Below are positions 1 through 64,000 of a DNA stretch of 64,000 bases, in pieces (position 1 is the first letter of the stretch; every line of letters starts with the position of its first letter). The notes beneath the pieces were generated by a model. That model was not told the origin of the DNA and did not search any database. It worked only from the letters and a program-made list of their open reading frames with translations. Origin of the DNA: an uncultured Methylomirabilota bacterium (GTDB taxonomy: Bacteria; Methylomirabilota; Methylomirabilia; Methylomirabilales; 2-02-FULL-66-22); NCBI GenBank assembly GCA_963705305.1, contig OY970067.1, forward strand, positions 4,544,001 through 4,608,000, written 5' to 3'. A program made the position numbers and the translations under genes.

Positions 1-956
1 GACTGCCGGGCGGCGTCTCCAAGGGGCTCGCCGCCGAGGACCTGCCCGGCTTCAAGCAGCTGGCCGAGGACGGTGTGGAGTTTGCCCGATTCACGCTGCA
101 GGTGTTCAAGGACCTCGTCCTGAAGAACGACCAGTACGTTAAGCTCATCACCTCGGACACCTACACCCACCGGACGTATTACATGGGCCTGGTGGACGGG
201 CAAGACCGGGTGAGCTTCTACGACGGCAAGCTCCGTGTGGTCGACCCGGCGGGGAAGGAGTTCGCGAAGTTCTCCGCCCAGCAGTACCTGGACTATGTGG
301 GCGAACATGTGGAGCCGTGGAGCTACGTCAAGTTCTGCTACCTCAAGCCCCTCGGCTGGAAGGGATTTATCGACGGCCCCGAGACCAGCGTCTACTCTGT
401 GGCCCCGCTGGCCCGGCTGAACGCCGCCGACGGCATGGCAACGCCGGAGGCCCAGCAGGCCTACGAGGAGTACGTCCGCACCCTGGGCGGCAAGCCCGTG
501 CATTACACCCTGGCCAATCACTGGGCCCGCGTGGTCGAGATGCTGCAGGCCGCGGAGCGGATCCGCGAGCTGGTGGACGATCCGGGAATCACCGGCACGG
601 ACCTCCGGACGATCCCCACGGCAACGCCCACGGTGGGGATCGGTGTGGTGGAGGCCCCGCGGGGCACGCTGTTCCATCACTATGAGACCGATGAGCGTGG
701 GCTCATCCGCAAGGCCAACCTCATCGTCGCCACCCAGGGAAATTCGGCGCGCATGGCCATGGGCGTGGAGAAGAGCGCCAAGGGGCTCATCCACGGCGGA
801 CAGGCCTCCGACGGCCTGCTGAACATGGTGGAGATGGCCTTCCGGGCCTACGATCCGTGCCACGGCTGCGCCACCCACTCCCTGCCCGGACAGATGCCTC
901 TCCGGGTGCGCATCCACGACGCCGGGGGGCGCGTCGTCCAGGAACTCACGCGGTGA
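1..956 (+). CDS. [NiFe]-hydrogenase large subunit, group 3 (MvhA/VhuA-like), 5'-truncated by the window edge
   Basis: Frame open from base 3 (LPGGVSKG...). Has VEAPRGTLFHHY and the C-terminal L2 motif FRAYDPCHGCATH followed by a cleavable extension. Ligand is Cys, not Sec. Confidence 0.93.
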   Translation, partial: LPGGVSKGLAAEDLPGFKQLAEDGVEFARFTLQVFKDLVLKNDQYVKLITSDTYTHRTYYMGLVDGQDRVSFYDGKLRVVDPAGKEFAKFSAQQYLDYVGEHVEPWSYVKFCYLKPLGWKGFIDGPETSVYSVAPLARLNAADGMATPEAQQAYEEYVRTLGGKPVHYTLANHWARVVEMLQAAERIRELVDDPGITGTDLRTIPTATPTVGIGVVEAPRGTLFHHYETDERGLIRKANLIVATQGNSARMAMGVEKSAKGLIHGGQASDGLLNMVEMAFRAYDPCHGCATHSLPGQMPLRVRIHDAGGRVVQELTR

Positions 957-1519
957 CGGGGCCGGTCCCCTCCACCCTCGTGGTGGGGTTGGGAAACGAC
1001 ATTCTCGGAGACGACGCCGTCGGACTCTTGGCGGCCCGGTGCCTCCGCCGGCAGTTCCCGGACCTGGAGGTCGTCGAGGCCGGCAGCGGCGGCCTGGAGC
1101 TCCTGGATCTTCTCGCGGGATGGGATTGTGCCCTCCTGCTGGACGCCGTTTTGACCGGCCGTCACCCCGCGGGGACCCTCCTGGAGTTCTCCCGTCAGGA
1201 CTTCCATCAGATCGTCGGCCCCTCGCCCCACTACGCCGGCCTCCCCGAGATGCTGCGGCTGGCCGAGTGTCTGGCCATTCCGATGCCCGCGGAGCTCTGC
1301 GTCCTCGCCATGGAAGTCGAGGATCCCTACTGTGTCCGGGAAGGGATCAGCCCCTCGGTCGCGAACGCCCTCCCCGCTTACGTGCGGCGGGGCGAAGAGA
1401 TCTTGCGGAGTTGGCGGCGCGGCTCCCGGGGACCGGGAGTCGGGTGTTTCCAGGTGACCAATGCCGACCGGACAACGCACAGTGGTCCTGGGGCTGGGCA
1501 ACCCGGTCCTCCGCGATGA
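953..1519 (+). CDS. Hydrogenase maturation endopeptidase (HycI/HupD family) 1
   Basis: GTG start overlaps the upstream stop (GTGA). Motifs LVVGLGNDILGDDAVG, LLLDAV, SPHYAGL. Confidence 0.9.
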   Translation: MTGPVPSTLVVGLGNDILGDDAVGLLAARCLRRQFPDLEVVEAGSGGLELLDLLAGWDCALLLDAVLTGRHPAGTLLEFSRQDFHQIVGPSPHYAGLPEMLRLAECLAIPMPAELCVLAMEVEDPYCVREGISPSVANALPAYVRRGEEILRSWRRGSRGPGVGCFQVTNADRTTHSGPGAGQPGPPR

Positions 1520-2012
1520 CCGGGTGGGTCTGGCGGTGGTGCGCGAGCTCAGGCGACTCCTGAGCGAAGGCCCCATCCCGGGAGTGGACGTCCTCGCCAG
1601 CACGCGGGCGGGCTTCGAGCTGATCGATCTGCTGCGCGGGTACGGGCGCGCCATCATCGTCGACTGCCTGGAAGTCCCGGACCCTTCGCCCGGATGCGTC
1701 CGTCACCTGACATTGGACCAGGTCTCCGGCAGCGCCCGGCTGATCAGCGCCCACGAAGTCAGCGTCGGTACGGCCTTTCAGCTGGCGGAGCGGATGGGGA
1801 TCCCCATGCCCGGCGAGGTGGAGATTATCGCCGTGGAAGCCGGGGACACCACCAGCATCGCCGAGGACCTCAGCCCCGCCGTCCAGGCAGCCGTGATGCC
1901 TCTGGCGCGGGAAATTTACGAAGACCTCCGCCGTTGCGCACCCGCCGACGACCCTCCCGACGACGAGGATTTCCGAAGCCGACGGGCTTTCTACTCCCCC
2001 GATCCCGAATGA
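1461..2012 (+). CDS. Hydrogenase maturation endopeptidase 2
   Basis: Motifs VVLGLGNPVLRDDRVG, AIIVDCL, SAHEVSV. Confidence 0.9.
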   Translation: MPTGQRTVVLGLGNPVLRDDRVGLAVVRELRRLLSEGPIPGVDVLASTRAGFELIDLLRGYGRAIIVDCLEVPDPSPGCVRHLTLDQVSGSARLISAHEVSVGTAFQLAERMGIPMPGEVEIIAVEAGDTTSIAEDLSPAVQAAVMPLAREIYEDLRRCAPADDPPDDEDFRSRRAFYSPDPE

Positions 2013-2125
2013 ACCGCCCCCCCGGCGGGCGCCCACTGCCGCCGACCGTGAGCTGTCAGCGATCAGCCATCGGCCATTGCCCTTTTGCTCATTTTGGTTA
2101 TTGGTCATTTGTGGAGCCATTGGAC

Positions 2126-2154
2126 TTGCCACCGATGGCTTTCCAGCCTAAAAT
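2126..2154 (+). promoter_or_regulatory. sigma70-type promoter of the hyp operon
   Basis: TTGCCA-N17-TAAAAT; the ATG at 2161 begins 7 nt after the -10 box. Confidence 0.6.
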
Positions 2155-2160
2155 AGATAG

Positions 2161-4482
2161 ATGATGTCCAATCTACGGAACATAGCGAAAATTCAGCATC
2201 TCCAGCGCATGCGGATCGTCATCCGGGGGGCCGTGCAGGGAGTGGGATTCCGCCCCTTCGCCTACCGCCTCGCCCGGGAGATGGACCTTCCGGGCTGGGT
2301 GCTGAACTCGCCCCAGGGGGTCTTTCTGGAGGTTGAGGGCGAGACCGAGCGGCTGCACGACTTCCTGCTGCGCCTGGAGAGGGAGCGCCCGCCGCGGGCG
2401 ATCATCCAGAGCCTGGAATACTCGCTCCTCCCGCCGAAAGGGTTCACCGACTTCGTGATCCGTTCCAGCGACGGGCAGGGGGCGCGGGTAACCCTGGTCC
2501 TGCCGGACATCGCCACCTGCGGGGATTGCCTGCGCGAGCTGTTCGACCCGGCAGACCGGCGGTACCGCTATCCGTTCACCAACTGTACCAACTGCGGCCC
2601 GCGCTTTTCGATCATCCGGGGCCTGCCCTACGATCGCCCCAACACCACCATGGCCTCTTTCCCCCTGTGCGAAGCCTGCCAACGCGAATATGACGACCCG
2701 GCCGATCGCCGATTCCATGCCCAGCCGACCGCCTGTCCGGTCTGTGGACCGCACCTGGAGCTCTGGGACGGGCAGGGCAGCGTCCTGGCTCTCCACCATG
2801 ACGCCCTTCTGGCCGCCGTCGTGATCATCCGCCGGGGCGGCATCCTGGCGGTCAAGGGGCTCGGCGGCTTCCATCTCCTGGTGAACGCGGCCAACGAGGA
2901 GGCCGTCCGCCTGCTGCGCGCCAGGAAGCACCGCGAAGAGAAGCCGCTGGCCATGATGTATCCGTCGCTCGAGCAGATTCGACGGGACTGCGAGGTCTCG
3001 CCCCTGGAAGAACGCCTCCTGCGCTCGCCCGAGGCCCCCATCGTCCTGCTCCGCCGTCTGGCTCGGGAAGGAGGACCCGCGACGGCCGGCCCCATTGCCC
3101 CCTCCGTCGCGCCGCGCAATCCCTGTCTGGGCGTCATGCTGCCCTATACCCCACTGCATCACCTGCTGTTGCGAGAGGCGGGCGTCCCCCTGGTGGCCAC
3201 CAGCGGGAACCTCACCGACGAGCCGATTTGCATCGACGAGCAGGAGGCGGTTCGGCGCCTGGGGTCCATCGCCGACGCCTTCCTGGTGCACAACCGGCCC
3301 ATCGCCCGCCATGTGGACGATTCCATCGCCCGCGTGATCCTGGGACGAGAGCTGGTCCTGCGCCGCGCCCGGGGATACGCCCCCCTGCCGGTCCACCTGG
3401 AGCGGCCGGTCCCATGCCTCCTGGCCGTGGGCGGGCACCTCAAGAGTGCCGTGGCCGCCTCGCTGGGGCAGGACGTCTTTCTCTCACAGCACATCGGCGA
3501 CCTGGAGACGACGGAGGCCCTGGGCGCCTTCCGGCGGGTCATCGCCGACTTCGAGTCGCTGTATGATCTCCATCCCGTGTCGGTTGCGTGCGACGTCCAT
3601 CCCGACTACCTCTCGACGCAGTTTGCCCAGCGATCCGGTCTGCCCGTCGTCCGGGTGCAGCACCACTACGCCCACGTCCTGGCCTGCATGGCCGAGAACG
3701 GATTGGCGGCGCCCGTCCTGGGGGTCTCCTGGGATGGGACGGGATACGGACTCGATCATACGCTCTGGGGGGGTGAGTTCCTGCGAATCACCGAGACGGG
3801 GTTCGAGCGGGTGGCTTCGTTTCGGTCCTTTCGCCTCCCGGGCGGTGAACGGGCCATCCGCGAGCCCCGGCGCGCCGCCCTGGGACTGCTGTACGAGCTC
3901 TTCGGAGAGGATCTGTTCCGGCAGGAGGATTTGCCCCCCGTCCGCACCTTCCCGGCCCCGGAGCGGCCCGTTCTCGCGCAGATGCTGGCGCGTCGCCTTA
4001 ACGCCCCCGCCACCACCAGCGCCGGCCGCCTGTTCGACGTCGTGGCCGCGCTCCTGGCCCTGCGGCTGGACGCCCAGTTCGAAGGGCAGGCCGCCATGGA
4101 GCTGGAATGGTCCCTCGAGGGTACCGCGACCGATGAGGCCTACCTTTTCCCGCTCACGACCGGAGAGGTGCCGGCCCTCCTGGACTGGGAGCCGGCCATC
4201 CGACAAATCCTGCAGGACCTGCGGGGCGGTCGGCCCCCGGCCACGATCGCCGCGAAGTTCCACAACGGCCTGGCGGACGCGGTGTTGACCGTGGCGAAAT
4301 GGGTCGGGGAACCCCGGGTCGTCCTGACGGGCGGTTGCTTTCAGAATCGGTATCTCACGGAGCGCACGGTTGGCCGCCTGCTGGCCGCGGGGCTCTCCCC
4401 GCTCTGGCACCAGCGCGTCCCGCCCAACGACGGCGGGATCGCCCTGGGGCAGATCCTGGCGGCGGCCCGCAGCAAGGAGTAG
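2161..4482 (+). CDS. hypF: Carbamoyltransferase HypF
   Basis: Acylphosphatase domain ([11 protein letters not shown]), two Zn-finger CxxC pairs, [24 protein letters not shown]. Confidence 0.98.
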
Positions 4483-4487
4483 ACGCG

Positions 4488-4742
4488 ATGTGTCTGGCGG
4501 TTCCCGGAAAGGTTCTCAGCATCACGGGCGAGGACCCCATGCAACGCATGGGGAAGGTGAGCTTCGGCGGGGTTCTCAAGGACGTCAATCTGGCCTGCGT
4601 CCCCGAGGCCAAGCCGGGGGATTACGTCATCGTCCATGCGGGCCTCGCCATCAGCATCCTCGACGAGGCGGAGGCGCAGGAGGTCTTCAGCTACCTCGCG
4701 GAGATGGATATCGCCAGCGGGGCGGAGGAAGCGCCGGCGTGA
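4488..4742 (+). CDS. hypC: Hydrogenase assembly chaperone HypC
   Basis: Starts MCLAVPGKV; contains [12 protein letters not shown]. Confidence 0.97.
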
Positions 4743-5836
4743 AATTCATCGACGAGTACCGCGACGGCCGCGCCGCCCAGGGGTACGCCAGGGCCATCGC
4801 CCGGGTCACCACCCGTCCCTGGACCATCATGGAGATCTGTGGCGGCCAGACGCACACCATCGTCAAGTACGGCCTGGATCAGCTCCTGCCGGACGGCATC
4901 ACCCTAGTGCACGGCCCCGGCTGCCCGGTCTGCGTCACTCCGGTGGAGCTGATCGACAAGGCGACCGAGATCGCGGCCCGGCCCGAGGTCATCTTCTGCT
5001 CCTTTGGGGATATGCTGCGGGTCCCGGGCACGTCCCACGACCTGTTCTCCGTCAAGGCCAACGGGGGGGATGTCCGGATCGTCTATTCTCCGCTGGATGC
5101 CCTGCCCATCGCGCGGGCCAACCCCGCCAGGCAGGTGGTGTTCTTCGCGGTCGGCTTCGAGACCACCGCCCCGGCCAATGCCCTGGCGGTGGCGCAGGCC
5201 AAGCGGGAGGGGCTCGGGAATTTCTCTTTACTCGTCTCCCACGTCCTCGTCCCTCCCGCCATGGAGGCCATCCTGGGATCGCCCAGAAACCGCGTCCAGG
5301 GTTTTCTGGCCGCCGGCCACGTGTGCGCCGTCATGGGCGTGACCGAATACGAGCCGATCGCCCGAAGATACCATGTCCCCATCGTGGCGACAGGCTTCGA
5401 GCCGCTGGACATCCTCCAGGGCATCTACCTGTGCGTGAAGCAGCTGGAGGAAGGCCGGGCGGAGGTGGAGAACCAGTATGCGCGATCGGTTCGCCGCGAA
5501 GGGAATCGGACTGCGCAGCAGCTCATCCGCGACGTATTTCGGGTCGTCCCCCGGAGATGGCGAGGCGTCGGCGAAATCCCGCAGAGCGGCCTGGGTCTCA
5601 GCGAGGCGTATGCCTCCTTCGACGCGGAGCAGCGGTTCGGTCCGGCCGTCGCGCAACCCGATGCGTCCTCCGAGTGCCAGAGCGGGCTGGTCCTCCAGGG
5701 CGTCCTCAAGCCCCACGAGTGCCCGGCCTTCGGAGTGCGCTGCACCCCCGAGCGCCCGCTGGGCGCGCCCATGGTCTCGTCGGAAGGGGCCTGCGCGGCC
5801 TACTACCACTACCGTCGCATCCACAAGGAGCCGTAG
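4739..5836 (+). CDS. hypD: Hydrogenase formation protein HypD
   Basis: GTG start (MKFIDEYRD); motifs [34 protein letters not shown]. Confidence 0.97.
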
Positions 5837-5839
5837 TTC

Positions 5840-6895
5840 GTGACCACGCTTCCGGAGTTCGTCCCGTCCTGCCCGAGCCCCATCGGCGACTACCCACAGG
5901 TCCTGCTCGCCCACGGCGGCGGAGGGCGGCTGATGCACCAGCTCATCGAGCAGGTGTTTCTGCCCGCTTTCCGGAATCCGCTGCTGGAGGCGCGCCACGA
6001 CGGGGCCACCCTCGAGGTCGCCGGCCGCCGATTGGCCTTCACCACGGATGCCTACGTCGTCCGACCGCTGCAGTTTCCCGGCGGGGACATCGGGACGCTG
6101 GCGGTCAACGGCACCGTGAACGATCTGGCCATGTGCGGGGCGCGCCCCCTCTACCTGAGCGCGGCGCTCATCCTCGAGGAGGGCCTGCCCATGCACACCC
6201 TTCGGGAGATCGTCCAGTCCATGCGGGAGGCCGCCCGGACGGCCGGGGTACAGATCGTCACCGGGGATACCAAGGTCGTGGATCGCGGAAAGGGTGATGG
6301 CATCTTCATCACCACGGCCGGCGTCGGCCTGATCGAGCATCCCCGGGAGATCGGACCCGCGCAGGTCCGCCGTGGCGATGTCCTCCTCCTCAACGGAGAC
6401 ATCGGACGCCACGGGATCGCGATCATGGCGGTGCGGGAGGGATTGGCTTTCGAGACCACGATCGAGAGCGACTGTGCCCCCCTGGCCGACCCCGTCCTGA
6501 CCCTGCTGGATGCCGGGGTCCAGATCCACTGTCTGCGCGACCTGACCCGCGGCGGGCTGGCCAGCGCCCTGATCGAGATCGCCGAGGCGGCCCGCGTCCA
6601 GATCGCCATCGAGGAGGCCAGGATCCCCGTGCGCGAGGATGTCCAGGGGGCCTGTGAACTGCTCGGCTTTGACCCCCTCTACGTCGCCAACGAGGGTCGC
6701 TTCGTCTGTTTCGTCCCGGCGGCCGAAGCAGAGTGGGCCCTCGCGCTCCTGCGCTCCCGTCCGCTGGGGGCGGACGCGTGCGCCATCGGCACGGTCGAAC
6801 CCCACACCTCCGGCCTGGTCACGCTGCGGAGCCGGGTCGGCGCCAGCCGCGTGGTGGATATGCTGAGCGGCGAGCAGCTCCCCAGGATCTGCTGA
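5840..6895 (+). CDS. hypE: Carbamoyl dehydratase HypE
   Basis: [22 protein letters not shown] and C-terminal GEQLPRIC. Confidence 0.98.
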
Positions 6896-6973
6896 CGCCA
6901 GCGCAGTATGTCTGTCCGACGGCACGGCCGCGCGGCCGAACCCCCGGGCACCCCCAGGCCTATATGGATGTCC

Positions 6974-7738
6974 CTACTGATTCCGCTCGAAGAGGATGCG
7001 GAGACCGTTGAGGGTCAGGAGCGGGTCCACGTGGTCGACCAGCGTGGTCTCGCCCAGGAGGAGCGGGGCCAAGCCGCCCGTGGCCACCACCGTGGGTTGG
7101 CCGCCCAGCTCGACCCGGATGCGCGCCACCAGCCCCTCCACCAGGCTGAGGTAGCCGTAAAAGAGACCGGCCTGCATGCTGGCCACCGTGTTTTTGCCGA
7201 TGGCCGTCTTGGGGCGGGCGATCTCCACGCGGGGGAGCTTGGCCGCCCGCTGGAACAGGGCCTCCGAGGAGATCCCGATCCCCGGGCAGATGGCGCCTCC
7301 CAGGTATTCGCCGCGGGCGGAGATGGCGTCGAATGTCGTGGCGGTGCCGAAGTCCACAACGATGCAGGGTCCTCCATAGGTCTCGAACGCCGCCACCGCA
7401 TTGACGATGCGATCCGCCCCCACCTCGCGCGGCGCCTCGTACAGAATCGGCATGCCCGTCTTGATGCCGGGCCCCACCACCACCGGCTCCACGCCGAAGT
7501 ACTGCCGGCTCATGTCTTCCAGGGGCGCCTCGATGGGGGGGACGACGGTGGAGAGGATGACGGCCGTCACGCCGCGGAAGTCCAGCCCTGCGAAATCGAA
7601 GAGAGCCTTGATCAGGATCCCGTACTCGTCGCTGGTGCCCGCACGGCGGGTGGGGAGCCGCCAGTGGGCCTTGAGGACCATCTCCTCGAAGACGCCGATC
7701 ACCGTGTTGGTGTTGCCCACATCCAGCGCCAGCAGCAT
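6974..7738 (-). CDS. coaX: Type III pantothenate kinase
   Basis: MLLALDVGNTN, EVGADRIVN, VVDFGTATTFD, VVATGG. Confidence 0.97.
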   Translation of the reverse strand: MLLALDVGNTNTVIGVFEEMVLKAHWRLPTRRAGTSDEYGILIKALFDFAGLDFRGVTAVILSTVVPPIEAPLEDMSRQYFGVEPVVVGPGIKTGMPILYEAPREVGADRIVNAVAAFETYGGPCIVVDFGTATTFDAISARGEYLGGAICPGIGISSEALFQRAAKLPRVEIARPKTAIGKNTVASMQAGLFYGYLSLVEGLVARIRVELGGQPTVVATGGLAPLLLGETTLVDHVDPLLTLNGLRILFERNQ

Positions 7739-7757
7739 GAAGGCCTCCTGCAGCCTT

Positions 7758-8048
7758 TCAGGGGTCAAGGGTCAGTAGTCAGGGGTCAGTGGCCCTGTAT
7801 TCCACCTTCCCGTTCGGTCTTCCTTTGCGACCTTTGCGCCTTGGCGTGAGAACTCCGAGCCTGATCTCACGCAAAGATCGCCAAGCGCGCCAAGAAGAGC
7901 CTCACTGTTGTTTCAGATTCCCGATCCGAACCCGCCCCTATTCTACTTTGCGACCTTTGCGTGCTTTGCGTGAGACATGTTCTTGAACTTCCGTCCGCTC
8001 GTCCGCCTTTGCCCCGTCTCTCTGGTTCTCTGGTTCTCCGGTTTTCCG
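7758..8048. repeat. Intergenic cluster of degenerate 7-, 8- and 9-mer tandem repeats, partly inverted
   Basis: tcagggg-like x5 (7758-7792); ctttgcgac/ctttgcgc/cttggcgtgaga blocks at ~7823 and ~7946 with an inverted copy at ~7866; gttctctg-like x4 (~8016-8048). Confidence 0.75.
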
Positions 8049-8067
8049 ATCCTGGGGCAGCAGCTGG

Positions 8068-8878
8068 TCAGACGGCGTCGCGGATGGAGACGTCGCCGGC
8101 GAGCACCCGATGGATTCGCCCCGCGTCATCCTGAACCAGCAGGGCCCCCTCCGCATCCAAGTCGCTTGCCAGACCGTTCCAGCCCACCCCTCCATCGCCG
8201 ACTTCCACCCGCTTCCCGATGGTCTCCATCCGGGCGCGGGCCGCCTCCACGATCGCCACCCCGCCGCCGTCGCAAAAGACGCCGTACCAGAACGTCCAGA
8301 CGATTGTACAGGGCGGCCGCGAGGTCGCCCCGGGCAAAGGCGCGTCCGCATGCCAATCGGAGCGAGGTCGCCGTTTCCGCCAGCCCGGCGGGAAAATCCT
8401 CCTGCCGCTGATTCACGTTGATCCCCACCCCCACCACGGTGCAGGCGACGCGGGCCCCTTCGGTCGCCATCTCCGTCAAGATACCGGCCACCTTCCTCCC
8501 CCCCAAGAGGACATCGTTGGGCCATTTGAGGCGGGGAAGTAGGCCGGCTTCCTTCTCGATGGCCTCCACGACCGCAACGCCCGCGGCCAGCGTCAGAAGG
8601 GAGCCTCCGGGAGGGCGCATGGCCGGCCGCAACAGGATCGAGGTGTAGAGGCCCAGTCCCGGCGGAGACGCCCAGACCCGTCCGCGCCGGCCCCGGCCGG
8701 CCGCCTGCCGGTCCGCCAGGACACAGAGCCCTTCCTCCTCGCCTCGACGGCCAGCCGCCATGGCCGTGGTATTGGTCGAGTCAACCGTCCCCAGGATCTC
8801 CAGGCGCCGCCCGATCACCTGTGAGGACAGTTGCGAGCGGATCCGCTCGGGTGCGATGTCCGGCGCGAGCCGTTCCAT
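8068..8878 (-). pseudogene. birA: Biotin--acetyl-CoA-carboxylase ligase BirA with an apparent +1 frameshift at ~8291 (probably a sequencing error)
   Basis: DSTN, QAAGRGRRGRVW, KWPNDV and KVAGIL in one frame; the C-terminal domain (DAEGALLVQ...AGDVSI) in another. Span is 810+1 nt. Confidence 0.88.
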
Positions 8879-8918
8879 GGCCGGCCTTGCGGGGATCTCA
8901 GACCCCCGACGAATCCCC

Positions 8919-9120
8919 CTAGCAGGCTGCTGAAAAAGTCCCATCTGCGGGGACCCGTCCTGCGGACAGGTGCCCCCCGCGCTCCCGTGGCGCTGCGACG
9001 TACGCGCTGAGTACGCCTCGCGCCTACACCCACCCTACGGGCGGGTACCCGGCGCGGCGCCTTGCATCTGGGCCTTTTTGAGCAGCCTCAGCGAAAACGA
9101 GTCTTTCGGCGCCCTGCTAG
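8919..9120 (+). mobile_element. MITE-like element, copy 1
   Basis: Bounded by CTAG at both ends. Terminus TAGCAGGCTGCTGAAAAA, internal inverted copy TTTTTGAGCAGCCT, no coding capacity. Homologous to 46217-46393. Confidence 0.75.
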
Positions 9121-11909
9121 GGGCGATGGGCCTCGACGTGGCTCAAGCTCTCCCGCAGCTTGGCCCGCAGCTGGAGCAGCTCCTCCCGGCTGGCCCGCTC
9201 GCGGCTGACCACTGCGGCGGGGGCCTTGCTCAGGAACTCGTCGTTGCCGAGCTTCTTGTTGATCCGCTCCAGACCCTGCTCAGCCTTCTGGAGCTCCCGG
9301 CCCAGTCGTCGCCGCTCCTCCTCCAGATCGATCACTCCCTCCAGGGGAACGTACACCTCGATCCCTTTGACCACGGCGGTGGCGGACAGCGCCGGCTTGA
9401 GGGCCGCTGCCCCGAACTCCAGCGAGGAAAGCCGTCCCAGGGTGATCAGGTAGTCCCGGCAGCCCCGCAGGACCGCGTCCTGGGTCTCCCCCGTCGTGCG
9501 GAGGATCAGCGGCACCCGCTGGGCGGGGGAGATATTGTGGCTGGAGCGGATATTGCGCACCTCCCGGGTGATCTCCATGAAGTAGGTCATGCTCTCCACC
9601 GCGTCGGGGAAGGCACGCGCAGGATCCACCTGGGGCCAGAGTGCCGTCATGATGCTGGCTCCCTGGTGAGGAAGGCGCTGCCAGATCTCCTCCGTGAGGA
9701 AAGGCATGATGGGGTGCAGCAGCCGCAAGGATTGCTCCAGCACATCCACCAGGAGGGTCCGCCCAATGCGCTGGTCCTCCCCATCCTCGGCGGACGCCAG
9801 CCGGTTCTTGACGATCTCGAGATACCAGTCGCAGTACTCGTGCCACAGGAACTGATACAAGAGGTTGGCGGCATCGTTGAAGCGGTAGGCTTCCAGGGAT
9901 TCCGTGACTCCGGCGACCACCTCGTTCAGCCGGCTCAGGATCCAGCGATCGGCCATGGTCAGGGGCAGCCCTGCCGGCTGGCCAGCCACCTCTTCGCCTT
10001 CTTTCAGATGCCCCGCCACAAACCGGTAGGCGTTCCAGATCTTGTTGCAAAAATGGCGGTAGCCCTCGATTCGCTTCACCGACAGCTTCACGTCGCTGCC
10101 TTGGCCCGCCAAAGCCGCCAAGGTGAAGCGCAGCGCATCCGCCCCGAACGCCGGGAACCCCTCGGGGAACTGCCGCCGCATGCTCTCCTGTACCTCGGGC
10201 GAGGCCCCCTCCAGCAGTTCGCCCAGGCTGGCCCCGTTGATCACGTGCAGGGGATCCAGGACATTCCCCCGCGTCTTGGACATCTTCTCGCCCTGCTCGT
10301 CCCGGATCAGGCCGTGAATGACCACGTCCCTGAAGGGAACATCCCCCATGAATCGGAGGCCCATCATGATCATGCGGGCCACCCAGAAGAACAGGATGTC
10401 GAACCCCGTGACCAGGCAGGAGGTCGGATAGTAGACCGCCAGCTCCCGTGTCCGCTCGGGCCAGCCCAGGGTCGAGAACGGCCAAAGCGCCGAGCTGAAC
10501 CAGGTGTCCAGGACGTCGGTTTCCTGCCGCAGACTCGCGCTCCCGCAGCGCGGGCAGGCTGTCGGCGTCGTGCGGGAAACGATGGTTTCCCCGCAGGGGT
10601 CGCAGTACCAGGCGGGGATGCGATGGCCCCACCAGATCTGGCGCGACACGCACCAGTCGCGGATGTTGCGCATCCATTCGAAGTAGGTCTTTTCCCACAG
10701 ACTGGGGACGATCCGGATCCGCCCCGACTCCACCGCCTGGATGGCCGGCTCGGCCAGCGGCTGCATGCGTACGAACCACTGGCGAGACAGGGACGGCTCG
10801 ACCACCGTCTGGCAGCGATAGCAGTGGCCCACGGCGTGCTGATGGTCCTCGACGCGCACCAGGAAGCCGTCGCGCTGGAGATCCTTGACCAGCTGGGTTC
10901 GGCAGGCGAACCGATCCATCCCCTGGTACGGTCCGGCGTTGGCGTTCATCCGGCCGTCTTCGGCGATGACCTTGATCTGCGGCAGATCATGGCGCAGGCC
11001 GCACTCGAAGTCCTTGGGGTCGTGCGCCGGGGTCACCTTGACCAGCCCGGTGCCGAATTCCCGATCCACATAGGCGTCGGCAATGACAGGAATCTCGCGA
11101 TTCATGACCGGCAGCAAGACCTTCCGCCCCACCAATCCGGTGAAGCGCGCGTCGTCGGGATGTACGGCCACGGCCGTATCTCCCAGCATGGTTTCCGGAC
11201 GCGTCGTGGCCACCACCACCTCACCGGCACCCGAGACCAGCGGGTACCGGATGTGCCAGAGCTTGCCCATCCGATCGGAGTACTCCACCTCCAGATCCGA
11301 CAGGGCTGTCTGGCAGCGAGGACACCAGTTGATGATGTAATCCCCCCGGTACATCAGGCCGGCGTCGTACAGCTGGCAGAAGACCTCCTTGACCGCCTCA
11401 GAGAGTCCGGGGTCCAGCGTGAATCGCTGGCGATCCCAATCGCAGGAGGCCCCCAGCGTTCGGAGCTGCCGGATGATGGTCCCCCCGGATTCCTGCTTCC
11501 ACCTCCACACCCGCTCCACGAAGGCTTCACGCCCGAGCTGCTCGCGGGTCAATCCCTCCTGCCGGAGCTGCCGCTCGACCACATTCTGCGTGGCGATGCC
11601 GGCATGGTCCGTGCCCGGCATCCAGAGGGTGTTGTCCCCCCGCATCCGGTGCCAGCGGATGAGGATGTCCTGCAAGGTGTTATTGAGCGCGTGTCCCATG
11701 TGGAGCGAGCCGGTCACGTTGGGGGGCGGAATGACAATGCAATACGGGGGAGACCCGGCGGCCTCATCCGCGTGAAACAGCCGGTGCGCCTCCCAATCCC
11801 GGTACCACCGCTCCTCCACCCCGCGTGGGTCATACCCCTGTTTCCCGGAAAGCTCCGTCTCGGGGCTCGGGGAGCCCTGAACACGGACTGGCTCGCCATG
11901 CTCGGTCAT
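9117..11909 (-). CDS. valS: Valine--tRNA ligase
   Basis: [13 protein letters not shown] (HIGH), [23 protein letters not shown] and C-terminal coiled coil. Confidence 0.99.
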
Positions 11910-12011
11910 GCTGTGCTCCCAAAATGAACGGGGACGCGCCGAACGAGATGCGGCCCGGTCAAGGGCCGCCGGCGCCCCGTTCGATTCATCCCCGGTCGGA
12001 ACGTAATCGCC

Positions 12012-13637
12012 TCAGGATGCCTTCTGATCGTCCGCGATCTGCCGGATGCGCTCGATCTCCCTGGCGATCAATACCTCGGCGAGGTCGGGGACCACCTCCC
12101 AGACGACCCGCTCGATACGCTCCAGCACCCTGTCGGTCAGCTCCTGCTTCAGGTCGCGCGCCACCCGCTCTGTGACGGCTTCCCTGAGCGCGTCCATCTC
12201 CCCGCCCGCCTTCGCCGGTGCAAACGGCGCCGGCTCCGGCGCTGCAGATGCCTCCATCGCCGGGGCCTCGGGCAGCTCGGCCCGGGCCGGTGCCGGCTCC
12301 GGCAGCGTCACCCCCTCCGCAGGCGGAGCCGGGGCCGCCAGATCGAGGGATGGAGCGGCCTCGACGGCATCGGAAAGCCTCAACTCGACCGGAATCGCTT
12401 CCAGCCCCTCCACAGCAATCGCATCCTGCTCCACTTCCGGCTCGGCCGCGGCGGACGGCTTCTCGGGCGCCGCTTCCCGGCTGGCGGCCTCCAGGGGAGA
12501 CTCCAGCTCCAGCTCGCCCAAAATCGATGCGGCCTCCCCGGTCGGAGCGGCGACCGCCTCCGGAGCGGACGTCAGATCTTCGATGGAAAAGGCCGGGGAC
12601 TCGGGCTGTCCGACCGGGACCATCGACAACGGCGGCGTCTCCTCATCCAGGGCAAGCTCGAAGACCGCCCCCGCCTCCCCCCCGGCCGGGGACATCGGCT
12701 CCTCCGGGGAGACGACCGGTGCGCTCTCTACGCCCGCGGCCAGCAGATCATCCAAGGAGAGGCTCTCTGGCACCCCGAGGTTGCTCGGCTCCGCCGGTGA
12801 CGGGGTCTCTGAGGGCACCAGGTCGAGCTCCAGAGACTCCGGCTGTGCCGCAACCGATTCGGTCGACACCAGGTCGTCGGTCCGCCTTTCCGGTCCGCCC
12901 GGCGCGACCGCAGCCTCCGCGGGGGACGGCTCCAACTCGAGCACGAGCTCCTCCGCGGGGGATGTCTCAACTCGGACGGCAGGCGCGCTTCGGTTTGTCT
13001 CGGCCGCCGGTGATTCCAGCCGGGGCTCGGCAGATGGCAGGCCGAGATCGAGCGTGCTCACCTCCGGCGCCGGGGACTTGACGGCCGGAGCCGCAGGCGG
13101 CGCGGCGGCGACGCCGGGGAGCGTCGAGGCCGGCGGAGAGTCCAGCAGCTGCCAGAGCTGATCCTGCGAGATCTCTTCCGTGGGGGGGGAGAGGGTGAAC
13201 GAAGAGGCTGCGGCCGCGGCAGCTCCCCGGGACGCCGCGGCATCTGCCGCCGGCGTGCCCTCCACCGTCCTGGCGAACAGCAACTGCTTAACCTTGCTGA
13301 TCAGCACCTGCGACTCGAACGGCTTGGTTACGTAATCCGTCGCACCCGAGTGGACCGCGCGCTCTCGGTCGAAGGACTCGAAGGTTCCCACCAGGAGGAC
13401 GATGGGAACCGCTCGCTGACCGAGCTCCTCGCGAATGGCCCGACACACCTCGTAGCCATTCTTGTCGGGCATGACCAGATCCAGCAGGATGAGGTCCGGC
13501 CGCTCTTCTCTGGCCCGGCGGATTGCTTCCTCGCCGCTCCGCGCCTGAACGAGGACGAAATTCTCCTTGTTGAAGGTGAGCTCGACCACCTTTTGGATCG
13601 TCACGCTGTCATCCGCGACCAGGATTCGAGCGCTCAT
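12012..13637 (-). CDS. romR: RomR-like response regulator (receiver, long acidic Pro/Ala linker, RomR C-terminal helix domain)
   Basis: N-terminal ILVADDSVTIQKVVELTF...LILLDLVMPDKNGYE; low-complexity linker; C-terminal IERVVWEVVPDLAEVLIAREIERI; directly upstream of valS. Confidence 0.82.
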   Translation of the reverse strand: MSARILVADDSVTIQKVVELTFNKENFVLVQARSGEEAIRRAREERPDLILLDLVMPDKNGYEVCRAIREELGQRAVPIVLLVGTFESFDRERAVHSGATDYVTKPFESQVLISKVKQLLFARTVEGTPAADAAASRGAAAAAASSFTLSPPTEEISQDQLWQLLDSPPASTLPGVAAAPPAAPAVKSPAPEVSTLDLGLPSAEPRLESPAAETNRSAPAVRVETSPAEELVLELEPSPAEAAVAPGGPERRTDDLVSTESVAAQPESLELDLVPSETPSPAEPSNLGVPESLSLDDLLAAGVESAPVVSPEEPMSPAGGEAGAVFELALDEETPPLSMVPVGQPESPAFSIEDLTSAPEAVAAPTGEAASILGELELESPLEAASREAAPEKPSAAAEPEVEQDAIAVEGLEAIPVELRLSDAVEAAPSLDLAAPAPPAEGVTLPEPAPARAELPEAPAMEASAAPEPAPFAPAKAGGEMDALREAVTERVARDLKQELTDRVLERIERVVWEVVPDLAEVLIAREIERIRQIADDQKAS

Positions 13638-13794
13638 CGGATCCTCCCGGGCCCGTCCGACCCGCCTCCTCGTGCTGGCGGCCCGGCCTTCGGCCAGAAT
13701 GTCCCGCGTGCTCCCGCCTCTCGAACCGGACCGCCGCTCCGCCCGCCTTCTCCAGAGCCCGCCCGGTCGTACCGCGGGTCCGCCCGGCCCTCGC

Positions 13795-14280
13795 CTACAC
13801 CAGCAGCCTGATCGGCTCCGTCGACGCCAGCAGCCTTGCCAGATCCACCCATACGATGGCGCGGCCACCGGAATTGGCCACCCCACGGATGAACTCCGCC
13901 CGCAGACCGAATACCTTCGGTGGAGGGGACAGCACGGACTCGGCCGGGAGGGTCATGACTTGGTGAACGCCGTCCACCACCAGGCACACACCCGGCTCGT
14001 GTCCGACCCCCTTGACGACCAAGACGGCGGGGTGTGCCGGCCCCACGTCCGCCAGCCCAAACCGCTTCCGCAGGCTGACCACCGGAAGGAAGAGACCCCG
14101 GTGCTCCATCACCCCGTCCACGTACGGAGGTCGTCGGGGGGTCCGGGTCGGCCGGCAATAATCAACGATCTGGACCATGTGCTCCAGGTCCAGGGCAAAA
14201 AGTCTCCCCGCCACCTGGAAGATCAGGACGGACGCCTGCTTCGCGCTCTGAGGCCTGCGGTTGGAAGCCGCCTGCGTCAT
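13795..14280 (-). CDS. CheW-like domain protein
   Basis: VLIFQVAGRLFALDL, PPYVDGVMEHRGLFLPVVSLRKRFGL, CLVVDGVHQV. Confidence 0.85.
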   Translation of the reverse strand: MTQAASNRRPQSAKQASVLIFQVAGRLFALDLEHMVQIVDYCRPTRTPRRPPYVDGVMEHRGLFLPVVSLRKRFGLADVGPAHPAVLVVKGVGHEPGVCLVVDGVHQVMTLPAESVLSPPPKVFGLRAEFIRGVANSGGRAIVWVDLARLLASTEPIRLLV

Positions 14281-14819
14281 GGTTGCCGATCGATCGCCTC
14301 GCCGGAGGCATCCGACTGCTCGGGAAACCGCGCGACCTCGTCCATGCCCCCGAATCCGTCCTCGGAAAGCAGGAGGACGGCGCCGCCCCGGTGGCTGAAG
14401 ACTCCTCGGAACAGTGTGAGACTCAACTGGGTCGCCAGCGCCGGCACTGGCGCGATCCGCGGCGGGTCCACCTCATCGACACCCAGCACCTCTTCCACCA
14501 GAAGGCCCATGGCCCTCCCCTGGCCCCGAATCAACAGAACCCGCGCTGTGGCCGGCACTTGGTCGGAGGGAGTCCCGAAAAGCTCGCTCACCCGAATCAA
14601 CGGCAGCCTGTCCCCACGATATGCCAGCGAGGTGCAGAACTGGTACGATGGGGTGGGGAGCATGGTCACCCCCTCCGGCATCAAAACCTCCCACAGGCCT
14701 CGCAGCCCGATGCCGTAGGTCTCCTCACCCACCCGAAACAGCAGAACCTGCTCTCCGCCCTTCGTCGATTTCGGCGACCGGTTCTGGACCCGCCGCTTCG
14801 CCAGCGATAGAGGCGCCAC
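14277..14819 (-). CDS. CheW-like domain protein
   Basis: VLLFRVGEETYGIGL, YRGDRLPLIRV, GLLVEEVLGV. GTG start chosen from a purine-rich RBS downstream of the promoter. Confidence 0.8.
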   Translation of the reverse strand: MAPLSLAKRRVQNRSPKSTKGGEQVLLFRVGEETYGIGLRGLWEVLMPEGVTMLPTPSYQFCTSLAYRGDRLPLIRVSELFGTPSDQVPATARVLLIRGQGRAMGLLVEEVLGVDEVDPPRIAPVPALATQLSLTLFRGVFSHRGGAVLLLSEDGFGGMDEVARFPEQSDASGEAIDRQP

Positions 14820-14868
14820 GCCCCCCCTCCCGTGCGCTCGTTCGTGCTTCAAGACCGCGCGTGGCGTC

Positions 14869-14897
14869 ACAATACCGAGCAGCCTCCGCATTGTCAA
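14869..14897 (-). promoter_or_regulatory. sigma70-type promoter of the cheW-cheW-romR unit
   Basis: TTGACA-N17-TATTGT on the minus strand. Confidence 0.65.
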
Positions 14898-15256
14898 GCC
14901 ATTTCCCTGCCGATAAGCCTGCATGAAACCTCGTAACTACTCACAGGCACAGGCTGCGCGGCCTCAATGCATTTGTCGGACCATTCAGTCTCCTCGATCC
15001 GCCAGTCTGCCCCTCCCTTTTTTTCGGACAGATGCCTCCTGGAAGGCCTCATCCGGCGGCCCGGCGTACTTGCGGCTAATCCGGGCGCGGGCCGCATTCA
15101 GCTCACAAGAGCGCCCAGGCCTGCCAATCGCTCGATGGTGAGAGCCAGGATGATGAGGCGGATTTCCAGCGTGGAGGCTGCGGCGATGGCCAGCTGACCG
15201 CCCTCGAACTGGAGGCAGTCGAGTCTCATCGCGCGCGCCGGGCGCAGACTTTGTCG

Positions 15257-15285
15257 TTGACTTTTACCCCCGCCCTGGATAGGGT
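15257..15285 (+). promoter_or_regulatory. sigma70-type promoter of ilvE
   Basis: TTGACT-N17-TAGGGT. Confidence 0.5.
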
Positions 15286-15321
15286 GAGGACGAAGGGACA
15301 TTCGGGCCGATTACAAGGGAG

Positions 15322-16239
15322 ATGCCCATGCAGACTGTCTATTTTCACAACCAGTTCGTGCCCCTCGCCGATGCCAAGGTGAGCATCCGGACGAATGCCC
15401 TGCAGTACGGCACGGGCGTGTTCGAGGGCATCCGCGCGTATTGGAACGCCGGGGAGTCGCAGCTGTTCGTCTTCAAGCTTCCCGAGCACTATGAGCGCAT
15501 GCTCAACAACTGCCGGGTCTTGCGGCTGAAGGTCCCGCACAACGTCAAGGAGCTCTGCGCCATCACGGTGGATCTCTTGCGCCGCAATCAGCCTAAAGAG
15601 GACACCTACATCCGCCCCATCGCCTACATCAGCTCCGAGGGCATCGGGCCCAAGCTGATCGGCTACGAAACCGGATTTGCCATATACACTCTCCCCCTCG
15701 GGGAGTACATCGATACCTCCCGGGGCATCAAGGTCGGCTGCTCCTCGTGGCGGCGCATCAGCGACAACACCATCCCCGCCCGCTGCAAAGTGACCGGCGG
15801 CTATGTGAATTCGGCCCTGGCCAAGACCGAGGCCCTGGACCAGGGCTTGGACGAGGCCGTCTTTCTCACCCAGGACGGATTCGTGTCCGAAGGCTCTGCG
15901 GAAAATCTTTTTCTGGTGCGAAACGGGAGCTTGGTGACGCCGGATTTGTCCCAAGACATTCTGGAGGGTATCACCCGCGACGTTTTGCTGACGCTCTGCC
16001 GGGAGGAGCTCGGGCTGACCGTCAGCGAGCGTCTGGTGGGACGCACAGAGCTATACGTGGCGGAAGAACTCTTTTTGTGCGGGACCGGCGCCCAGATCTC
16101 GCCGGTCGTCGAGGTAGACCGCCGGCCGGTCGGCAGCGGTCGCATCGGCCCCATCACGGCCCGCATCCAGCAGCTCTACTTCGAGGTCGTCAAGGGGCGC
16201 CACCCCAAGTACCGCCACTGGTGCACGCCCGTCTACTGA
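15322..16239 (+). CDS. ilvE: Branched-chain amino acid aminotransferase
   Basis: LQYGTGVFEGIRAY, YIRP, PLP lysine in CKVTGGYVNS, EGSAEN, LEGITR. Confidence 0.96.
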   Translation: MPMQTVYFHNQFVPLADAKVSIRTNALQYGTGVFEGIRAYWNAGESQLFVFKLPEHYERMLNNCRVLRLKVPHNVKELCAITVDLLRRNQPKEDTYIRPIAYISSEGIGPKLIGYETGFAIYTLPLGEYIDTSRGIKVGCSSWRRISDNTIPARCKVTGGYVNSALAKTEALDQGLDEAVFLTQDGFVSEGSAENLFLVRNGSLVTPDLSQDILEGITRDVLLTLCREELGLTVSERLVGRTELYVAEELFLCGTGAQISPVVEVDRRPVGSGRIGPITARIQQLYFEVVKGRHPKYRHWCTPVY

Positions 16240-16274
16240 CGACCCAGATACCACGGCACCCGACCCTTAACCTG

Positions 16275-16306
16275 CCACGCGGCCCGGGAATTCCCGGGCC
16301 GCGTGG
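16275..16306. terminator. Perfect 32-bp palindrome between convergent genes (likely bidirectional terminator)
   Basis: CCACGCGGCCCGGGAA-TTCCCGGGCCGCGTGG. Confidence 0.6.
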
Positions 16307-16344
16307 TCAATCGGGCCGTCGTCGCGCTCCTGCCGGGCCGCCCG

Positions 16345-16617
16345 CTACCAGATCCTGGACGGCACCTCCCCTTGCCCCTTCACCAGGATATCCACAACCG
16401 CCAGATCGAAATAATCGACCTCGGCCGCCACCGCGGCATCCACGTTCTTCTCGTAGTAGCGGCGTCCCTCCTGCAGCTCTTTCTCCAGGAGCTCGAAGAG
16501 GGTGTCGTTTTTCACCCCTTCCGCAATCTTCTCTTTATTGTAGAGCGCGATCTCCCCCACGATCAGTCGGGCCAAACGCTGCGCGCGTGCATGCGGGCTG
16601 TTCCGTTCATTGGCCAT
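16345..16617 (-). CDS. romX: RomX-like small protein
   Basis: ARAQRLARLIVGEIALYNKEKI...LFELLEKELQEGR.YY...DILVK...SRIW resembles Myxococcus RomX as recalled, including the C-terminal IW. Confidence 0.78.
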   Translation of the reverse strand: MANERNSPHARAQRLARLIVGEIALYNKEKIAEGVKNDTLFELLEKELQEGRRYYEKNVDAAVAAEVDYFDLAVVDILVKGQGEVPSRIW

Positions 16618-16686
16618 GAGTGCCTTCCTGCCGATACCGCGGTAGCCTGGTGCCGATGATGGCGAGAGCCAGCGGAAACGCCATGC

Positions 16687-18081
16687 CTACTGCTCGAACA
16701 GTGTGAGCTGCGTCTGATCCTCTGTCGGGAAGGGAACCGGGTACAACAAGCTGAAACAGGCATGGCAAAAGCCCGTCTCCTTGCCGACGGATTTGAGCAA
16801 ACCCTGCAGCGTCAGATAGCCGAGGCTATCCGCCCGGATGTAGCGACAGATCTCATCCACGGCGTGGCTGGAGGCAATGAGCTCTCGTCGGGTCGGGGTG
16901 TCGATGCCGTAGTAGCACGGCGAGAGGGTTGGCGGCGAGCTGATGCGCATGTGAACCTCGCGCGCCCCGGCGCTGCGCACCATGGTCACGATCTTTCGGC
17001 TGGTGGTGCCGCGGACGATCGAGTCGTCCACAACCACCACCCGCTTTCCCTCCAGGATTTCGCGCACCGGGTTCAATTTGATCTTGACCCCGAAGTGCCG
17101 GATGTTCTGCTTGGGCTCGATGAAGGTCCGCCCGACATAGTGATTGCGAATCAACCCATGGTCGAACGGGAGACTCGATTCCTCGGCGAATCCCAGGGCG
17201 GCAGGCACCCCCGAGTCCGGTACGGGGATCACCAGATCGGCCTCGGCCGGTGCTTCCTGAGCCAGTCGACGTCCCAACGCCCTGCGAACCGTGGCAACAT
17301 TCTGCCCGAACAGCAGGCTGTCCGGCCGGGCGAAATAGATGTATTCGAAGATGCACTGAGCCGGCGGGCTGGGAGGCATGGGAAAGTAGGATTTCATTCC
17401 CCGGGGGGTGATGTGGAGAAACTCGCCGGGCTCCAGGTCGCGGACAAATGTGGCGTCGATGAGATCGAAGGCGCAGCTCTCCGAGGCCAAGACCCACGCA
17501 TCCCCCAACCGGCCCAGCGACAGGGGGCGGAACCCGCGCGGATCACGAATCCCCAGGAGTTCGGTTTCGTTCATGATGACCAGGGAGTAGGCGCCGCTGA
17601 CCCGGCCCAGGGCCTCGGCCGCGGCCTCAACCAGGTCATCGCTCCGCGAGCGCGCGATCAGATGGACGACTACTTCGCTGTCGGTGCTGGAGCTGAAGAT
17701 GGATCCTTGGCCCTCCAACTCCGTCTTCAGCGACTGGGCGTTGACCAGGTTCCCGTTGTGTGCCAGGGCCACCGTCCCGTGCCGGTAGCTGGCCACGATC
17801 GGCTGGGCGTTCTTGAGGTGGGAGCTTCCGGTCGTCGAGTATCGCACATGGCCGATGGCGAGATCCCCCTGCAAACGTCGGAGTCGCGCCTCCGAGAAGA
17901 CATCCGCCACCAGTCCCATAGCCTTTTCCAGGTGGACGCTCCGCCCGTCGGAGGCCACGATGCCCGCGCTCTCCTGACCGCGGTGCTGAAGGGCATACAG
18001 CCCGAGGTAGGTCAGGTTCGCCGCCTCCGGAGAGCCCAGAATCCCGAAGATCCCGCACGCGTCGTGGAACCTATCCGCCAT
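16687..18081 (-). CDS. purF: Amidophosphoribosyltransferase
   Basis: Propeptide then [33 protein letters not shown]. Confidence 0.99.
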
Positions 18082-18118
18082 CTTCCGCCCCCATCCTCAC
18101 CATCTCTCGGGATGGAAT

Positions 18119-18268
18119 TCACAACCGACAACCGACCTGTGAAATTCAAAACCGACAACGGACACTTGCACACCGTTCAACATGCGCCCCGGCCCCCGCC
18201 CCTCGTCGTCGGTTTACCATTTTCCATTGTCGGTTCTCAGTTTTCAATTGTCAGTTTTGAGTTTTCCG
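18119..18268. repeat. Degenerate heptamer tandem repeats in inverted arrangement
   Basis: acaaccg/acaacgg units at ~18121-18165, opposite ccatttt-ccattgt-cggttct-cagtttt-caattgt-cagtttt-gagtttt at ~18217-18265. Confidence 0.7.
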
Positions 18269-19441
18269 ATGCCCTTCCAGCACCCGCTTGATCCCCTGGA
18301 TGGCTTGTCGCGTGCGGTGCTCGTTCTCCACCAGGGCGAAGCGGACGTACTCGTCCCCGTGCTGCCCGAAGCCGATGCCGGGCGAGACCGCCACCTTGGC
18401 CTGCTCCAGGAGGCACTTGCTGAACTCCAGCGAGCCCATCATGCGGAACTGATCCGGTATCCTGGCCCAGACGAACATCGTGCCGCGAGGCTTCTCGATC
18501 TTCCACCCCACCCGGCTGAGGCCGTCGCAGAGCACGTCGCGCCGGGAGGCATACGTCCGGACGATCTCCGCCACGCACTCTTGCGGGCCGTTCAGGGCAA
18601 TGATGGAGGCGACTTGGATCGGCTGAAACATGCCGTAGTCCAGATAGCTCTTGATGCGGGTCAAGGCGGCGATGATCCGCGGATTTCCCACGGCGAAGCC
18701 GACTCGCCAGCCGGGCATGTTATAGCTCTTGGAGAGGGTGAAAAACTCCACCCCTACCTCTTTGGCCCCCGGTGCCTGCAGGAAGCTGGGCGCCCGGTAG
18801 CCATCGAAGGCCAGGTCGGCGTACGCAAAATCGTGGACCACGATGAGGTCGTGCTCCTGCGCAAAGGCCACGATCTCCTTGAAGAACTCCAGATCCACCA
18901 CCGTGGTGGTGGGGTTGTGGGGGAAGCTCAGGATCAAGAGCTTGGGCTGCGGCCAGGACTCGTGGAAAGCCGCCAGGAGGTTGGCGGAGAAGTCCTCGCC
19001 GGGCCCCAGCCGGACGTGGCGAACGTCGCCACCCGCGATGATGACGGAATAGGCGTGGATCGGATAGGTGGGGTTGGGCACGAGGGCTACATCACCGGGC
19101 TCGACGACGGCGAGGGCCAGGTGGGCCAATCCTTCTTTGGCTCCGATAGTGGCGATGGCCTCCGTCTCCGGATCCAATTCCACCCCGTATCGGCGCCGAT
19201 ACCAGTCGCCAATGGCATGCCGGAGCTTGGTGATCCCGCGCGAAGCCGAGTAGCGATGATTGCGGGGGTTCCTCGCCGCCTCGCAGAGCTTGTCCACGAT
19301 GTGGGGGGGAGTGGCCAGGTCGGGATTCCCCATGCCGAAGTCGATGATGTCCTCGCCCCGGCCGCGCGCCTTGACCTTGAGGTCATTGACGATGGCAAAG
19401 ACGTACGGCGGAAGCCGCTTGATCCGCTTGAACTCTTCCAT
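18251..19441 (-). CDS. alaC: PLP-dependent class I/II aminotransferase (AlaC/YfdZ-like)
   Basis: [52 protein letters not shown]. Confidence 0.85.
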
Positions 19442-19509
19442 GCTCCTCCCACCCCACTGAACAGCCGCCAATCACCTCGACGACTGGATGGGCGGCGAAC
19501 TCCTCTATT

Positions 19510-20445
19510 TCACGACCCGACGGCCAGCTCTCCGGCCCCCTCGACCGTCCGTGCGGCGCGGTGGGCCGTCAGCTCGGCGTGATACGAACTCCGCACCAGA
19601 GGCCCGGAGTACACCGCTCGGAACCCCATCGCGTTGCCGGCCTCCTCCAGCGCCCGGAACCGATCCGGATGAACGAATTCCACCACTGCCAGGTGGTGCG
19701 CGGTGGGCTGCAAATACTGGCCGATGGTCAAGATGTCGCAGTCGACGCCCCGCGTGTCCCGCATCGCAGCCAGAACCTCCTCCTCGGTCTCGCCCAGTCC
19801 CAGCATGAACCCGGTCTTGGTGATCGGCTGGCCCATCTCTTTGGCGAGGCGCAGGACGTCCAGCGATCGCCGGTACCGCGCTTGGACACGGACACGCTTC
19901 GAGAGGCGCTCCACCGTCTCCAAGTTGTGATTGAACACGGTCGGTTCGCTTTGCACCACGGTGCCGATGTGTTCGCGGCTGCCCTTGAAATCCGGCACCA
20001 GAACCTCCACCTGGGCGGCGGGATTGTACTCGCGAATGGCCCGGACCGTCGCCGCAAAATGGGCCGCCCCGCCGTCCGGCAGGTCGTCCCGCGCCACCGA
20101 GGTGATGACGACGAATCGCAGGCCCAGGCGGCGGCTCACCTCCGCCACGTGGCGCGGCTCGTCCGGATCGGGCGGAGCCGGGCGGCCGGTGGTGACGGCG
20201 CAGAAGCCGCAGCTGCGTGTGCAGATCTCCCCCAGCAGCATGAAGGTGGCGGTCCCGCGCGTCCAGCACTCACCCTGATTGGGGCAGCGGGCCGATTCGC
20301 ACACGGTGTGCAGCCGGCCCTGGCCGAGGAGAACGCGCATGCCGTGCACGCGCTCCCAGTGGCCCGATTTGGCGCGGAGCCACGGCGGCAGACGCCGGGG
20401 CGCGGCAGGTGGAGTCTGGATTCCGTCGATCTGGAGCAGGTGCAC
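19510..20445 (-). CDS. lipA: Lipoyl synthase
   Basis: CESARCPNQGEC, radical-SAM CTRSCGFC, GQYLQP, PLVRSSY. Confidence 0.98.
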   Translation of the reverse strand: MHLLQIDGIQTPPAAPRRLPPWLRAKSGHWERVHGMRVLLGQGRLHTVCESARCPNQGECWTRGTATFMLLGEICTRSCGFCAVTTGRPAPPDPDEPRHVAEVSRRLGLRFVVITSVARDDLPDGGAAHFAATVRAIREYNPAAQVEVLVPDFKGSREHIGTVVQSEPTVFNHNLETVERLSKRVRVQARYRRSLDVLRLAKEMGQPITKTGFMLGLGETEEEVLAAMRDTRGVDCDILTIGQYLQPTAHHLAVVEFVHPDRFRALEEAGNAMGFRAVYSGPLVRSSYHAELTAHRAARTVEGAGELAVGS

Positions 20446-20466
20446 TGCTGCCCTCCCGTCCTTCCT

Positions 20467-21861
20467 CTAGGATGCGCGGAGGCGGGCCTTGTGAACGGCT
20501 TCCCCGTGGACGTCGTGCATCGCTTCCGCGACGGCCTCGGGCAGGGTCGGATGGGCGTGCATGGCCTCCGACACCTGCCGGACCGTCAGCCCGTGTCGAA
20601 CCGCCAGCACCCCCTCCGCAATCAGATCGGTCGCGCGCCCTCCCACAATCCCGACCCCCAGCACGGCATCGGTCTCTGCATCCGCGATCACCTTGACCAT
20701 CCCCGCCGTCTCCCCCACACACATAGCCTTTCCCAGGGCGGCGAAATTGAATCGCCCGATCTTCACGGCCCGCCCCTGCTGCTTGGCCGCGGGCTCCGAG
20801 AGGCCCACGCTGGCAATCTCGGGATCGGTGTAGATGCAGTTGGGAATCGCCGAATAGTCCATGCGGGCGTCCGCCCCGGTCGCATTGAAGGCGGCCACCA
20901 ACCCCTGCATGGACGCCACATGGGCCAACAGCGAGATGCCGGTCACATCGCCGATGGCGTAGATGCCTGGCACAGAAGTCTCCATCCGCTCGTTCACCGG
21001 AATGGCGCCCCGCTCCACCCGCACGCCGGCCGCGTCCAGGCCAATGCCGTCGCTGTTCAGGCGGCGCCCCACGGAGACCAAAGCCCGCTCCGCCTCCACG
21101 CTGACCCCGCTGCTGAGATCCGCCCGCACCCCCCCGGCGGTCGGCTCCAGGGCGGTGACCTTGGCATCCGCGTGAAACGTCACCCCCCGCTTCTGCAGGG
21201 CCCCCTGGACGACCCGGACCAGCATCGGATCTTCCATGGCCAGCACCTGCGGCAGCATCTCCACCACCGTGACCTGTGCGCCGAGAGCGGAGAGCATGGA
21301 GGCAAACTCCATCCCGATCACCCCGCCGCCCACGATGAGGAAGGACGTGGGGACGACGGTCATCCGGAGGGCATCGGTGCTGCTCAGGAACCGCTGGCCG
21401 TCGCATGCGACCCCCGGCAGGCTTTGCGGCTCGGAGCCCGATGCGATGATGATCGCCTTGGCCGAAACGGTCTCGCTGCCGCCAGCACCCCGAATTTCGA
21501 CCCGCCGCGCATCCAGCAGACGGCCCGTTCCCTGTTTCAAGGTGACCTTGGCCGCCCCCAGGAGCATGGTCACGCCCTTCACCTGTGTGGCGACGATTTC
21601 GTCCTTTCGCTTCTGGGCCCGCGCCATGTCGAAGGCCCAGGCGTCCGCCCGGACGCCGAAGTCCGCCCCCTCCCGGGCGTGCCTCCACAGTTCCGCCGAG
21701 TGGATCAACGCCTTGCTGGGTATGCAGCCGCGGTTGAGGCAGGTGCCCCCCACAACATCCCGCTCCACCAGACACACGGCTGCCCCGCGCTGCGCCGCAC
21801 GCAGGGCGGCCACGTATCCGCCTGGACCGGCTCCGACGACGACGACGTCGTATGCGCTCAT
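20467..21861 (-). CDS. lpdA: Dihydrolipoyl dehydrogenase
   Basis: GAGPGGYVAA, GGTCLNRGCIPSK, HAHPTLPE. Confidence 0.97.
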   Translation of the reverse strand: MSAYDVVVVGAGPGGYVAALRAAQRGAAVCLVERDVVGGTCLNRGCIPSKALIHSAELWRHAREGADFGVRADAWAFDMARAQKRKDEIVATQVKGVTMLLGAAKVTLKQGTGRLLDARRVEIRGAGGSETVSAKAIIIASGSEPQSLPGVACDGQRFLSSTDALRMTVVPTSFLIVGGGVIGMEFASMLSALGAQVTVVEMLPQVLAMEDPMLVRVVQGALQKRGVTFHADAKVTALEPTAGGVRADLSSGVSVEAERALVSVGRRLNSDGIGLDAAGVRVERGAIPVNERMETSVPGIYAIGDVTGISLLAHVASMQGLVAAFNATGADARMDYSAIPNCIYTDPEIASVGLSEPAAKQQGRAVKIGRFNFAALGKAMCVGETAGMVKVIADAETDAVLGVGIVGGRATDLIAEGVLAVRHGLTVRQVSEAMHAHPTLPEAVAEAMHDVHGEAVHKARLRAS

Positions 21862-21916
21862 TCGAATCGGTCCCTCCGCTGGCTTTTACGGGCCGTATTC
21901 CCCGGCGTGACGGGTC

Positions 21917-22098
21917 ACATGCGGCGGTCGCAACGGACCCGGTGCGCCCCGGTCCCCCACAACAATGAAGCCCCCGTTCGGGGGCTCATCAGCCTTCGGC
22001 GGCGACTGGCGGGCAGGTCGGCAAGCGGCTGACCATATTCCCCCTGAAGATACCAACTCCTCCCCCCGCCGCTTTGGTCCGCCCACGCCGCCGCATGT
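21917..22098 (-). ncRNA. Candidate ~180-nt structured RNA (6S-like rod, or lpdA-lipA leader)
   Basis: Nested complementary pairs ACATGCGGCGG/CCGCCGCATGT, CGGACC/GGTCCG, TTC(A)GGGGG/CCCCCGAA and TCAGCC/GGCTGA; begins right after a sigma70-type promoter. Confidence 0.5.
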
Positions 22099-22101
22099 CG
22101 A

Positions 22102-22130
22102 AGGCTACCAAACGAACCTAGGGGTGTCAA
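22102..22130 (-). promoter_or_regulatory. sigma70-type promoter upstream of the candidate RNA and lpdA
   Basis: TTGACA-N17-TAGCCT with TG at the extended -10 position. Confidence 0.65.
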
Positions 22131-22279
22131 CGGGTTCTTGGCCCGGGAGATCAGCCTTTCGGCGCTGCGCGAGAGTCCGCCTCGGGGAGGAGGGCAATGC
22201 GCAGGCTCTCGCTGTCCGCCGGCGGATCGGAGGAGGTCCTGACCGCTCCGTCCCGTCTCTCCAGCCGGAACCTTCGCGT

Positions 22280-23962
22280 TCACATCCGCTCGGGGGCCCC
22301 CACTCCCAGGAGCTCGAGCGCGTTCCCCACCACCTGCCGCACCGCTGCGACCATGGCCAGCCGCGCCCGGCTCTGCGGTCGGTCTCCCGAGATGACCCGC
22401 TCTTCGCTGTCCTTGTAGCGGGTGAAGTAGCCGTGGAATCCCGCGGCCAGCTCCTGCAGATACGTGGTGACCCGGTGCGGCTCGTAGGCCAGCGCCGCCT
22501 GGAGGACCAGCTCCGGATAGATCGCCAGCCGCTTGGTGATCGCAAGCTCCTCGGGGAGGGTCAAGCGGGAGAGGTCGGCATCCCCGTAGGGGCCGGACAG
22601 GCCCGCCTCCGCCGCCTTGCGCAGGATGCTGCAGGCCCTGGCGTGGGCGTACTGGACATAGAAGACCGGATTGTCCATGCTCTGCCGTTTTGCCACCTCG
22701 ATATCGAAATCCAGCTGGGCCTCCGACCGGCGCGTCAGGAACAGAAAGCGGGCCGCGTCCTTGCCGACCTCGCCGACGACCTCTTTCAGCTCCACGAACT
22801 GGCCCGTCCGCTTCGACATGGGTACCGGCACGCCGTCACGCAGGACCCGCACCATCTGCAGCAGGATCACATGCAGGATCTCCGGGTCGCCGCCCAGCGC
22901 CTGAATCGCCGCCTTGACCCGTGGAATGTAGCCGCCATGATCGGCTCCCCAGATGTTGATGAGCCGCTGGTAACCCCGCTGGATCTTATTGGCGTGGTAG
23001 GCGATATCCGACGTGAAGTAGGTGGGCTCCCCCGTGCTCCGGATCAGGATGCGGTCCTTCTCGTCACCGAAGCCGCTGGCCCGGAAGCCGACCGCCTGTC
23101 CCTCCTCGTACAGATACCCCCCCGCCCGCAGCGTGGCCAGGACGGCCCCGACCTCGCCGGACTCATAGAGGCTCCGCTCTGAAAACCACCGATCGAATGC
23201 GACCCCGAACGCCTCCAGGTCCGCCTTGATCTCTGCCAGGAGGATCTTGGATCCGCGCTCGGCACAGAGGGGGATCGCCTGGTCTGGTGAAAGCTCTGCC
23301 AATCCCGGCTGCTCCGATGCCACACGCTCCGCCACCTCCCGCACATAGTCGCCGTGGTAGCCGTTCTCCGGAAAGCTGTACGGCCTGCCGATCGCCTCCA
23401 TCCGGCGGGCGAACACCGACTCTCCCAAGAGGCGGACCTGGCTTCCCGCGTCGTTGATGTAGTATTCCCGCTGGACCTCGTATCCGACCGCCTGGAGGAG
23501 ACGGCCCACCGCGTCTCCCAGCACGGCCCCCCGGCCGTGTCCCACGTGGAGGGGGCCCGTGGGGTTCGCGCTCACGAACTCGACCTGCACCCGCAGCCCC
23601 CGCCCGACCCCTGCGCGTCCGTAAGCCGGACCGGCGGCCAGCATGTCCCGCAGGGCCTGCTGCCACCACTCGCGCGCCACGAACACGTTGAGGTAGCCCG
23701 CTCCCGCCACCTCCAGCCTCTCTACCACCGCGGGGTCGATCGCAAAGGCCCGGCAGATTCCGTCGGCGATCTCCCGAGGCTTGCGGCGCACCTGCTTGGC
23801 CAGGCCGAAGCTCACCGTAGTGGACAGGTCGCCGAACTGGGCGTCCGCTGGATACTCCCACTGGACGTCCGGCACCGGACACTCCGGCCAGGCATTGGAC
23901 GCGCTCGCCCGGCCGATGGCCGCCACCACCTTCGCAGCTAGAATCTGCTTCAGTCTCTCCAC
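22280..23962 (-). CDS. argS: Arginine--tRNA ligase
   Basis: VEFVSANPTGPLHVGHGRG, WGADHGGY, MSKRTG, YVQYAHAR, C-terminal APERM. Confidence 0.99.
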   Translation of the reverse strand: MERLKQILAAKVVAAIGRASASNAWPECPVPDVQWEYPADAQFGDLSTTVSFGLAKQVRRKPREIADGICRAFAIDPAVVERLEVAGAGYLNVFVAREWWQQALRDMLAAGPAYGRAGVGRGLRVQVEFVSANPTGPLHVGHGRGAVLGDAVGRLLQAVGYEVQREYYINDAGSQVRLLGESVFARRMEAIGRPYSFPENGYHGDYVREVAERVASEQPGLAELSPDQAIPLCAERGSKILLAEIKADLEAFGVAFDRWFSERSLYESGEVGAVLATLRAGGYLYEEGQAVGFRASGFGDEKDRILIRSTGEPTYFTSDIAYHANKIQRGYQRLINIWGADHGGYIPRVKAAIQALGGDPEILHVILLQMVRVLRDGVPVPMSKRTGQFVELKEVVGEVGKDAARFLFLTRRSEAQLDFDIEVAKRQSMDNPVFYVQYAHARACSILRKAAEAGLSGPYGDADLSRLTLPEELAITKRLAIYPELVLQAALAYEPHRVTTYLQELAAGFHGYFTRYKDSEERVISGDRPQSRARLAMVAAVRQVVGNALELLGVGAPERM

Positions 23963-24042
23963 GGACAATCCTCTTGGCTGGACACCCTCGGAGCCGCACG
24001 CCCGTATCCCGGCCGCACCGCCCACGGCGTGCCGGCTGCTGC

Positions 24043-25260
24043 TCAGGTCTGCTCGATCGCCATACCGGGCGCAGGCGCCTCGCACCGCCGAGCGGGGGGC
24101 TCTGGAAATTCGAAGGTCCGGATCTCCATCCGGTCCAGGCCCGTCTGCACCAGCCGGTCGACCGCCAGGCACCCTTCGGCCTTCCGCACCTCCTCCAGGG
24201 TTGAAAAGGTGGCAGGGTGCTGCGGAACGAAGAGGCGGCAGCAGTCCTGATCAGGAATGATGGAGATGTCGTAGGTGCCGAGGGCGCGCGCCTGCCGGAC
24301 GATCTCTTCCTTGTCGCTGCCGATCAGGGGCCGCAGGATCGGCAGGCCCACCGCCTCCTCGATGACGGTCAGGTTGTCGAGGGTCTGGGAGGCCACCTGT
24401 CCCAGGCTCTCCCCCGTCACCAGCGCCTTGGCGCCCTCGCGCCGGGCGATGGCCTCGGCGATGCGGCCCATCAACCGGCGGTACAGGATCACGCGCAGCC
24501 GTGCCGGCGCGCCGGCCACCACCTCCCGCTGAATCTCTCCGAACGGAACGAGGTACAGCCGGGACTCATACTGGAACCGCGTCAGCCGTGCGGCCAACTC
24601 CACGGCCTTGTCCCGGGAGGTGGCGTCCAGGAACGGAAAGCTGTGAAAATGAACGAAGGCGGCCTGGCAGCCCCGCTTCAGCAGGCGCTGGGCCGCCACC
24701 GGGGAGTCGATCCCGCCGGACAGCAGGCACGCCACCTTCCCGCTCACGCCTACCGGAAGGCCCCCGGGCCCCGGCTCTCGACCGAGGGAAAAATAGATCT
24801 GGCGCGGCAGGACTTCGACGTGGACGGTGAGATCGGGCTGCTCCAGGTCCACCGTGGCCCGGGTCCGGGCCGCGACGAAGGCGCCCAACTCTCCGTTGAC
24901 ACCCTCCGATGTCAAAGGAAACTGCTTGAAGGCCCGTCGGGTGGCCACCTTGAAGGTGGTGAACGCCCGGCCCTCGACCGCCTTCCCCACGGCGGCCTTC
25001 AATGCCTCCATGTCCAGACCCACACGCTGGCTCAGGGAGAAGTTGGCGATCCCAAAGACCCATTGCAGCCGCTCGCGGATCGTCTCCCAATCGGCCGTGC
25101 GGTCGAGGGACAGCATCATGCGTCCGGAGCGCTGCTCCACTGCCCGCACGCCCGCCCCGCTGGTGGCGCGGAGCAGATTGGCCTCCAGCCGGCGCAGGAA
25201 CAGGGGCTGGTTCTTCCCCTTGAGGCTGATCTCGTTGTAGTGGACTACCACGCAGCACAC
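24043..25260 (-). CDS. thiI: tRNA 4-thiouridine synthase ThiI (no rhodanese domain); start approximate
   Basis: HYNEISLKGKN, THUMP domain, GGLPVG, LLSGGIDSPVA, TGESLGQVASQT, DCC. Confidence 0.96.
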   Translation of the reverse strand: MCCVVVHYNEISLKGKNQPLFLRRLEANLLRATSGAGVRAVEQRSGRMMLSLDRTADWETIRERLQWVFGIANFSLSQRVGLDMEALKAAVGKAVEGRAFTTFKVATRRAFKQFPLTSEGVNGELGAFVAARTRATVDLEQPDLTVHVEVLPRQIYFSLGREPGPGGLPVGVSGKVACLLSGGIDSPVAAQRLLKRGCQAAFVHFHSFPFLDATSRDKAVELAARLTRFQYESRLYLVPFGEIQREVVAGAPARLRVILYRRLMGRIAEAIARREGAKALVTGESLGQVASQTLDNLTVIEEAVGLPILRPLIGSDKEEIVRQARALGTYDISIIPDQDCCRLFVPQHPATFSTLEEVRKAEGCLAVDRLVQTGLDRMEIRTFEFPEPPARRCEAPAPGMAIEQT

Positions 25261-25405
25261 ACGCACCTCGATGCTGCAGCGTATCATTCTGCCCCGCCGA
25301 ACCAAAGCAGAATGTCGGTCCCGGGGGCACGCACCGAACCGCCGCCTAGAGGACCGGGCCGACGCATCCCATTCGCACCCGGCCTTTCTCGACGGCCGTC
25401 CGCCG

Positions 25406-26041
25406 TCAGAAGCCGACGACGTCTTCGGCGCTGCGCCACAGGTACCAGCAGGCCGCGCTGCTGTGAGGGCGCCAGCTCCGTCCCAGCCGCCCTACCCTGG
25501 CGGGGGTCGGGAGCGTGCGCAGACCATAGGCCTTCCGGACGGCGGCACGGATTCCGAGATCTCCCGCCGCCAGCACATCGGGCCGCCGGAGCGCAAACAT
25601 CAGGAACATCTGGGCGGTCCAGACGCCCACGCCTTTCACCGCCCGCAGCTCTTCGATCACGGCCGCATCCGGCAGCCTCGCCAGGCGGGAAAAATCGACC
25701 ACCCCGCCCCGCACCTTCTCCGCCAGGTCGTGCAGGTAGCCGGCCTTCTGCTGCGACAGGCCCAGGCGGCGAAGTTCCCCCCTCGTCCGACCCAGGATCT
25801 CCTCCGGCGTCATGCGCGAGTCTCGCGCGACCGCGTCCTTGAGCCGGCCGAAGATGGCCCTGGCCGCCCTGCCGGAAAGCTGCTGGAGGACGATGCAGCG
25901 GACCAGGGTCTCGAAATCCGGATCGGCATAACGGATCCGGTACGGCCCCACGCGCTGGATGATCGTCCCCAGAATCGGATCCGCCCTGGCGAGATGCCGT
26001 AAAGCCCGCCGCATCACAAGGGGACGTCCCGTCTTCCCCAT
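25406..26041 (-). CDS. alkA: DNA-3-methyladenine glycosylase II (HhH-GPD family)
   Basis: IVLQQLS, KGVGVWTAQMFLMF, PDVLAAGDLG, WRPHSS. Confidence 0.9.
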   Translation of the reverse strand: MGKTGRPLVMRRALRHLARADPILGTIIQRVGPYRIRYADPDFETLVRCIVLQQLSGRAARAIFGRLKDAVARDSRMTPEEILGRTRGELRRLGLSQQKAGYLHDLAEKVRGGVVDFSRLARLPDAAVIEELRAVKGVGVWTAQMFLMFALRRPDVLAAGDLGIRAAVRKAYGLRTLPTPARVGRLGRSWRPHSSAACWYLWRSAEDVVGF

Positions 26042-26051
26042 CGACCGGGGT

Positions 26052-27380
26052 TCAGGCGGCCAGGGGCGCCATGGCGCCGCTGAGGACCGCCTGTACCAGG
26101 CCTCGGGCGGACGCCCTCACCCGCAGGGCAGGGCGCGCCAAACGAGCCGCCAAGTCATTTATCCGGATGTCATCCAGGAAAACGTCCTCGTCGTCTTTGA
26201 ACGCCACCGCCGGAATGAGGAGGGCACGGCCCAGTGTGGCGCGCCGTCCCTCCAGGGCCTTCAGGATGTCCGCCCCCGTCAGCAGGCCGGCGCAGGTCAC
26301 CGAACCGCCGAAGAACTCGTTCACCACGGGGACCAGATCGAGGTGCAGCCCCTGGATGCGATTCAGACGCTCAATCGCCCCGCGGAGGACGGGAGCGGCC
26401 AGCGTTCCGGTGACAACGGTCAGGCGCCGGGGCGGCAGGGCGGCGCCGGGAAGCTTTGGCTCCAGCCGGCGGAATTCGTCCAGGAACTTCCGGCAACCTC
26501 CGACGCCGTTTCCAAGCTGCGGATACCCCTCGTACGTCCGGCCTCCGGGAAAAGCAAGGCCGCCCAGAAGGTAGAATTCGTCCGAGGGGAACGCCAAGCG
26601 GGTTCTCAGGTCTCTCAGAAACCGCCGGCGCCGCGGCGCCACCCACTCCAGGAGGCTCCGGGCGTATGCCGGATCCGGCGCGCGCAGAGCGGGGAGCTTT
26701 TCGCGGTACTGGGTGAGCCCAACCGGAACCAGGGCCACCGTCCGGACATGGGGGTGAAATCGCGCCAGATCCTCCAGGGTCCGCTGGAGGTGCGGTCCGT
26801 CGTTGATCCCCGGACACAGCACCACCTGGGTATGCATGGCGATCCGGCCGGCCGCGAAGAATCCAATCTGCTCCAGGATGTCTGGCGCGCGCGGGTTTCC
26901 CAGGATCTCGTTCCGCAGCTTCCAGTCGGTGGCGTGCACGGAGACATACAGGGGGCTCAGCCGTTCTCGCACGATCCGCTCCATCTCCGCTGCGGAGAGG
27001 TTGGTAAGCGTGGCGAAGTTGCCGTTCAGAAACGAGAACCGGAAGTCGTCGTCCTTGAAGTACAGGGCGCGGCGCATCCCGCGCCCGTTCTGGTGCGCAA
27101 AGCAGAAGGCGCACTTGTTGTTGCAGGCCCGCATCTTGAGGGGGTCCACCTCCAGGCCCAAGGGCCGGTCTTCCGCCTTCCGGACGCGCGCCCGATGCAC
27201 CATCCCATCCCCGTCCTGCCACACCAGATCCAGGCGCCCGGCCGTCTCGGCGAATCGCAGCGCCAGAGCGTCGGTGACCGGACGCCCGTTGATGCTCAGC
27301 AAGGCCGCCCCGGGGCTCACACCCGCCTGCGCGGCCGGGCTGCCCGCTTCGACCGCATGAATGCCCAATGGCTTGTTCAT
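26052..27380 (-). CDS. DUF512 radical-SAM/Fe-S protein with N-terminal PDZ domain
   Basis: VEAGSPAAQAG (PDZ), CNNKCAFCF, LYFKDDDFRFSFL, QVVLCPGINDG, YPQLGNGVG. Confidence 0.92.
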   Translation of the reverse strand: MNKPLGIHAVEAGSPAAQAGVSPGAALLSINGRPVTDALALRFAETAGRLDLVWQDGDGMVHRARVRKAEDRPLGLEVDPLKMRACNNKCAFCFAHQNGRGMRRALYFKDDDFRFSFLNGNFATLTNLSAAEMERIVRERLSPLYVSVHATDWKLRNEILGNPRAPDILEQIGFFAAGRIAMHTQVVLCPGINDGPHLQRTLEDLARFHPHVRTVALVPVGLTQYREKLPALRAPDPAYARSLLEWVAPRRRRFLRDLRTRLAFPSDEFYLLGGLAFPGGRTYEGYPQLGNGVGGCRKFLDEFRRLEPKLPGAALPPRRLTVVTGTLAAPVLRGAIERLNRIQGLHLDLVPVVNEFFGGSVTCAGLLTGADILKALEGRRATLGRALLIPAVAFKDDEDVFLDDIRINDLAARLARPALRVRASARGLVQAVLSGAMAPLAA

Positions 27381-27520
27381 CCTGCCGTCCTGCATCTCTC
27401 CCAAAGCGGCTTCCCTCTCTCGGGAATCAGGACCCCGAGGTCTGCCGCGACGTCCCCCGCAGGGACGGAGCGTCCGCCCCGCGGCCGGGAGACCCAGCCG
27501 GAGTCCCGTGCGTCCTTGCG

Positions 27521-28054
27521 TCATAAATAATCGTTCAGGAGGCGGGTTCCCCGATAGACATACTGCAGCCCAGAGGCAACTGTGAAGACCAAGGTGACGA
27601 TGGCGAATGGGCAGATCGCAGGTGTGATGAACGGCAGCAGGTCCTTCAGCATGGCCAGCAGAACCGTGGCCAGCTGGAGGCCTGTGGTGATCTTGCCGAC
27701 CCACGAGGGCGGATAGCTCAGCTTGCCGACGAACATGTGCAGGATGACCGCCCCGCCGATGATCAGGACGTCCCGGCTCACCACGATAATGGTAAACCAG
27801 CGCGGGAGCACCTTGAGGATGGTGAGAACGATGATCGTGGAGGTCAGCAAGAGCTTGTCGGCCAGGGGATCCAGGACCATCCCCAGCTCGGTCTTCTGTC
27901 GCCAGGAGCGTGCCACGAACCCGTCGAGGCCATCCGTGAGGCCGGCCAGCAGGAACAGTGCCAGCCCTGCCGCCGTCTGCCGGTAGAGCAGCAGGGTGGT
28001 GATCACCGGCGTCATCAGGATGCGGAGAATGGTGAGTCGGTTGGCCAGCGTCAC
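27521..28054 (-). CDS. CDP-alcohol phosphatidyltransferase family protein
   Basis: ANRLTILR, TDGLDGFVAR...GMVLDPLADK. Confidence 0.93.
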   Translation of the reverse strand: MTLANRLTILRILMTPVITTLLLYRQTAAGLALFLLAGLTDGLDGFVARSWRQKTELGMVLDPLADKLLLTSTIIVLTILKVLPRWFTIIVVSRDVLIIGGAVILHMFVGKLSYPPSWVGKITTGLQLATVLLAMLKDLLPFITPAICPFAIVTLVFTVASGLQYVYRGTRLLNDYL

Positions 28055-29202
28055 AGTCTCGCCTCGGCGCGTTCGATCGACTCGGCCGCGGGCCCTCCCC
28101 CGGGCCGGATCGTTCCGTCCAGGCAGGTCGCGATTTCTTCCCGCAGGTCATCCAGCCCGACTCCCGTCCGGGCCGACACGGCCACACGCCCGCTCCCCCG
28201 CCGCCAGGAGAACGGCGCGTGCGCCAGCCGGTCGACCTTGTTGCAGACGAGGATGGTGGGACGGTCGGAAAGGCCCAGCTCGCCCAGCACGCTCTCCACC
28301 GCCGTCTGCTGCAGGCCGGCATTCGGATGGCTGATGTCCACGACGTGCAGGAGCACGCACGCCTCCTGGATCTCTTCCAGGGTGGCCTTGAACGCCTCCA
28401 CCAGCTGGTGGGGGATCTTTCGAATGAACCCCACCGTGTCCGACAGCAGGGCCGCGCGGCCTCCCGGCAGGACCAGCCGGCGCAGGGTGGGGTCCAGCGT
28501 GGCGAACAGCTGATTCCGGACCGGAACGCCGGCGTGGGTCAGGGCGTTCATCAGCGACGACTTGCCGGCATTCGTGTAGCCCACCAACGCCAGGACGGGG
28601 AAAGGAGCCTTCTGGCGCGGCCGGCGGAGCACGGCCCGATGCCGGCGCACCTGCTCCAGGTCGCGGCGGATCTTGGCCAGGCGCGTTCGGATCCGTCGGC
28701 GGTCCGACTCCAGCTGCGTCTCGCCGGGCCCGCGCGTCCCGATGCCGCCCCCCAGCCGCTCCAGGTGGCTCCAGGCGCCGGCCAGCCGCGGCAGGAGGTA
28801 ATCCAACTGGGCCAACTCGACCTGGAGCTTTCCCTCGCGCGTCTGGGCCCGCTGGGCGAAGATGTCCAGGATGAGTCCGGTCCGGTCCACCACCCGCCGG
28901 CTGAGCAGCTGCTCCAGATTGCGCTGCTGCGAGCCGGACAGCTCTTCATCCAGGATAATGACGTCCACCCCGGCGCATCTCTCCCGGATCTCCAGGGCTT
29001 TTCCCTTCCCGATCAGGTACCGGGGATCCAGCCGGCCGCGGTCCTGCAGGATCGCCTCCGCCACCCGGGCGCCCGCCGACCGCGCCAGCTGCTCCAACTC
29101 GGCCAGGGAATCCTCTGCCTCCCAGCGAGGCTGCCGGTGGCGGACCACCCCGACGAGGAGCGCCGTCTCCCGCGCTCGATGCGTTACGACTTCGTGTGCG
29201 AT
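28051..29202 (-). CDS. hflX: GTPase HflX (probable non-canonical ATC start)
   Basis: DRTGLILDIFAQRA, GTRGPGETQLE, VGYTNAGKS, LFATLDPT, DTVGFI, NKVD. Confidence 0.95.
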   Translation of the reverse strand: MAHEVVTHRARETALLVGVVRHRQPRWEAEDSLAELEQLARSAGARVAEAILQDRGRLDPRYLIGKGKALEIRERCAGVDVIILDEELSGSQQRNLEQLLSRRVVDRTGLILDIFAQRAQTREGKLQVELAQLDYLLPRLAGAWSHLERLGGGIGTRGPGETQLESDRRRIRTRLAKIRRDLEQVRRHRAVLRRPRQKAPFPVLALVGYTNAGKSSLMNALTHAGVPVRNQLFATLDPTLRRLVLPGGRAALLSDTVGFIRKIPHQLVEAFKATLEEIQEACVLLHVVDISHPNAGLQQTAVESVLGELGLSDRPTILVCNKVDRLAHAPFSWRRGSGRVAVSARTGVGLDDLREEIATCLDGTIRPGGGPAAESIERAEARL

Positions 29203-30090
29203 GGGGTGATCTCCTCCCTCGTGCTGCGCGATCGAGCTAGCCGCCGCGTGAGCCCTTCCCCGTCCCCGGACCGGATGGCACCCTCCAGCCGATCCAGCGC
29301 CTGTCGGTAGGCAGCCAAGGCACGCAGCAGCGGACCCTGATTGAGCAGAAAGATGTCCCGCCACATATCGGGATCGCTTCCGGCCACCCGCGTGAAGTCC
29401 CGCAGGCCGCCGGCCGAGAATTTGATCCGCTCCCCTCCGGCCTCCAACTCCGCCAGGGCGTCCATCAGGCCGTACGCGACCAGATGGGGCAGGTGGCTTA
29501 CCGCGGCGAACACCTCGTCGTGCCAGGCGGACTCCATGGGAACCACGCTGGCTCCCGTTGCCCGGCACAGGGCGGCCACGCGCTCGAGTGCCTCGGGCCG
29601 GGTTCGCGGACTGGCGGTCAGGATCCAGTTCGCGCGCCGGAACAGATCCGCCCTGGCCGCCGCCGGCCCAGAGCGCTCCGCCCCGGCGATCGGGTGGCCG
29701 GCCACAAATCGCCCGTCGGGAAAGGCCGCGTCGCCCGCCTCGAGGATCGGGCCCTTCACGCTGCCGACGTCGGTGACGAGGGCCGTCGGATCCGCCATCC
29801 GGGCCACGGCGGGCAGCAGGCTCAGGATGGTCCCGACCGGAGTGGCCAGGACGATAAGGTCGGACCCCGCCACCGCGAACGCGAGAATCGTCGGTGGCCT
29901 CATCGACGAGCCCCAGGTCCCGCGCCGCCTCGCGTGTCGCCCGCGAGCGGGCGACCCCCACCACCCGCTCCACCCTGCCGGCTTGCCTGGCCGCCAGGGC
30001 CAGGCTGCCGCCGATCAGGCCGACCCCCACGACGGCCATCCGGCGGAACGGCGCCGGCGAGGAGCCGGGGCGAGCCGCGGACGCACTCAC
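29184..30090 (-). pseudogene. tyrA: Prephenate dehydrogenase with an apparent +1 frameshift at ~29886 (probably a sequencing error)
   Basis: VVGVGLIGGSLA in one frame; DLIVLATP, TDVGSVK, HPIAGAE, SHLPH and GGLRDFTR in another. Span is 906+1 nt. Confidence 0.9.
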
Positions 30091-30112
30091 CGTTCCCTCC
30101 CCAGGGCGATGA

Positions 30113-31249
30113 TCACGATCGCTCCCCTTGCCTTCCGGGCGGCAGGCGCTCCCCGCGCAGGACGGCCCGCAGGGCGGCCAGGCACCGTTCGATCTCCGGG
30201 GGAGTCCCGATGGTGATCCGGAGATGGGTGGGAAAGCCGGGGCCCGCGGTGCGCACGATCACGCCACGCCGGAGGAGGGCCTCAGCCACCGCCGGGGCGG
30301 GCCGCCCGACATCCACCAGCAGAAAGTTGGCCACGCTCGGCACCACCGCCAGGCCGAGGTCCCGGCACTGCTGTGCCAGAGCCGCCCGTCCCACTTCCGT
30401 CAGCTGCCGGCTGCTGGTCACGTGCGGCGTATCCCCCAGGGCCGCCACCGCCGCCACTTGGGCCAGGCTGTTGGTATTGAACGGCTCCCGGATCCGGTTG
30501 AGCAGGGCCACCAGGGGGGCCGGCCCGATGCCGTAGCCGATGCACAGCCCTGCCAGGCCGTAGACTTTTGAAAATGTCCGCAGAACCAAGACCAGGCGCC
30601 CTTCCCGCACGAATCGCAGGGCATCCGGCTGGCACGCCGGGGGCATGTACTCGTAGTACGCCTCGTCCAGCACGACCACAACGTCCGGCGGCACGGCAGC
30701 CAGAAACGACTCCAGGGCCTCCGGCCGGACGCAGGTGCCCGTCGGATTGTTCGGATTCGCCACGAACACGAGCTTCGTCCGCGGGGTGACAGCCGCCCGC
30801 ATGGACTCCAGGTCGTGGGTGAAATCCTTCAGTGGGACGACGATCTTGGTGGCCCCCGTCACCTGCGCCACCATGTCGTACACGATGAACGCCTGCGCCG
30901 CGTACACGGCCTCGTCACCGGGGCACAGGAAGCAGCGGCCGACCAGCTCCAGCAGCTCGTTGGAGCCGTTGCCCAGGATGATCTGATCCGCGGATACCTT
31001 CCAGTGGGCCGCCAGCGCATGCCGCAGGGCGTGGCCGCTGCCGTCCGGATAGCGGTGGATGGCGGGAAGTGCCTCCCGCATTGCCTTGAGCGCGGCCGGG
31101 GAGGGACCCAGTGGATTCTCGTTGGAGGCGAGCTTCACCGGATCGGAAATCCCGAACTCGCGTTCCACCTCTTCGATCGGCTTGCCGGGAGCGTAGGGGA
31201 TGAGGTTGTGGAGAAACGGCGAAGCGAGCTCTTCAAGGCGACGGGTCAA
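30113..31249 (-). CDS. hisC: Histidinol-phosphate aminotransferase
   Basis: YAPGKP, KLASNENP, NPNNPTG, DEAYYE, RTFSKVYGLAG. Confidence 0.96.
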   Translation of the reverse strand: MTRRLEELASPFLHNLIPYAPGKPIEEVEREFGISDPVKLASNENPLGPSPAALKAMREALPAIHRYPDGSGHALRHALAAHWKVSADQIILGNGSNELLELVGRCFLCPGDEAVYAAQAFIVYDMVAQVTGATKIVVPLKDFTHDLESMRAAVTPRTKLVFVANPNNPTGTCVRPEALESFLAAVPPDVVVVLDEAYYEYMPPACQPDALRFVREGRLVLVLRTFSKVYGLAGLCIGYGIGPAPLVALLNRIREPFNTNSLAQVAAVAALGDTPHVTSSRQLTEVGRAALAQQCRDLGLAVVPSVANFLLVDVGRPAPAVAEALLRRGVIVRTAGPGFPTHLRITIGTPPEIERCLAALRAVLRGERLPPGRQGERS

Positions 31250-31285
31250 GGTGTGCCCTCCGTGCGGCGCTGCCGGGGAAGCCTC

Positions 31286-32365
31286 TCAGGTCTCGGAGGA
31301 GCGGCGCCCCCTCGGATACGAGCCAAGGATCTTGAGGAAGACGCAGTCCTCCCGCAGGCAGTCCAGGGCCTCCTGCACCCGCGGCTCGTTGGCGTGGCCT
31401 TCGAAATCCACATAGAACACATACTCCCACACCTTCTTCTTGGATGGCCGAGACTCGATCTTGGTGAGGTTGATCCTGCGCTCCGCGAACGGCTGCAGCA
31501 TCCGATGCAGCGCGCCCACCCGATCCTTGATGGAAAACAGGACGGAGGTCTTGTCGCCCGCCGAGGGGGGCGCGGCCTTCTTCCCCACGACCAGGAAGCG
31601 GGTCAGGTTGTTGGGATGGTCCTCGATACGGCGCTGCAGCAGATTCAATCCGTAGAGGCCGGCCGCCACCTCGGACGCGATGGCGGCAGCCCCCGGCTCG
31701 GTCGCCGCGGTCTCGGCCGCGGCCCCCGTGCTGCCGGTCTCCACCTGGGGGATGTGCGCCGCGTTCGCCTCCAGCCACTTCCGGGATTCCGCCAACGCGT
31801 GGGGGTGGGAGTAGATCTTGCGGACTTCCGAGAGCCGGGCGACCCTGCTCAGCAGATGCAGCGCCGCCTCCACGATGACCTCGCCGCAGATCAGGAGCCC
31901 GGAGTCGACGAACATGTCCAGGGTATGGCTGACCACCCCTTCGGTGGAGTTTTCAACCGGGACGACCCCGAAGTCGGCATTGCCTTTCTCCACCTCCGCA
32001 AACACCTCGGCGATGCTGCGCATGGAGAGGAACTCAGCCGACAAACCGAATCGTTCCATGGCGGCCAGGTGCGCAAAGGTGGCGCGGGGGCCGAGGTAGG
32101 CCACCCGCAGCGGATGCTCCAGCGAGAGGCAGGCGGAGATGACCTCCCGGAAGACCCGCCGGACGGCCCCGGCAGGGAACGGCCCGGCATGCTCTGCCTC
32201 CAGCCGCGTGTAGATCTCCTCCTCGCGCTGGGGGACATGGTAGTCGAGGTTCTGTTCCGTCTTCAGCCGGCCCACCTCCAGGACCAGGGCCGCCCGACGG
32301 TTCAGCAGCTGCAGCAACTCGGAGTCAATGACATCAATCTGTGCGCGGAACTCTGGAATCTGCAT
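31286..32365 (-). CDS. pheA: Chorismate mutase/prephenate dehydratase (P-protein)
   Basis: AroQ domain, VAYLGP, PVENSTEG, NLTRF, KIESRPS, LGSYP. Confidence 0.97.
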   Translation of the reverse strand: MQIPEFRAQIDVIDSELLQLLNRRAALVLEVGRLKTEQNLDYHVPQREEEIYTRLEAEHAGPFPAGAVRRVFREVISACLSLEHPLRVAYLGPRATFAHLAAMERFGLSAEFLSMRSIAEVFAEVEKGNADFGVVPVENSTEGVVSHTLDMFVDSGLLICGEVIVEAALHLLSRVARLSEVRKIYSHPHALAESRKWLEANAAHIPQVETGSTGAAAETAATEPGAAAIASEVAAGLYGLNLLQRRIEDHPNNLTRFLVVGKKAAPPSAGDKTSVLFSIKDRVGALHRMLQPFAERRINLTKIESRPSKKKVWEYVFYVDFEGHANEPRVQEALDCLREDCVFLKILGSYPRGRRSSET

Positions 32366-32419
32366 CCGTGTCCTCGCCCGTGGCGTTCGCCGTGATGATA
32401 CCGGGGTGGCCCGGGGGGA

Positions 32420-33343
32420 TCAAGGCCTTTCTCTGCGGAGATTCTCTCGCAGCCGCTGGAGCGCCGCCTGTTCTGCGGGTGCTAGCGGGCGCCAGTGGCC
32501 GCGAGGCAGGGACCCCAGGGCCAGCGGCCCCACGGCGACCCGGACCAGCTTCAAGACCGGGTGGCCGATGGCGTCGCACATTCGCCGGACGTGGCGATAG
32601 CGCCCCTGCTCGATGGTAATGGCGACCCAGCTGTTCTGCCGGGTCGGGCTCAGAACCTCCACCCGGGTGGCCGCCAGGCGCTCCTCGTCGCACACGACTC
32701 CGTGCAGCAGCCGTGCAAGGCTTTCCGCGTCCGGATGCCCCTTCAGCTTGGCGTGGTAGACCTTCGGAACCCCATGGCGGGGATGGGTCAAGAGGTTGGC
32801 CAACTCGCCGTCGTTGGTGAGGAGGAGCAGACCTTCCGTGTCCCAATCCAGGCGACCGACCGGAAAGAGCCGCGGCAGGCCCGCCGGCGGCAGCAGCGAC
32901 AGCACCACCGGGCGGCCTTGAGGATCGGAGCGGGAGGTGATGTATCCGACGGGCTTGTGCAGGAGGATGGTCATAGGCGCTTCGGGCCGGACCGTCTCCC
33001 CGTCCACCTGGACGCGATCCACTCCCGGGACGATGCGGATGCCGGGCGTCCGCGCCGCCCGACCATTCACGTGGACGCGACCCGCCGCCATCAGCGCCTC
33101 GCACTGGCGGCGGGAAGCAATCCCCGCTCGCGCCAGAAACTTCTGCAGGCGCTCTCCCTGTTCTGGCGGCCGGCGGGAGCCCCCGCCGCCCGCCGCCGGG
33201 GGACCCGCCGCCATGGCGGGGCGGCGGGCGGCGCGGAGCGCGGACCTGCCGGCGCTCTGTCCCACCAGCGGTCTCCTTTCACCGCCCGCCGTCCGACGCC
33301 GGGCGGGCGACGAGGGGCGAGACCTACGGCGCGTCTCCGCCAT
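32420..33343 (-). CDS. rluB: rRNA pseudouridine synthase (RluB/RsuA family) with an Arg-rich N-terminal extension
   Basis: ERLQKFLARAGIASRR (S4 domain), VGRLDWDTEGLLLLTNDG. Confidence 0.92.
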   Translation of the reverse strand: MAETRRRSRPSSPARRRTAGGERRPLVGQSAGRSALRAARRPAMAAGPPAAGGGGSRRPPEQGERLQKFLARAGIASRRQCEALMAAGRVHVNGRAARTPGIRIVPGVDRVQVDGETVRPEAPMTILLHKPVGYITSRSDPQGRPVVLSLLPPAGLPRLFPVGRLDWDTEGLLLLTNDGELANLLTHPRHGVPKVYHAKLKGHPDAESLARLLHGVVCDEERLAATRVEVLSPTRQNSWVAITIEQGRYRHVRRMCDAIGHPVLKLVRVAVGPLALGSLPRGHWRPLAPAEQAALQRLRENLRRERP

Positions 33344-33971
33344 CCTCACCCTCGTGCGCGACGCCGGCCGGTGCCGGTGCGATACCCTCGGGGGTTCCGG
33401 GAGTCGCGGGCTCTTGGGCGGCCCCCGGTGCGCCCTCGGCCGATCCGACCAGCTCGTTGATCTCCCGCAGTGTGGGTAGATCCCCCAAATCCCGGAGGCC
33501 AAAGTGCTCAAGGAAGGCCGCACTCGTGCCGTACACGATGGGGCGCCCCGCCTCGGCCTTCCGTCCCAATATGCGGATCAGCTCCCGCTCCAGGAGCGTG
33601 TGGAGCACCCCGTCCACGGCCACACCGCGGATCGTCTCGATCTCCGCCTTGGTGATGGGTTGGCGATAGGCGATGATGGCCAGGGTCTCGACCGCAGGCC
33701 GGCTCAGCCGTGCCGGTCTGACTTGCTGCAGCTTTTGGACCCAGAGATGGACCTCGGGTCGCGTGGCCAGACAAAAGCCCCCCGCCACTTCCTGGACCAT
33801 AAGCCCCCGGCCCTCCGCCTCCATGGCCAAGGCCAGGGCGCGGACCGAGGCCTCCGTGGCCGCGCTGTCATCATCCCCCAGGACCTCCTGGAGTTTGGCC
33901 AGCGGCAGGGGGTCATCCGTGACAAAGAGAACGGCCTCCAGGGCAGCCAGTTGCTCGCGCTCCACGTTCAC
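33324..33971 (-). CDS. scpB: SMC-Scp complex subunit ScpB
   Basis: ETLAIIAYRQPITKAEIE, GRPIVYGT, FLEHFGL. Confidence 0.96.
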   Translation of the reverse strand: MNVEREQLAALEAVLFVTDDPLPLAKLQEVLGDDDSAATEASVRALALAMEAEGRGLMVQEVAGGFCLATRPEVHLWVQKLQQVRPARLSRPAVETLAIIAYRQPITKAEIETIRGVAVDGVLHTLLERELIRILGRKAEAGRPIVYGTSAAFLEHFGLRDLGDLPTLREINELVGSAEGAPGAAQEPATPGTPEGIAPAPAGVAHEGEDGGDAP

Positions 33972-34046
33972 CCGTCTCTCCTTGCGCTGCGGCAAGGCCG
34001 TGGGCCACCACGCCCGCCTGCGCGCCCAGCCCGGTCCGCGTACCGG

Positions 34047-34811
34047 CTACTCTTCCGCCCCCGCGACCGGAGCAGAGCCCCCGGCGAGATTCGCCTCGAC
34101 GCGCTCCATGGTGCGGTAGATCATGATGGGTCCGGTCGGTTCGGCCTGCCGGGCGGTGGCCAGACGCCGAGCCAAGAGCTCCAAGAGGGCCAGAAACGTC
34201 ACGATGATCTCCGCCCGCCGGGTCGCGCTGCCGAACAGGCGGTGGAACTCCAGAGGGCTCTCCTCGGCCAACCGGTCCAGCAGGAGAACCACCCGCTGCC
34301 CCACGTTGAGCTCCTCCGGCGAGATCTCCAGCGGACCGGGAATTTCCGCCCGCTTGAGGACATCCTGGAACGCCTTGATCAGTTCGAACAGCGAGATCTC
34401 CAGCGGCCCTTCCACTTCCAGGTCGATGGCCGGGCCGCTCCGCCGATGCAGCAGCTGCTGCTCGGCCTCCAGCACGCCGAGGGTCTGCGCGGCCTCCTTG
34501 TAGCGTTTGTACTCCAGGAGGCGGCTCACCAGTTCGGCGCGCGGGTCCGGCTCCTCGCCTGCCTCTTCCTCGCCCGTCTGGTCGGGGGGCAAGAGCATCT
34601 TGGATTTGATGTGGATCAAGGTGGCCGCCATGACCAGGAATTCCCCGGCCACGTCCAGGTCGAGGTCCTGCATGAGGGTCAGGTAGCGGAGGTACTCCTC
34701 GGTGATTTCCGCGATGGGAATGTCCAGAATGTCGAGCTGGCGCTCCCGGATCAGGTGGAGCAGGAGATCTAGGGGTCCCTCGAACATCTCGAGCTTGACC
34801 TGGTAGCTCAT
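34047..34811 (-). CDS. scpA: Segregation/condensation protein ScpA
   Basis: FEGPLDLLLHLI, EFLVMAATL.IKSKMLLP, TFLALLEL. Confidence 0.97.
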   Translation of the reverse strand: MSYQVKLEMFEGPLDLLLHLIRERQLDILDIPIAEITEEYLRYLTLMQDLDLDVAGEFLVMAATLIHIKSKMLLPPDQTGEEEAGEEPDPRAELVSRLLEYKRYKEAAQTLGVLEAEQQLLHRRSGPAIDLEVEGPLEISLFELIKAFQDVLKRAEIPGPLEISPEELNVGQRVVLLLDRLAEESPLEFHRLFGSATRRAEIIVTFLALLELLARRLATARQAEPTGPIMIYRTMERVEANLAGGSAPVAGAEE

Positions 34812-35296
34812 GGAGCCTCCCCCAACCGGAGCAGCGGCCGGATCCGCTCCCATCGCTTCGGTCCGATGCCGGGAACTTGGAGCAGCTCCTCGATGCGTCG
34901 GAAAGGCCCGTGCACCTCCCGATACGCCACCACCCGCCGCGCGAGACCCGGCCCCACCCCGGGCAGGCCTTGGAGCGCCGTGGCATCCGCCCGGTTGAGA
35001 TCCAATTGCGATCGGCGATGTTCCGGAGGCGTGAGCTTCGCCGCCCGCAGAGGAGCCTCCGCCCGACCGAGGCGATCTGCCGCCGGCCACGGTGGCCCCT
35101 CCGCGTCGAGCGGCCCGGCCCGCAGGGGCGGGGGGGGCGTGCGCGCCGCGTCCGTGAGAAACACAGCAGGATCCCCGCTGCTCCAGGATGCCGCTGTCCC
35201 GGCCGCCAGCAGGGCGGCCAGCAGGATCACCGCCGCCCCCGAACTGTCAAGACCCGCCGTCCGAGCAGCATCCCCGCCACTCGAATCTGCCCTCAC
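34808..35296 (-). CDS. ComEA-like helix-hairpin-helix DNA-binding protein
   Basis: N-terminal hydrophobic segment; LDLNRA...LPGVGPGLA...[18 protein letters not shown]. Confidence 0.88.
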
Positions 35297-36531
35297 GCCG
35301 GCTCCTCGGTCACCGCTTGGCCTCCCAGGCCGAAGGCCTCGTGCAGAATCCGGACCGCCAGCTCGCAGTACTTCAGCTCGATGACGCAGGAGACCTTGAT
35401 CTCCGAGGTGCTGATCATCATCAGGTTGATCTTCTCTTTGCCCAGGCTCTCGAACATCCGCGCCGCCACGCCGGAGTGGGTCCGCATGCCCACCCCCACG
35501 ATGGACACCTTTGCGATCTTGTCGTCTCCCAGCACCTTGTCCGCGCCCATCTCTTTGGCCACGGCCGACACGATCTCCATGGCCCGTGCGTAGTCCGCTT
35601 TGGGCACCGTGAAGGAGATGTCGGTGGTGCCGTCCTGGCTGACGTTCTGGACAATCATATCGACCACAATATTCGCCTCGGCAACGCGCCCGAACAGCGC
35701 AGCCGCAATCCCGGGGCGATCGGCCACCCGGGTCACGGTGATCTTGGCCTCCTGTTTGCTGTACGCGATTCCCGAGACCACCACCTTCTCCATATCCGTA
35801 TCCTCCTTCACCACGAGTGTCCCCGGATTGTCATTGAAGCTCGAGCGGACGTGCACGGGGACGCCGTAGTTCTTGGCGTATTCCACCGACCGCGTCTGCA
35901 GCACTTTGGCCCCCAGGCTGGCCATCTCCAGCATCTCGTCGTACGAGATCCGCTCCAACTTTCGGGCCTCGGGAACGATATTCGGGTCCGTGGTGTAGAC
36001 CCCATCCACGTCCGTGAAGATCTCGCACACATCGGCCGAAAGGGCCGCCGCCATCGCCACCGCGGTGAGGTCGGACCCGCCCCGACCCAGCGTCGTGATC
36101 TCGTCCTCGGCGCTGACCCCCTGAAACCCGGCCACAATCGCGATCTCGCCGTCGGCGAGCGCCTGCCGCACCCGGTCCGCGGCAATGCTCACGATTCTGG
36201 CCTTCGTGTGCACGTCGTCCGTCTGGATCCGAACCTGCCCCCCGGTGAAGCTGCGGGAACGGCGACCGAGGGCCTGAATCGCCAACGACAGGAGCCCGAT
36301 GCTCACCTGTTCCCCGGTGGCCAGGATCACGTCCAGCTCGCGCTCGTTGGGTCGCCCCGCCACCTGCTGGGCCAGCCCGATGAGCCGGTCCGTCTCCCCG
36401 GCCATGGCCGAAACAACGACTACGACCTGGTTGCCGGCCGCTTGAGCCTGCGTGACGCGCCGCGCCACATTCTTGATGCGCTCCACATCCCCGACGGATG
36501 TCCCACCATACTTTTGGACGATGAGTGCCAT
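35293..36531 (-). CDS. lysC: Aspartate kinase
   Basis: [22 protein letters not shown], two ACT domains (STSEIKVS). Confidence 0.98.
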
Positions 36532-36598
36532 GTCACACCCCAATCAGCGGTTGACCGTGTCGTCGACCTTCCACTCGCCTGCGGTCGCCCTCCAGGCG

Positions 36599-37225
36599 TC
36601 AGGGCCTCCCAGCGGACGGCGGAGGCCCCGCAGGGATTCTTTCGCCAATCCTCCCCTCGGTCCCGCGCCACAGCCGCTGGATGTTCTCGCGATGCCGCAC
36701 CACAATCAAAAGCAGGAGGATCACCGCCAATCCGATCATCGCCGGACGCCCGTCCAACAGCCAGGCCAGGGGCGGCAGAGCGGCCGAGGCGGCCAGGGCG
36801 GCCAGAGACGAGTAGCGGCTCGCAGCCGCCACCGCGAGCCAGACGGCGACGAAGAGCCCCCCCACCGGGGGCATCGCGGCCAGGACGACTCCCAGTCCGG
36901 TCGCCACCCCTTTGCCGCCCCGGAATCCGGAGAAGACGGGAAACAGGTGTCCCAGGACCGCCGCCACGCCGATCGCCGCCAGGACGATCGCGGGCGCCCC
37001 CAACCACCGTCCTCCCCCGACCGCCAGGGCACCCTTCCCGACATCCCCCAGCAGCGTCAAGACCGCCGCCACCCTTCCCACCGCCCGCAGGACGTTGGTG
37101 GCGCCGATATTCCCGCTGCCCACGCGACGAACGTCCACCCCGCCGACGGCACGCGAGACCAGCACCCCGAATGGCAGGGACCCCAGGATGTACGCACCGG
37201 CCATCAACAGCAGATCCCCAAACAC
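36599..37225 (-). CDS. plsY: Glycerol-3-phosphate acyltransferase PlsY
   Basis: YILGSLPFG, GSGNIGATNVLR, FRGGKGVAT, RHRENIQRL. Confidence 0.97.
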   Translation of the reverse strand: MFGDLLLMAGAYILGSLPFGVLVSRAVGGVDVRRVGSGNIGATNVLRAVGRVAAVLTLLGDVGKGALAVGGGRWLGAPAIVLAAIGVAAVLGHLFPVFSGFRGGKGVATGLGVVLAAMPPVGGLFVAVWLAVAAASRYSSLAALAASAALPPLAWLLDGRPAMIGLAVILLLLIVVRHRENIQRLWRGTEGRIGERIPAGPPPSAGRP

Positions 37226-37292
37226 ACTGACTCCGTTCCGGGAGAGCGTGCCGACGCGCGGCAGCCGTCCTGCCCGATCCCCGCCCCTCCCT

Positions 37293-37826
37293 TCATCTGC
37301 CCAGATCGATGCAGCGCCAGAACTTTTGGAAGTAGAGCACGCCGGATATCACGGACAGCAGTGCAGCAACCCCCAGGGCCGCCTGTCCCAAGGGGACGAA
37401 CACCGGTGACCAGGACAGGATCAGCAAGGCCACGGCAATCACCTCTGCGATCATCGTGGCCTTGCCAAAGTCGCTGGCCTGGATGATGACGTTCTGCGAC
37501 GCGGCAATGCCCCGCAGTCCCGTGATCGCCAGGTCCCGCCCCACGATCAAGACCACCAGCCAGGCCGGGGCCCGACCCACCTGGACCAGGGAGATCAGGC
37601 TCGCGGAGATCAGCAGCTTGTCCGCAATGGGATCCAACAGCTTCCCGAGCGTCGTGACCTGGCGCGTGCTTCGCGCGATCCGACCGTCGAGCCAATCGGT
37701 GAGGACGGCCGCGAGAAACACCACTGCAGCCGTCAGGTTGTACGGCCGCGGCACGGCAATGAGGAACACGACCAGAACGGGAACCAGGAAGATCCGGACG
37801 AGACTCAAGGCATTGGGAAGGTTCAC
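37293..37826 (-). CDS. pgsA: CDP-diacylglycerol--glycerol-3-phosphate phosphatidyltransferase
   Basis: MNLPNAL, TDWLDGRIAR...LGKLLDPIADK, ITGLR. Confidence 0.93.
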   Translation of the reverse strand: MNLPNALSLVRIFLVPVLVVFLIAVPRPYNLTAAVVFLAAVLTDWLDGRIARSTRQVTTLGKLLDPIADKLLISASLISLVQVGRAPAWLVVLIVGRDLAITGLRGIAASQNVIIQASDFGKATMIAEVIAVALLILSWSPVFVPLGQAALGVAALLSVISGVLYFQKFWRCIDLGR

Positions 37827-37844
37827 GCCACCCTCGCGGCTCGC

Positions 37845-38660
37845 TTATCCCACCACGCCGAGATCCCGGACCACGTCCTTCAAGAGCTCGACATCCGGTT
37901 TTTCCCTCTTCCGCAGATACCCCTCGAGCAGCACATTGTCGCAAATGGTGTTAATCAGCCGGGGAATGCCCCGAGAATCCACGGCGATCTGATTCAAAAC
38001 CGGCTCCGAAAAGATCTCATGGGTGGCCCCGGCGACTTTGAGCCGATGACGGATGTAGGCTTTGGTGGAGTCCGGAGTGAGTGAGGTCAGGCGGCACTTC
38101 ACGGCGACGCGCTGCACCAGAGGGGGATCCAGCGCCAGATTCGTTTCCAGGTTGGGGAGACCGAACAGGATGAAGGTGATGAGCTTACTGCCGGGAACCT
38201 CCAAGTTCAGGAACCCTCGCAGCTCTTCCATCAGCCCTTGCTGCTGCAGCATGTTGGCCTCATCGATGAGAACCACCGCCTTCTTCCCGGCCTGATGCAG
38301 CTCCATGAGCCGCTGGTAGATCTGGGTGAGGATGGCGACTTTCTCTTCCACCGCGTGTTCCACACCGATCTGGGAAGCGATCCGGCGCAGAAGCCATTCC
38401 GCCGAAATCGACGAATGGATGATGACGAGCAGCGCAGACTCGTACTGCTCGTCCTCGAGGTGATCCAGCATGCGTCGGGCCAGGGTGGTCTTCCCGGTCC
38501 CCACATCCCCGATCACGACCGCCAACCCCTTCATGGTGTTGACGGCATGCATGAGTCGGGCCAGCACCTCCGCGTGCTGATCCACCTCGAAGAAGAAGCG
38601 CGCGTCTGGGGTGTTCGAAAACGGCTGCTCCCGAAGCTGGTAGAATTGTTCGTAGCTCAT
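37845..38660 (-). CDS. ExeA/GspA-family AAA ATPase (short form)
   Basis: QPFSNTPD, Walker A GDVGTGKT, Walker B LIDEAN, GIPRLINTICDN. Confidence 0.92.
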   Translation of the reverse strand: MSYEQFYQLREQPFSNTPDARFFFEVDQHAEVLARLMHAVNTMKGLAVVIGDVGTGKTTLARRMLDHLEDEQYESALLVIIHSSISAEWLLRRIASQIGVEHAVEEKVAILTQIYQRLMELHQAGKKAVVLIDEANMLQQQGLMEELRGFLNLEVPGSKLITFILFGLPNLETNLALDPPLVQRVAVKCRLTSLTPDSTKAYIRHRLKVAGATHEIFSEPVLNQIAVDSRGIPRLINTICDNVLLEGYLRKREKPDVELLKDVVRDLGVVG

Positions 38661-38681
38661 GGCGGTCCTATCGAGATGGCG

Positions 38682-41600
38682 TCAGATGAAGGAGATCTTC
38701 TTCTTTCTCTCGGCCGGTCGCGGCCCCTCTGTTTTCGGGGGCCGGGGGGTGGCGGCTGGAGGCGGGGGCACGGAGGCCGGCGGGGTCGGCCGCCTGCGGG
38801 GCACCCGCGCTTGCAGGGCCTGCACCCGCACCTGGACATCTTTGAATCGGGGATCCTCCCGCTGTACGGTCTCAAATTGCGCCAACGCGCGTTCCATGTC
38901 TCCTTGGGATTCATAGGCGAGACCAAGATCATACCGCAGGCTGTGGTACGCCCCCCGCGGCTGTCCCTCGATCTTCAAGCCGGCGATCAGCTCCTGGACC
39001 GCCTGGCCGGCCTGCCCCTTGGCGAGGAAGCATATCCCGAGGAGATCCGCGCATTCCAGGGCCCGCTTGGCATCTCGCGCCGCCAGACGGAACTCCTGAA
39101 TCGCTTCGTCAAACAGCTCCATTTCCTTGTAGGCAATGCCCAGGTTGTAATGGGTCTCGAAGTCCTTTTCGTCCAGCTGCTCGCGGACTCCCTTCTGAAA
39201 TTCCCGGAGGAGTCCGTCCACCAGGGGGCCCCCGGTGCGCGGAGCCGCCTCATGCTCCTCCGCCGCCAGCTCCTCCTCCAGCTGCGCCCCGAGGTTGACA
39301 AACCCGCCTCCCTCCCCTCGCGAGTCGGCCACCGTAAACTTGGGGACCACTTTTTCCATGGACGCGTCGGAGTCCACGGAGCGGGGCTGCGGACCCGCAG
39401 GCGCTCCCCGCCCGGCCAACGGGCCGGTCACGCCCGGGCGCCCGGCGAATGTCTTGGCGTCAGGCGAGGGGGGCGGCGCGCTCTCGGCGGCCGGGGGGGT
39501 CCGCGGCCCCTCAGCGGGCGGCGCAGATGTCCCCGGAGCCAGCTTACCGGCCAGCTTGACGACGGCGGAATGCCGCGAGTCCCTCGCTTGCATGCGCCGA
39601 TAGACTTCGCGTGCCTCGTCTGCCATTCCTTGCGACAGGTAAAATTCGGCCTCCGACAGATCATCGGCCATCGCCTGCTCGAGGCCCACTCCCTCGCCTT
39701 CCACCATGAGAATCGGGCTCTCCTCCGGCTCTTCCAGGAGCGACCGCAGCTCGATGGGAAGCCCCTCCTCATCAGGAGCCACAACGGCCTCGCCCTGCGG
39801 ACCACCCTCCAGGAGCGAAGGCTCCGGCGCGGAAGGGGCCGCCCCAGGCGACCCAGCATCCGCCCCCTGGGCCGGCTCGAGCGCCCACTCCAGAGGCACC
39901 CCTTCGAGTGTCCCGCTGTCCTCCGGAGTCTTCGCCGAGGGCGGAGCCGCAGCCTCCTTGAGCGCCCGCAGTTCGATCGTCGCGCTCCGCGATGTCGGCA
40001 GTGTCGCCGTCGATGCCGAGCCTGCCCCGCTCTCCAAGTCGACGAGGAGTTCCCGCAGCTCCCGGTAATTCGGAGCCAGCTCCAATCCTTCTCGCACCTC
40101 GCGAAGGGCCGCCTCTCGGCGATTCCGCCGACCCAAGATGCGGGCGATGGCCAGAATCTCGGCACAAGCCTCGGCATCCTGGTGGCGGTCGCGGTAGATG
40201 GCTTTCAACCGGCGCCGAGCCCCCAGGTTTTCAGGAGCCGACCGCTTCACTTCCAGCAGCCGCTCTCGAGCCTTTTCCTCGAGCCCGTACTTCAGGTACA
40301 CCTCGGCTTCGGCCAGCTTTTCGGCGATGTGACCGGGCGGCTCTTCCTCGTCCGCCAGCTCGGGGGAGCCCAGGAGGGGATTTTCCGCCTCCGCCTCGAC
40401 TGGAGGGCCGGCGAACTCCGCCGGCAGCGGCAAGGCTCCACCTGCCGGTTCGTCCATCGGGAACTGCATACCGGCCAACTGGTGCGGGTCGGTCAAACCG
40501 GACCGCTCGCCGCGGCGGTCGCCTTCCGGAAATGTCAGCAGATCCAGGCCGCCCTCCGCCTCCACCGTGGGCGCCTCTTCATCCGTCAGCCAGCCCAGAT
40601 CTTGTGCGGCATCCTTCGGGGATTCCAAGAGCGACGCCGGCTCTTCCCCCTCCGGAGACAGGAGAATCGCCTGCGGCTCGCCTATTCCATCGTCTTCCTC
40701 CGCATCCAGCTGGAAGAACGGCTCTTCTCCTGGGGGCGGCGCCGGCTTGGTCTTCAGTTGCACGGGCTCTTCGTCCAGTTGGAATACCGGGGCTTGCTCG
40801 GCCTCCTCCGCCAGGGGTTCCAGCGGAATGATCTCGGCCTCTTCCTTCGGCCCCTGCAGCGATTCCAGCCGTGCGCGAACCTCGGCATCCTCTGGAAAGC
40901 GCTCTGCAATCTGGCGGTAGACCTGAAGCGCCTCTTCGGCCTCCCCCGCCTCCTCCTGGGCCTTGGCCTGGTCCCAAAGGGCGGCGTGCGCCTCCTCCTC
41001 GCGCCCCAGACTCAACAGCACTGTCGCCAGGTCCGCGTGGAGGCTCGCCTGCTGGGGTGCCGCCGCGGCCAGATCCCGCAGAAAGGCCACGGCGGCATCG
41101 GGGTCGTTCTGAGCGAGCTGCTCGGCGGTCGTTCGACGCGACAGGGCCAGCGCCTCGTCGCCCCGACCGATGCGGAAAAGACTCACGGCCAGCGGGCCGG
41201 CGATTTCGGATTCGGGCACGCCCAACGAGACGGCCCGCTGCAAAGCCGACGCTGCTTTGTCCGATGCCCCCTGCAGCCCGTAGGCCTCACCCAGCATGCG
41301 CCAGGCGCTGGCGTTATCGGTGTCTGCCCCGGTGACCTGTTGCAGCGCCTCGATCGCCTCGGCGGCCTTCCCTTCGCGCAGCAGCATCTCGCCCAGCCCC
41401 AAATTCGACTCGGGCGATGGAGGCTGAAGTTCCCGGGCCTTCTGGAGAAGCCGCCGGCTCTCGGCCTCTTGACCGGCCGTCTGGGCTGCCTGGGCCGCCC
41501 GCTCGTACTCGGCAGCGGCCGCATCCCGCATGCCCTCTTTCAGCATGAGGTCGCCCAGCTTCTTGACCAGCACGTAGTTGCCGGGATCCAACTGCGCCAG

Positions 41601-42014
41601 ATGCTGGTAGGTCTCGACCACTTTCGCCGTGTCGCCAGCCTTGGCATAATGCTCGGCCACGGTGGCCAGTTGAACCTTGGCTTCACCCACCAGGCCTTGC
41701 TCGAGATAGAGGTCGGCACAGGCCGTGTAGGCCGCGGTGCGATTAGGGTCAAGCTTGGCGATCTTCTTGTAGACTGCAATGGCCTTCACCGAGAGGCCAT
41801 CGGCCCGATAGAGCTCACCCAGCTTCAGGTATTGGTCGATCGCCTCGGCGGTCTTCCCCGCCCGGGCGTACAGGTCGCCCAGGTTGTTGCAGACAGTCAG
41901 GTCCCGCGGATCGGCCTTAAGGATGGCCTGATACTCGGTGATCGCCTTATCCCACTTTCCCTGCTGGGTGTACGTGAGGGCGTTTTGCAGGGCTTTTCGC
42001 TTGTCGAACGCCAT
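38682..42014 (-). CDS. Large TPR protein, SgmX-like
   Basis: N-terminal TPR array, acidic/Pro-rich linkers, LAEAEVYLKYGL, EAEFYLSQG, C-terminal TPRs DFETHYNLGIAYKEMEL, ends KKKISFI; directly upstream of the ExeA ATPase. Confidence 0.8.
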   Translation of the reverse strand: MAFDKRKALQNALTYTQQGKWDKAITEYQAILKADPRDLTVCNNLGDLYARAGKTAEAIDQYLKLGELYRADGLSVKAIAVYKKIAKLDPNRTAAYTACADLYLEQGLVGEAKVQLATVAEHYAKAGDTAKVVETYQHLAQLDPGNYVLVKKLGDLMLKEGMRDAAAAEYERAAQAAQTAGQEAESRRLLQKARELQPPSPESNLGLGEMLLREGKAAEAIEALQQVTGADTDNASAWRMLGEAYGLQGASDKAASALQRAVSLGVPESEIAGPLAVSLFRIGRGDEALALSRRTTAEQLAQNDPDAAVAFLRDLAAAAPQQASLHADLATVLLSLGREEEAHAALWDQAKAQEEAGEAEEALQVYRQIAERFPEDAEVRARLESLQGPKEEAEIIPLEPLAEEAEQAPVFQLDEEPVQLKTKPAPPPGEEPFFQLDAEEDDGIGEPQAILLSPEGEEPASLLESPKDAAQDLGWLTDEEAPTVEAEGGLDLLTFPEGDRRGERSGLTDPHQLAGMQFPMDEPAGGALPLPAEFAGPPVEAEAENPLLGSPELADEEEPPGHIAEKLAEAEVYLKYGLEEKARERLLEVKRSAPENLGARRRLKAIYRDRHQDAEACAEILAIARILGRRNRREAALREVREGLELAPNYRELRELLVDLESGAGSASTATLPTSRSATIELRALKEAAAPPSAKTPEDSGTLEGVPLEWALEPAQGADAGSPGAAPSAPEPSLLEGGPQGEAVVAPDEEGLPIELRSLLEEPEESPILMVEGEGVGLEQAMADDLSEAEFYLSQGMADEAREVYRRMQARDSRHSAVVKLAGKLAPGTSAPPAEGPRTPPAAESAPPPSPDAKTFAGRPGVTGPLAGRGAPAGPQPRSVDSDASMEKVVPKFTVADSRGEGGGFVNLGAQLEEELAAEEHEAAPRTGGPLVDGLLREFQKGVREQLDEKDFETHYNLGIAYKEMELFDEAIQEFRLAARDAKRALECADLLGICFLAKGQAGQAVQELIAGLKIEGQPRGAYHSLRYDLGLAYESQGDMERALAQFETVQREDPRFKDVQVRVQALQARVPRRRPTPPASVPPPPAATPRPPKTEGPRPAERKKKISFI

Positions 42015-42053
42015 TTGTAGGAGACCTCGTTTAGCGAGGAAAAATGACAGCTT

Positions 42054-42082
42054 AAGCTATCAGACGCTCCCGAGGGTGTCAA
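42054..42082 (-). promoter_or_regulatory. sigma70-type promoter of the TPR-ExeA-pgsA operon
   Basis: TTGACA-N17-TAGCTT with an extended TG. Confidence 0.6.
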
Positions 42083-42171
42083 GGGCGTTGCCAGCCCTCA
42101 TATTCGCCTGCACGCTGCCTCGCACCTGCTCTTCCGCCGCCCGGAGCCTTCCGACCGGTCGGGAGCCCTGC

Positions 42172-42978
42172 CTACCGAGCAAACGTCCAGGCCGGATCTT
42201 CGTATCGGCAGCGGGCCAGCCGATCGGCTTCCGCCAGCTCTGCCGGCGTCAGGACACCCGGCATAGGATCGCTGCCGATCGTCTCCCCCCACCCGGCCGT
42301 CAGGGCCTGCTCGATCTTAGTCAGCGGAGGGGGCTCGCCCAAGAGGCTGGCAAGGCTGGTGACGGGGGGCGGCTCCGACCGCGGCCAGCCGGGAAACACC
42401 GTCTCCAGGAGCTCGCGGTCGACATCCAGCAGTAAGGAGCCGTGCTGCAGAACCGATCCTTCCCAGCGACGCTGAGCCGATCCGACCAGCTTACGCCGGT
42501 TCGCCAGAATCGCGGGCATACGCGGCTGCAGGAAGCAGGCCGCGCTATGGGACCCTTCCCCCCTCACCGGCTCCGCATCTCCCAAGGTTGCGTCGACCCC
42601 GAGGTGACGGAGTCCCGCCAGGAGTGCGCGGCAGATGCGCGTGAAGGTCTCGGGGATGGAAAGGCCCTTCCAGGATCCCGCCAGGGGGAGAGCCACGCTG
42701 TACGTCAGCTCATGGGCATGCAACACGGCCCGCCCCCCCGTGATGCGCCGCACCACAGGCACGTTCAGCCGCCGGCAGGCCCCGACATCCACCCCCGCCT
42801 GCGTTCGCTGGAGATAGCCGAGAGAAACCGTGGGAGCGGCCCACCGATAGAGGCGAAACGTCGGGGGCGCCTGCCCCTCCGCCACCTCGCGGACAATCGC
42901 CTCGTCCACGGCCATGTTCCACGCGCCCCCTGCGGGGCCGTGGCGAAGGAGCCGCCAGGGACTGTCGACATCACGCAT
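42172..42978 (-). CDS. Lipoate-protein ligase family (LipM-like octanoyltransferase)
   Basis: NMAVDEA, VRRITGGRAVLH, AACF, KLVGSAQ, QHGSLL. Confidence 0.92.
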   Translation of the reverse strand: MRDVDSPWRLLRHGPAGGAWNMAVDEAIVREVAEGQAPPTFRLYRWAAPTVSLGYLQRTQAGVDVGACRRLNVPVVRRITGGRAVLHAHELTYSVALPLAGSWKGLSIPETFTRICRALLAGLRHLGVDATLGDAEPVRGEGSHSAACFLQPRMPAILANRRKLVGSAQRRWEGSVLQHGSLLLDVDRELLETVFPGWPRSEPPPVTSLASLLGEPPPLTKIEQALTAGWGETIGSDPMPGVLTPAELAEADRLARCRYEDPAWTFAR

Positions 42979-43114
42979 GGCACGGCCCGGGGGGCGGGAG
43001 GCTTCCGGTCGGCCCGCGATCCTCGCCCGCGGCGGCCGTTGTCGGCGCTCGCGTGCCAGACGTGTCGGAATGCGCTAACGGATTTTCCGGCGTCAACCTC
43101 GACCGGCCCGCCAT

Positions 43115-43397
43115 TTATTCAGGCTCTCCAAAGCGGGAGGCGACGAGAATCGGCAATGACCTGGATAGCCTCGGCGGCATCCGCACCCACTGCGCGCAAT
43201 TTCAATACTGTGCCCTGGGCGGCCGCCAGCATTAGCAGACCCATGATGCTCTTCCCGTTCACCCGTTGCGATCCCAGCTCCACCGTGATCTCGGCGCGAT
43301 ACCCGCTCGCTCTCTTTACGAACTGAGCCGCCGCCCGGGCGTGCAGCCCCAGCCGGTTCCGGATGAGGACCTCTCGGGTCACCGCTGGCCCTCTCAT
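43115..43397 (-). CDS. ptsH: Phosphocarrier HPr (apparent +1 frameshift at ~43148, near the 3' end)
   Basis: NRLGLHARAAA, NGKSIMGLLMLAA. Removing one base restores the ending IADLVASRFGEPE*. Confidence 0.93.
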
Positions 43398-43632
43398 GGC
43401 ATCCCGCCTCCGCTTCCGACAGCTTGAGGTTCGCACGGGTGCGGCGAGCCGGCTCCCCGGGTCCCTTTCCCGGCCAGCTCGGGCGACAGCCCCTTCGGCG
43501 AGAACGTCCCGGGGGCGCGGCTCGGCCGGACTGGGACCCCCGCGGCCGGCACCGCGGCCAGGTCGAGCGTCAGGCGTGGGGAGATCGCCCATGCCTGCGG
43601 CCGATCGCAAACATGGTCGGGAATGCTCCGGG

Positions 43633-44058
43633 TTAGCGCCCGGGGGCCGTCGGCTTGCCCTGCTTGGCAAGAAATTCGCTGGCCACCAGAATATTGCGCT
43701 GGCCATACTTGGCAAGCTTGTCGGCCAGCGTCCGGATATCCCGCTCGTCCCGAAGCGAGGGGAGCTTCATGAGCATCGGGAGGTTCACACCCGTCACCAC
43801 TTCTATGCGACCGGCTTCGAGGTAGGACAGAACAAGATTGGACGGCGTTCCTCCGAACAGGTCAGTGAGGATGAGCACCCCGCTGCCATCGTCCACTTGT
43901 TGGAGGACGGTTTCAATCTTCTTCCGAACCTTCTCGATCTGCTCGGAAGCTTGGATGGAGACCGCCTCCACTCGGGGGAGCTTCCCCACAATCTCCTGCG
44001 CAGTGCGCAAAAGCTCCGTCCCCAGGTCGGCGTGGGTGACAATCACGATGCCGATCAT
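43633..44058 (-). CDS. PTS mannose/fructose-family EIIA component
   Basis: MIGIVIVTH, LTDLFGGTPSN, TGVNLPML. Confidence 0.95.
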   Translation of the reverse strand: MIGIVIVTHADLGTELLRTAQEIVGKLPRVEAVSIQASEQIEKVRKKIETVLQQVDDGSGVLILTDLFGGTPSNLVLSYLEAGRIEVVTGVNLPMLMKLPSLRDERDIRTLADKLAKYGQRNILVASEFLAKQGKPTAPGR

Positions 44059-44062
44059 GGCC

Positions 44063-44929
44063 CTAGTCCCGCTCTATGTCGCGGTGGCGCACCGACACCA
44101 CGTGACCCGTCGCGCGCAGTCGGCAGGTCAACTCCTCGACCAGCACCACCGAGCGATGCCGGCCGCCGGTGCAGCCGATCGCGATGGTCAAGTAGGCTTT
44201 TCCCTCCTGCACGTAGAGAGGCAGTGCAAAGGTCAGGAAATCTTGAATTCTCTCCAGGAATGCCCGTGCCTGGGGAAAACCCAGCACGTACTCCTTCACC
44301 GGGACAGCGGTGCCCGTCAGCGGCCGCAGGCTGTCCACGAAGTGCGGGTTGGGCAGGCAGCGGGCGTCGAACACGAGATCCGCATCCACCGGCAGGCCGT
44401 GCCGATAGCCAAAGGACACCAGGGTGAAGACCGTCTCGGTCGGCGCCGGCAGGTCCAGAAACGAGGTGGCCAGGAGCTTGCGGAACTCATGTACGGTAAA
44501 GCCGGATGTATCGATAACCAGATTCGCCTCGGCCTTAAGTCTGGACAGGAGCGCCCGTTCCGCCCGGATCCCGTCCAACGCCGATCCGCCGGGGGCCAGC
44601 GGGTGCGGTCGCCGGCTCTCACTGAAGCGACGCACGAGGACCTCGTCCCCGGCATCCAGAAAGACCATGCGGACCCGGTGGCCGTCCCTGCGGAGCCCCG
44701 CCAGGATATCGTTCAGGGCATCGAGAAAGCGCCCTTCCCGGGCGTCGACGACCAGCGCAACGCGCTCGATCCGCTTCTCGGATTGGGCGCACAATTCCCC
44801 AACCTTTGGAATCAGGGCAGGCGGCAGATTGTCGATGCAGAAAAATCCGAGATCCTCAAGCGCCCGGCTGGCGGCGGTCTTGCCCGCCCCGGACATTCCT
44901 GTGATGACGATGAAATCAATCCCCGTCAT
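44063..44929 (-). CDS. rapZ: RNase adapter RapZ
   Basis: ITGMSGAGKT, CIDNLP, SFGYRHG, LPNPHF, GCTGGRHRSV. Confidence 0.97.
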   Translation of the reverse strand: MTGIDFIVITGMSGAGKTAASRALEDLGFFCIDNLPPALIPKVGELCAQSEKRIERVALVVDAREGRFLDALNDILAGLRRDGHRVRMVFLDAGDEVLVRRFSESRRPHPLAPGGSALDGIRAERALLSRLKAEANLVIDTSGFTVHEFRKLLATSFLDLPAPTETVFTLVSFGYRHGLPVDADLVFDARCLPNPHFVDSLRPLTGTAVPVKEYVLGFPQARAFLERIQDFLTFALPLYVQEGKAYLTIAIGCTGGRHRSVVLVEELTCRLRATGHVVSVRHRDIERD

Positions 44930-44989
44930 CGCCGCACCGCCTCCACACCGCACACGCTCCCCGCGTGCCGCATGGGGATGGCCACGCTC

Positions 44990-45583
44990 CTACTCCGTAT
45001 CCTCGCGGCTGAAGCCGGCAAGGTCGCTGCCCGGAAATCCGCCGTCCGGCTGGGTCAGTTGGGCGGTCAGATTGCGCGCCGCATGGACTCCCATGAGCTT
45101 GAGGAGATGGTTGCGGGCCGCCACTTCCACCAGGATGGCAATGTTCCGACCCGCCGACACCGGAATTCTCAGCATCGGGATCTCGACCCCGAGGATGGCG
45201 TAGACCTGCTGCTCCAAACCCAGTCGGTCGTACTCCGCTTCGGGACGCCAGGGCTCGAGGAGCACGACGAGCTCGATCCGCTTGCGGAAGCGGATCGCCG
45301 CCACCCCGAACAGGTCGCGGATGTTGATGATCCCCAGTCCCCGGATCTCCATGTGGTGGCGGATGCGGGCGGGGCCCCACCCGATCAGGAGGGACTGACC
45401 GTCGCGCGCCACCTCGACCACATCGTCGGCGACCAGCCGGTGCCCCCGGGTGACGAGATCCAGCGCGCACTCGCTCTTGCCCGTCCCGCTCTCGCCCAAC
45501 AGCAAAACCCCGATGCCGTAGACATCCACCAGGTCGCCGTGGAGCGTCGTCGCCGGCTGAGAGGTCTCGTCCACCATCCTCAC
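44990..45583 (-). CDS. hprK: HPr kinase/phosphorylase, catalytic domain only
   Basis: LHGDLVDVYG, GESGTGKSECALDL, LVADD, MEIRGLGII, GRNIA. Confidence 0.93.
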   Translation of the reverse strand: MRMVDETSQPATTLHGDLVDVYGIGVLLLGESGTGKSECALDLVTRGHRLVADDVVEVARDGQSLLIGWGPARIRHHMEIRGLGIINIRDLFGVAAIRFRKRIELVVLLEPWRPEAEYDRLGLEQQVYAILGVEIPMLRIPVSAGRNIAILVEVAARNHLLKLMGVHAARNLTAQLTQPDGGFPGSDLAGFSREDTE

Positions 45584-46107
45584 GCCCCGGGTTCAATCAG
45601 GCCGTAGTTTCCGTCGCGGCGGCGATAGAGCACATTCACCTCGTCCGTGCGCGCGTTCCGGAAGACGTAGAAGCTGTGGCCCAGGAGGTTCATCTGGAGG
45701 ATGGCCTCCTCCACCTCGGCGGGCTTGACCGCAAATCGCTTCGTTTTGACTACTGCCGGCTCATCCTCGGCCGCCTCGTTCGTGCCGGGCAGGTCCGCCT
45801 GCCGGATGCCTCCCCGCCCCTCGTGGGCAACGATCCGCTCCTTGTAGCGCAGGATCTGCCGCTCCAGCTTTTCCACGACGAGGTCGATCGACGAGTAGAG
45901 GTCCTGGGTACTCTCCTCCGCCCGGATGGTGAGATCCCGGACGCGCAGGGTGACCTCGGCGATCTGCCGGTGCTTCGCGACGGAGAGAACCACGTGGGCT
46001 GCGACGATGTTCCCCAGGTACTTGGTCAGCCGGCCCAGCTTTTCTTCTGCATACGTGCGGAGGGCGTCCGTGATCTCCAGATTGCGCCCACTCAGGGATA
46101 GCTGCAT
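45580..46107 (-). CDS. hpf: Ribosome hibernation promoting factor (long HPF)
   Basis: GRNLEITDAL, DLYSSID, EEAILQMNLLGH, YRRRDGNYGLIEP. Confidence 0.96.
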   Translation of the reverse strand: MQLSLSGRNLEITDALRTYAEEKLGRLTKYLGNIVAAHVVLSVAKHRQIAEVTLRVRDLTIRAEESTQDLYSSIDLVVEKLERQILRYKERIVAHEGRGGIRQADLPGTNEAAEDEPAVVKTKRFAVKPAEVEEAILQMNLLGHSFYVFRNARTDEVNVLYRRRDGNYGLIEPGA

Positions 46108-46216
46108 GGCTGCGCTCCTTCCGCTGATTGTGGGTCTGCGGGGTGCCGCTGCCTCTCGAACTCCCGACAGCTAGCCGGCGGACAGAGGACCCTCGGCCTG
46201 CCGGTGCGAACCAACG

Positions 46217-46393
46217 AACAGGGTACTGAAAAACCCGCTTTCCCCAGGCTGCCCAAAAAGGTCCAGATGCAAGGCGGCGCGCCGGGTACCCATCCGTGAG
46301 GATGGGTGCAGACGCGAGCCGTACTTACGGGTACGTCGCAGCGTCGCGAGAGCGTGCCAACGCGGCAGATGGGCCTTTTTCAGCAGCCTGCTA
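46217..46393 (-). mobile_element. MITE-like element, copy 2 (opposite orientation)
   Basis: Minus strand reads TAGCAGGCTGCTGAAAAAGGCCCATCTGC...GCTGCGACGTAC...GGGTACCCGGCGCG..CCTTGCATCTGGACCTTTTTGGGCAGCCT, colinear with copy 1. Confidence 0.75.
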
Positions 46394-47827
46394 ATACCGT
46401 TTCCGCCGGCTCGAAGAGGGGATCTTCAGCTGGCTTCGATACTTGGCCACGGTCCGCCGGGCGATCTCCACTCCGTGCTGTCGTCGCAAGATCTCGACGA
46501 TCTTCTGGTCGGAGAGCGGGCGTCCGCTGTCCTCGACCGTCAGGAGCTTGTGGATCAAATCCTTGACCTTCAGCGACGAAACGGCGTCTCCCCCGGTGCT
46601 GGGGACGCCGCGATGGAAGAAATATTTCAACTCGAACAGGCCTTGCGGGGTGTGGATGTACTTGTTGGTGGTGACGCGGCTGACGGTGGACTCGTGCATG
46701 CCGATGTCCTCCGCCACCTCTTTCAGGGTCAGCGGCCGCAGGGCGGTAATACCCTTCTCCAGAAACTCCCGCTGGAATTTCACCAGGCTGGTGGCGACCT
46801 TGTACATCGTTCGCTGCCGCTGCTCGATGCTCCGGATCAGCCAGAGAGCCGACCGCATACGCCCCTCGACATACTCCCGCACCTCCTGCGCATTTCCGGT
46901 CTTGTCGGCGAGGATGGAGCGATAGTAAGGGCTGATGCGCAGGCGGGGCAGTCCTTCATCGTTCAGCAGCACCATGAACTCATCGTCAACCTTGACGATA
47001 TAGACATCGGGGGTGATGTAACGGGGATCCTCCGTCCCGAAGGTCCGTCCAGGCTTCGGTTCGAGGCTGGCGATGTACTCGACGGCCTCCTGGACCTCCT
47101 TCACCGGAACGCCGAGTTTAGTCGCCAGCTTGTCCCAATGCCGCCCCTCCAGCTCCGGCAGATGGGCGGAGATCAGCTCTTTGGCCAGCGGCTGAGGATC
47201 GGACCGCCCTTCCAACTGCAGCAGCAGGCATTCCCGCAGGTCGCGCGCTCCGACGCCGGTCGGCTCGAAGGATTGCACCAGGCGGAGCGCCGCTTCCAGC
47301 GCTGGCAGGAGGGCGCCTGCCCCGGTGGCGAGGGTCTCCAGCGACTCCTTGAGGTATCCCGACTCGTCCAGATTTCCGATGATGACGGTCCCCAGCCGAA
47401 GGAGGTCGGGGTCGGAGGTGCTCAGGTGCAGCTGAAAGAGCAGGTGATCGATGAGCGACCGCGGCTTGGTCAGGTGCATCTCTGCGTCGAGGTGCTCGAT
47501 CTCTTCGCGCGGGATCTGGGGGCGGTAATCCGAGGCGTCCTGGAGGTAGCTGTCCCAGTCGAAGTCGTCGATGCGATCCCGCCCGGCGTCTTCGGCCTGT
47601 TCCGCGTCGGATCGCTCTCGCTCCGACGTCTCCTGGTCGAGGCTCAGCTGCGGCTCCTCCACCTCCTCCAGAGTTTCCTCCAGGACCGGATTCAGCTCCA
47701 GCTGCTGGCGGAGCTCCTGCAAGAGCTCGAGTCGCGACAACTGCAGCAGGCTGATCGCCTGCTGCAGCATCGGCGTCATGATCATCCGCTGCGTCTGGAG
47801 CAGCCGGAGCTTCGCGTCAAAGGCCAT
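46391..47827 (-). CDS. rpoN: RNA polymerase sigma-54 factor
   Basis: TPMLQQAISLLQL, GVGARDLRECL, HESTVSR, RpoN box ARRTVAKYR. Confidence 0.99.
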   Translation of the reverse strand: MAFDAKLRLLQTQRMIMTPMLQQAISLLQLSRLELLQELRQQLELNPVLEETLEEVEEPQLSLDQETSERERSDAEQAEDAGRDRIDDFDWDSYLQDASDYRPQIPREEIEHLDAEMHLTKPRSLIDHLLFQLHLSTSDPDLLRLGTVIIGNLDESGYLKESLETLATGAGALLPALEAALRLVQSFEPTGVGARDLRECLLLQLEGRSDPQPLAKELISAHLPELEGRHWDKLATKLGVPVKEVQEAVEYIASLEPKPGRTFGTEDPRYITPDVYIVKVDDEFMVLLNDEGLPRLRISPYYRSILADKTGNAQEVREYVEGRMRSALWLIRSIEQRQRTMYKVATSLVKFQREFLEKGITALRPLTLKEVAEDIGMHESTVSRVTTNKYIHTPQGLFELKYFFHRGVPSTGGDAVSSLKVKDLIHKLLTVEDSGRPLSDQKIVEILRRQHGVEIARRTVAKYRSQLKIPSSSRRKRY

Positions 47828-47847
47828 GAACTCGCGCCGTCCTCAGC

Positions 47848-48594
47848 CTACAGGGAGAACCGCTGTCCGAGGTAGATCTCGCGGGCGCGCTCGTCGGCCG
47901 CTAGCTCGGCCGCCGTCCCGGAGAGCAGGACCTGCCCCTCATGGATGATATAGGCCCGGTCCACGATCTGCAAGGTCTCCCGGACATTGTGGTCGGTGAT
48001 GAGCACCCCGATGCCTCGATCCTTGAGCTGCTCGATGATCCCCTGGATATCATACACTGCGATCGGGTCGATCCCGGCGAAGGGCTCGTCCAGGAGGATG
48101 AACGAGGGGTCGGTGGCCAGAGCCCGTGTGATCTCCACGCGCCTCCGCTCCCCCCCCGAGAGCGTGTAGGCGCGGCTGGCCGCCAGGTGGGCGATGTTGA
48201 GGTCTCGCAGCAGGGCGTGCGCCCGGTCCGCCCGTTCCTCGGCCGAGATGCCTCTCGCCTCAAGAATAGCCAGGATGTTCTCCTCCACGCTCAGTTTGCG
48301 AAAGATGGAGGGCTCTTGTGGGAGGAATCCGATGCCGCGGCGAGCCCGCTGGTGCACGGGCAGATTGGTAATCTCCTCCCCGTTCAGCAGTACCCGGCCG
48401 GAGTCGGGACGGGTCAGGCCCAGGACCATGTAGAATGCGGTGGTCTTGCCTGCGCCGTTCGGCCCCAGCAGGCCCACGATCTCGCCAGCATCCAGCGCCA
48501 GGCTGAGATCCGAGACGACCACCCGCTTCTTGTACGCTTTGACCAGCTTCTCGGCCCGCAGGCTTCGTCCCTGCCCGTTCTCGGTCACGGCCAT
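47848..48594 (-). CDS. lptB: LPS export ABC transporter ATPase
   Basis: [39 protein letters not shown]. Confidence 0.98.
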
Positions 48595-48604
48595 CCGGAC
48601 ACCC

Positions 48605-49123
48605 TCACCGCGCCTGCTTGCCGGGGGGAGCGTCGCCATTCTGTTTCGGATAGAGGACCGCATTGACGCGCTCTCCCTCGCACCCCTCCACGTGGCTCCG
48701 GTCCTCCCGCAGCAACAGGGTGATCTTGCAGCCCGTCACCACATCGCTGTCCTGCCACACCCTCGGATGTCCGATCAGAACGGTTCGGGATTCCTTGGGG
48801 AAATACTCGGCTTGGTCCGCCACACCACGCCGATCGCCGTAGGAGATGCGGACGTTGCCCGAGGCCAGCGCCCGCTCCACCTCCTGCATCTGGTCATCAA
48901 AGAAGAACTCGATCTGCTCTGCCAGGATGGTGAGACCGCGCCCCTTGTCGTCGGCGACGACGTTCCCCCGGTAGATCGCCACGTGCTCTTTCTGATCCAC
49001 CTCGAGGTTGTCGGATGAAATCGTGATCGGTGAAAGCGCCGGCGTTGGTTCGGCCGCCCGACAGGGGTGGGGAAGCACGGCGACCAGTCCCAGCACCACC
49101 AGCCACCACCGGACCTGCCTCAT
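48605..49123 (-). CDS. lptA: LptA/OstA-family LPS transport protein
   Basis: Signal peptide, [21 protein letters not shown]; lies between lptC and lptB. Confidence 0.9.
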
Positions 49124-49719
49124 GGATGCGTACTCCTTCTCTGCTGCGATATCGGTGCCGCCGATCCAGCCACCCGCGAAGTGATGTTCTTGAGAATTCG
49201 GGCGCGCTCGAGAGTCGTCTCCGCCTCCATGCCGCGCCCCCGGCTGGACAAGCTTCCCCGGGTCAGGGTCACGGGCTGATCCGTGAGGAGAACCCGCGAG
49301 GCGGCGATCCAGCGGAGCTTCTCCGTCTGCAGCTCCGTGCCCTGGTCCGACCGGGCGTGCACCCGCCCCTCGAGCGTAACGTCCTTCGTCTGGAGATCCA
49401 CCGTGACATGATCAGCCGTGCACGTCAGTTCGCCCTGCTGCGAATAGAGGATGATCTGGATGGGATGCGTGACCCGGGACAGCACCGAGTACCCCTGCTG
49501 CTCGTGCACTTCGGCGCGATCCGCTCGCACCTCCCACAATTTCTTCCCTTCGCGGGTCTCGATCATATGGATCTGTTGGAGCGTAACTTCCGGAGGGACA
49601 CTCCTGGGGGGGTTCTGGGCTGCCCCTGAGGCTGTTCCGGGGGCCCCAGGGCCGAGCGCAGCGACCATCAGGAGACCCAGGACCGACCAAACCCGGCGCC
49701 GCAACCACCACATGTCCAT
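49120..49719 (-). CDS. lptC: LPS export periplasmic protein LptC
   Basis: N-terminal TM segment, WEVRADRA, LQTEKLRW, TDQPV, GRGME. Confidence 0.88.
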   Translation of the reverse strand: MDMWWLRRRVWSVLGLLMVAALGPGAPGTASGAAQNPPRSVPPEVTLQQIHMIETREGKKLWEVRADRAEVHEQQGYSVLSRVTHPIQIILYSQQGELTCTADHVTVDLQTKDVTLEGRVHARSDQGTELQTEKLRWIAASRVLLTDQPVTLTRGSLSSRGRGMEAETTLERARILKNITSRVAGSAAPISQQRRSTHP

Positions 49720-49835
49720 TATGCTATAACACACTGACACAGGAGATGTAAATTGGAAAGAGGAGAGCGGCGGCACCATGCGTTGAGGCCCGACGTTCCG
49801 GGCTTCCCCTGCGGCGCCTGCCGGGATGCGGCGGC

Positions 49836-51320
49836 TCATTCGCCGGTTGATTCCGGTGACTCCCGCTCCCGGGAATCAAGGAGGAGCGTCTTCCGCTGTG
49901 CAAACGCCCCGGGATCCCGGGGCGTGACGTCACCCCACGCCCCGCGGCCCTGCCCGGTCGCCGAAGCCGGTCCTCGCTCCTCCTCGGATGTCGTGGGGCG
50001 ATTCAGGCAGACCACACCGGCCGCCAGCCGGTCTGCAACGCGAAGGCCCTTCTGCAGATCGCGGGTATAGATGGCCACACAAGAATCGGTCCGCGTTCGG
50101 TTGGCGAGATCGACGGCCTCCTCCGGGGAGCCCACCGCCGCGACAGCGGCCAGCGGTCCAGGGACGTCTTCCTGCGCAAGGCGCATCTTCGCCTGTACAT
50201 CCAAGAAGAGTGTGGCGGGATAGTAGAAGCCTTTGCGATACTCCCCTTCCCGCAGGACCTCCCCCCCGCACACTACCCTGGCGCCTTCCTTCAGCGCCAG
50301 CCGCGTGGATGCGTGCACCCGCTTCACCTGCGCCTCGTTGATCAGCGGGCCGACGCTCGTGTCCGCGAGCGCACCGTCACCGCAACGCAGCGCTTGGGCT
50401 TCCTTGGCCAGTCTCTCTACAAACTCCTTTGCCACCTTGCGATGCACCAGTAGGCGAGAGGACGAGGCGGCGCACTGGCCGGAGGTTCTGAAGGCGCTGC
50501 GGATGGCCCCCATCACGGCCGCCTCCACATCCGCGTCCTCCAGAACCAGAAAGGCGTTCTTGCCTCCCACCGCCAACAGCAGCCGCTTTTGTTCCGCCGC
50601 ACACGCGATGGCCACCTCGCGCCCGACCTCCGCAGATCCGACGAAAGAGACGAGAGAGACCTCGGGATGGCGCACGAGGGGCGCCCCTGCCTCTTCCCCA
50701 ACTCCATGGACGAGCTGGAGAACCGCCGCAGGCAGACCGGCCTCGAGAAAGAGCTCCACCGCGCGCGCGGCCACCATCGGACTATCCTTGGCCGGCTTGA
50801 ATACCACGGTATTCCCGACGACCAGGGCCGAGGCGATGGTGGCGATCGGGATTGCCATGGGCCGAACCCAAGGGGTGATGACGGCGACCACTCCCCGGGC
50901 CACCTGAAGATTGAGCCGCAGACCGCCCGTCGAGTCCAAGGTGGTCGCTTCGCCCGCGAGGTGCTGTCCTAGGACGCCCAGGGAGTTGAGGACACCGACT
51001 GCCTCCTGGACCTCCTCCATCGCTTCCGCGAGAATCTTCCCCGTCTCTCGTGTGATCAGCCGCGCGGTCTCCTCGCACCGCCCCCCCAGGAGCGCCGCAG
51101 CGCGAAACAGGATATCCGCCCGACGAAAGGGCGGGGTCAGTCGCCACGCCGGGAAATTCGCCCTGGCCGCCTCCGCGGCCCTGTCCACGTCCCGATGGTC
51201 CGAACGCGGGAAGCTGCCCAGGATGTCGGTCTTGTTGGCCGGGCTCAAATCGTCGTAGGTCGCACCGCTCGCCGATGCCACCCACTTCCCGTTTATGAAA
51301 TTTTCCGTGGGCTCAGCCAT
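49836..51320 (-). CDS. Aldehyde dehydrogenase-fold protein with degenerate catalytic motifs
   Basis: NFINGKW, ETGK, GNTVVFKPA, GGKNA and GPLIN are present, but PWVRP, LAVGGK, GQCAAS and EDVPGP replace the canonical motifs. Confidence 0.88.
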   Translation of the reverse strand: MAEPTENFINGKWVASASGATYDDLSPANKTDILGSFPRSDHRDVDRAAEAARANFPAWRLTPPFRRADILFRAAALLGGRCEETARLITRETGKILAEAMEEVQEAVGVLNSLGVLGQHLAGEATTLDSTGGLRLNLQVARGVVAVITPWVRPMAIPIATIASALVVGNTVVFKPAKDSPMVAARAVELFLEAGLPAAVLQLVHGVGEEAGAPLVRHPEVSLVSFVGSAEVGREVAIACAAEQKRLLLAVGGKNAFLVLEDADVEAAVMGAIRSAFRTSGQCAASSSRLLVHRKVAKEFVERLAKEAQALRCGDGALADTSVGPLINEAQVKRVHASTRLALKEGARVVCGGEVLREGEYRKGFYYPATLFLDVQAKMRLAQEDVPGPLAAVAAVGSPEEAVDLANRTRTDSCVAIYTRDLQKGLRVADRLAAGVVCLNRPTTSEEERGPASATGQGRGAWGDVTPRDPGAFAQRKTLLLDSRERESPESTGE

Positions 51321-51743
51321 CTTTCTTCCGTTCCCCTAAAGACGAAGATCGGCCGGGGAGGGGATCTCCACAATACTCTGGTTCCCACGACGGGAAGCAT
51401 CTCAGCCCCGGTGACACCCGCCGCCCGTCCTTCGGGGGCCACGCTCGGTGAAAAGGAGGGACCCATGGGGAGGCTCCCATGGGCGGTATCGATGAAGGTG
51501 AATCCCGAAGAATCTTTCGAGGGGGAGAATACCACAGCGCTGGACACAGTCGCAATGACGAAGCATGCAACCTGCGAACCAAACTGGACTACAAAAACAT
51601 GTCAAAATACTTTATATTTTCTCTCCAATCCTCATTGAAAACGAGTAAAACAAATTATACATTCTTTCCTTGACGACTCCGATTCATATGAATAATATGA
51701 GTGCCGCTGGGGGGTGCCGCCCCCAGCGTTCAACTGTCCGTAC

Positions 51744-51797
51744 TTACTTCTTTTTCTTCGGAGCAGCCTTCTTAGCGGGCTTCTTCTTCGTCGCCAC
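51744..51797 (-). CDS. Lys-rich micropeptide MATKKKPAKKAAPKKKK (17 aa)
   Basis: GTG start preceded by AAGGGAGGTGA; TAA stop; not in the ORF track. Confidence 0.65.
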   Translation of the reverse strand: MATKKKPAKKAAPKKKK

Positions 51798-51855
51798 TAG
51801 AATCACCTCCCTTCTTGTGGCTGTCTACGTTCCACCATACCACCCGGTGATTAGC

Positions 51856-51906
51856 CTACTTCTTCTTTTTCGTGGCTGTCTTCTTCGACCCCTTTTTCTT
51901 CGTCAT
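51856..51906 (-). CDS. Lys-rich micropeptide MTKKKGSKKTATKKKK (16 aa)
   Basis: ATG preceded by AAGGAGGTGA at 8-nt spacing; TAG stop; not in the ORF track. Confidence 0.65.
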   Translation of the reverse strand: MTKKKGSKKTATKKKK

Positions 51907-51945
51907 CGGGCGGGTCACCTCCTTGTGATCAGTCTCCCAGAGATA

Positions 51946-52392
51946 TCAGGCGAGCAGCGTCATCTGAGGGTTCTTCGCCCGGGTAGCCTCCAACGTGCAT
52001 TCGATGAACCGCTGCGCATCCTTGATCGCGCCCTCCACCTCATAGCGGGAGATAGGTTGACCGGGCTCCTCGAGAATTGTCTGCCACCGGCGCCGCATTC
52101 GATCAAATGCATTGATGAGTGTTCGCCTGTCCGGCCCCAGGATGGCGGCGGTCAACTCCACAACCGTCCGCTGTTGATCCCGCCCCCTGGGACGCAACCC
52201 CTCAACCATGATCACCGCGCGCGCCGCCCGTAACATACCCTGATAGGCAATGGCATACGCCCACTCGCGGTCAATACTGGCATTGGCCCGCGCTGTGGCC
52301 AAGTCCTTCGATGCGCGGGCGACGAGCGCATTGACCACCGCAAAATCGGGTTTGAACGTCCTCCACCAGCCCTTTCTCGCGCAGGTTCTCAT
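51946..52392 (-). CDS. HEPN-domain protein, apparently inactive
   Basis: ASKDLATA..., WAYAIAYQGMLRAARA, FDRMRRR; ATGA overlap with the upstream MNT gene. Confidence 0.78.
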   Translation of the reverse strand: MRTCARKGWWRTFKPDFAVVNALVARASKDLATARANASIDREWAYAIAYQGMLRAARAVIMVEGLRPRGRDQQRTVVELTAAILGPDRRTLINAFDRMRRRWQTILEEPGQPISRYEVEGAIKDAQRFIECTLEATRAKNPQMTLLA

Positions 52393-52958
52393 ACGCCATC
52401 GTCTCGTCCGATGAGCAGGACGTTCCTGTCGCCCAGGATCTCGGTCAAGAATGGATCCGCCTCTGCCCGTCGTCGATGAAAATCCCCCTCGTCGAAGACG
52501 GTGTAATTGATCTCGCGTCCCAGCTTGGCTTCCAAGCGGGTCACCGCCTCGTTCAATTCCGTCAGGTCCACACCACCCACAACCAAGAGCAAGATAGGGC
52601 CTGGACCCTCCCCGGCGGGATGGGCGTTGGTCGTGTAGAGCCACGCCTGCTGTATGCCCGCCAGCGACTTCAGGGCCTCGGCGATCGCGCCCTGCGCCCC
52701 AACCGTTTTGGCAATGATGGACTTGACCTCGGAATAGATCGCAGCAGTCTTGTTGACAGTGTAATAGCGGAGATTCCCGACCTTCTCGCTGGCGAGCAGT
52801 GTAGCCTTCTCCAGATTGTCCAGTTCCCGTTTGATACCTGAGATGTCGCGGCGGAGATCCCGAGCGATCTGCCTCACGTAGAAGCGATGCTCTGGGTGCG
52901 TGAAAAGGAGTCGCAAGATATCGACCCTGGTCTTTGATGAGAACAACCTTTCGAGCAT
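52389..52958 (-). CDS. Winged-HTH plus degenerate minimal nucleotidyltransferase (MNT) protein
   Basis: LFSSKTR..FYVRQIAR..RELDNL..GNLRYY (wHTH); C-terminal half ends LGREINYTVF...DPFL as in HTH-MNT antitoxins. Confidence 0.82.
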   Translation of the reverse strand: MLERLFSSKTRVDILRLLFTHPEHRFYVRQIARDLRRDISGIKRELDNLEKATLLASEKVGNLRYYTVNKTAAIYSEVKSIIAKTVGAQGAIAEALKSLAGIQQAWLYTTNAHPAGEGPGPILLLVVGGVDLTELNEAVTRLEAKLGREINYTVFDEGDFHRRRAEADPFLTEILGDRNVLLIGRDDGV

Positions 52959-52980
52959 TATTCGTCACCATTCGTTGAGC

Positions 52981-53010
52981 TTTATACATCGACCGTTCTT
53001 CACTTGTCAA
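52981..53010 (-). promoter_or_regulatory. sigma70-type promoter with AT-rich UP element for the MNT-HEPN-peptide unit
   Basis: TTGACA-N18-TATAAA with A/T tracts immediately upstream. Confidence 0.6.
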
Positions 53011-53453
53011 CAAAATTTTTTTGAAAAATTCACAAGCGGCTTCGGTAATCGGTATCCACACCCCCCCTTAACCGAATATACTCAATCCTGGAGAGAGTTA
53101 ACAAAGAAAGCGGGGCTTCATTGCAAACCGGACACCTTGTACGTTCCTGCTTTCTCAGGTCTGTTCCGATGAAAAATCCTCTCTACTTAGCTGTATTCTT
53201 AGGATAGAAAGTGATCGGAGAACAAAAGAGAACAGGAACAGTCTCACCTCTCATGCGGGCCGGAAAATCCAAATTCGCGAGTGCGGGGACAGAACCGTCA
53301 CAGCTCGGTCCAGCCCCGCGACAAACCCGGAGTTTGAGAATAGCGAATCCCGCATCTTGCAGATGGTCCCTCTCGCCCAAACTCCGGGGACATGGGTCAG
53401 GGGAGGCTAGCGATTTGACCCGCCGATCAATTCACCATTATACGACCGGTCCC

Positions 53454-53951
53454 GTGATCGTGCCCGGGCGACTGCGCCTGTGGTGGTGGCTGGGATTCCT
53501 CGCTCGTGCGGCGATGCTCGCCCTCCTCCTCGGCGCACCGGGTGCCAGCCCCGTGCGCGCTTCCCAGCCCCCTGATCTCCGGACCGTCTTCGCCGCCGCG
53601 CTGAATGCCTGGACCTACGGGGCGTACTGGCGCCTCTGGGGCATGGGAACCCGCGAAAGCCGGGAAGCTCTCAGCCAGGACGAGTTCGCGCGTCGGATGG
53701 ACGCCGGGAACGCAGCGCCTGTAGCCGACATGCCTGTGCAGGCGTTCCAAGTGATCTCAATGTCCGGGGATGTGGCGCTGGTCCGGGTGGGGATCCGCTT
53801 GGAAGACCGTCGGGCCCACCGTAAGGCCGCCACGGCTCGCCCATTTCTGATGCGCTTCGAGGAGGGCGCCTGGAAAGTCAACCTGTGGGACTTCGTCGGG
53901 CTGGCCGCATTCTTCCCTCCCCACTATCTTCCGGGGAGACTGCCCCGGTAG
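53454..53951 (+). CDS. Hypothetical secreted protein (possibly NTF2-like fold); start uncertain
   Basis: Signal-like hydrophobic segment ending VRA; SREALSQDEF...FEEGAWKV pattern. Confidence 0.6.
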   Translation: MIVPGRLRLWWWLGFLARAAMLALLLGAPGASPVRASQPPDLRTVFAAALNAWTYGAYWRLWGMGTRESREALSQDEFARRMDAGNAAPVADMPVQAFQVISMSGDVALVRVGIRLEDRRAHRKAATARPFLMRFEEGAWKVNLWDFVGLAAFFPPHYLPGRLPR

Positions 53952-54034
53952 GGCCTCCGGGCCGCGTGTCCGAGCGGCTCCTCGCACGCTGCCGGCAGCT
54001 CTGAGGCAAGGAGCGGCGAGCCACACGCCCGGTG

Positions 54035-54077
54035 AAAAAGGAACGGGGCCGCGGATGGCGACCCATCCCGGCCCCGT
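54035..54077 (-). terminator. Intrinsic terminator downstream of the ferredoxin gene
   Basis: Arms ACGGGGCCG/CGGCCCCGT with inner GGATGG/CCATCC, followed by TCCTTTTT on the minus strand. Confidence 0.65.
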
Positions 54078-54101
54078 CAGGCCGAAAGCCGATCCGCCGC
54101 G

Positions 54102-54368
54102 CTAGGCGCCGACCGGCTCTTTGTCGGGATGAAGTTTCTTGAACTTCGTCAGCAGCTGGTCCTTGCTCTCCTTCCTGTCGGGATTCGGCTCGATGCTCCC
54201 CGTCGGACACGTAGACACACACTGCGGCTCCGCAAAGTGCCCTACGCATTCAGTGCAGAGGTCGGGATTGATCATATAGTGATCCTCGCCCTCGCTGATC
54301 GCGCCGTTCGGGCATTCCGACTCGCAGGCCCCGCAGCTGCTGCATTCGTCATTGATGAAAAGCGCCAT
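54102..54368 (-). CDS. YfhL-type 2[4Fe-4S] ferredoxin
   Basis: CSSCGACESECP and CTECVGHFAEPQCVSTCP. Confidence 0.95.
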   Translation of the reverse strand: MALFINDECSSCGACESECPNGAISEGEDHYMINPDLCTECVGHFAEPQCVSTCPTGSIEPNPDRKESKDQLLTKFKKLHPDKEPVGA

Positions 54369-54692
54369 GAACTCGCCTCCTTGCGTGACGGTGTAATTGG
54401 GACTCTTGCGACTCTTGTAAAACTATACCCCCGAAGCTTGCCCTCCGAAAAGAAAAAAATGCCCTCTTCGTCGACCGCGCGAAAAGGCGCGCTTTTCCGA
54501 ACAATTCCTGCGGAGCCACGACTGCCGGCAGCCTGCGTCGGCTGCCAAGCGGAAGTCCCCCGCGAACATGCTGCCGACCATATCTACCTTCAGGAGATGC
54601 CGGTCAAACAATACGGAAAGGGCTCTTGCATTCTAGAGGTGATCGTGCGACCTTTACACGCAACCCGTACACGCAACCCGGAGGAAAATGGG

Positions 54693-55112
54693 ATGCCCGG
54701 CGTCACCAGGTTTGGAGTGTCATTGGAGGCACGTCTGCTGGAGCACTTCGATCGGATGATCCAGCGGAAAGGATACACGAACCGATCCGAGGCCATTCGC
54801 GACCTGATCCGTGAAGGCCTCGTCCGGGAGCAATGGGAGCTGGAGGCCACCGAGGCGGTCGGAACGCTCACCCTTGTCTATGATCACGATGTCCGGGAGC
54901 TCGACGAGAAGTTGACCGACATCCAGCACGCCCACTACCGAACCATTGTGTCCACGCTCCACGTCCACCTGGATCCGCACCACTGTCTCGAGGTGCTGGT
55001 CTTGCGCGGCAAAGCCCGCGAGCTGAAGACCATCGCGGACCGTCTCATCGGCACCCGGGGCGTCAAGCATGGAACCTTTTCGGCCACGGCGGAAGGGCGT
55101 GTCCTGGCGTAA
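54693..55112 (+). CDS. nikR: Nickel-responsive regulator NikR
   Basis: RFGVSL, NRSEAIRDLIR, YDH, STLHVHLDPHHCLEV, RGVKHG. Confidence 0.97.
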   Translation: MPGVTRFGVSLEARLLEHFDRMIQRKGYTNRSEAIRDLIREGLVREQWELEATEAVGTLTLVYDHDVRELDEKLTDIQHAHYRTIVSTLHVHLDPHHCLEVLVLRGKARELKTIADRLIGTRGVKHGTFSATAEGRVLA

Positions 55113-55139
55113 GCTGCGGCCTCTTTTTTTTGGACTGTA

Positions 55140-55166
55140 GTGGCACGATTCGTAAGAGTGTAGCAC
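55140..55166. promoter_or_regulatory. Putative NikR operator 1
   Basis: GTGGCAC-N13-GTAGCAC imperfect inverted repeat. Confidence 0.55.
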
Positions 55167-55357
55167 TCAAGATCAACACCAATCGCTCCTCCCCCAGACG
55201 CCTGGAGCGCTGCTCATCCTTGCCCTCGGTTCAGGATGACACTCCTTCGTGTGGGCAGTGCCCGCAGTGCGGGTCCCGGAACCCGGTCCGCGCCGGAATG
55301 ATCGGGCCTCCTGACATTTACCGGGGGATTCGCCGTTTCTCAGAATATAACTTGACT

Positions 55358-55386
55358 GGTAGCATGAAAATAATAATCATGCTACC
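55358..55386. promoter_or_regulatory. Putative NikR operator 2 overlapping a promoter
   Basis: Perfect GGTAGCATGA-N9-TCATGCTACC (GTAGCAT-N13-ATGCTAC) directly after TTGACT. Confidence 0.7.
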
Positions 55387-55550
55387 TGGATTTTTGACCA
55401 AGGCTCGGAAGGCGTTGTCCTGTCTCTCGCCAGTTCCGCCGTGGCAAGGGCCTCCAGGCGACACGCGCGGCTCGGAGGTCAGGCCGACGACGACCCCGGC
55501 CTGTACTTCAGCGAGGCACGTGCGAACTACCCACGACGAGGAAAGCCATC

Positions 55551-56588
55551 ATGCCCATGCAAAGAGACGACGTCCGAGGAGGCCAATCGCAATCCGCTCC
55601 CGATGTTCCCCGCGGCACACGCACAGGGGCTCCCCGCGGAGAAGCCGGACGCATCGGATGGGGACTTGGCGTGCCGGCCTTGGCCCTCCTCCTGGCCCTC
55701 TGCACCCCTGCCGCGCCACGTGCGCAGGAGCGGGCCGCACCTCCGCAGGATCAGGCAGCTCCGGAGGCCGAGTTCGACCTTACGGATGCGCTCATCACCC
55801 GGACCCCGCTCCCTGGATCCAGCGTAGAGCTCCGGTATCGCTACGAGCGGGACCGGGACTTGCAGGACGCCGGGAGCGCCGTCACCCATGTCCACCAGCC
55901 CTCGGCGATCCTCAGCATCGCCCCGACCGACTGGCTCGGACTTTCGGCCACCATCCCCTATCAGTTCCGGGACCTCCGGGCCCCCGACGGCACGGCGGCC
56001 GAGACGCGGAACCTGGGAGACCTCTCGACGGAAGTCCTGGCCACGTTCCTCAACGATCCCGCGCGTCAGCTCGCCGTGGCGGGGGGGTTCGACCTGGGTG
56101 TCCCCACGGGCTCAATCAAGGATGGGACCGGAGGCCAGTGGACGCTGACCCCCTTCCTTGGGGCCGGGAAGCTTGTTGGTCCCGTCCAGCTCCTGGCCGA
56201 CGTAAGCTACCAGGACGATTTCCGGGCGGCGCCGGACGGGGGTCAAATCAAGCGCGAGCTCCTCTACAACCTCGCGGTGGGCCCGCGCCTCTGCGACGGC
56301 CAGCTTTTCCCGTTCGTGGAGCTCAACGGCGCGTACGCTTTCATGGGGGACCCGGCCATCCGCCATCGGGGCCAGCTCTACATCAGCCCGGGCGTGCGGG
56401 TCAGTCCCGCCGCATGGCTTGCTGGCCTCGGGGGTTCCCCAGGCTCCGCGAACGGAGAGAAATCCCCGTCAGCCGAGGAAAAGCCCTGGTGGCAGCGGCT
56501 CAGCCTGGCGATCGGCGCCCAGTTTCCGGTCACGCAGGCCCGCGAGTTCGAGTGGGGCCTGACGACCGGCGTGAAGCTCGATTTCTGA
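55551..56588 (+). CDS. Putative outer-membrane beta-barrel transporter
   Basis: Signal peptide (…APRAQ), amphipathic beta strands, NLGDL and VPTG motifs, C-terminal Phe (GVKLDF). Confidence 0.75.
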   Translation: MPMQRDDVRGGQSQSAPDVPRGTRTGAPRGEAGRIGWGLGVPALALLLALCTPAAPRAQERAAPPQDQAAPEAEFDLTDALITRTPLPGSSVELRYRYERDRDLQDAGSAVTHVHQPSAILSIAPTDWLGLSATIPYQFRDLRAPDGTAAETRNLGDLSTEVLATFLNDPARQLAVAGGFDLGVPTGSIKDGTGGQWTLTPFLGAGKLVGPVQLLADVSYQDDFRAAPDGGQIKRELLYNLAVGPRLCDGQLFPFVELNGAYAFMGDPAIRHRGQLYISPGVRVSPAAWLAGLGGSPGSANGEKSPSAEEKPWWQRLSLAIGAQFPVTQAREFEWGLTTGVKLDF

Positions 56589-56685
56589 GCACCCTACGCC
56601 GCGGCGTCTCGAAAAGCCAGAGCCGTCTGCCCAAGAGTCTGTGGCACACTCGACAAGGTCTTTCAGAGTCTCAGGAGGATCTGCG

Positions 56686-57735
56686 ATGCATATTCCCGAC
56701 GGGTATTTGAGCCCCTCAACGTGCGTGAGCTTTGGTGTGGTCATGATCCCGACGTGGGTGGCCGCAGCCAGGAAGGTGCGACACTGGCTCAAATCCCGGT
56801 ACGTCCCCTTGATGTCCATCGGGGCGGCTTTTTCTTTCACCATCATGATGTACAATGTGCCCATCCCGGGCGGCACCACGGCCCACGCGGTGGGCGGAGG
56901 ATTGGTCGCCGTGGTGCTGGGACCGTGGGCGGCCCTGATTTGCGTGACTGTCGCCCTCGCCATCCAGGCGCTGCTCTTCGGCGATGGCGGCATCTGGACG
57001 TTTGCCGCCAACTGTTTCAACATGGCGCTCGTGCTCCCCTTCGTGGCGTATGGCGTCTACCGCCTGATGAGCGGAGACAGCCCGCTTGAGGCGAAGCGGC
57101 GCTGGATCGGCGCCGCCCTCGGAGGCTACCTGGGCCTCAACGCGGCGGCCCTGTGCGCGGGCGTCGAGCTGGGACTGCAGCCCCTGCTCTTCCATACCGC
57201 CGCCCGGGTGCCCCTCTACTGCCCCTATCCGCTCGCGGTGGCGGTGCCAGCCATGCTGTTTGCGCACCTCCTTCTGGCCGGCCCCATCGAAGGGGTCGTC
57301 ACCGCGCTCGCGGTCCGCTACCTGCAAGCCTCCGACGCAGCCCTGTTGAACATCCGGGCACTGGCGACCGCTCCTTCGCCCGCACCGCCCGCGATCTCCC
57401 GCAGGTTCTGGTGGGCGCTGGGCGTCCTGATCGTCCTGTCGCCGCTCGGCCTGCTGGCCAGCGGCACGGCGTGGGGCGAATGGGGGGCCGACGAACTGCA
57501 GAAGATGCTCGGATTCGTTCCCGCCGGGATGCAGCGGCTGGCGGACACCTGGTCCCATGCGCCGTTCGCCGATTATTCGCTCCCCGGCTTCGAAAGCTTC
57601 TGGGCCGCAGCCCTCATCTACGTCCTCTGCGCCGTCCTCGGCGTCGGGACGATCTGCCTGCTCACGTTTGCCTTCTGGCGGCTCCAAATGGCGGAGCGCC
57701 GGCGGCAGAATGAGACACCGCAGGTTCTCCGTTGA
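56686..57735 (+). CDS. cbiM: ECF Ni/Co transporter substrate component CbiM/NikM fused to a PDGLE-like (NikN) domain
   Basis: N-terminal MHIPDGYL, GGTTAHAVG, FGDGG, AWGEWG, APFADY. Confidence 0.93.
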   Translation: MHIPDGYLSPSTCVSFGVVMIPTWVAAARKVRHWLKSRYVPLMSIGAAFSFTIMMYNVPIPGGTTAHAVGGGLVAVVLGPWAALICVTVALAIQALLFGDGGIWTFAANCFNMALVLPFVAYGVYRLMSGDSPLEAKRRWIGAALGGYLGLNAAALCAGVELGLQPLLFHTAARVPLYCPYPLAVAVPAMLFAHLLLAGPIEGVVTALAVRYLQASDAALLNIRALATAPSPAPPAISRRFWWALGVLIVLSPLGLLASGTAWGEWGADELQKMLGFVPAGMQRLADTWSHAPFADYSLPGFESFWAAALIYVLCAVLGVGTICLLTFAFWRLQMAERRRQNETPQVLR

Positions 57736-58685
57736 CGGCCCGGAGGTGGTCCGCCCCGGCCTGGCTCCAGGAGAGCACACGGCCGCCGGTGCCCCCCGCG
57801 TCACCCAGGCGTTCTTCGAGGCGGAGCTTCATCGAAAAGACCTTGCAGGCGATCGCCGAAACCCTCGAGCGCGAGTTCTTCTCCGAGTCGGTCGCAAGCC
57901 GGTCGGGCCTGATGCAGGAGCTGGATCCGCGCGCCAAGCTGGCCTCGATCCTCTTCTTGATCGGGACGGCGGGGCTGCTCCAGCACGCCTTCTCGCTGGT
58001 CCTGTTCAATGTCTGGCTGGTGTGGCTGGCGAGGAGCTCGCGGATCCCCGTCGGAGCCTTCATAAGAAGAGTCTGGATTGTGGTGCCGCTCTTCACGGGG
58101 ATCCTGGTGTTCCCCGTCCTCTTCAATGTGGTGCGGCCCGGCACGCCGCTCCTGGTGCTGTTTCATCTGAGCCATCCGGTGAGGTTGGCCGCCTGGATCC
58201 TCCCCCGCGAGGTGGCCATAACTAGGGAAGGGGCTGCGGCCGCGGTGCTGCTGATCCTGAGGGTCGGCGCGTCCGTTTCGCTGGCCGTGATGCTCACGCT
58301 CACCACCCGGTGGAGCACGCTGCTCAAAGCCTTGAGCGTCCTGCGGATCCCCCAGGTCTTTCTGGCCGTGCTGGAGATGACGTACCGATATATCTTTCTC
58401 TTGTTGCATACGAGCAGTGAGATGTTCATGGCCCGGCGGAGCCGTCTCGTCGGCCGAGCGAGCTCCCGTGAAGGGCGCCGGTTTGTCGCTTCCGCCATGG
58501 GAAGTCTTTGGAGCAAGACGGCAGCGCTGAGTGAAGAGGTGCACAGTGCCATGCTGGCACGCGGCTATGCGGGGTCGCCCCGGTCGCTGTGCCGGTTCGA
58601 GATGAAACGCAGCGATTGGGTCTGGATGGCTCTGGTGCTCATCATCGCGCTGGCGTTCGTGGGAGGCGACCGTGTCCTCGGCTGA
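57732..58685 (+). CDS. cbiQ: ECF transporter T component CbiQ/NikQ
   Basis: LDPRAKL, TYRYIFLL, AMLARGY. Confidence 0.93.
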   Translation: MTARRWSAPAWLQESTRPPVPPASPRRSSRRSFIEKTLQAIAETLEREFFSESVASRSGLMQELDPRAKLASILFLIGTAGLLQHAFSLVLFNVWLVWLARSSRIPVGAFIRRVWIVVPLFTGILVFPVLFNVVRPGTPLLVLFHLSHPVRLAAWILPREVAITREGAAAAVLLILRVGASVSLAVMLTLTTRWSTLLKALSVLRIPQVFLAVLEMTYRYIFLLLHTSSEMFMARRSRLVGRASSREGRRFVASAMGSLWSKTAALSEEVHSAMLARGYAGSPRSLCRFEMKRSDWVWMALVLIIALAFVGGDRVLG

Positions 58686-59490
58686 AAGCGCCGTGCCATC
58701 GGTCTTTCGACTGGAACAGGTGAGCTACCGGTACGTGGATGGAGAAATCGGCGTTCAGGACGTCAATTTGGCCATCCTCGAGCAGGAGCGAATTGTCCTC
58801 CTGGGCGCCAACGGGTCGGGCAAATCCACATTGCTGAAGGTTCTGGACGGCTTGCTGTTTCCTCAAAAAGGGACGATCCACGCCTTCGACCGGGAACTGC
58901 ATGAGAAGAGTCTGAACGACGACGGGTTCAATCAGGCATTCCGCAGGCGGGTGGGGTTCGTTTTTCAGAACGCTGATGCGCAGCTTTTTTCGTCTTCCGT
59001 ATGGGAGGAGATCGCGTTCGGCCCCTTGCACATGGGACTTGACGGAGCAGAGGTCCGCCAGCGCGTTGTGGAGGTTCTGGAGCTTTTCGGCCTGGCGGGC
59101 GTGAAGGACCGGCCGCCGTTCGCGCTCAGCGGCGGCGAGAAAAAGAAGGTCGCGCTGGCGTCGGTTGTAGCCACGAATCCGGCCGTGCTGCTGCTCGATG
59201 AACCTACGACAACACTCGACCCGCGCACACATCGGTGGCTGATCGACATGCTGGCCCAGTTCGGCCGCTGCGGGAAAACGCTCATCACGGCAACCCATGA
59301 TCTTGATACGGTTGAAGAGATTGCGGATCGCGTCCTGGTCTTCGGCGAGGATCATCGTGTGGTGGCCGATGGGACACCCTCGGAGATTCTTGCCGACCGA
59401 AATCTGCTCTTACGTGTGAATTTGATCGATCCGAGGTTTCACAAGCACGTTCATGGCGGCGAACACCGGCATTATCACATTCATGATTAA
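58672..59490 (+). CDS. cbiO: ECF transporter ATPase CbiO/NikO with His-rich tail
   Basis: GANGSGKST, FQNADAQLF, LSGGEKKK, DEPT, tail HKHVHGGEHRHYHIHD. Confidence 0.94.
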   Translation: MSSAESAVPSVFRLEQVSYRYVDGEIGVQDVNLAILEQERIVLLGANGSGKSTLLKVLDGLLFPQKGTIHAFDRELHEKSLNDDGFNQAFRRRVGFVFQNADAQLFSSSVWEEIAFGPLHMGLDGAEVRQRVVEVLELFGLAGVKDRPPFALSGGEKKKVALASVVATNPAVLLLDEPTTTLDPRTHRWLIDMLAQFGRCGKTLITATHDLDTVEEIADRVLVFGEDHRVVADGTPSEILADRNLLLRVNLIDPRFHKHVHGGEHRHYHIHD

Positions 59491-59634
59491 TCATACGGGG
59501 CGTGGCGATTGCCACCGCCTTCTTGTTTGCCACGAAAAGAAACCGCTCACGGAGGCCGGAAACGCGCAGGGACCGCCGCCGGACGAGCCCACGGCAGGGC
59601 TGGCCCGCGCAGCAGCCGAACCCTTGTCGACCCC

Positions 59635-59919
59635 TTACCAGTTCTGATGGTCTGCGGGTGTCTCGCTCAGCACGCTGCCAAAGCCGGGGACTTCCTGCCG
59701 CAAGAACCGCTGCACTCCCTCACGGAGAGTGATGCTGGCCCCGGGTCAGCCCACGCAGGCGCCGACCAGCCGGACGCGGGCGTCCCGCCCCACGACGGCG
59801 AGGAGCTCGATATCGCCCCCATGGGCCTGAAGCGCCGGCCGGATGCTCTCTACCGCCGCCGCAATCCGCGCCTCGAAGTCAGGAGTTGCGGCTTCCGCGC
59901 CGCCTCGAGACATCTCCAT
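59635..59919 (-). CDS. NifU/NfuA C-terminal-domain protein, candidate selenoprotein (CxxU)
   Basis: RBS GAAGGAGAG. Reads IRPALQAHGGDIELL...VRLVGACVG-TGA-PGASITLREGVQRFL; family similarity continues past the TGA at 59746-59748; SECIS-like hairpin downstream. Confidence 0.85.
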
Positions 59920-61369
59920 GGGCACCCTCTCCTTCCCGTCTCGGAAGATTGCGTTGCTCCGTCCGCACCGATCTCCGCGGGCCCGACCGGCTGGCGCGGG
60001 CGGCTGGGACGCGGGCCGGCGGGGGACGCCGCGCGGACCCGGACGACTGCTGATTCTGTGCAGGGGCAGGGTCGGGGGACAACCCCAGCACCTCCCAGAG
60101 CTTCGAGGGATCGGCCGACGGTCGGCCGAGTCGCCTCAGTCGGGCAAGGTCTCGCTCCAGCCCCTGGAGCGCTCCCGTGACCTGCTCGCGACCCCCACGA
60201 AACGCCACGACCTGCCGCGGCGCCCGGCCCCCCAGGGCCGCATGGGGAATGCTCGGCCATCGTGCCACAATGTCTGCGAGGAACCGGGCGCCTCCCGAAT
60301 CCATCCGATCCGCCACGGAATCCGCAGAGGTAAGTCCGACGCCGTCGCCTTCCTCTGCCGGATCGATGCGCCGGATCAGGCCGCGCAGGGACGTTTCGAA
60401 GTGCTGCCCGGCTGCCGCCACGTCTTCTCTCGTGTCGGCGTGGAGAGCCAGCATCCCGGGCGTGAGGATGATCGTCGCGCGTGACAGGCCCAGGGTTGGA
60501 TCGACCCACGCGTATCGCGTTTCCTCCTTTTTTGATTCCTGCCGCTCCAGACCGTCTTCCCGACTGAGGCAGGCATGCACGCGTCCCATCTCCTCCGCAG
60601 CATAGGAGAGCATGGCTGGCGCAAACGCCACCCGGCGAACCGTCTCGCCGGCCTGACCGCCGAGATCCCGTCCGCGCAGCAGAAAGAAGTGATGGTAGAG
60701 ATGGGCGGAGGCGTCCAGAAAGTCCTCCAGCGAAACGTGGCGAGCGGGTCGAGCCAGCCGATACGTGGTCCGCAGGTATGCCAACAGCTCCTCGCGGCCG
60801 GCCGCGGGCAGCGTCAGGAGACTCATCCCTGGTCTCATCAGGCGCCCGAGCGGGAGGAGGCGGCATATCAGGAGGTCGGAGCGAATGGGAGGGTGCGCCA
60901 GGCCGCAGGGACCCACCTGGAACTCTCCGCCCGACAGCACGTCTCTCACCACACATCCGCGCGGACCCAGGGTCTCACCCACCTCGAATGTCCTGATGGG
61001 GGTGAGCAGCGAGGCCAGCAGAAGGGTCTCCTCTCGGGCGTCCAGCGCGGCGATGCCGTCGGCAAACCGCCCGAGAAACGTTCCCTTTCGCTGGGGGCGA
61101 GCATACTCATGAAGCGTCCATTCAAGAAAGCCGAGGTGCGGATCGGGCCCAACGTATCCCTTCCCGACACGAAGAGGACCGCTGGTATTCCAGAAGATCT
61201 CGCCGGCCTGCGATTCGAGACTCCGCATGGCGGCGGCCTGCGCAAAGGCGACCAGCCGGCTCCCCAGGCGGTGAAAGCTCTCTTCCCACGGGAGACAGCA
61301 CTCGGCCAACGGCCGCCCACTCCCACATCCGCAGGCGGCCTGGCGTTGAATCCGAGGGAACACTGCCAT
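59879..61369 (-). CDS. Hypothetical protein with N-terminal SEC-C-like Zn motif
   Basis: ACGCGSGRPLAECC resembles SEC-C (CPCGSGKKYKxCC); 496-aa ORF. Confidence 0.7.
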   Translation of the reverse strand: MAVFPRIQRQAACGCGSGRPLAECCLPWEESFHRLGSRLVAFAQAAAMRSLESQAGEIFWNTSGPLRVGKGYVGPDPHLGFLEWTLHEYARPQRKGTFLGRFADGIAALDAREETLLLASLLTPIRTFEVGETLGPRGCVVRDVLSGGEFQVGPCGLAHPPIRSDLLICRLLPLGRLMRPGMSLLTLPAAGREELLAYLRTTYRLARPARHVSLEDFLDASAHLYHHFFLLRGRDLGGQAGETVRRVAFAPAMLSYAAEEMGRVHACLSREDGLERQESKKEETRYAWVDPTLGLSRATIILTPGMLALHADTREDVAAAGQHFETSLRGLIRRIDPAEEGDGVGLTSADSVADRMDSGGARFLADIVARWPSIPHAALGGRAPRQVVAFRGGREQVTGALQGLERDLARLRRLGRPSADPSKLWEVLGLSPDPAPAQNQQSSGSARRPPPARVPAARASRSGPRRSVRTEQRNLPRREGEGAHGDVSRRRGSRNS

Positions 61370-61616
61370 GAAATCCTCTCGTCCTGCCGGACCGTTGAGG
61401 AACCCGCCTCAACGGCCAGACCGCACGCTTCCCCTGCCGGTGTGCTCAGGCACAACCGGCCGTCACCGCCTCCACCATATCGGCGGCGTCCCGTCACGTC
61501 AACCGACGTCCCGGCCGCCCCTGCCCATTGACTCGATCACCGACCCTGCCGGCAGCCCGAAGCGGACGAGCCTGCGGGCGCGGACCGCTCGTCCGATCTT
61601 CCCAGAGCCCGCGGCC

Positions 61617-62147
61617 TCAATCCCCGGGCGGGGGGCCATGAGTCAAGTCCTGCGGCTCGAGACGGGCCAACGCTATGATGATCTCGGCAACGGCCAGCCC
61701 GAGCAGGGACCCCAGCACGCCGCTGATCGCCACGAAGGCGGGCGTACCCGCCGCCATTTCTTTTCCCAACACCGACATGGCCATGAAGAAGGCTGGAACG
61801 AAGCGGTCACCCGTAGGGGTCGCCTGCAGGTCAAGCGCCCAGCGGACCGCCAGCAGGCCGATTCCCAGCGCTGGGGTGCAGAGGCCGGTGACCGCCCCAT
61901 AGCGAAGCCCTAGGAGCCGGAGCTTCCGCCCTGTCATGGCGGCTCCCTCGAAGCGCCCCCGGAACCAGGCCAGCCCGAAGACTAGACACAACCCCGCGCT
62001 GACGAGCATGGCCAAGAACATGGCTGTCTGGTCCGCCCCACGATAGCGGCGCAGGAAGGCCCCCAGACACAGGAGAACCAGCGCAGCCAGGATGCCAATA
62101 GCCGCTCGCAGCTTCGGAATTCGGATCCTGGTTTCCGCCGTCTGCAT
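61617..62147 (-). CDS. Hypothetical membrane protein (about 4 TM segments)
   Basis: Hydrophobic segments; upstream TTGACA-N18-TAGGGT at 62181-62210. Confidence 0.65.
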   Translation of the reverse strand: MQTAETRIRIPKLRAAIGILAALVLLCLGAFLRRYRGADQTAMFLAMLVSAGLCLVFGLAWFRGRFEGAAMTGRKLRLLGLRYGAVTGLCTPALGIGLLAVRWALDLQATPTGDRFVPAFFMAMSVLGKEMAAGTPAFVAISGVLGSLLGLAVAEIIIALARLEPQDLTHGPPPGD

Positions 62148-62254
62148 GAGGTCTCCCGCACGCACGCGCGGTGCAGCCCTACCCTAGTGGGGGGTGCTGC
62201 GCGTTGTCAATCCCTTTCGACGCCTGCCCAGCCGGGGAGGCCGCCGCCAACCCC

Positions 62255-63124
62255 CTACCCCTTGATCCCGGTTGAGGCAACGCTTTGAACGTAGTAACGC
62301 TGCAGGAGGAAGAAGAGAACCACCATGGGAATCGTGGCCAGCATGGAGCCCGCCAGCAGCCGGCCCCAGTAGGTGATGAACTCGGTCATGTACTTCGTGA
62401 GGGCCACCTGGATCACGGTGAGGTTCAGCGAGGAGGTCGCCACCAGGGGCCAGAAGAACGCATCCCACTGGCGGAGGAAGAGGAGCAGGCTGGCAGTGAT
62501 GAGGGCGGGCTTGACGTTGGGCATGGCCACGCGCCAGTACAGATCCCACCAGGACGCCCCGTCCACCCTGGCAGCCTCGAACACGTCCTTGGGAAGCTTG
62601 GCCATGAACTGCCGAATGAGAAAGATGGAAAAGGCGTCCGGGACGGCCGGAATAATCAGCGCGCGGTAGGTGTCCACCCAACCCATGGACCGGATGACCA
62701 GATACAGCGGCAGCACGATGACCTCGAAGGGGACCATGAACGTCACCAAGACCAGCCCGAAAAGCAGTCGCCGACCGGGGAAGGTGAACCGGGCAAATCC
62801 GAAGGCCGCCAGAGAGTTGACGAACAGTCCCAGGACAACCGTGGAGCCCGCAACGAGCACACTGTTGGCGAAGAAGCGGGCAAACCGGTCCTGGAACAGG
62901 ATGGCGCGGTAATTTTCCAATGTGGGACCGATGGGGAGGAAGGTCTTCCAGGAGATCTGCAGCGTATAGCGAAAGATCTCGTCGTCCGACCGCAGGGAGG
63001 ATGTGAAAGCCCAGAGTAGGGGGAAAACCGACACGATGGCGATTCCCGCCAGGAGCAGGTACATTCCTGCCCGGCGGGCACCGCGCAGGGGGTTGAGCTC
63101 GGATGGCTTCCGAAGGGCCCTCAC
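62255..63124 (-). CDS. Carbohydrate ABC transporter permease (MalG/UgpE type)
   Basis: TLENY, AAFGFARF, EAARVDGA, WDAFFWP. Confidence 0.95.
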   Translation of the reverse strand: MRALRKPSELNPLRGARRAGMYLLLAGIAIVSVFPLLWAFTSSLRSDDEIFRYTLQISWKTFLPIGPTLENYRAILFQDRFARFFANSVLVAGSTVVLGLFVNSLAAFGFARFTFPGRRLLFGLVLVTFMVPFEVIVLPLYLVIRSMGWVDTYRALIIPAVPDAFSIFLIRQFMAKLPKDVFEAARVDGASWWDLYWRVAMPNVKPALITASLLLFLRQWDAFFWPLVATSSLNLTVIQVALTKYMTEFITYWGRLLAGSMLATIPMVVLFFLLQRYYVQSVASTGIKG

Positions 63125-63127
63125 GAC

Positions 63128-64000
63128 TCAATACTCGAATTCGACGCGCAGAAAGCGCATCTGGATTGTCACCGCCAGGACGGTGACCAGGAGTAACAGC
63201 GTGGAAATGGCCGCCGCATACCCGAACCGCGTGTAGACGAAGGCGTTTCGATAGACCTCGAACATCAGCAGCGTGGTCGAATCCGACGGCCCTCCCTGGG
63301 TCATGACGTACACGGGAACGAACAGCAGGAAATTGATCACCGTGTCCGCCACCACCACGAAGAGCAAGGTCGGAGACACGAGCGGCAGCGTGATGAAAAA
63401 AAAGCGGCGGACAGGCGTTGCCCCATCCACGATGGCCGCCTCTTGGATCCCCTCTGGAATATCCTTCAAGCCGGCCAGGAGAATCACCATCCAGTAGCCG
63501 ACCCCCTTCCAGATTACCATACCCATCACGGCGGGCATGGCCTGCGTGCGGCTGGTCAGAAATGGCTGATGGGGCAGCCCGAGGAGTCCCAGGAGCCCGT
63601 TGAGGAGGCCGTTGTCGGGGAGGTACATCAGGTTCCAAATAATGGAGGCCACCACCAAAGAGACGACGACGGGGATAAAATAGGTCGACCGAAGCAGCGC
63701 GATCCCCCGACCCTTCCGGTTGACCAAAACCGCCAACCCTAATGCCAGCACCACCTGTGCACTGGTCACCACCAAGTTGAAGACGATGGTATTGAAGGTC
63801 GCCTGCAGGATAACCGAATCCTGCGCGAGTTCCAGGTAGTTGGCCAAACCGATGAAGGTGGATTGGCGGGCAATCAGCCGAACCTCGTAAAAGGACACAC
63901 GGAGCCCCTCCACGATGGGGTAGAGCTTGAACAGCCCTAGCCCCACCATGGCCGGGGCGATGAAGAGATACGGAACGAGCGATCGAAGCGTCCGCCGTCT
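63128..64000 (-). CDS. Carbohydrate ABC transporter permease (MalF/UgpA type), start beyond the window
   Basis: PYLFIAPA, GLANY, EAAIVDGA, TQGGP, GYAAA. Confidence 0.95.
   Translation of the reverse strand, partial: RRRTLRSLVPYLFIAPAMVGLGLFKLYPIVEGLRVSFYEVRLIARQSTFIGLANYLELAQDSVILQATFNTIVFNLVVTSAQVVLALGLAVLVNRKGRGIALLRSTYFIPVVVSLVVASIIWNLMYLPDNGLLNGLLGLLGLPHQPFLTSRTQAMPAVMGMVIWKGVGYWMVILLAGLKDIPEGIQEAAIVDGATPVRRFFFITLPLVSPTLLFVVVADTVINFLLFVPVYVMTQGGPSDSTTLLMFEVYRNAFVYTRFGYAAAISTLLLLVTVLAVTIQMRFLRVEFEY

Follow-up and report, generated by a model that had tools for sequence, protein, structure and literature searches.

Lysine-rich micro-genes in the operon of a degenerate HTH/HEPN gene pair of Methylomirabilota: candidate polycationic peptides

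Can open reading frames (ORFs) of 16 to 17 amino acids, so short that they are passed over by gene callers, be genes in their own right, and what would peptides built mostly of lysine do in a bacterial cell? This question is raised by two tandem short ORFs, sORF1 and sORF2, in the window, by which we mean the whole 64,000-nt stretch of Methylomirabilota DNA that was analysed. Both are on the minus strand. sORF1 (51856..51906) starts with ATG at 51906, encodes the 16-aa peptide MTKKKGSKKTATKKKK, and stops with a TAG ending at 51856; its Shine-Dalgarno (SD) sequence AAGGAGGTGA (51915..51924, minus strand) is separated from the ATG by an 8-nt spacer. sORF2 (51744..51797) starts with GTG at 51797, encodes the 17-aa peptide (M)ATKKKPAKKAAPKKKK, and stops with a TAA ending at 51744; its SD GGGAGGTGA (51803..51811, minus strand) has a 5-nt spacer to the GTG. 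Both sORFs are preceded by (A/G)GGAGGTGA and share 67% identity over SD and ORF. The initial annotation had described them as tandem Lys-rich micropeptides of 16-17 aa with near-perfect SDs, directly downstream of a HEPN gene; we confirmed these features on the minus strand, with GTG as the start of sORF2 and a gap of 21 nt between the HEPN stop and the start of the sORF1 SD.

Two lysine-rich sORFs at the end of an HTH/HEPN operon

Each peptide contains 9-10 Lys among its 16-17 residues, has a net charge of about +9 to +10, and is composed of K, A, T, P, and G only. No hydrophobic stretch was found in the peptides of the window and the genus, which thus lack the hydrophobic, membrane-active character of type I toxins. 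Screening of 14 peptides, two of them the N-terminally extended window sORFs, against Pfam and NCBIfam returned no family, and a PDB sequence search at E ≤ 10 returned no chain for the peptides of two relatives (22 and 28 aa), with composition filters weakening both the family and the PDB test. Rfam had nothing relevant at E ≤ 1 over positions 49500-53500.

Lys-rich frame ends of this kind are rare in the genome. Scanning all 5,645,311 bp (66% GC) in six frames identified three stop-to-stop segments with at least seven Lys in their last 14 residues, two of which are sORF1 and sORF2. GGAGGTGA itself occurs 418 times on both strands, and 98 of these occurrences have a start codon 4-9 nt downstream. 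Because only three such frame ends exist in 5.65 Mb and two of them are the sORFs, we consider the sORFs to be more than chance. As a separate observation, a bS22-like sORF exists elsewhere in the same genome.

The sORFs lie behind two protein-coding genes that are preceded by a sigma70-type promoter (52981..53010, minus strand), which comprises TTGACA (53010..53005), an 18-nt spacer ending in TG, and TATAAA (52986..52981). An A/T-rich tract is located upstream, and a GTTGA...TCAAC inverted repeat flanks the -10 element. We compared this region at 20 loci, 11 from the genus and nine from other families, and found TTGACA with a TGTAT-type, TG-extended -10, the upstream A-tract, and GTTGA...TCAAC upstream of the HTH gene in all 20 (a strict regular expression matched 12). 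There is no terminator-like site between the HEPN gene and the sORFs, and no sigma54 promoter was seen by eye in the short spacer between the HEPN gene and sORF1. The initial annotation regarded the peptides as the output of the upstream regulator pair; the basis for this reading, which may hold, is their co-orientation and the shared strong promoter.

The first gene (52389..52958, minus strand) encodes a 189-aa protein with an ArsR-like winged HTH (ArsR/SmtB HTH, E = 9e-8; HTH_20 and HVO_A0114 were below cut-off) and a degenerate, minimal-nucleotidyltransferase (MNT)-like C-terminal domain, and it matches PADLOC PDC-M05A (PDLC04368, E = 2.4e-41). The second gene (51946..52392, minus strand), the ATG of which overlaps the TGA of the HTH gene (ATGA), encodes a 148-aa HEPN protein (PF05168, E = 1.7e-7) that matches PDC-M05B (PDLC04374, E = 6.3e-11). 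As adjacent genes matching the M05A and M05B profile HMMs, the two qualify as a PDC-M05 pair, with scores much weaker than those of typical members from the same phylum (E about 1e-80). According to a 2026 paper, PDC-M05 combines a nucleotidyltransferase and a HEPN protein in a toxin-antitoxin-like architecture whose antiviral role is unconfirmed (PMC12988326).

The designation "HTH-MNT/HEPN" in the initial annotation holds for the architecture, given the PDC-M05A/B matches, and fails for catalysis, since the catalytic motifs are missing in both proteins. The window HEPN protein has no His at all and hence no Rx4-6H RNase motif; all 20 aligned HEPN orthologues have an invariant Gln at the position of this His. 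In the HTH protein, the alignment of 18 orthologues revealed no conserved acidic pair of the MNT catalytic motif G[SG]x9-13 DxD/E. The C-terminal domain retains YG(A/S)...hhhhG, the window sequence has ILLLVV in place of the acidic pair, and a Pfam search of residues 75-189 at E ≤ 10 detected no NTP_transf domain. With both Rx4-6H and the acidic pair missing, the two proteins most likely form a non-catalytic, binding or regulatory module, which therefore does not fit the definition of a HepT/MntA toxin-antitoxin system. The module belongs to the core genome, in a syntenic position beside lptC, in nearly all genomes of the order.

Conservation of the sORFs in the genus, the order, and beyond

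Of 20 further genomes of the genus, a DNA search located the stretch in 17, each with one copy of the 3′ hairpin described below. All 18 hairpin-bearing genomes (counting G000) have two to three Lys-rich sORFs just upstream of the hairpin, with three in G011. These 36 sORFs have 12-19 codons, their starts interchange between ATG, GTG, and TTG, and every one ends in an in-frame TAA or TAG. GGAGGTGA precedes 34 of the 36, and the remaining two carry GGGGGTGA. All length differences are whole codons. The order HTH - HEPN - sORFs - ALDH (aldehyde dehydrogenase) is kept in all 11 genus loci compared, one of which is cut by a contig end.

Variation among the genus sORFs is mostly at third codon positions, and codon alignment shows the Lys blocks to be in phase across Ala, Pro, and Thr codons. 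Pairwise codon differences are synonymous in 431 cases and non-synonymous in 382. Lys is encoded by AAG (291) and AAA (22), and Ala by GCG (68), GCC (46), GCT (34), and GCA (5). The hairpin-proximal copy (the position of sORF2) is present in 18/18 genomes and the distal copy (the position of sORF1) in 17/18; that of G010 looks frameshifted. Within one genome, identity between copies reaches 0.97-0.99 (G011, G019, G006, and G020), compared to a between-genome mean of 0.77. The tandem copies of a genome thus often resemble each other more than their orthologues elsewhere, which points to concerted evolution through either gene conversion or repeated duplication.

Beyond the genus, a class of weaker-scoring PDC-M05A orthologues (E about 1e-38 to 1e-45) is encoded almost throughout the order, which the titles of related records assign to Methylomirabilota: 15/15 genomes in family f4, 6/6 in f5, 15/20 in f7, 1/1 in f2, and 1/2 in f6, in tallies that include the unpublished genomes G048 and G028. 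We read 20 of about 40 loci with this orthologue class, 19 of which are from the order (f2, f4, f5, f6, and f7). All 19 encode the HTH protein (52-59% identity) and the HEPN protein (38-60% identity), followed within about 50-200 nt by one to three Lys-rich sORFs. A locus from another family of the class (L198 in G066) has neither the pair (tblastn) nor Lys-rich sORFs. The 33 other-family sORFs have 12-25 codons, and AAGG[AG]GGTGA precedes each of them. Their peptides comprise 553 residues, almost exclusively K, A, T, P, G, and R, with a single acidic residue and no aromatic one. Of 21 Arg codons, eight are CGN, so positive charge has been preserved through at least two base changes.

The synteny HTH - HEPN - Lys-rich sORFs thus extends to 37/37 loci read in six families of the order, which links the sORFs to the upstream pair. 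A search for SD-preceded, K-rich sORFs beside HTH-MNT/HEPN genes, which had been proposed with the initial annotation, found them in every order locus read and in none of 30 paralogous PDC-M05 loci. These controls, the 30 best-scoring PDC-M05A loci of the phylum, are typical paralogues (E 1e-58 to 1e-82) and include five from the same genus; no Lys-rich sORF was found on the two strands up to about 1.5 kb away. In three records titled Nitrospiria/Nitrospirae (L079, L124, and L075), an HTH homologue (38-49% identity) also precedes such sORFs.

Across the genus and the other families, SD, start, and in-frame stop are retained in 69/69 listed sORFs. Conservation of SD and frame in relatives, one of the points on which the initial annotation could have fallen, is hence kept in genus and order, and the comparative evidence backs its view of real coding micro-genes with strong translation signals. 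The comparison has shown purifying selection on the sORF frame and on residue charge, and we consider it very probable that the sORFs are real translated genes.

Similar micro-genes are found in other phyla. A scan with the pattern GGAGGTGA-N3-8-RTG-GCN-RCN-AAG-AAG, covering a single genome for each species, matched at least 118 stretches, a sample biased by a pattern that already demands an SD and M-A-[TA]-K-K. Among the matches listed, 121 ORFs start at the pattern, and at least 61 of these (58 loci) are ≤30 aa with ≥40% Lys. By record title, the look-alikes among the matches listed belong to Acidobacteriota, Eisenbacteria, Chloroflexi, Dormibacterota, and Nitrospirota, and further to Methylomirabilota, Gammaproteobacteria, Verrucomicrobiota, and Fibrobacteres. 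Their form is that of a stand-alone gene with a promoter, a perfect SD, 12-28 codons, and a terminator; a strong GC hairpin, often with a T-run, follows nearly all of those among the matches listed. At least 13 Eisenbacteria loci have a sigma54-type TGGCAC-N5-xTGC 104-161 nt upstream, and at least three loci (L035, L076, and L045; two Acidobacteriota and one Terriglobia by title) have TTGAC-N16-TATATT about 90 nt upstream. Neighbours vary and include ppk1/ppx, sigma54 activators, PadR, ribonucleotide reductase, and LpxC (11 loci, 92 ORFs); the L035 micro-gene sits between ppk1 and ppx.

Among the matches listed, no HTH/HEPN pair was found beside look-alikes outside Methylomirabilota/Nitrospirota records. 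Since the same kind of micro-gene occurs in other phyla without a HEPN neighbour, the peptides are not intrinsically a HEPN accessory. The scan shows that putative self-contained Lys-rich micro-genes are common. Homology is untestable for low-complexity Lys/Ala sequences, so this cross-phylum "family" may reflect convergent composition and not common descent.

The 3′ hairpin and the variable downstream genes

The hairpin CGCUGGGGG-CGGCAC-CCCCCAGCG (51705..51728, minus strand) is the 3′ end element of the module. It has 9 bp and a predicted dG of -20 kcal/mol, lacks a U-run, and begins 17 nt past the sORF2 stop. It was not scored as terminator-like, and because it is single copy in the genome, we rejected the idea that it is a repeated element. 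In a predicted fold of 51690-51945 (256 nt), it is the only stable hairpin, and no pairing competes with its arms. The sequence is identical in 17/18 genus genomes that hold it (counting G000), with one loop mismatch in G011, and it was not found with ≤2 mismatches in the 45 genomes searched from other genera of the order. Families f1, f2, f4, and f5 share the stem core GCUGGGGG/CCCCCAGC with differing loops, and in f6 the stem reads CACCAGGGG/CCCCUGGUG, i.e., three compensatory pairs; f7 has a different 3′ region. Given that f5 has a second, much stronger hairpin with a T-run behind the conserved one, the latter is probably not simply the terminator. Its conservation suggests that it may be specifically recognised, either as RNA or as palindromic DNA.

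A conserved block follows (51660..51704), which in the genus consists of G[CG]ACT[CT]ATA and then the invariant TCGTCAAG. Read on the plus strand, it contains TTGACG (51670-51675), 17 nt, and TAATAT (51693-51698), pointing into the hairpin. TTGACG is present in 18/18 genus genomes, and the complete TTGACG-N17/18-TAnnnT, ending 6-10 nt before the hairpin, in 15/18. Family f4 is without this site and has TGTTATAAT in sORF orientation. The plus-strand site may be an antisense promoter toward the sORFs. As the conservation of hairpin and block exceeds what a plain terminator would require, and an antisense promoter-like site is present, RNA-level functions may share the locus. We also considered and rejected a plus-strand hydrophobic ORF (MSAAGG...FFFF) from a conserved ATGAGT, the ATG of which is ATA or ATC in 5/18 genus genomes.

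An AT-rich stretch (29-37% GC) separates the hairpin from the ALDH gene (51320..49836, minus strand), the next gene after the module, which in the window is followed by lptC. ALDH has its own conserved promoter about 170 nt past the hairpin (51555..51526, minus strand; TTGCGA, 18 nt, TATTCT) and its own terminator-like leader hairpin (51484..51461, minus strand). The gene in this place differs by family: it encodes ALDH in f1 and f6, acyl-CoA dehydrogenase in f4, a Pyr2C/Pip2C-reductase-like protein of the ornithine-cyclodeaminase (OCD) family in f5 and f2, and LptC in f7. Because the downstream gene changes, we regard HTH - HEPN - sORFs as the constant part, a block placed ahead of the lpt genes, from which a variable slot separates it. 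A link to lysine catabolism as a general rule for the downstream gene was rejected on the same variation, including LptC in f7.

Possible function and comparison with known systems

We propose that sORF1 and sORF2 are the last cistrons of an operon that would run from the sigma70-type promoter through the HTH/NTase-like and the non-catalytic HEPN gene to the sORFs and the 3′ hairpin. Judging from their SDs, translation of the operon mRNA would be much more frequent at the sORFs than at the two protein genes; since these near-perfect SDs are far stronger than the GGTGA of the HTH gene, the peptides are expected in large excess over both. The tandem arrangement, in which gene conversion or repeated duplication would keep the copies similar, would raise the dose further. 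As no residues other than K, A, T, P, and G occur in them, the peptides are expected to be unstructured and to act on polyanions by charge, and we predict that they work in trans, coating or neutralising RNA and ribosomes, DNA, or polyphosphate, with these candidate targets suggested by charge. They may be controlled by, or feed back on, the HTH/HEPN pair. H1-like Lys/Ala/Pro proteins such as AlgP and tiny basic ribosomal proteins would be the closest functional analogues. The best overall explanation, which we hold to be somewhat probable, is that of translated, abundant polycationic peptides that are expressed from the operon of the pair and act by charge; on the narrower point that they work by polyanion binding, our judgement is evenly divided. 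A functional coupling of the sORFs to the HTH/HEPN pair that goes beyond co-expression seems unlikely to us. We are similarly doubtful about a three-part system, in which a catalytically dead HTH-MNT/HEPN sensor pair would have acquired oligolysine peptides as its effector arm and, together with these and the conserved hairpin, would set the polycation level; here, the peptide would buffer, e.g., RNA, ribosomes, or polyphosphate under stress, and the pair and/or the hairpin would provide feedback.

Other readings of the locus place the function in cis, in a toxin-antitoxin context, or in the RNA itself. If the sORFs were Lys-sensing leader ORFs, ribosome speed on the Lys codons would report charged tRNA-Lys, the hairpin would control downstream read-through, and the peptide would be irrelevant. 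The dense Lys codons, the stable hairpin within ribosome reach of the sORF2 stop (17 nt), and the amino-acid-catabolism type of the next gene in some families (ALDH in f1/f6, acyl-CoA dehydrogenase in f4, and the OCD-family protein in f5/f2) are consistent with such a device. However, the 256-nt fold includes no antiterminator pairing, the hairpin has no U-run and is not terminator-like, ALDH is equipped with its own conserved promoter and leader hairpin, and the downstream gene differs by family, being LptC in f7. Moreover, the non-Lys positions are limited to A, T, P, and G, and Arg is encoded via CGN codons, which argues for selection on the peptide, and the analogues elsewhere end in strong terminators beside convergent or unrelated neighbours. 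Taken together, we consider sensing in cis improbable. Even less credible is an untranslated RNA element, in which the purine-rich (AAG)n tracts and the hairpin act as RNA, for example as a chaperone-binding or sponge RNA of the (ARN)n type or as an antisense target, and the ORFs are incidental. The AAG repeats would fit an A-R-N triplet pattern, the hairpin sequence is conserved beyond pairing needs, and the plus-strand promoter-like site is present. All of this is outweighed by the SD, start, and in-frame stop in 69/69 sORFs and by Lys blocks that stay in phase with variation at third positions; Rfam gave no match at E ≤ 1, and the plus-strand frame is not a gene, its ATG being lost in 5/18 genomes. 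We therefore regard this reading as highly improbable.

A further possibility, to which we give little likelihood, is a toxin-antitoxin or defence-like module with the peptides as its functional third component. They would serve the degenerate MNT/HEPN pair as its effector or neutraliser; for example, the pair or an antisense RNA could restrain a toxic polycation. This reading draws on the synteny at 37/37 loci in six families and in the Nitrospiria/Nitrospirae-titled L079, L124, and L075, on the promoter-like site possibly antisense to the sORFs in 15/18 genus genomes, and on the match of the pair to the PADLOC candidate PDC-M05, which has been described as toxin-antitoxin-like with an unconfirmed antiviral role (PMC12988326). 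Yet the module is a core feature with conserved synteny beside lptC and lacks the patchy distribution of mobile defence genes, the HEPN and MNT catalytic motifs are absent, and 0/30 typical PDC-M05 loci have sORFs. The peptides are also not hydrophobic as type I toxins are, and the same peptides occur without HEPN in other phyla.

Charge-acting, translated polycations from the operon of the pair are hence the reading that we favour. If they are translated as their signals suggest, these peptides would rank among the most abundant cationic molecules of the cells and at the same time be absent from annotations and trypsin-based proteomes. The order-wide operon ties a polycation micro-gene to a specific protein pair, which makes both the function of the peptides and that of non-catalytic MNT/HEPN pairs experimentally approachable, and many phyla have similar micro-genes equipped with promoters and terminators of their own. 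We found no paper describing such micro-genes in the literature searched (open-access papers and bioRxiv). Should the three-part reading hold, gene-encoded oligolysine peptides would be a widespread, unannotated class of bacterial micro-proteins, and the HTH-MNT/HEPN three-part system would be previously undescribed.

Several known systems share individual features with the locus. MNT/HEPN modules (the HepT/MntA type VII toxin-antitoxin system and PDC-M05) have the same order of NTase-like and HEPN genes with an ATGA overlap. The window pair differs from these modules in its HEPN protein, which has no Rx4-6H motif and carries Gln at the His position, and in its NTase-like domain, which is devoid of GS...DxD and has an N-terminal HTH fused to it. 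The pair is also chromosomal, core, syntenic across the order, and accompanied by the Lys-rich sORFs that are absent from 30/30 typical loci. Leader-peptide attenuators (trpL, hisL, and pheL, and tnaC for catabolic genes) also consist of a short ORF rich in the codons of one amino acid followed by a hairpin, and a codon run for the amino acid to be sensed is present here (9-10 Lys codons of 16-17). The mutually exclusive terminator and antiterminator hairpins of attenuators were not found in the fold of 51690-51945, nor was an intrinsic terminator directly ahead of a pathway-matched gene, as there is no T-run, ALDH has its own promoter, and the gene varies. In comparison with attenuators, the locus thus lacks alternative pairing, a U-run, and a fixed downstream gene, and its peptide composition is constrained.

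Tiny basic ribosomal proteins (bS22, bL37, bTHX, and eL41) have fewer than 35 residues, are very basic, often unannotated, and highly expressed; they have conserved, Arg-rich, non-repetitive sequences and are encoded by single-copy genes. The window peptides are likewise below 35 aa and strongly basic (16-17 aa, 9-10 Lys), whereas they and their relatives vary freely in length and residue order and keep only their composition. Membership in a known ribosomal protein family was not detected: there is no Pfam/NCBIfam match, and the peptides of two relatives matched no PDB chain, tests that composition filters make weak. For Borrelia, bS22 and bL38 have been reported as ribosomal proteins missing from the annotation (PMC10618245).

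The closest resemblance in composition is to H1-like polycations (AlgP of Pseudomonas, chlamydial Hc1/Hc2, and actinobacterial HU tails), which have the same K/A/P/T repeats, e.g., PAKK and KKAA. The sORF peptides have the same low-complexity Lys/Ala/Pro composition and, like these polycations, no hydrophobic and next to no acidic residues, such that charge-driven binding of DNA or polyphosphate would be expected by analogy. H1-like proteins span about 100-350 residues, and in many of them the N-terminal part is folded or distinct. A length of about 100 residues or more and a family model are not features of the sORFs, which have 12-25 codons and no Pfam/NCBIfam match. AlgP has been reported to localise to polyphosphate granules (PMC9239181). 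In contrast to H1-like proteins, the whole gene here is 12-25 codons long and occurs in tandem copies, each with its own SD.

Promoter and surroundings of the sORF operon

The promoter of the operon carrying the Lys-rich sORFs (window 52960-53020) is kept at homologous loci across the order. Its -10 element is bracketed by an inverted repeat, GTTGA(CA)...(C)TCAAC, a putative operator to which the HTH protein may bind. At the other end of the module, past the 3' hairpin, lies a further conserved block (51660-51704), which read on the plus strand contains TTGACG and TAnnnT separated by 17/18 nt. This site faces into the sORF hairpin, antisense to the sORFs, and is found in 15 of the 18 hairpin-bearing genomes of the genus; family f4 of the same order has TGTTATAAT at the equivalent place, in the opposite sense.

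A variable gene slot and the leader of its ALDH gene

The sORF module is separated from lptC by a variable one-gene slot (49836-51320 in the window; loci L179-L197 in other families). The slot holds an aldehyde dehydrogenase (ALDH) gene in the family of the window (f1) and in f6, and an acyl-CoA dehydrogenase gene in f4. In f5 and f2 it is occupied by a gene for a reductase of the ornithine cyclodeaminase family, and in f7 it is empty. The ALDH gene has its own minus-strand promoter (TTGCGA, 18 nt, TATTCT; 51555..51526), which is kept across the genus. A conserved hairpin, GCCCATGGGA..CCCATGGGT (51484..51461, minus strand), lies about 40 nt past this promoter and about 140 nt ahead of the ALDH start codon; it is terminator-like, and its tail is rich in T. 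An Rfam search of 49500-53500 (E<=1) returned no match in this region (51461-51555). The hairpin-bearing leader may be an attenuator or a riboswitch-like element.

Other small ORFs in the same genome

The genome of the window (G000) encodes a third Lys-rich sORF, MAKGKGVQKRETRKPKKGTAKGSKKK (locus L199; G000:C1:5453658-5453738, plus strand), with a transposase-like ORF upstream. DNA matches cover this sORF in three of 20 other genomes of the genus (G013, G014, and G005); those in G006 and G007 are limited to about 30 nt of its 3' flank and leave the sORF uncovered. Separately, an ORF of unannotated size, MGSVVKKRRKKIAKHKYKKLLKRTRHQRRNK, at about G000:C1 3104075 (plus strand; locus L200), presumably resembles the small ribosomal protein bS22.

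Lys-rich micro-genes in other phyla

Among the matches listed, Eisenbacteria-titled loci (L039, L041, L043, L065, L071, L084, L088, L093, L094, L098, L100, L107, and others) carry near-identical 22-aa micro-genes, MAAKKKAAKKK[AGV]TKKKAAKKKK, with a sigma54-type motif (TGGCAC-N5-xTGC) 104-161 nt upstream and a conserved GGACCTGGCACGTCC block between stop and terminator. Genes for sigma54 activators adjoin at least two of these micro-genes. An Acidobacteriota-titled locus (L035) has an 18-aa Lys-rich micro-gene, preceded by a promoter of its own (TTGACA-N16-TATATT), between the polyphosphate kinase gene ppk1 and a convergent ppx/gppA gene; the flanks of L076 are similar.

Follow-up and report, generated by a model that had tools for sequence, protein, structure and literature searches.

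The predicted operon described here lies on the (-) strand of a 64,000-nucleotide stretch of a Methylomirabilota genome (the window) and runs from a conserved promoter through gene A, which encodes a winged helix (wHTH) joined to a minimal nucleotidyltransferase (MNT) fold, and gene B, which encodes a HEPN fold, to two lysine-rich micro-ORFs (K-ORFs) and a G5/C5 hairpin. The model that we favor, at about even odds (a probability of roughly 0.5), is that A and B descend from a toxin-antitoxin-like family of wHTH-MNT/HEPN pairs and now form a vertically inherited regulator operon that controls the dose of the K-ORF peptides. It is the combination of lost enzyme residues, near-universal retention and K-ORFs that always lie behind the pair that makes a peptide regulator, and not a toxin system, the most likely reading.

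MNT-HEPN pairs are among the commonest toxin-antitoxin (TA) and defence modules, and PADLOC-type pipelines will score this locus among the candidate defence systems, which calls for caution in defence-system censuses. The evidence assembled below points to a housekeeping regulator built of two pseudoenzymes, and to a toxin and antitoxin that were domesticated together.

Results

A conserved promoter with a candidate operator

The promoter consists of a -35 hexamer, TTGACA (53005..53010), with an A-rich tract immediately upstream (53011-53030), and a -10 hexamer, TATAAA (52981..52986), after an 18-nt spacer. TTGACA is invariant in 35/35 loci, the window's own counted, and the -10 box of related loci reads TATA[AT]A, TATTTA or TAAA[GT]A at unchanged spacing. 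The initial annotation of this DNA had noted a strong promoter here, and it is retained in 34/34 related loci; a consensus scanner missed it because the -10 box ends in A, where the scanner's rule demands T.

Spanning the -10 box is an inverted repeat, TCGATG-N9-CAACGA (52972..52992), which is a candidate operator for the wHTH protein A. In 23/35 loci its arms pair at 5 or at all 6 of their 6 positions, and the perfect palindromes among them are of three kinds: TCGTTG/CAACGA, TTGTTG/CAACAA and TTGATG/CATCAA. Such symmetric change of the -10 palindrome between clades would fit autorepression. A degenerate version of the operator pattern matched three times genome-wide (at the locus's own promoter, at a site with a GC-rich core and inside a coding sequence) as against none in a reversed control, and no regulon was seen when the genome was searched with it. 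An Rfam search of 50500-54500, at E values up to 1, returned zero matches.

The GC content of the locus is 0.47-0.61, compared with 0.66 for the genome, as a result of AT-rich intergenic DNA and lysine codons. The lower-GC island that had been noted at the outset is real as a matter of composition, but it does not point to foreign DNA; a horizontally acquired island was rejected in view of the vertical inheritance of the locus (below).

Gene A combines an ArsR-type wHTH with a degenerate nucleotidyltransferase fold

Gene A (52389..52958) encodes 189 aa, with the ArsR-type winged helix at residues ~1-95 and the MNT fold at ~96-189. It matches the PADLOC model PDC-M05A (PDLC04368) with an E value of 2.4e-41 over residues 4-187 of 189. 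At its N-terminus there are ArsR-type wHTH matches under Pfam cut-offs and a match to NF033788 (E 9.3e-8, under that model's cut-off), and the Pfam search of the window's A gave no nucleotidyltransferase match. Searching solved-structure sequences with a profile of A likewise produced ArsR-type wHTH matches only, and no nucleotidyltransferase, and the corresponding search with B produced only 2gjv_A (E 0.24); fold searches were needed because sequence searches of solved structures were too weak for both proteins.

In the predicted structure of A (pLDDT 90.4), the N-terminus has a wHTH fold with a recognition helix and resembles, by Foldseek, the ArsR/SmtB repressors HlyU (4k2e_A), CzrA (1r1u_A) and SqrR (6o8k); the wHTH had looked intact in the initial annotation. 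The C-terminal half resembles the MNT antitoxins 8xeo_A, 6m6u_F, 7aer_A and 8xeh_E (Foldseek E 7e-4 to 3e-3).

The active site is another matter. When the window's A is aligned with 137 family representatives, nearly all of which read FIYGSxAxG...SDIDL, it reads YTTNAHPAGEGPGPILL, with TT at the position of the G-S motif and P-I-L in place of the DxD carboxylates. Within the window's clade the GS position is occupied by TT, ST, SM or SA, and both former Asp positions vary freely across 120 members, of which only ~6 retain DxD. The absence of GS and DxD reported in the initial annotation thus holds against the family alignment and, as far as its sequence can tell, A is devoid of any nucleotidyltransferase catalytic residue.

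Gene B has a HEPN fold and a degenerate motif

Gene B (51946..52399) has its native start at ATG 52399-52397, giving an 11-nt overlap with the end of A. It matches the Pfam HEPN family PF05168 (E 1.7e-7, which passes the cut-off) and PADLOC PDC-M05B (PDLC04374; E 6.3e-11), and its predicted structure (pLDDT 92.7) resembles the HEPN structures 2hsb, 1ufb and 1wol, with a TM score against 2hsb of 0.81 by target length, as expected of the HEPN four-helix fold. PADLOC, Pfam and fold matches therefore agree on the original assignment of a wHTH-MNT gene followed by a HEPN gene.

The family consensus motif is FDRMRRKR[H/N]xxxY. The window's B reads FDRMRRRWQTILEE, with Q for the family's H or N and E for its Y, leaving no Rx4-6H motif; the HEPN motif had been called degenerate from the start, and comparison with the family consensus confirms it. 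The partners of canonical A proteins read FDRMRRKRH or FDSCRAKRN, compared with FDRMRRRWQ in the window. Q occupies the H/N position in the orthologues shown, except for one (L024) that has H, and in one subclade the residue next after the Q is H. B also retains the invariant Arg cluster D97-R98-M99-R100-R101-R102 which, together with the His beside Gln in the subclade, would be compatible with an altered RNase or an RNA-binding activity, and B may be toxic by a non-catalytic route. A complex prediction for A(96-189) with B scored 0.01, and speaks neither for nor against pairing.

As assembled, the body of B is in frame only from an ATG at 52392, which gives it a foreign 13-residue N-terminus. 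Its homologues all begin MAYE(D/N)LREKGLVED, from an ATG that lies 7 nt before this one (junction ATGGCGTATGA). The difference is traced to an extra T in a TT run (52355..52356) relative to the homologues, which read GAC-ATC/GTC-AAG/AAA-CCG at this site, and relative to a metagenome contig from run X1 (168 nt, depth 8.2) in which one base is absent at 52355 and all else is identical; this check drew on two studies with four DNA runs in all, each of which contained 8-13% of the sampled words and whose contigs span parts of the stretch. The extra base may be a true frameshift, but an assembly indel is the likelier origin. A programmed frameshift was considered and rejected, as neither the homologues nor the metagenome contig contain the base. 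Two details of the initial annotation fall with it: the ATGA coupling of A and B results from the extra base at 52355, the native ATG of B being at 52399, and the two frames are not both open, as B is frameshifted in the assembly and ATG 52392 merely rescues an ORF.

Two lysine-rich micro-ORFs and a 3' hairpin

K-ORF 1, MTKKKGSKKTATKKKK (51856..51906; 16 aa, ATG start, TAG stop), is preceded by an extended Shine-Dalgarno (SD) sequence, AAGGAGGTGA (51914..51923), that begins 22 nt past the stop of B. K-ORF 2, (GTG)MATKKKPAKKAAPKKKK (51744..51797; 17 aa, TAA stop), follows with its own SD, GGGAGGTGA (51803..51811). These are the two K-rich peptides of the initial annotation, and both do lie behind near-perfect SD sites. 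No other ORF of 8-50 aa in the 5.65-Mb genome is both preceded by an SD and made up of K to 40% or more.

That the purine tracts are coding is indicated by their boundaries, as a start codon is found in the K frame for 40/47 tracts, compared with 9/47 in each other frame, and a stop within 3 nt in the K frame for 33/47, compared with 2 and 1 in the others. SD-to-start spacing is 6-9 nt in 68/71 ORFs, and all four Ala codons are in use. The encoded K-peptides are almost exclusively Lys and Ala, 12-29 aa long across loci, and those of the window have a charge of about +8 to +10. Judging by titles and the opening parts of abstracts, neither the arrangement nor the peptides are described in the literature on lysine-rich small proteins, HEPN proteins and Methylomirabilis small proteins.

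Sixteen nt past the stop of K-ORF 2 begins a hairpin, GCTGGGGG-CGGCA-CCCCCCAGC (51706..51727), with a G5/C5 stem and no U-tract behind it. The pattern was matched in the window and in 30/31 related loci that reach so far, and in the 31st (L015) the hairpin can be seen by eye. A terminator scan did not call it; it is probably the 3' end or a stabiliser of the operon transcript. On the opposite strand, a promoter-like TTGACG-17-TAATAT (51670..51698, (+) strand; 9 of 12 matches) points into the K-ORFs; an antisense RNA made from it would begin at the hairpin and cross them. This site is present in the window and in 7/10 of the closest loci, with a variable spacer sequence, and was not found in the order's other clades.

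The pair is near-core in its order and under purifying selection

The window's genome has one copy of A, and an A orthologue was found in 45/53 other sampled genomes of its order: 12/14 in family f1, 13/18 in f2, 15/15 in f3, 1/1 in f4, 3/3 in f5, 1/2 in f6 and 0/1 in f7. B lies directly behind A in 34/34 related loci, and the neighbourhood survey found the pair with 1-4 K-rich ORFs in 31/31 loci that have at least 400 nt of downstream sequence. The gene order A-B-(K-ORF)n-hairpin is constant, and the genes retained further downstream include ALDH-like, LptC-like and LptA-like ones. The patchy distribution, frequent multiple copies and variable context that mark mobile type II TA modules are not seen for A and B; in the window's order of Methylomirabilota the pair is near-core, chromosomal and vertically inherited. 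Both genes are under purifying selection, with dN/dS about 0.1 (median 0.13 in A, 0.10 in B; dS exceeds 1), and are thus not evolving neutrally.

A second degenerate lineage, and K-ORFs beyond the pair

Metagenomes were scanned with a narrow, 8-sequence alignment of A. The Nitrospirota loci recovered, which form a sister lineage (the near-identical L100 and L105, and L112), have NxN in A and FDRMRRK[YH]Q in B, and are followed by K-ORFs and a G5/C5 hairpin related to that of the window (CGCCGGGGG/CCCCCGGCG), in the midst of different flanking genes. In the A proteins of this lineage, the second Asp is Asn in 120/120 clusters and the first is Asn in 111, with DxD in none. Among the 50 metagenome loci in which B is followed by 300 nt or more of sequence, K-ORFs are present in 3/3 NxN loci and in 0/47 others.

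The K-ORFs themselves extend much further. They were matched in 177/201 sampled genomes of the phylum, including 123/126 genomes of family f9 and 16/16 of f10, where the search for A orthologues gave three matches in f9 (3/126), all weak, and none in f10. In the sister order, tandem K-ORFs lie directly behind a gene for a 349-aa wHTH + AbiEi_2 (PF09952) protein; no toxin partner for it was found among the neighbouring ORFs inspected, and hhalign of A against this f9 protein was not significant (E 0.052, in the wHTH region only). Other sister-order K-ORFs stand alone with their own promoter and terminator, and one K-ORF type, read by eye, sits 7 nt ahead of an ABC-F-like ATPase gene. The gene downstream varies by lineage: ALDH-like or lptC-like in the window's order, an FtsB-like ORF in Nitrospirota and a convergent gene in f9. 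Since K-ORFs occur in f9 and f10 without a clear A, and some have their own promoter, they are independent of the A/B pair; the K-peptides are an older and wider element. The linkage of K-ORFs to A and B could then, in part, be conserved synteny.

Discussion

Both A and B match PDC-M05, a phage defence candidate in PADLOC-DB v2 (PMC12988326; bioRxiv 10.1101/2024.09.26.614923), so the type of pair is already known: an overlapping HEPN gene lies behind one for a KNTase/MNT-like nucleotidyltransferase that has an ArsR-like wHTH attached. The novelty that the initial annotation saw in the arrangement thus does not extend to the pair as such; what differs is the dead clade with K-ORFs. Canonical members have GS, DxD and R-x-K-R-[H/N]-x3-Y, residues that the window's clade has lost, and the 47 canonical-type metagenome loci with enough sequence have no K-rich ORFs, whereas the window's clade always has them. 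A further difference is that the clade's pair is near-core on the chromosome in its order. The family as a whole is termed archaea-enriched in the NAR 2026 paper (PMC12988326).

The resemblance to MntA-HepT is more distant. This is a type II/VII system, exemplified by Shewanella SO_3165/SO_3166, with the solved structures 5yep, 7aer and 6m6u. In such systems MntA AMPylates HepT, which is an Rx4-6H RNase. The C-terminal half of A has the MNT fold, B has the HEPN fold, and the genes are adjacent and overlapping; unlike MntA-HepT, however, A and B lack the transferase residues and the His, A has an additional wHTH, and the pair is passed on vertically and is not mobile.

How might a domesticated pair work? 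An A dimer would bind the -10 palindrome through its wHTH and repress its own promoter, with B perhaps held on the nucleotidyltransferase-fold domain of A, by analogy with MntA-HepT. The K-ORFs would be transcribed from the same promoter, as the 22-nt gap behind B and the lack of a visible promoter suggest, and would be translated far more than A, since they have perfect extended SD sequences, compared with only GGTGA for A. If A is an autorepressor of this shared promoter, the pair would set the dose of the 12-29-aa polylysine/alanine peptides, which, as polycations, probably bind nucleic acids or ribosomes; the nucleoid-condensing role supposed for them in the initial annotation would be conjectural. 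The initial idea of a domesticated TA module acting as a regulator is in this respect strengthened by the lost residues, the purifying selection, the near-core distribution and the symmetric candidate operator; what does not follow from it is the K-ORFs' existence, as they do not depend on the pair.

It is conceivable, if unlikely, that the locus is still a working PDC-M05-type TA or abortive-infection module in which B is a toxin that acts through RNA binding or an altered site, A is an antitoxin-repressor and the K-ORFs are bystanders. Both proteins do match the PDC-M05 models, B keeps its invariant Arg cluster, HEPN proteins without the motif may still be toxic according to Anantharaman et al. 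2013 (PMC3710099), and one unrelated PDC-M05 representative gave some protection against phage in E. coli B (bioRxiv 10.1101/2024.09.26.614923), which would leave room for a defence role of the family. Yet neutralisation by AMPylation in the manner of MntA cannot work in the window's clade, as A has no catalytic residues with which to modify B; a gene that is single-copy in the window's genome and present, in a stable neighbourhood, in most sampled genomes of the order is unlike mobile defence genes, and bystanders would hardly track the degenerate clades as exactly as the K-ORFs do. The K-peptides could instead be dose-sensitive toxins, held in check by transcriptional repression through A and B and by a convergent antisense RNA from the hairpin in the manner of a type I TA system. 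The (+)-strand promoter-like site is aimed appropriately, and K-ORFs lie behind antitoxin-like wHTH proteins in three lineages, but we regard this as quite improbable given the absence of the antisense promoter from the order's other clades and the stand-alone K-ORFs of the sister order with their ordinary promoter. Type I toxins are, moreover, hydrophobic membrane peptides, which the K-peptides are not.

There are two further possibilities. Lys codons in runs with a hairpin behind them resemble leader-peptide attenuators, and one sister-order K-ORF type lies just ahead of the ABC-F-like ATPase gene; the K-ORFs might be lysine-sensing leaders for the ALDH-, lptC- and lptA-like genes, with the hairpin a regulated terminator and A and B unrelated neighbours. 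We consider this very unlikely: the K-ORFs occur as one to four tandem copies, each with a perfect SD, the hairpin is single, begins 16 nt past the last stop and has no U-tract, no alternative hairpin overlapping an ORF was seen, the downstream gene depends on the lineage, and stand-alone K-ORFs come with a promoter and a terminator of their own. Least probable of all, in our judgment, is that the purine-rich repeats act as RNA, for example as a decoy for the 30S subunit or by binding to the non-catalytic HEPN protein, like the repeats of type III TA systems. The units are repeated one to four times, each contains a stretch complementary to the 3' end of 16S rRNA, the conserved hairpin has no U-tract, and motif-less HEPN domains are thought to bind RNA (PMC3710099). 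Start and stop codons specific to the lysine frame, the synonymous variation of the Ala codons, the constrained SD-to-start spacing and the absence of an Rfam match all speak against this reading.

Returning to the model of a regulated peptide, it is tempting to broaden it into a phylum-wide, hitherto unannotated family of polylysine/alanine micropeptides, found also in a Nitrospirota lineage, that bind ribosomes or the nucleoid and whose dose is set by TA-derived transcription factors, the dead pair in one order and an AbiEi-like protein in another; we put this forward tentatively, and consider it possible but doubtful. On that view a whole TA module, the toxin along with the rest, would have been turned into a regulator made of pseudoenzymes, or into a chaperone, that serves a polycationic effector. 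The AbiEi-type wHTH protein (PF09952) is likewise an antitoxin-like transcription factor directly ahead of K-ORFs, but it belongs to a different protein family from A and the window's locus has no such gene. K-ORFs are so short that gene callers pass over them, and in methane-oxidising NC10 enrichment cultures they offer something definite to look for by peptide detection and in structural work on ribosomes and nucleoids. If translated, the K-peptides would be among the shortest and most basic of conserved bacterial proteins. Tiny, extremely basic proteins are familiar from bacterial bS22, bL37 and Thx, from eukaryotic and archaeal eL41, and from histone H1 tails and protamines. The K-peptides are similar to these ribosome- or nucleoid-associated proteins in being tiny, very basic, apparently strongly translated and phylum-wide, a likeness that implies no sequence similarity, and differ from them in consisting of almost nothing other than Lys and Ala.

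Organization of the locus

The arrangement in which gene A, encoding a wHTH and nucleotidyltransferase (MNT)-fold protein, is followed by gene B, encoding a HEPN-fold protein, and by tiny lysine-rich micro-ORFs (K-ORFs) is genuine, and its conservation far exceeds what chance would give. The best supported reading, to which we give a probability of about one half, is that of a domesticated toxin-antitoxin module, inactivated in both members and acting as a regulator. The titles and abstract openings of the literature searched contained no description of the A-B-K-ORF arrangement or of the K-peptides that the micro-ORFs would encode, for which the histone-like role of the initial annotation is a hypothesis.

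As read from the sequence, the locus occupies 53040-51700 on the minus strand and begins with an A-rich tract and a -35 box, TTGACA (53010-53005), set 18 nt from a -10 box, TATAAA (52986-52981). Gene A (189 aa) spans 52958-52389; gene B overlaps its 3' end and stops at 51946. The first K-ORF, MTKKKGSKKTATKKKK (51906-51856), has the Shine-Dalgarno (SD) sequence AAGGAGGTGA, and the second, MATKKKPAKKAAPKKKK (51797-51744), a GTG start and the SD GGGAGGTGA; a hairpin, GCTGGGGG-CGGCA-CCCCCCAGC, follows at 51727-51706. GC content at the locus is 0.47-0.61, compared with 0.66 across the genome (5.65 Mb, one contig). The start of A has a weak SD (GGTGA), in contrast to the K-ORF SDs with 9-10 bases complementary to the 16S 3' end. 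Because the gap between the B stop and the first K-ORF SD is just 22 nt, the K-ORFs would share one transcript with A and B.

The promoter that the initial annotation had placed ahead of gene A is present and has been kept in 34/34 related loci. Its -10 box lies between 6-base arms; in 23 of 35 loci these match as complements at five or all six positions, and three distinct perfect palindromes occur (TCGTTG/CAACGA, TTGTTG/CAACAA and TTGATG/CATCAA), that is, symmetric changes in both arms. A degenerate form of the arm pattern has 3 matches in the window's genome, this promoter and two others that lie within a gene or in GC-rich sequence, and its reversed control has 0. The palindrome fits a dimeric repressor site for autoregulation, with A as the presumptive ligand.

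A promoter scan also gave the promoter-like TTGACG-17-TAATAT at 51670-51698, on the strand opposite the operon, which is confined to the window and 7 of its 10 closest loci; it would drive antisense RNA across the K-ORFs and is kept as a lead. The AT-rich spacer of ~380 nt between the hairpin and an aldehyde-dehydrogenase-like gene (51320-51700, GC about 0.49-0.51) carries a conserved TCGTCAAG box, which reads TTGACGA on the other strand, and has no Rfam match.

Family membership and inheritance

Matches of A to Pfam and NCBIfam were to ArsR/MarR-type wHTH domains and all sub-threshold, and a profile search of solved-structure sequences recovered the wHTH only; the same search with B gave no clear match, and Pfam HEPN matched B above cut-off (E 1.7e-7). 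Alignments of 105 (A) and 59 (B) sequences, the latter headed by the intact homologue P0122, served as input for AlphaFold, whose models reached pLDDT values of 90.4 and 92.7. Foldseek matched the N-terminus of A to HlyU, CzrA and SqrR, its C-terminus to the MNT antitoxins 8xeo_A, 6m6u_F and 7aer_A, and B to the HEPN proteins 2hsb, 1ufb and 1wol, so the wHTH-MNT and HEPN domain calls of the initial annotation were right. The pair type itself has been described before: A matches member M05A of the PADLOC candidate phage-defence pair PDC-M05 over its full length (E 2.4e-41), B matches M05B (E 6.3e-11), and the pair is a member of this known family, which PMC12988326 discusses as an archaea-enriched nucleotidyltransferase and HEPN candidate system of unconfirmed antiviral role. 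According to a preprint, E. coli B was protected against phage to some degree by one PDC-M05 representative (bioRxiv 10.1101/2024.09.26.614923).

The neighbourhood survey that had been proposed, using one genome per species, returned 34 loci, nearly all labelled Methylomirabilota/NC10, and found the arrangement conserved. A identity across them is 47-80%, and B follows A in all 34. In 31 of them the sequence runs 400 nt or more past B, and every one of these has one to four K-ORFs and then a hairpin; the other three end 39-166 nt past it. In a phylum sample of 201 genomes (A tallies include the unpublished G152, G047 and G058), A orthologues occur in 45 of 53 genomes of the window's order, its own genome left out: 12/14, 13/18, 15/15, 1/1, 3/3, 1/2 and 0/1 in families f1 to f7. 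Those without a match are 70-93% complete. The large family f9, of another order, has A matches in 3/126 genomes, all weak (near 1e-31), and the window's genome holds one copy of A. Of the 34 loci, 15 have a downstream gene resembling that for aldehyde dehydrogenase, 18 one resembling that for LptC and 9 one resembling that for LptA, names that we take from reading the translations. The inheritance of the A/B locus is vertical and near-core; this distribution and the recurring downstream genes are not those of a mobile island.

A second conserved element lies about 20-110 nt past the hairpin in ten of the related loci (L019-L022, L024, L025, L027, L028, L033 and L034), whereas the window's own clade lacks it. 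It consists of GAAGGAGGT and an ATC/ATT codon that opens a 10-17-codon frame ending ...GG(A/G) or GAA and TGA, with GGG(C/T)(G/A)G...CCCTGA 3' of it; a micro-ORF with a non-AUG start and an RNA leader are both conceivable.

Loss of both active sites

Searching 1.84 billion cluster representatives with an A profile gave 6745 proteins at E <=1e-3 and 251 at E <=1e-30. Nearly all of the 137 full-length representatives aligned with the window's A carry FIYGSxAxG...(S)DIDLhhhG; in the window's A and the two representatives nearest to it the stretch is YTTNAHPAGEGPGPILLLVVG or similar, so that both GS and DxD are missing, as the initial annotation had noted for the window, and a handful of further lineages in this alignment are degenerate too. 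Among 120 clade members, about 6 of which retain DxD, the former Asp positions are free to vary (P, A, S, G... / L, F, P, R...). Loss of the HEPN motif was likewise borne out: B partners of canonical A have FDRMRRKRHxxxY or FDSCRAKRNITDY, compared with which FDRMRRRWQTILEE in the window's B has Q for H/N and E for Y. The Q is found in all B orthologues of the window's order that were inspected except L024 (H); one subclade has an unconserved H one residue past it, and in the close alignment the Arg cluster shows no variation. Purifying selection acts on both genes, with median dN/dS of 0.13 (A) and 0.10 (B) over 12 loci of the window's clade, at dS >1. The canonical active sites of A and B have both been lost and the proteins retained; we infer that neither has any activity.

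The initial annotation had the two genes coupled through ATGA and both frames open. B homologues are 149-150 aa long, all with the N-terminus MAYE(D/N)LREKGLVED, and in the window's own clades their start ATG lies within the junction ATGGCGTATGA; more distant clades have ATGA or similar. The corresponding ATG in the window, at 52399, goes out of frame past codon 14, where GAC-GTT-C-AAA-CCC replaces the GAC-ATC/GTC-AAG/AAA-CCG of relatives, so the frame from 52392 is indeed open but the native one is broken. The cause is an extra T in a TT run (52355-52356, minus strand) that no homologue has. Metagenome run X1 yielded a 168-nt contig (depth 8.2) that equals the window over 52265-52433 minus one base at 52355. 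Because this contig is otherwise identical, the extra T is most likely an assembly indel of the single-contig genome, the alternative being a strain-specific frameshift; similar homopolymer indels may affect other genes. The B ORF from ATG 52392 is a by-product of the extra base, and the ATGA coupling an artefact.

A second lineage with the same traits

Eighty metagenome loci were fetched with an alignment of canonical-type A, and in 50 of these a B-like ORF is followed by 300 nt or more of sequence. K-ORFs occur in just three of the 50 (the near-identical L100 and L105, and L112) and in 0/47 others, and the same three are exactly those whose A has SNINL for SDIDL. The B motif of these three is FDRMRRK[YH]Q, their K-ORFs (e.g. 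MPAKKKAAKKKAKKKAKKK) are preceded by GAAAGGGGGTG and followed by a hairpin, CGCCGGGGG/CCCCCGGCG, and their flanking genes are unlike those of the window's order. Relatives of SNINL-type A form at least 120 clusters, the few named ones being Nitrospirota; among the matches listed the second Asp position is Asn in 120/120 and DxD is kept in 0/120. Since these three loci share them with the window's order, Asp-pair loss in A, H to Q in B and K-ORFs occur together in two phyla.

K-ORFs and their wider distribution

The K-ORFs look translated, judging from their sequence features. Across 71 ORFs (from the window, its relatives L001-L034 and the three Nitrospirota-type loci; one being a neighbour called from a start further upstream), lengths are 12-29 aa and composition is 55% K and 27% A, the remainder mainly T, P, G and R, with all four Ala codons in use. 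Starts are ATG (50), GTG (17) and TTG (4), and SD spacing is 6-9 nt in 68/71. Stops are TAG (42) and TAA (29), never TGA, which would be expected to be common in GC-rich genomes; its absence might stem from the purine-rich surroundings or from a bias towards one release factor. When 47 purine-rich tracts were located independently of ORF calling, 40 had an upstream start codon in the lysine frame (9 and 9 in the other frames), and 33 had a lysine-frame stop no more than 3 nt away (2 and 1). Apart from the window's two K-ORFs, its genome has no ORF of 8-50 aa that combines a preceding SD with a K content of 40% or more. In one clade (L012, L015, L016 and L017) a longer first K-ORF of 23-29 aa terminates in G-K/R-G-C (e.g. 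...KKAGKKGGRGC), with a conserved C-terminal Cys missing from other K-ORFs.

The pattern GGTG-N4-10-DTG-N12-42-AARAARAARTAR occurs in 177/201 phylum genomes (counts include the unpublished G152, G047, G101, G029 and G058), among them 123/126 of f9 and 16/16 of f10, families with three weak or no A matches; the reversed pattern gave mostly 0. Sixteen f9/f10 neighbourhoods showed three K-ORF arrangements. In at least 7 of 10 tandem loci the K-ORFs lie directly 3' of a 349-aa protein with a wHTH and a C-terminal AbiEi_2 domain (PF09952, E 1e-5 to 1e-6, above cut-off), to which the A profile has no significant relationship. Where the K-ORF is single, it comes with a promoter (TTGACA-N17-TAGCAT) and a terminator of its own. 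K-peptides exist independently of the A/B pair and are the older element, because they occur phylum-wide, f9 and f10 included, in several arrangements without A/B. At least two antitoxin-like wHTH proteins have thus been set ahead of K-ORFs, the A/B pair among them.

In L116, L118-L120, L122, L123 and L125, from genomes of the sister order, the tandem K-ORFs behind the 349-aa protein read MAKKKAAKKKKK and MKKKATKKKKKK, and are followed by two G/C-rich hairpins, a short convergent gene, putatively for ribosomal protein L28, and a putative RecG-like helicase gene. The stand-alone K-ORFs of L128 and L130, with the TTGACA-N17-TAGCAT promoter and a hairpin terminator, adjoin a large gene that we read as radical-SAM-like, and in L127 a putative NrdR-like gene lies nearby. 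In the third arrangement a variant, MAKGTGMKKEKKKPKKKK (L129:3083-3139), stops a few bases 5' of an ABC-F-like ATPase gene, possibly as a stalling leader peptide of a ribosome-rescue ATPase; ORFs of this type recur in several genomes of the phylum scan.
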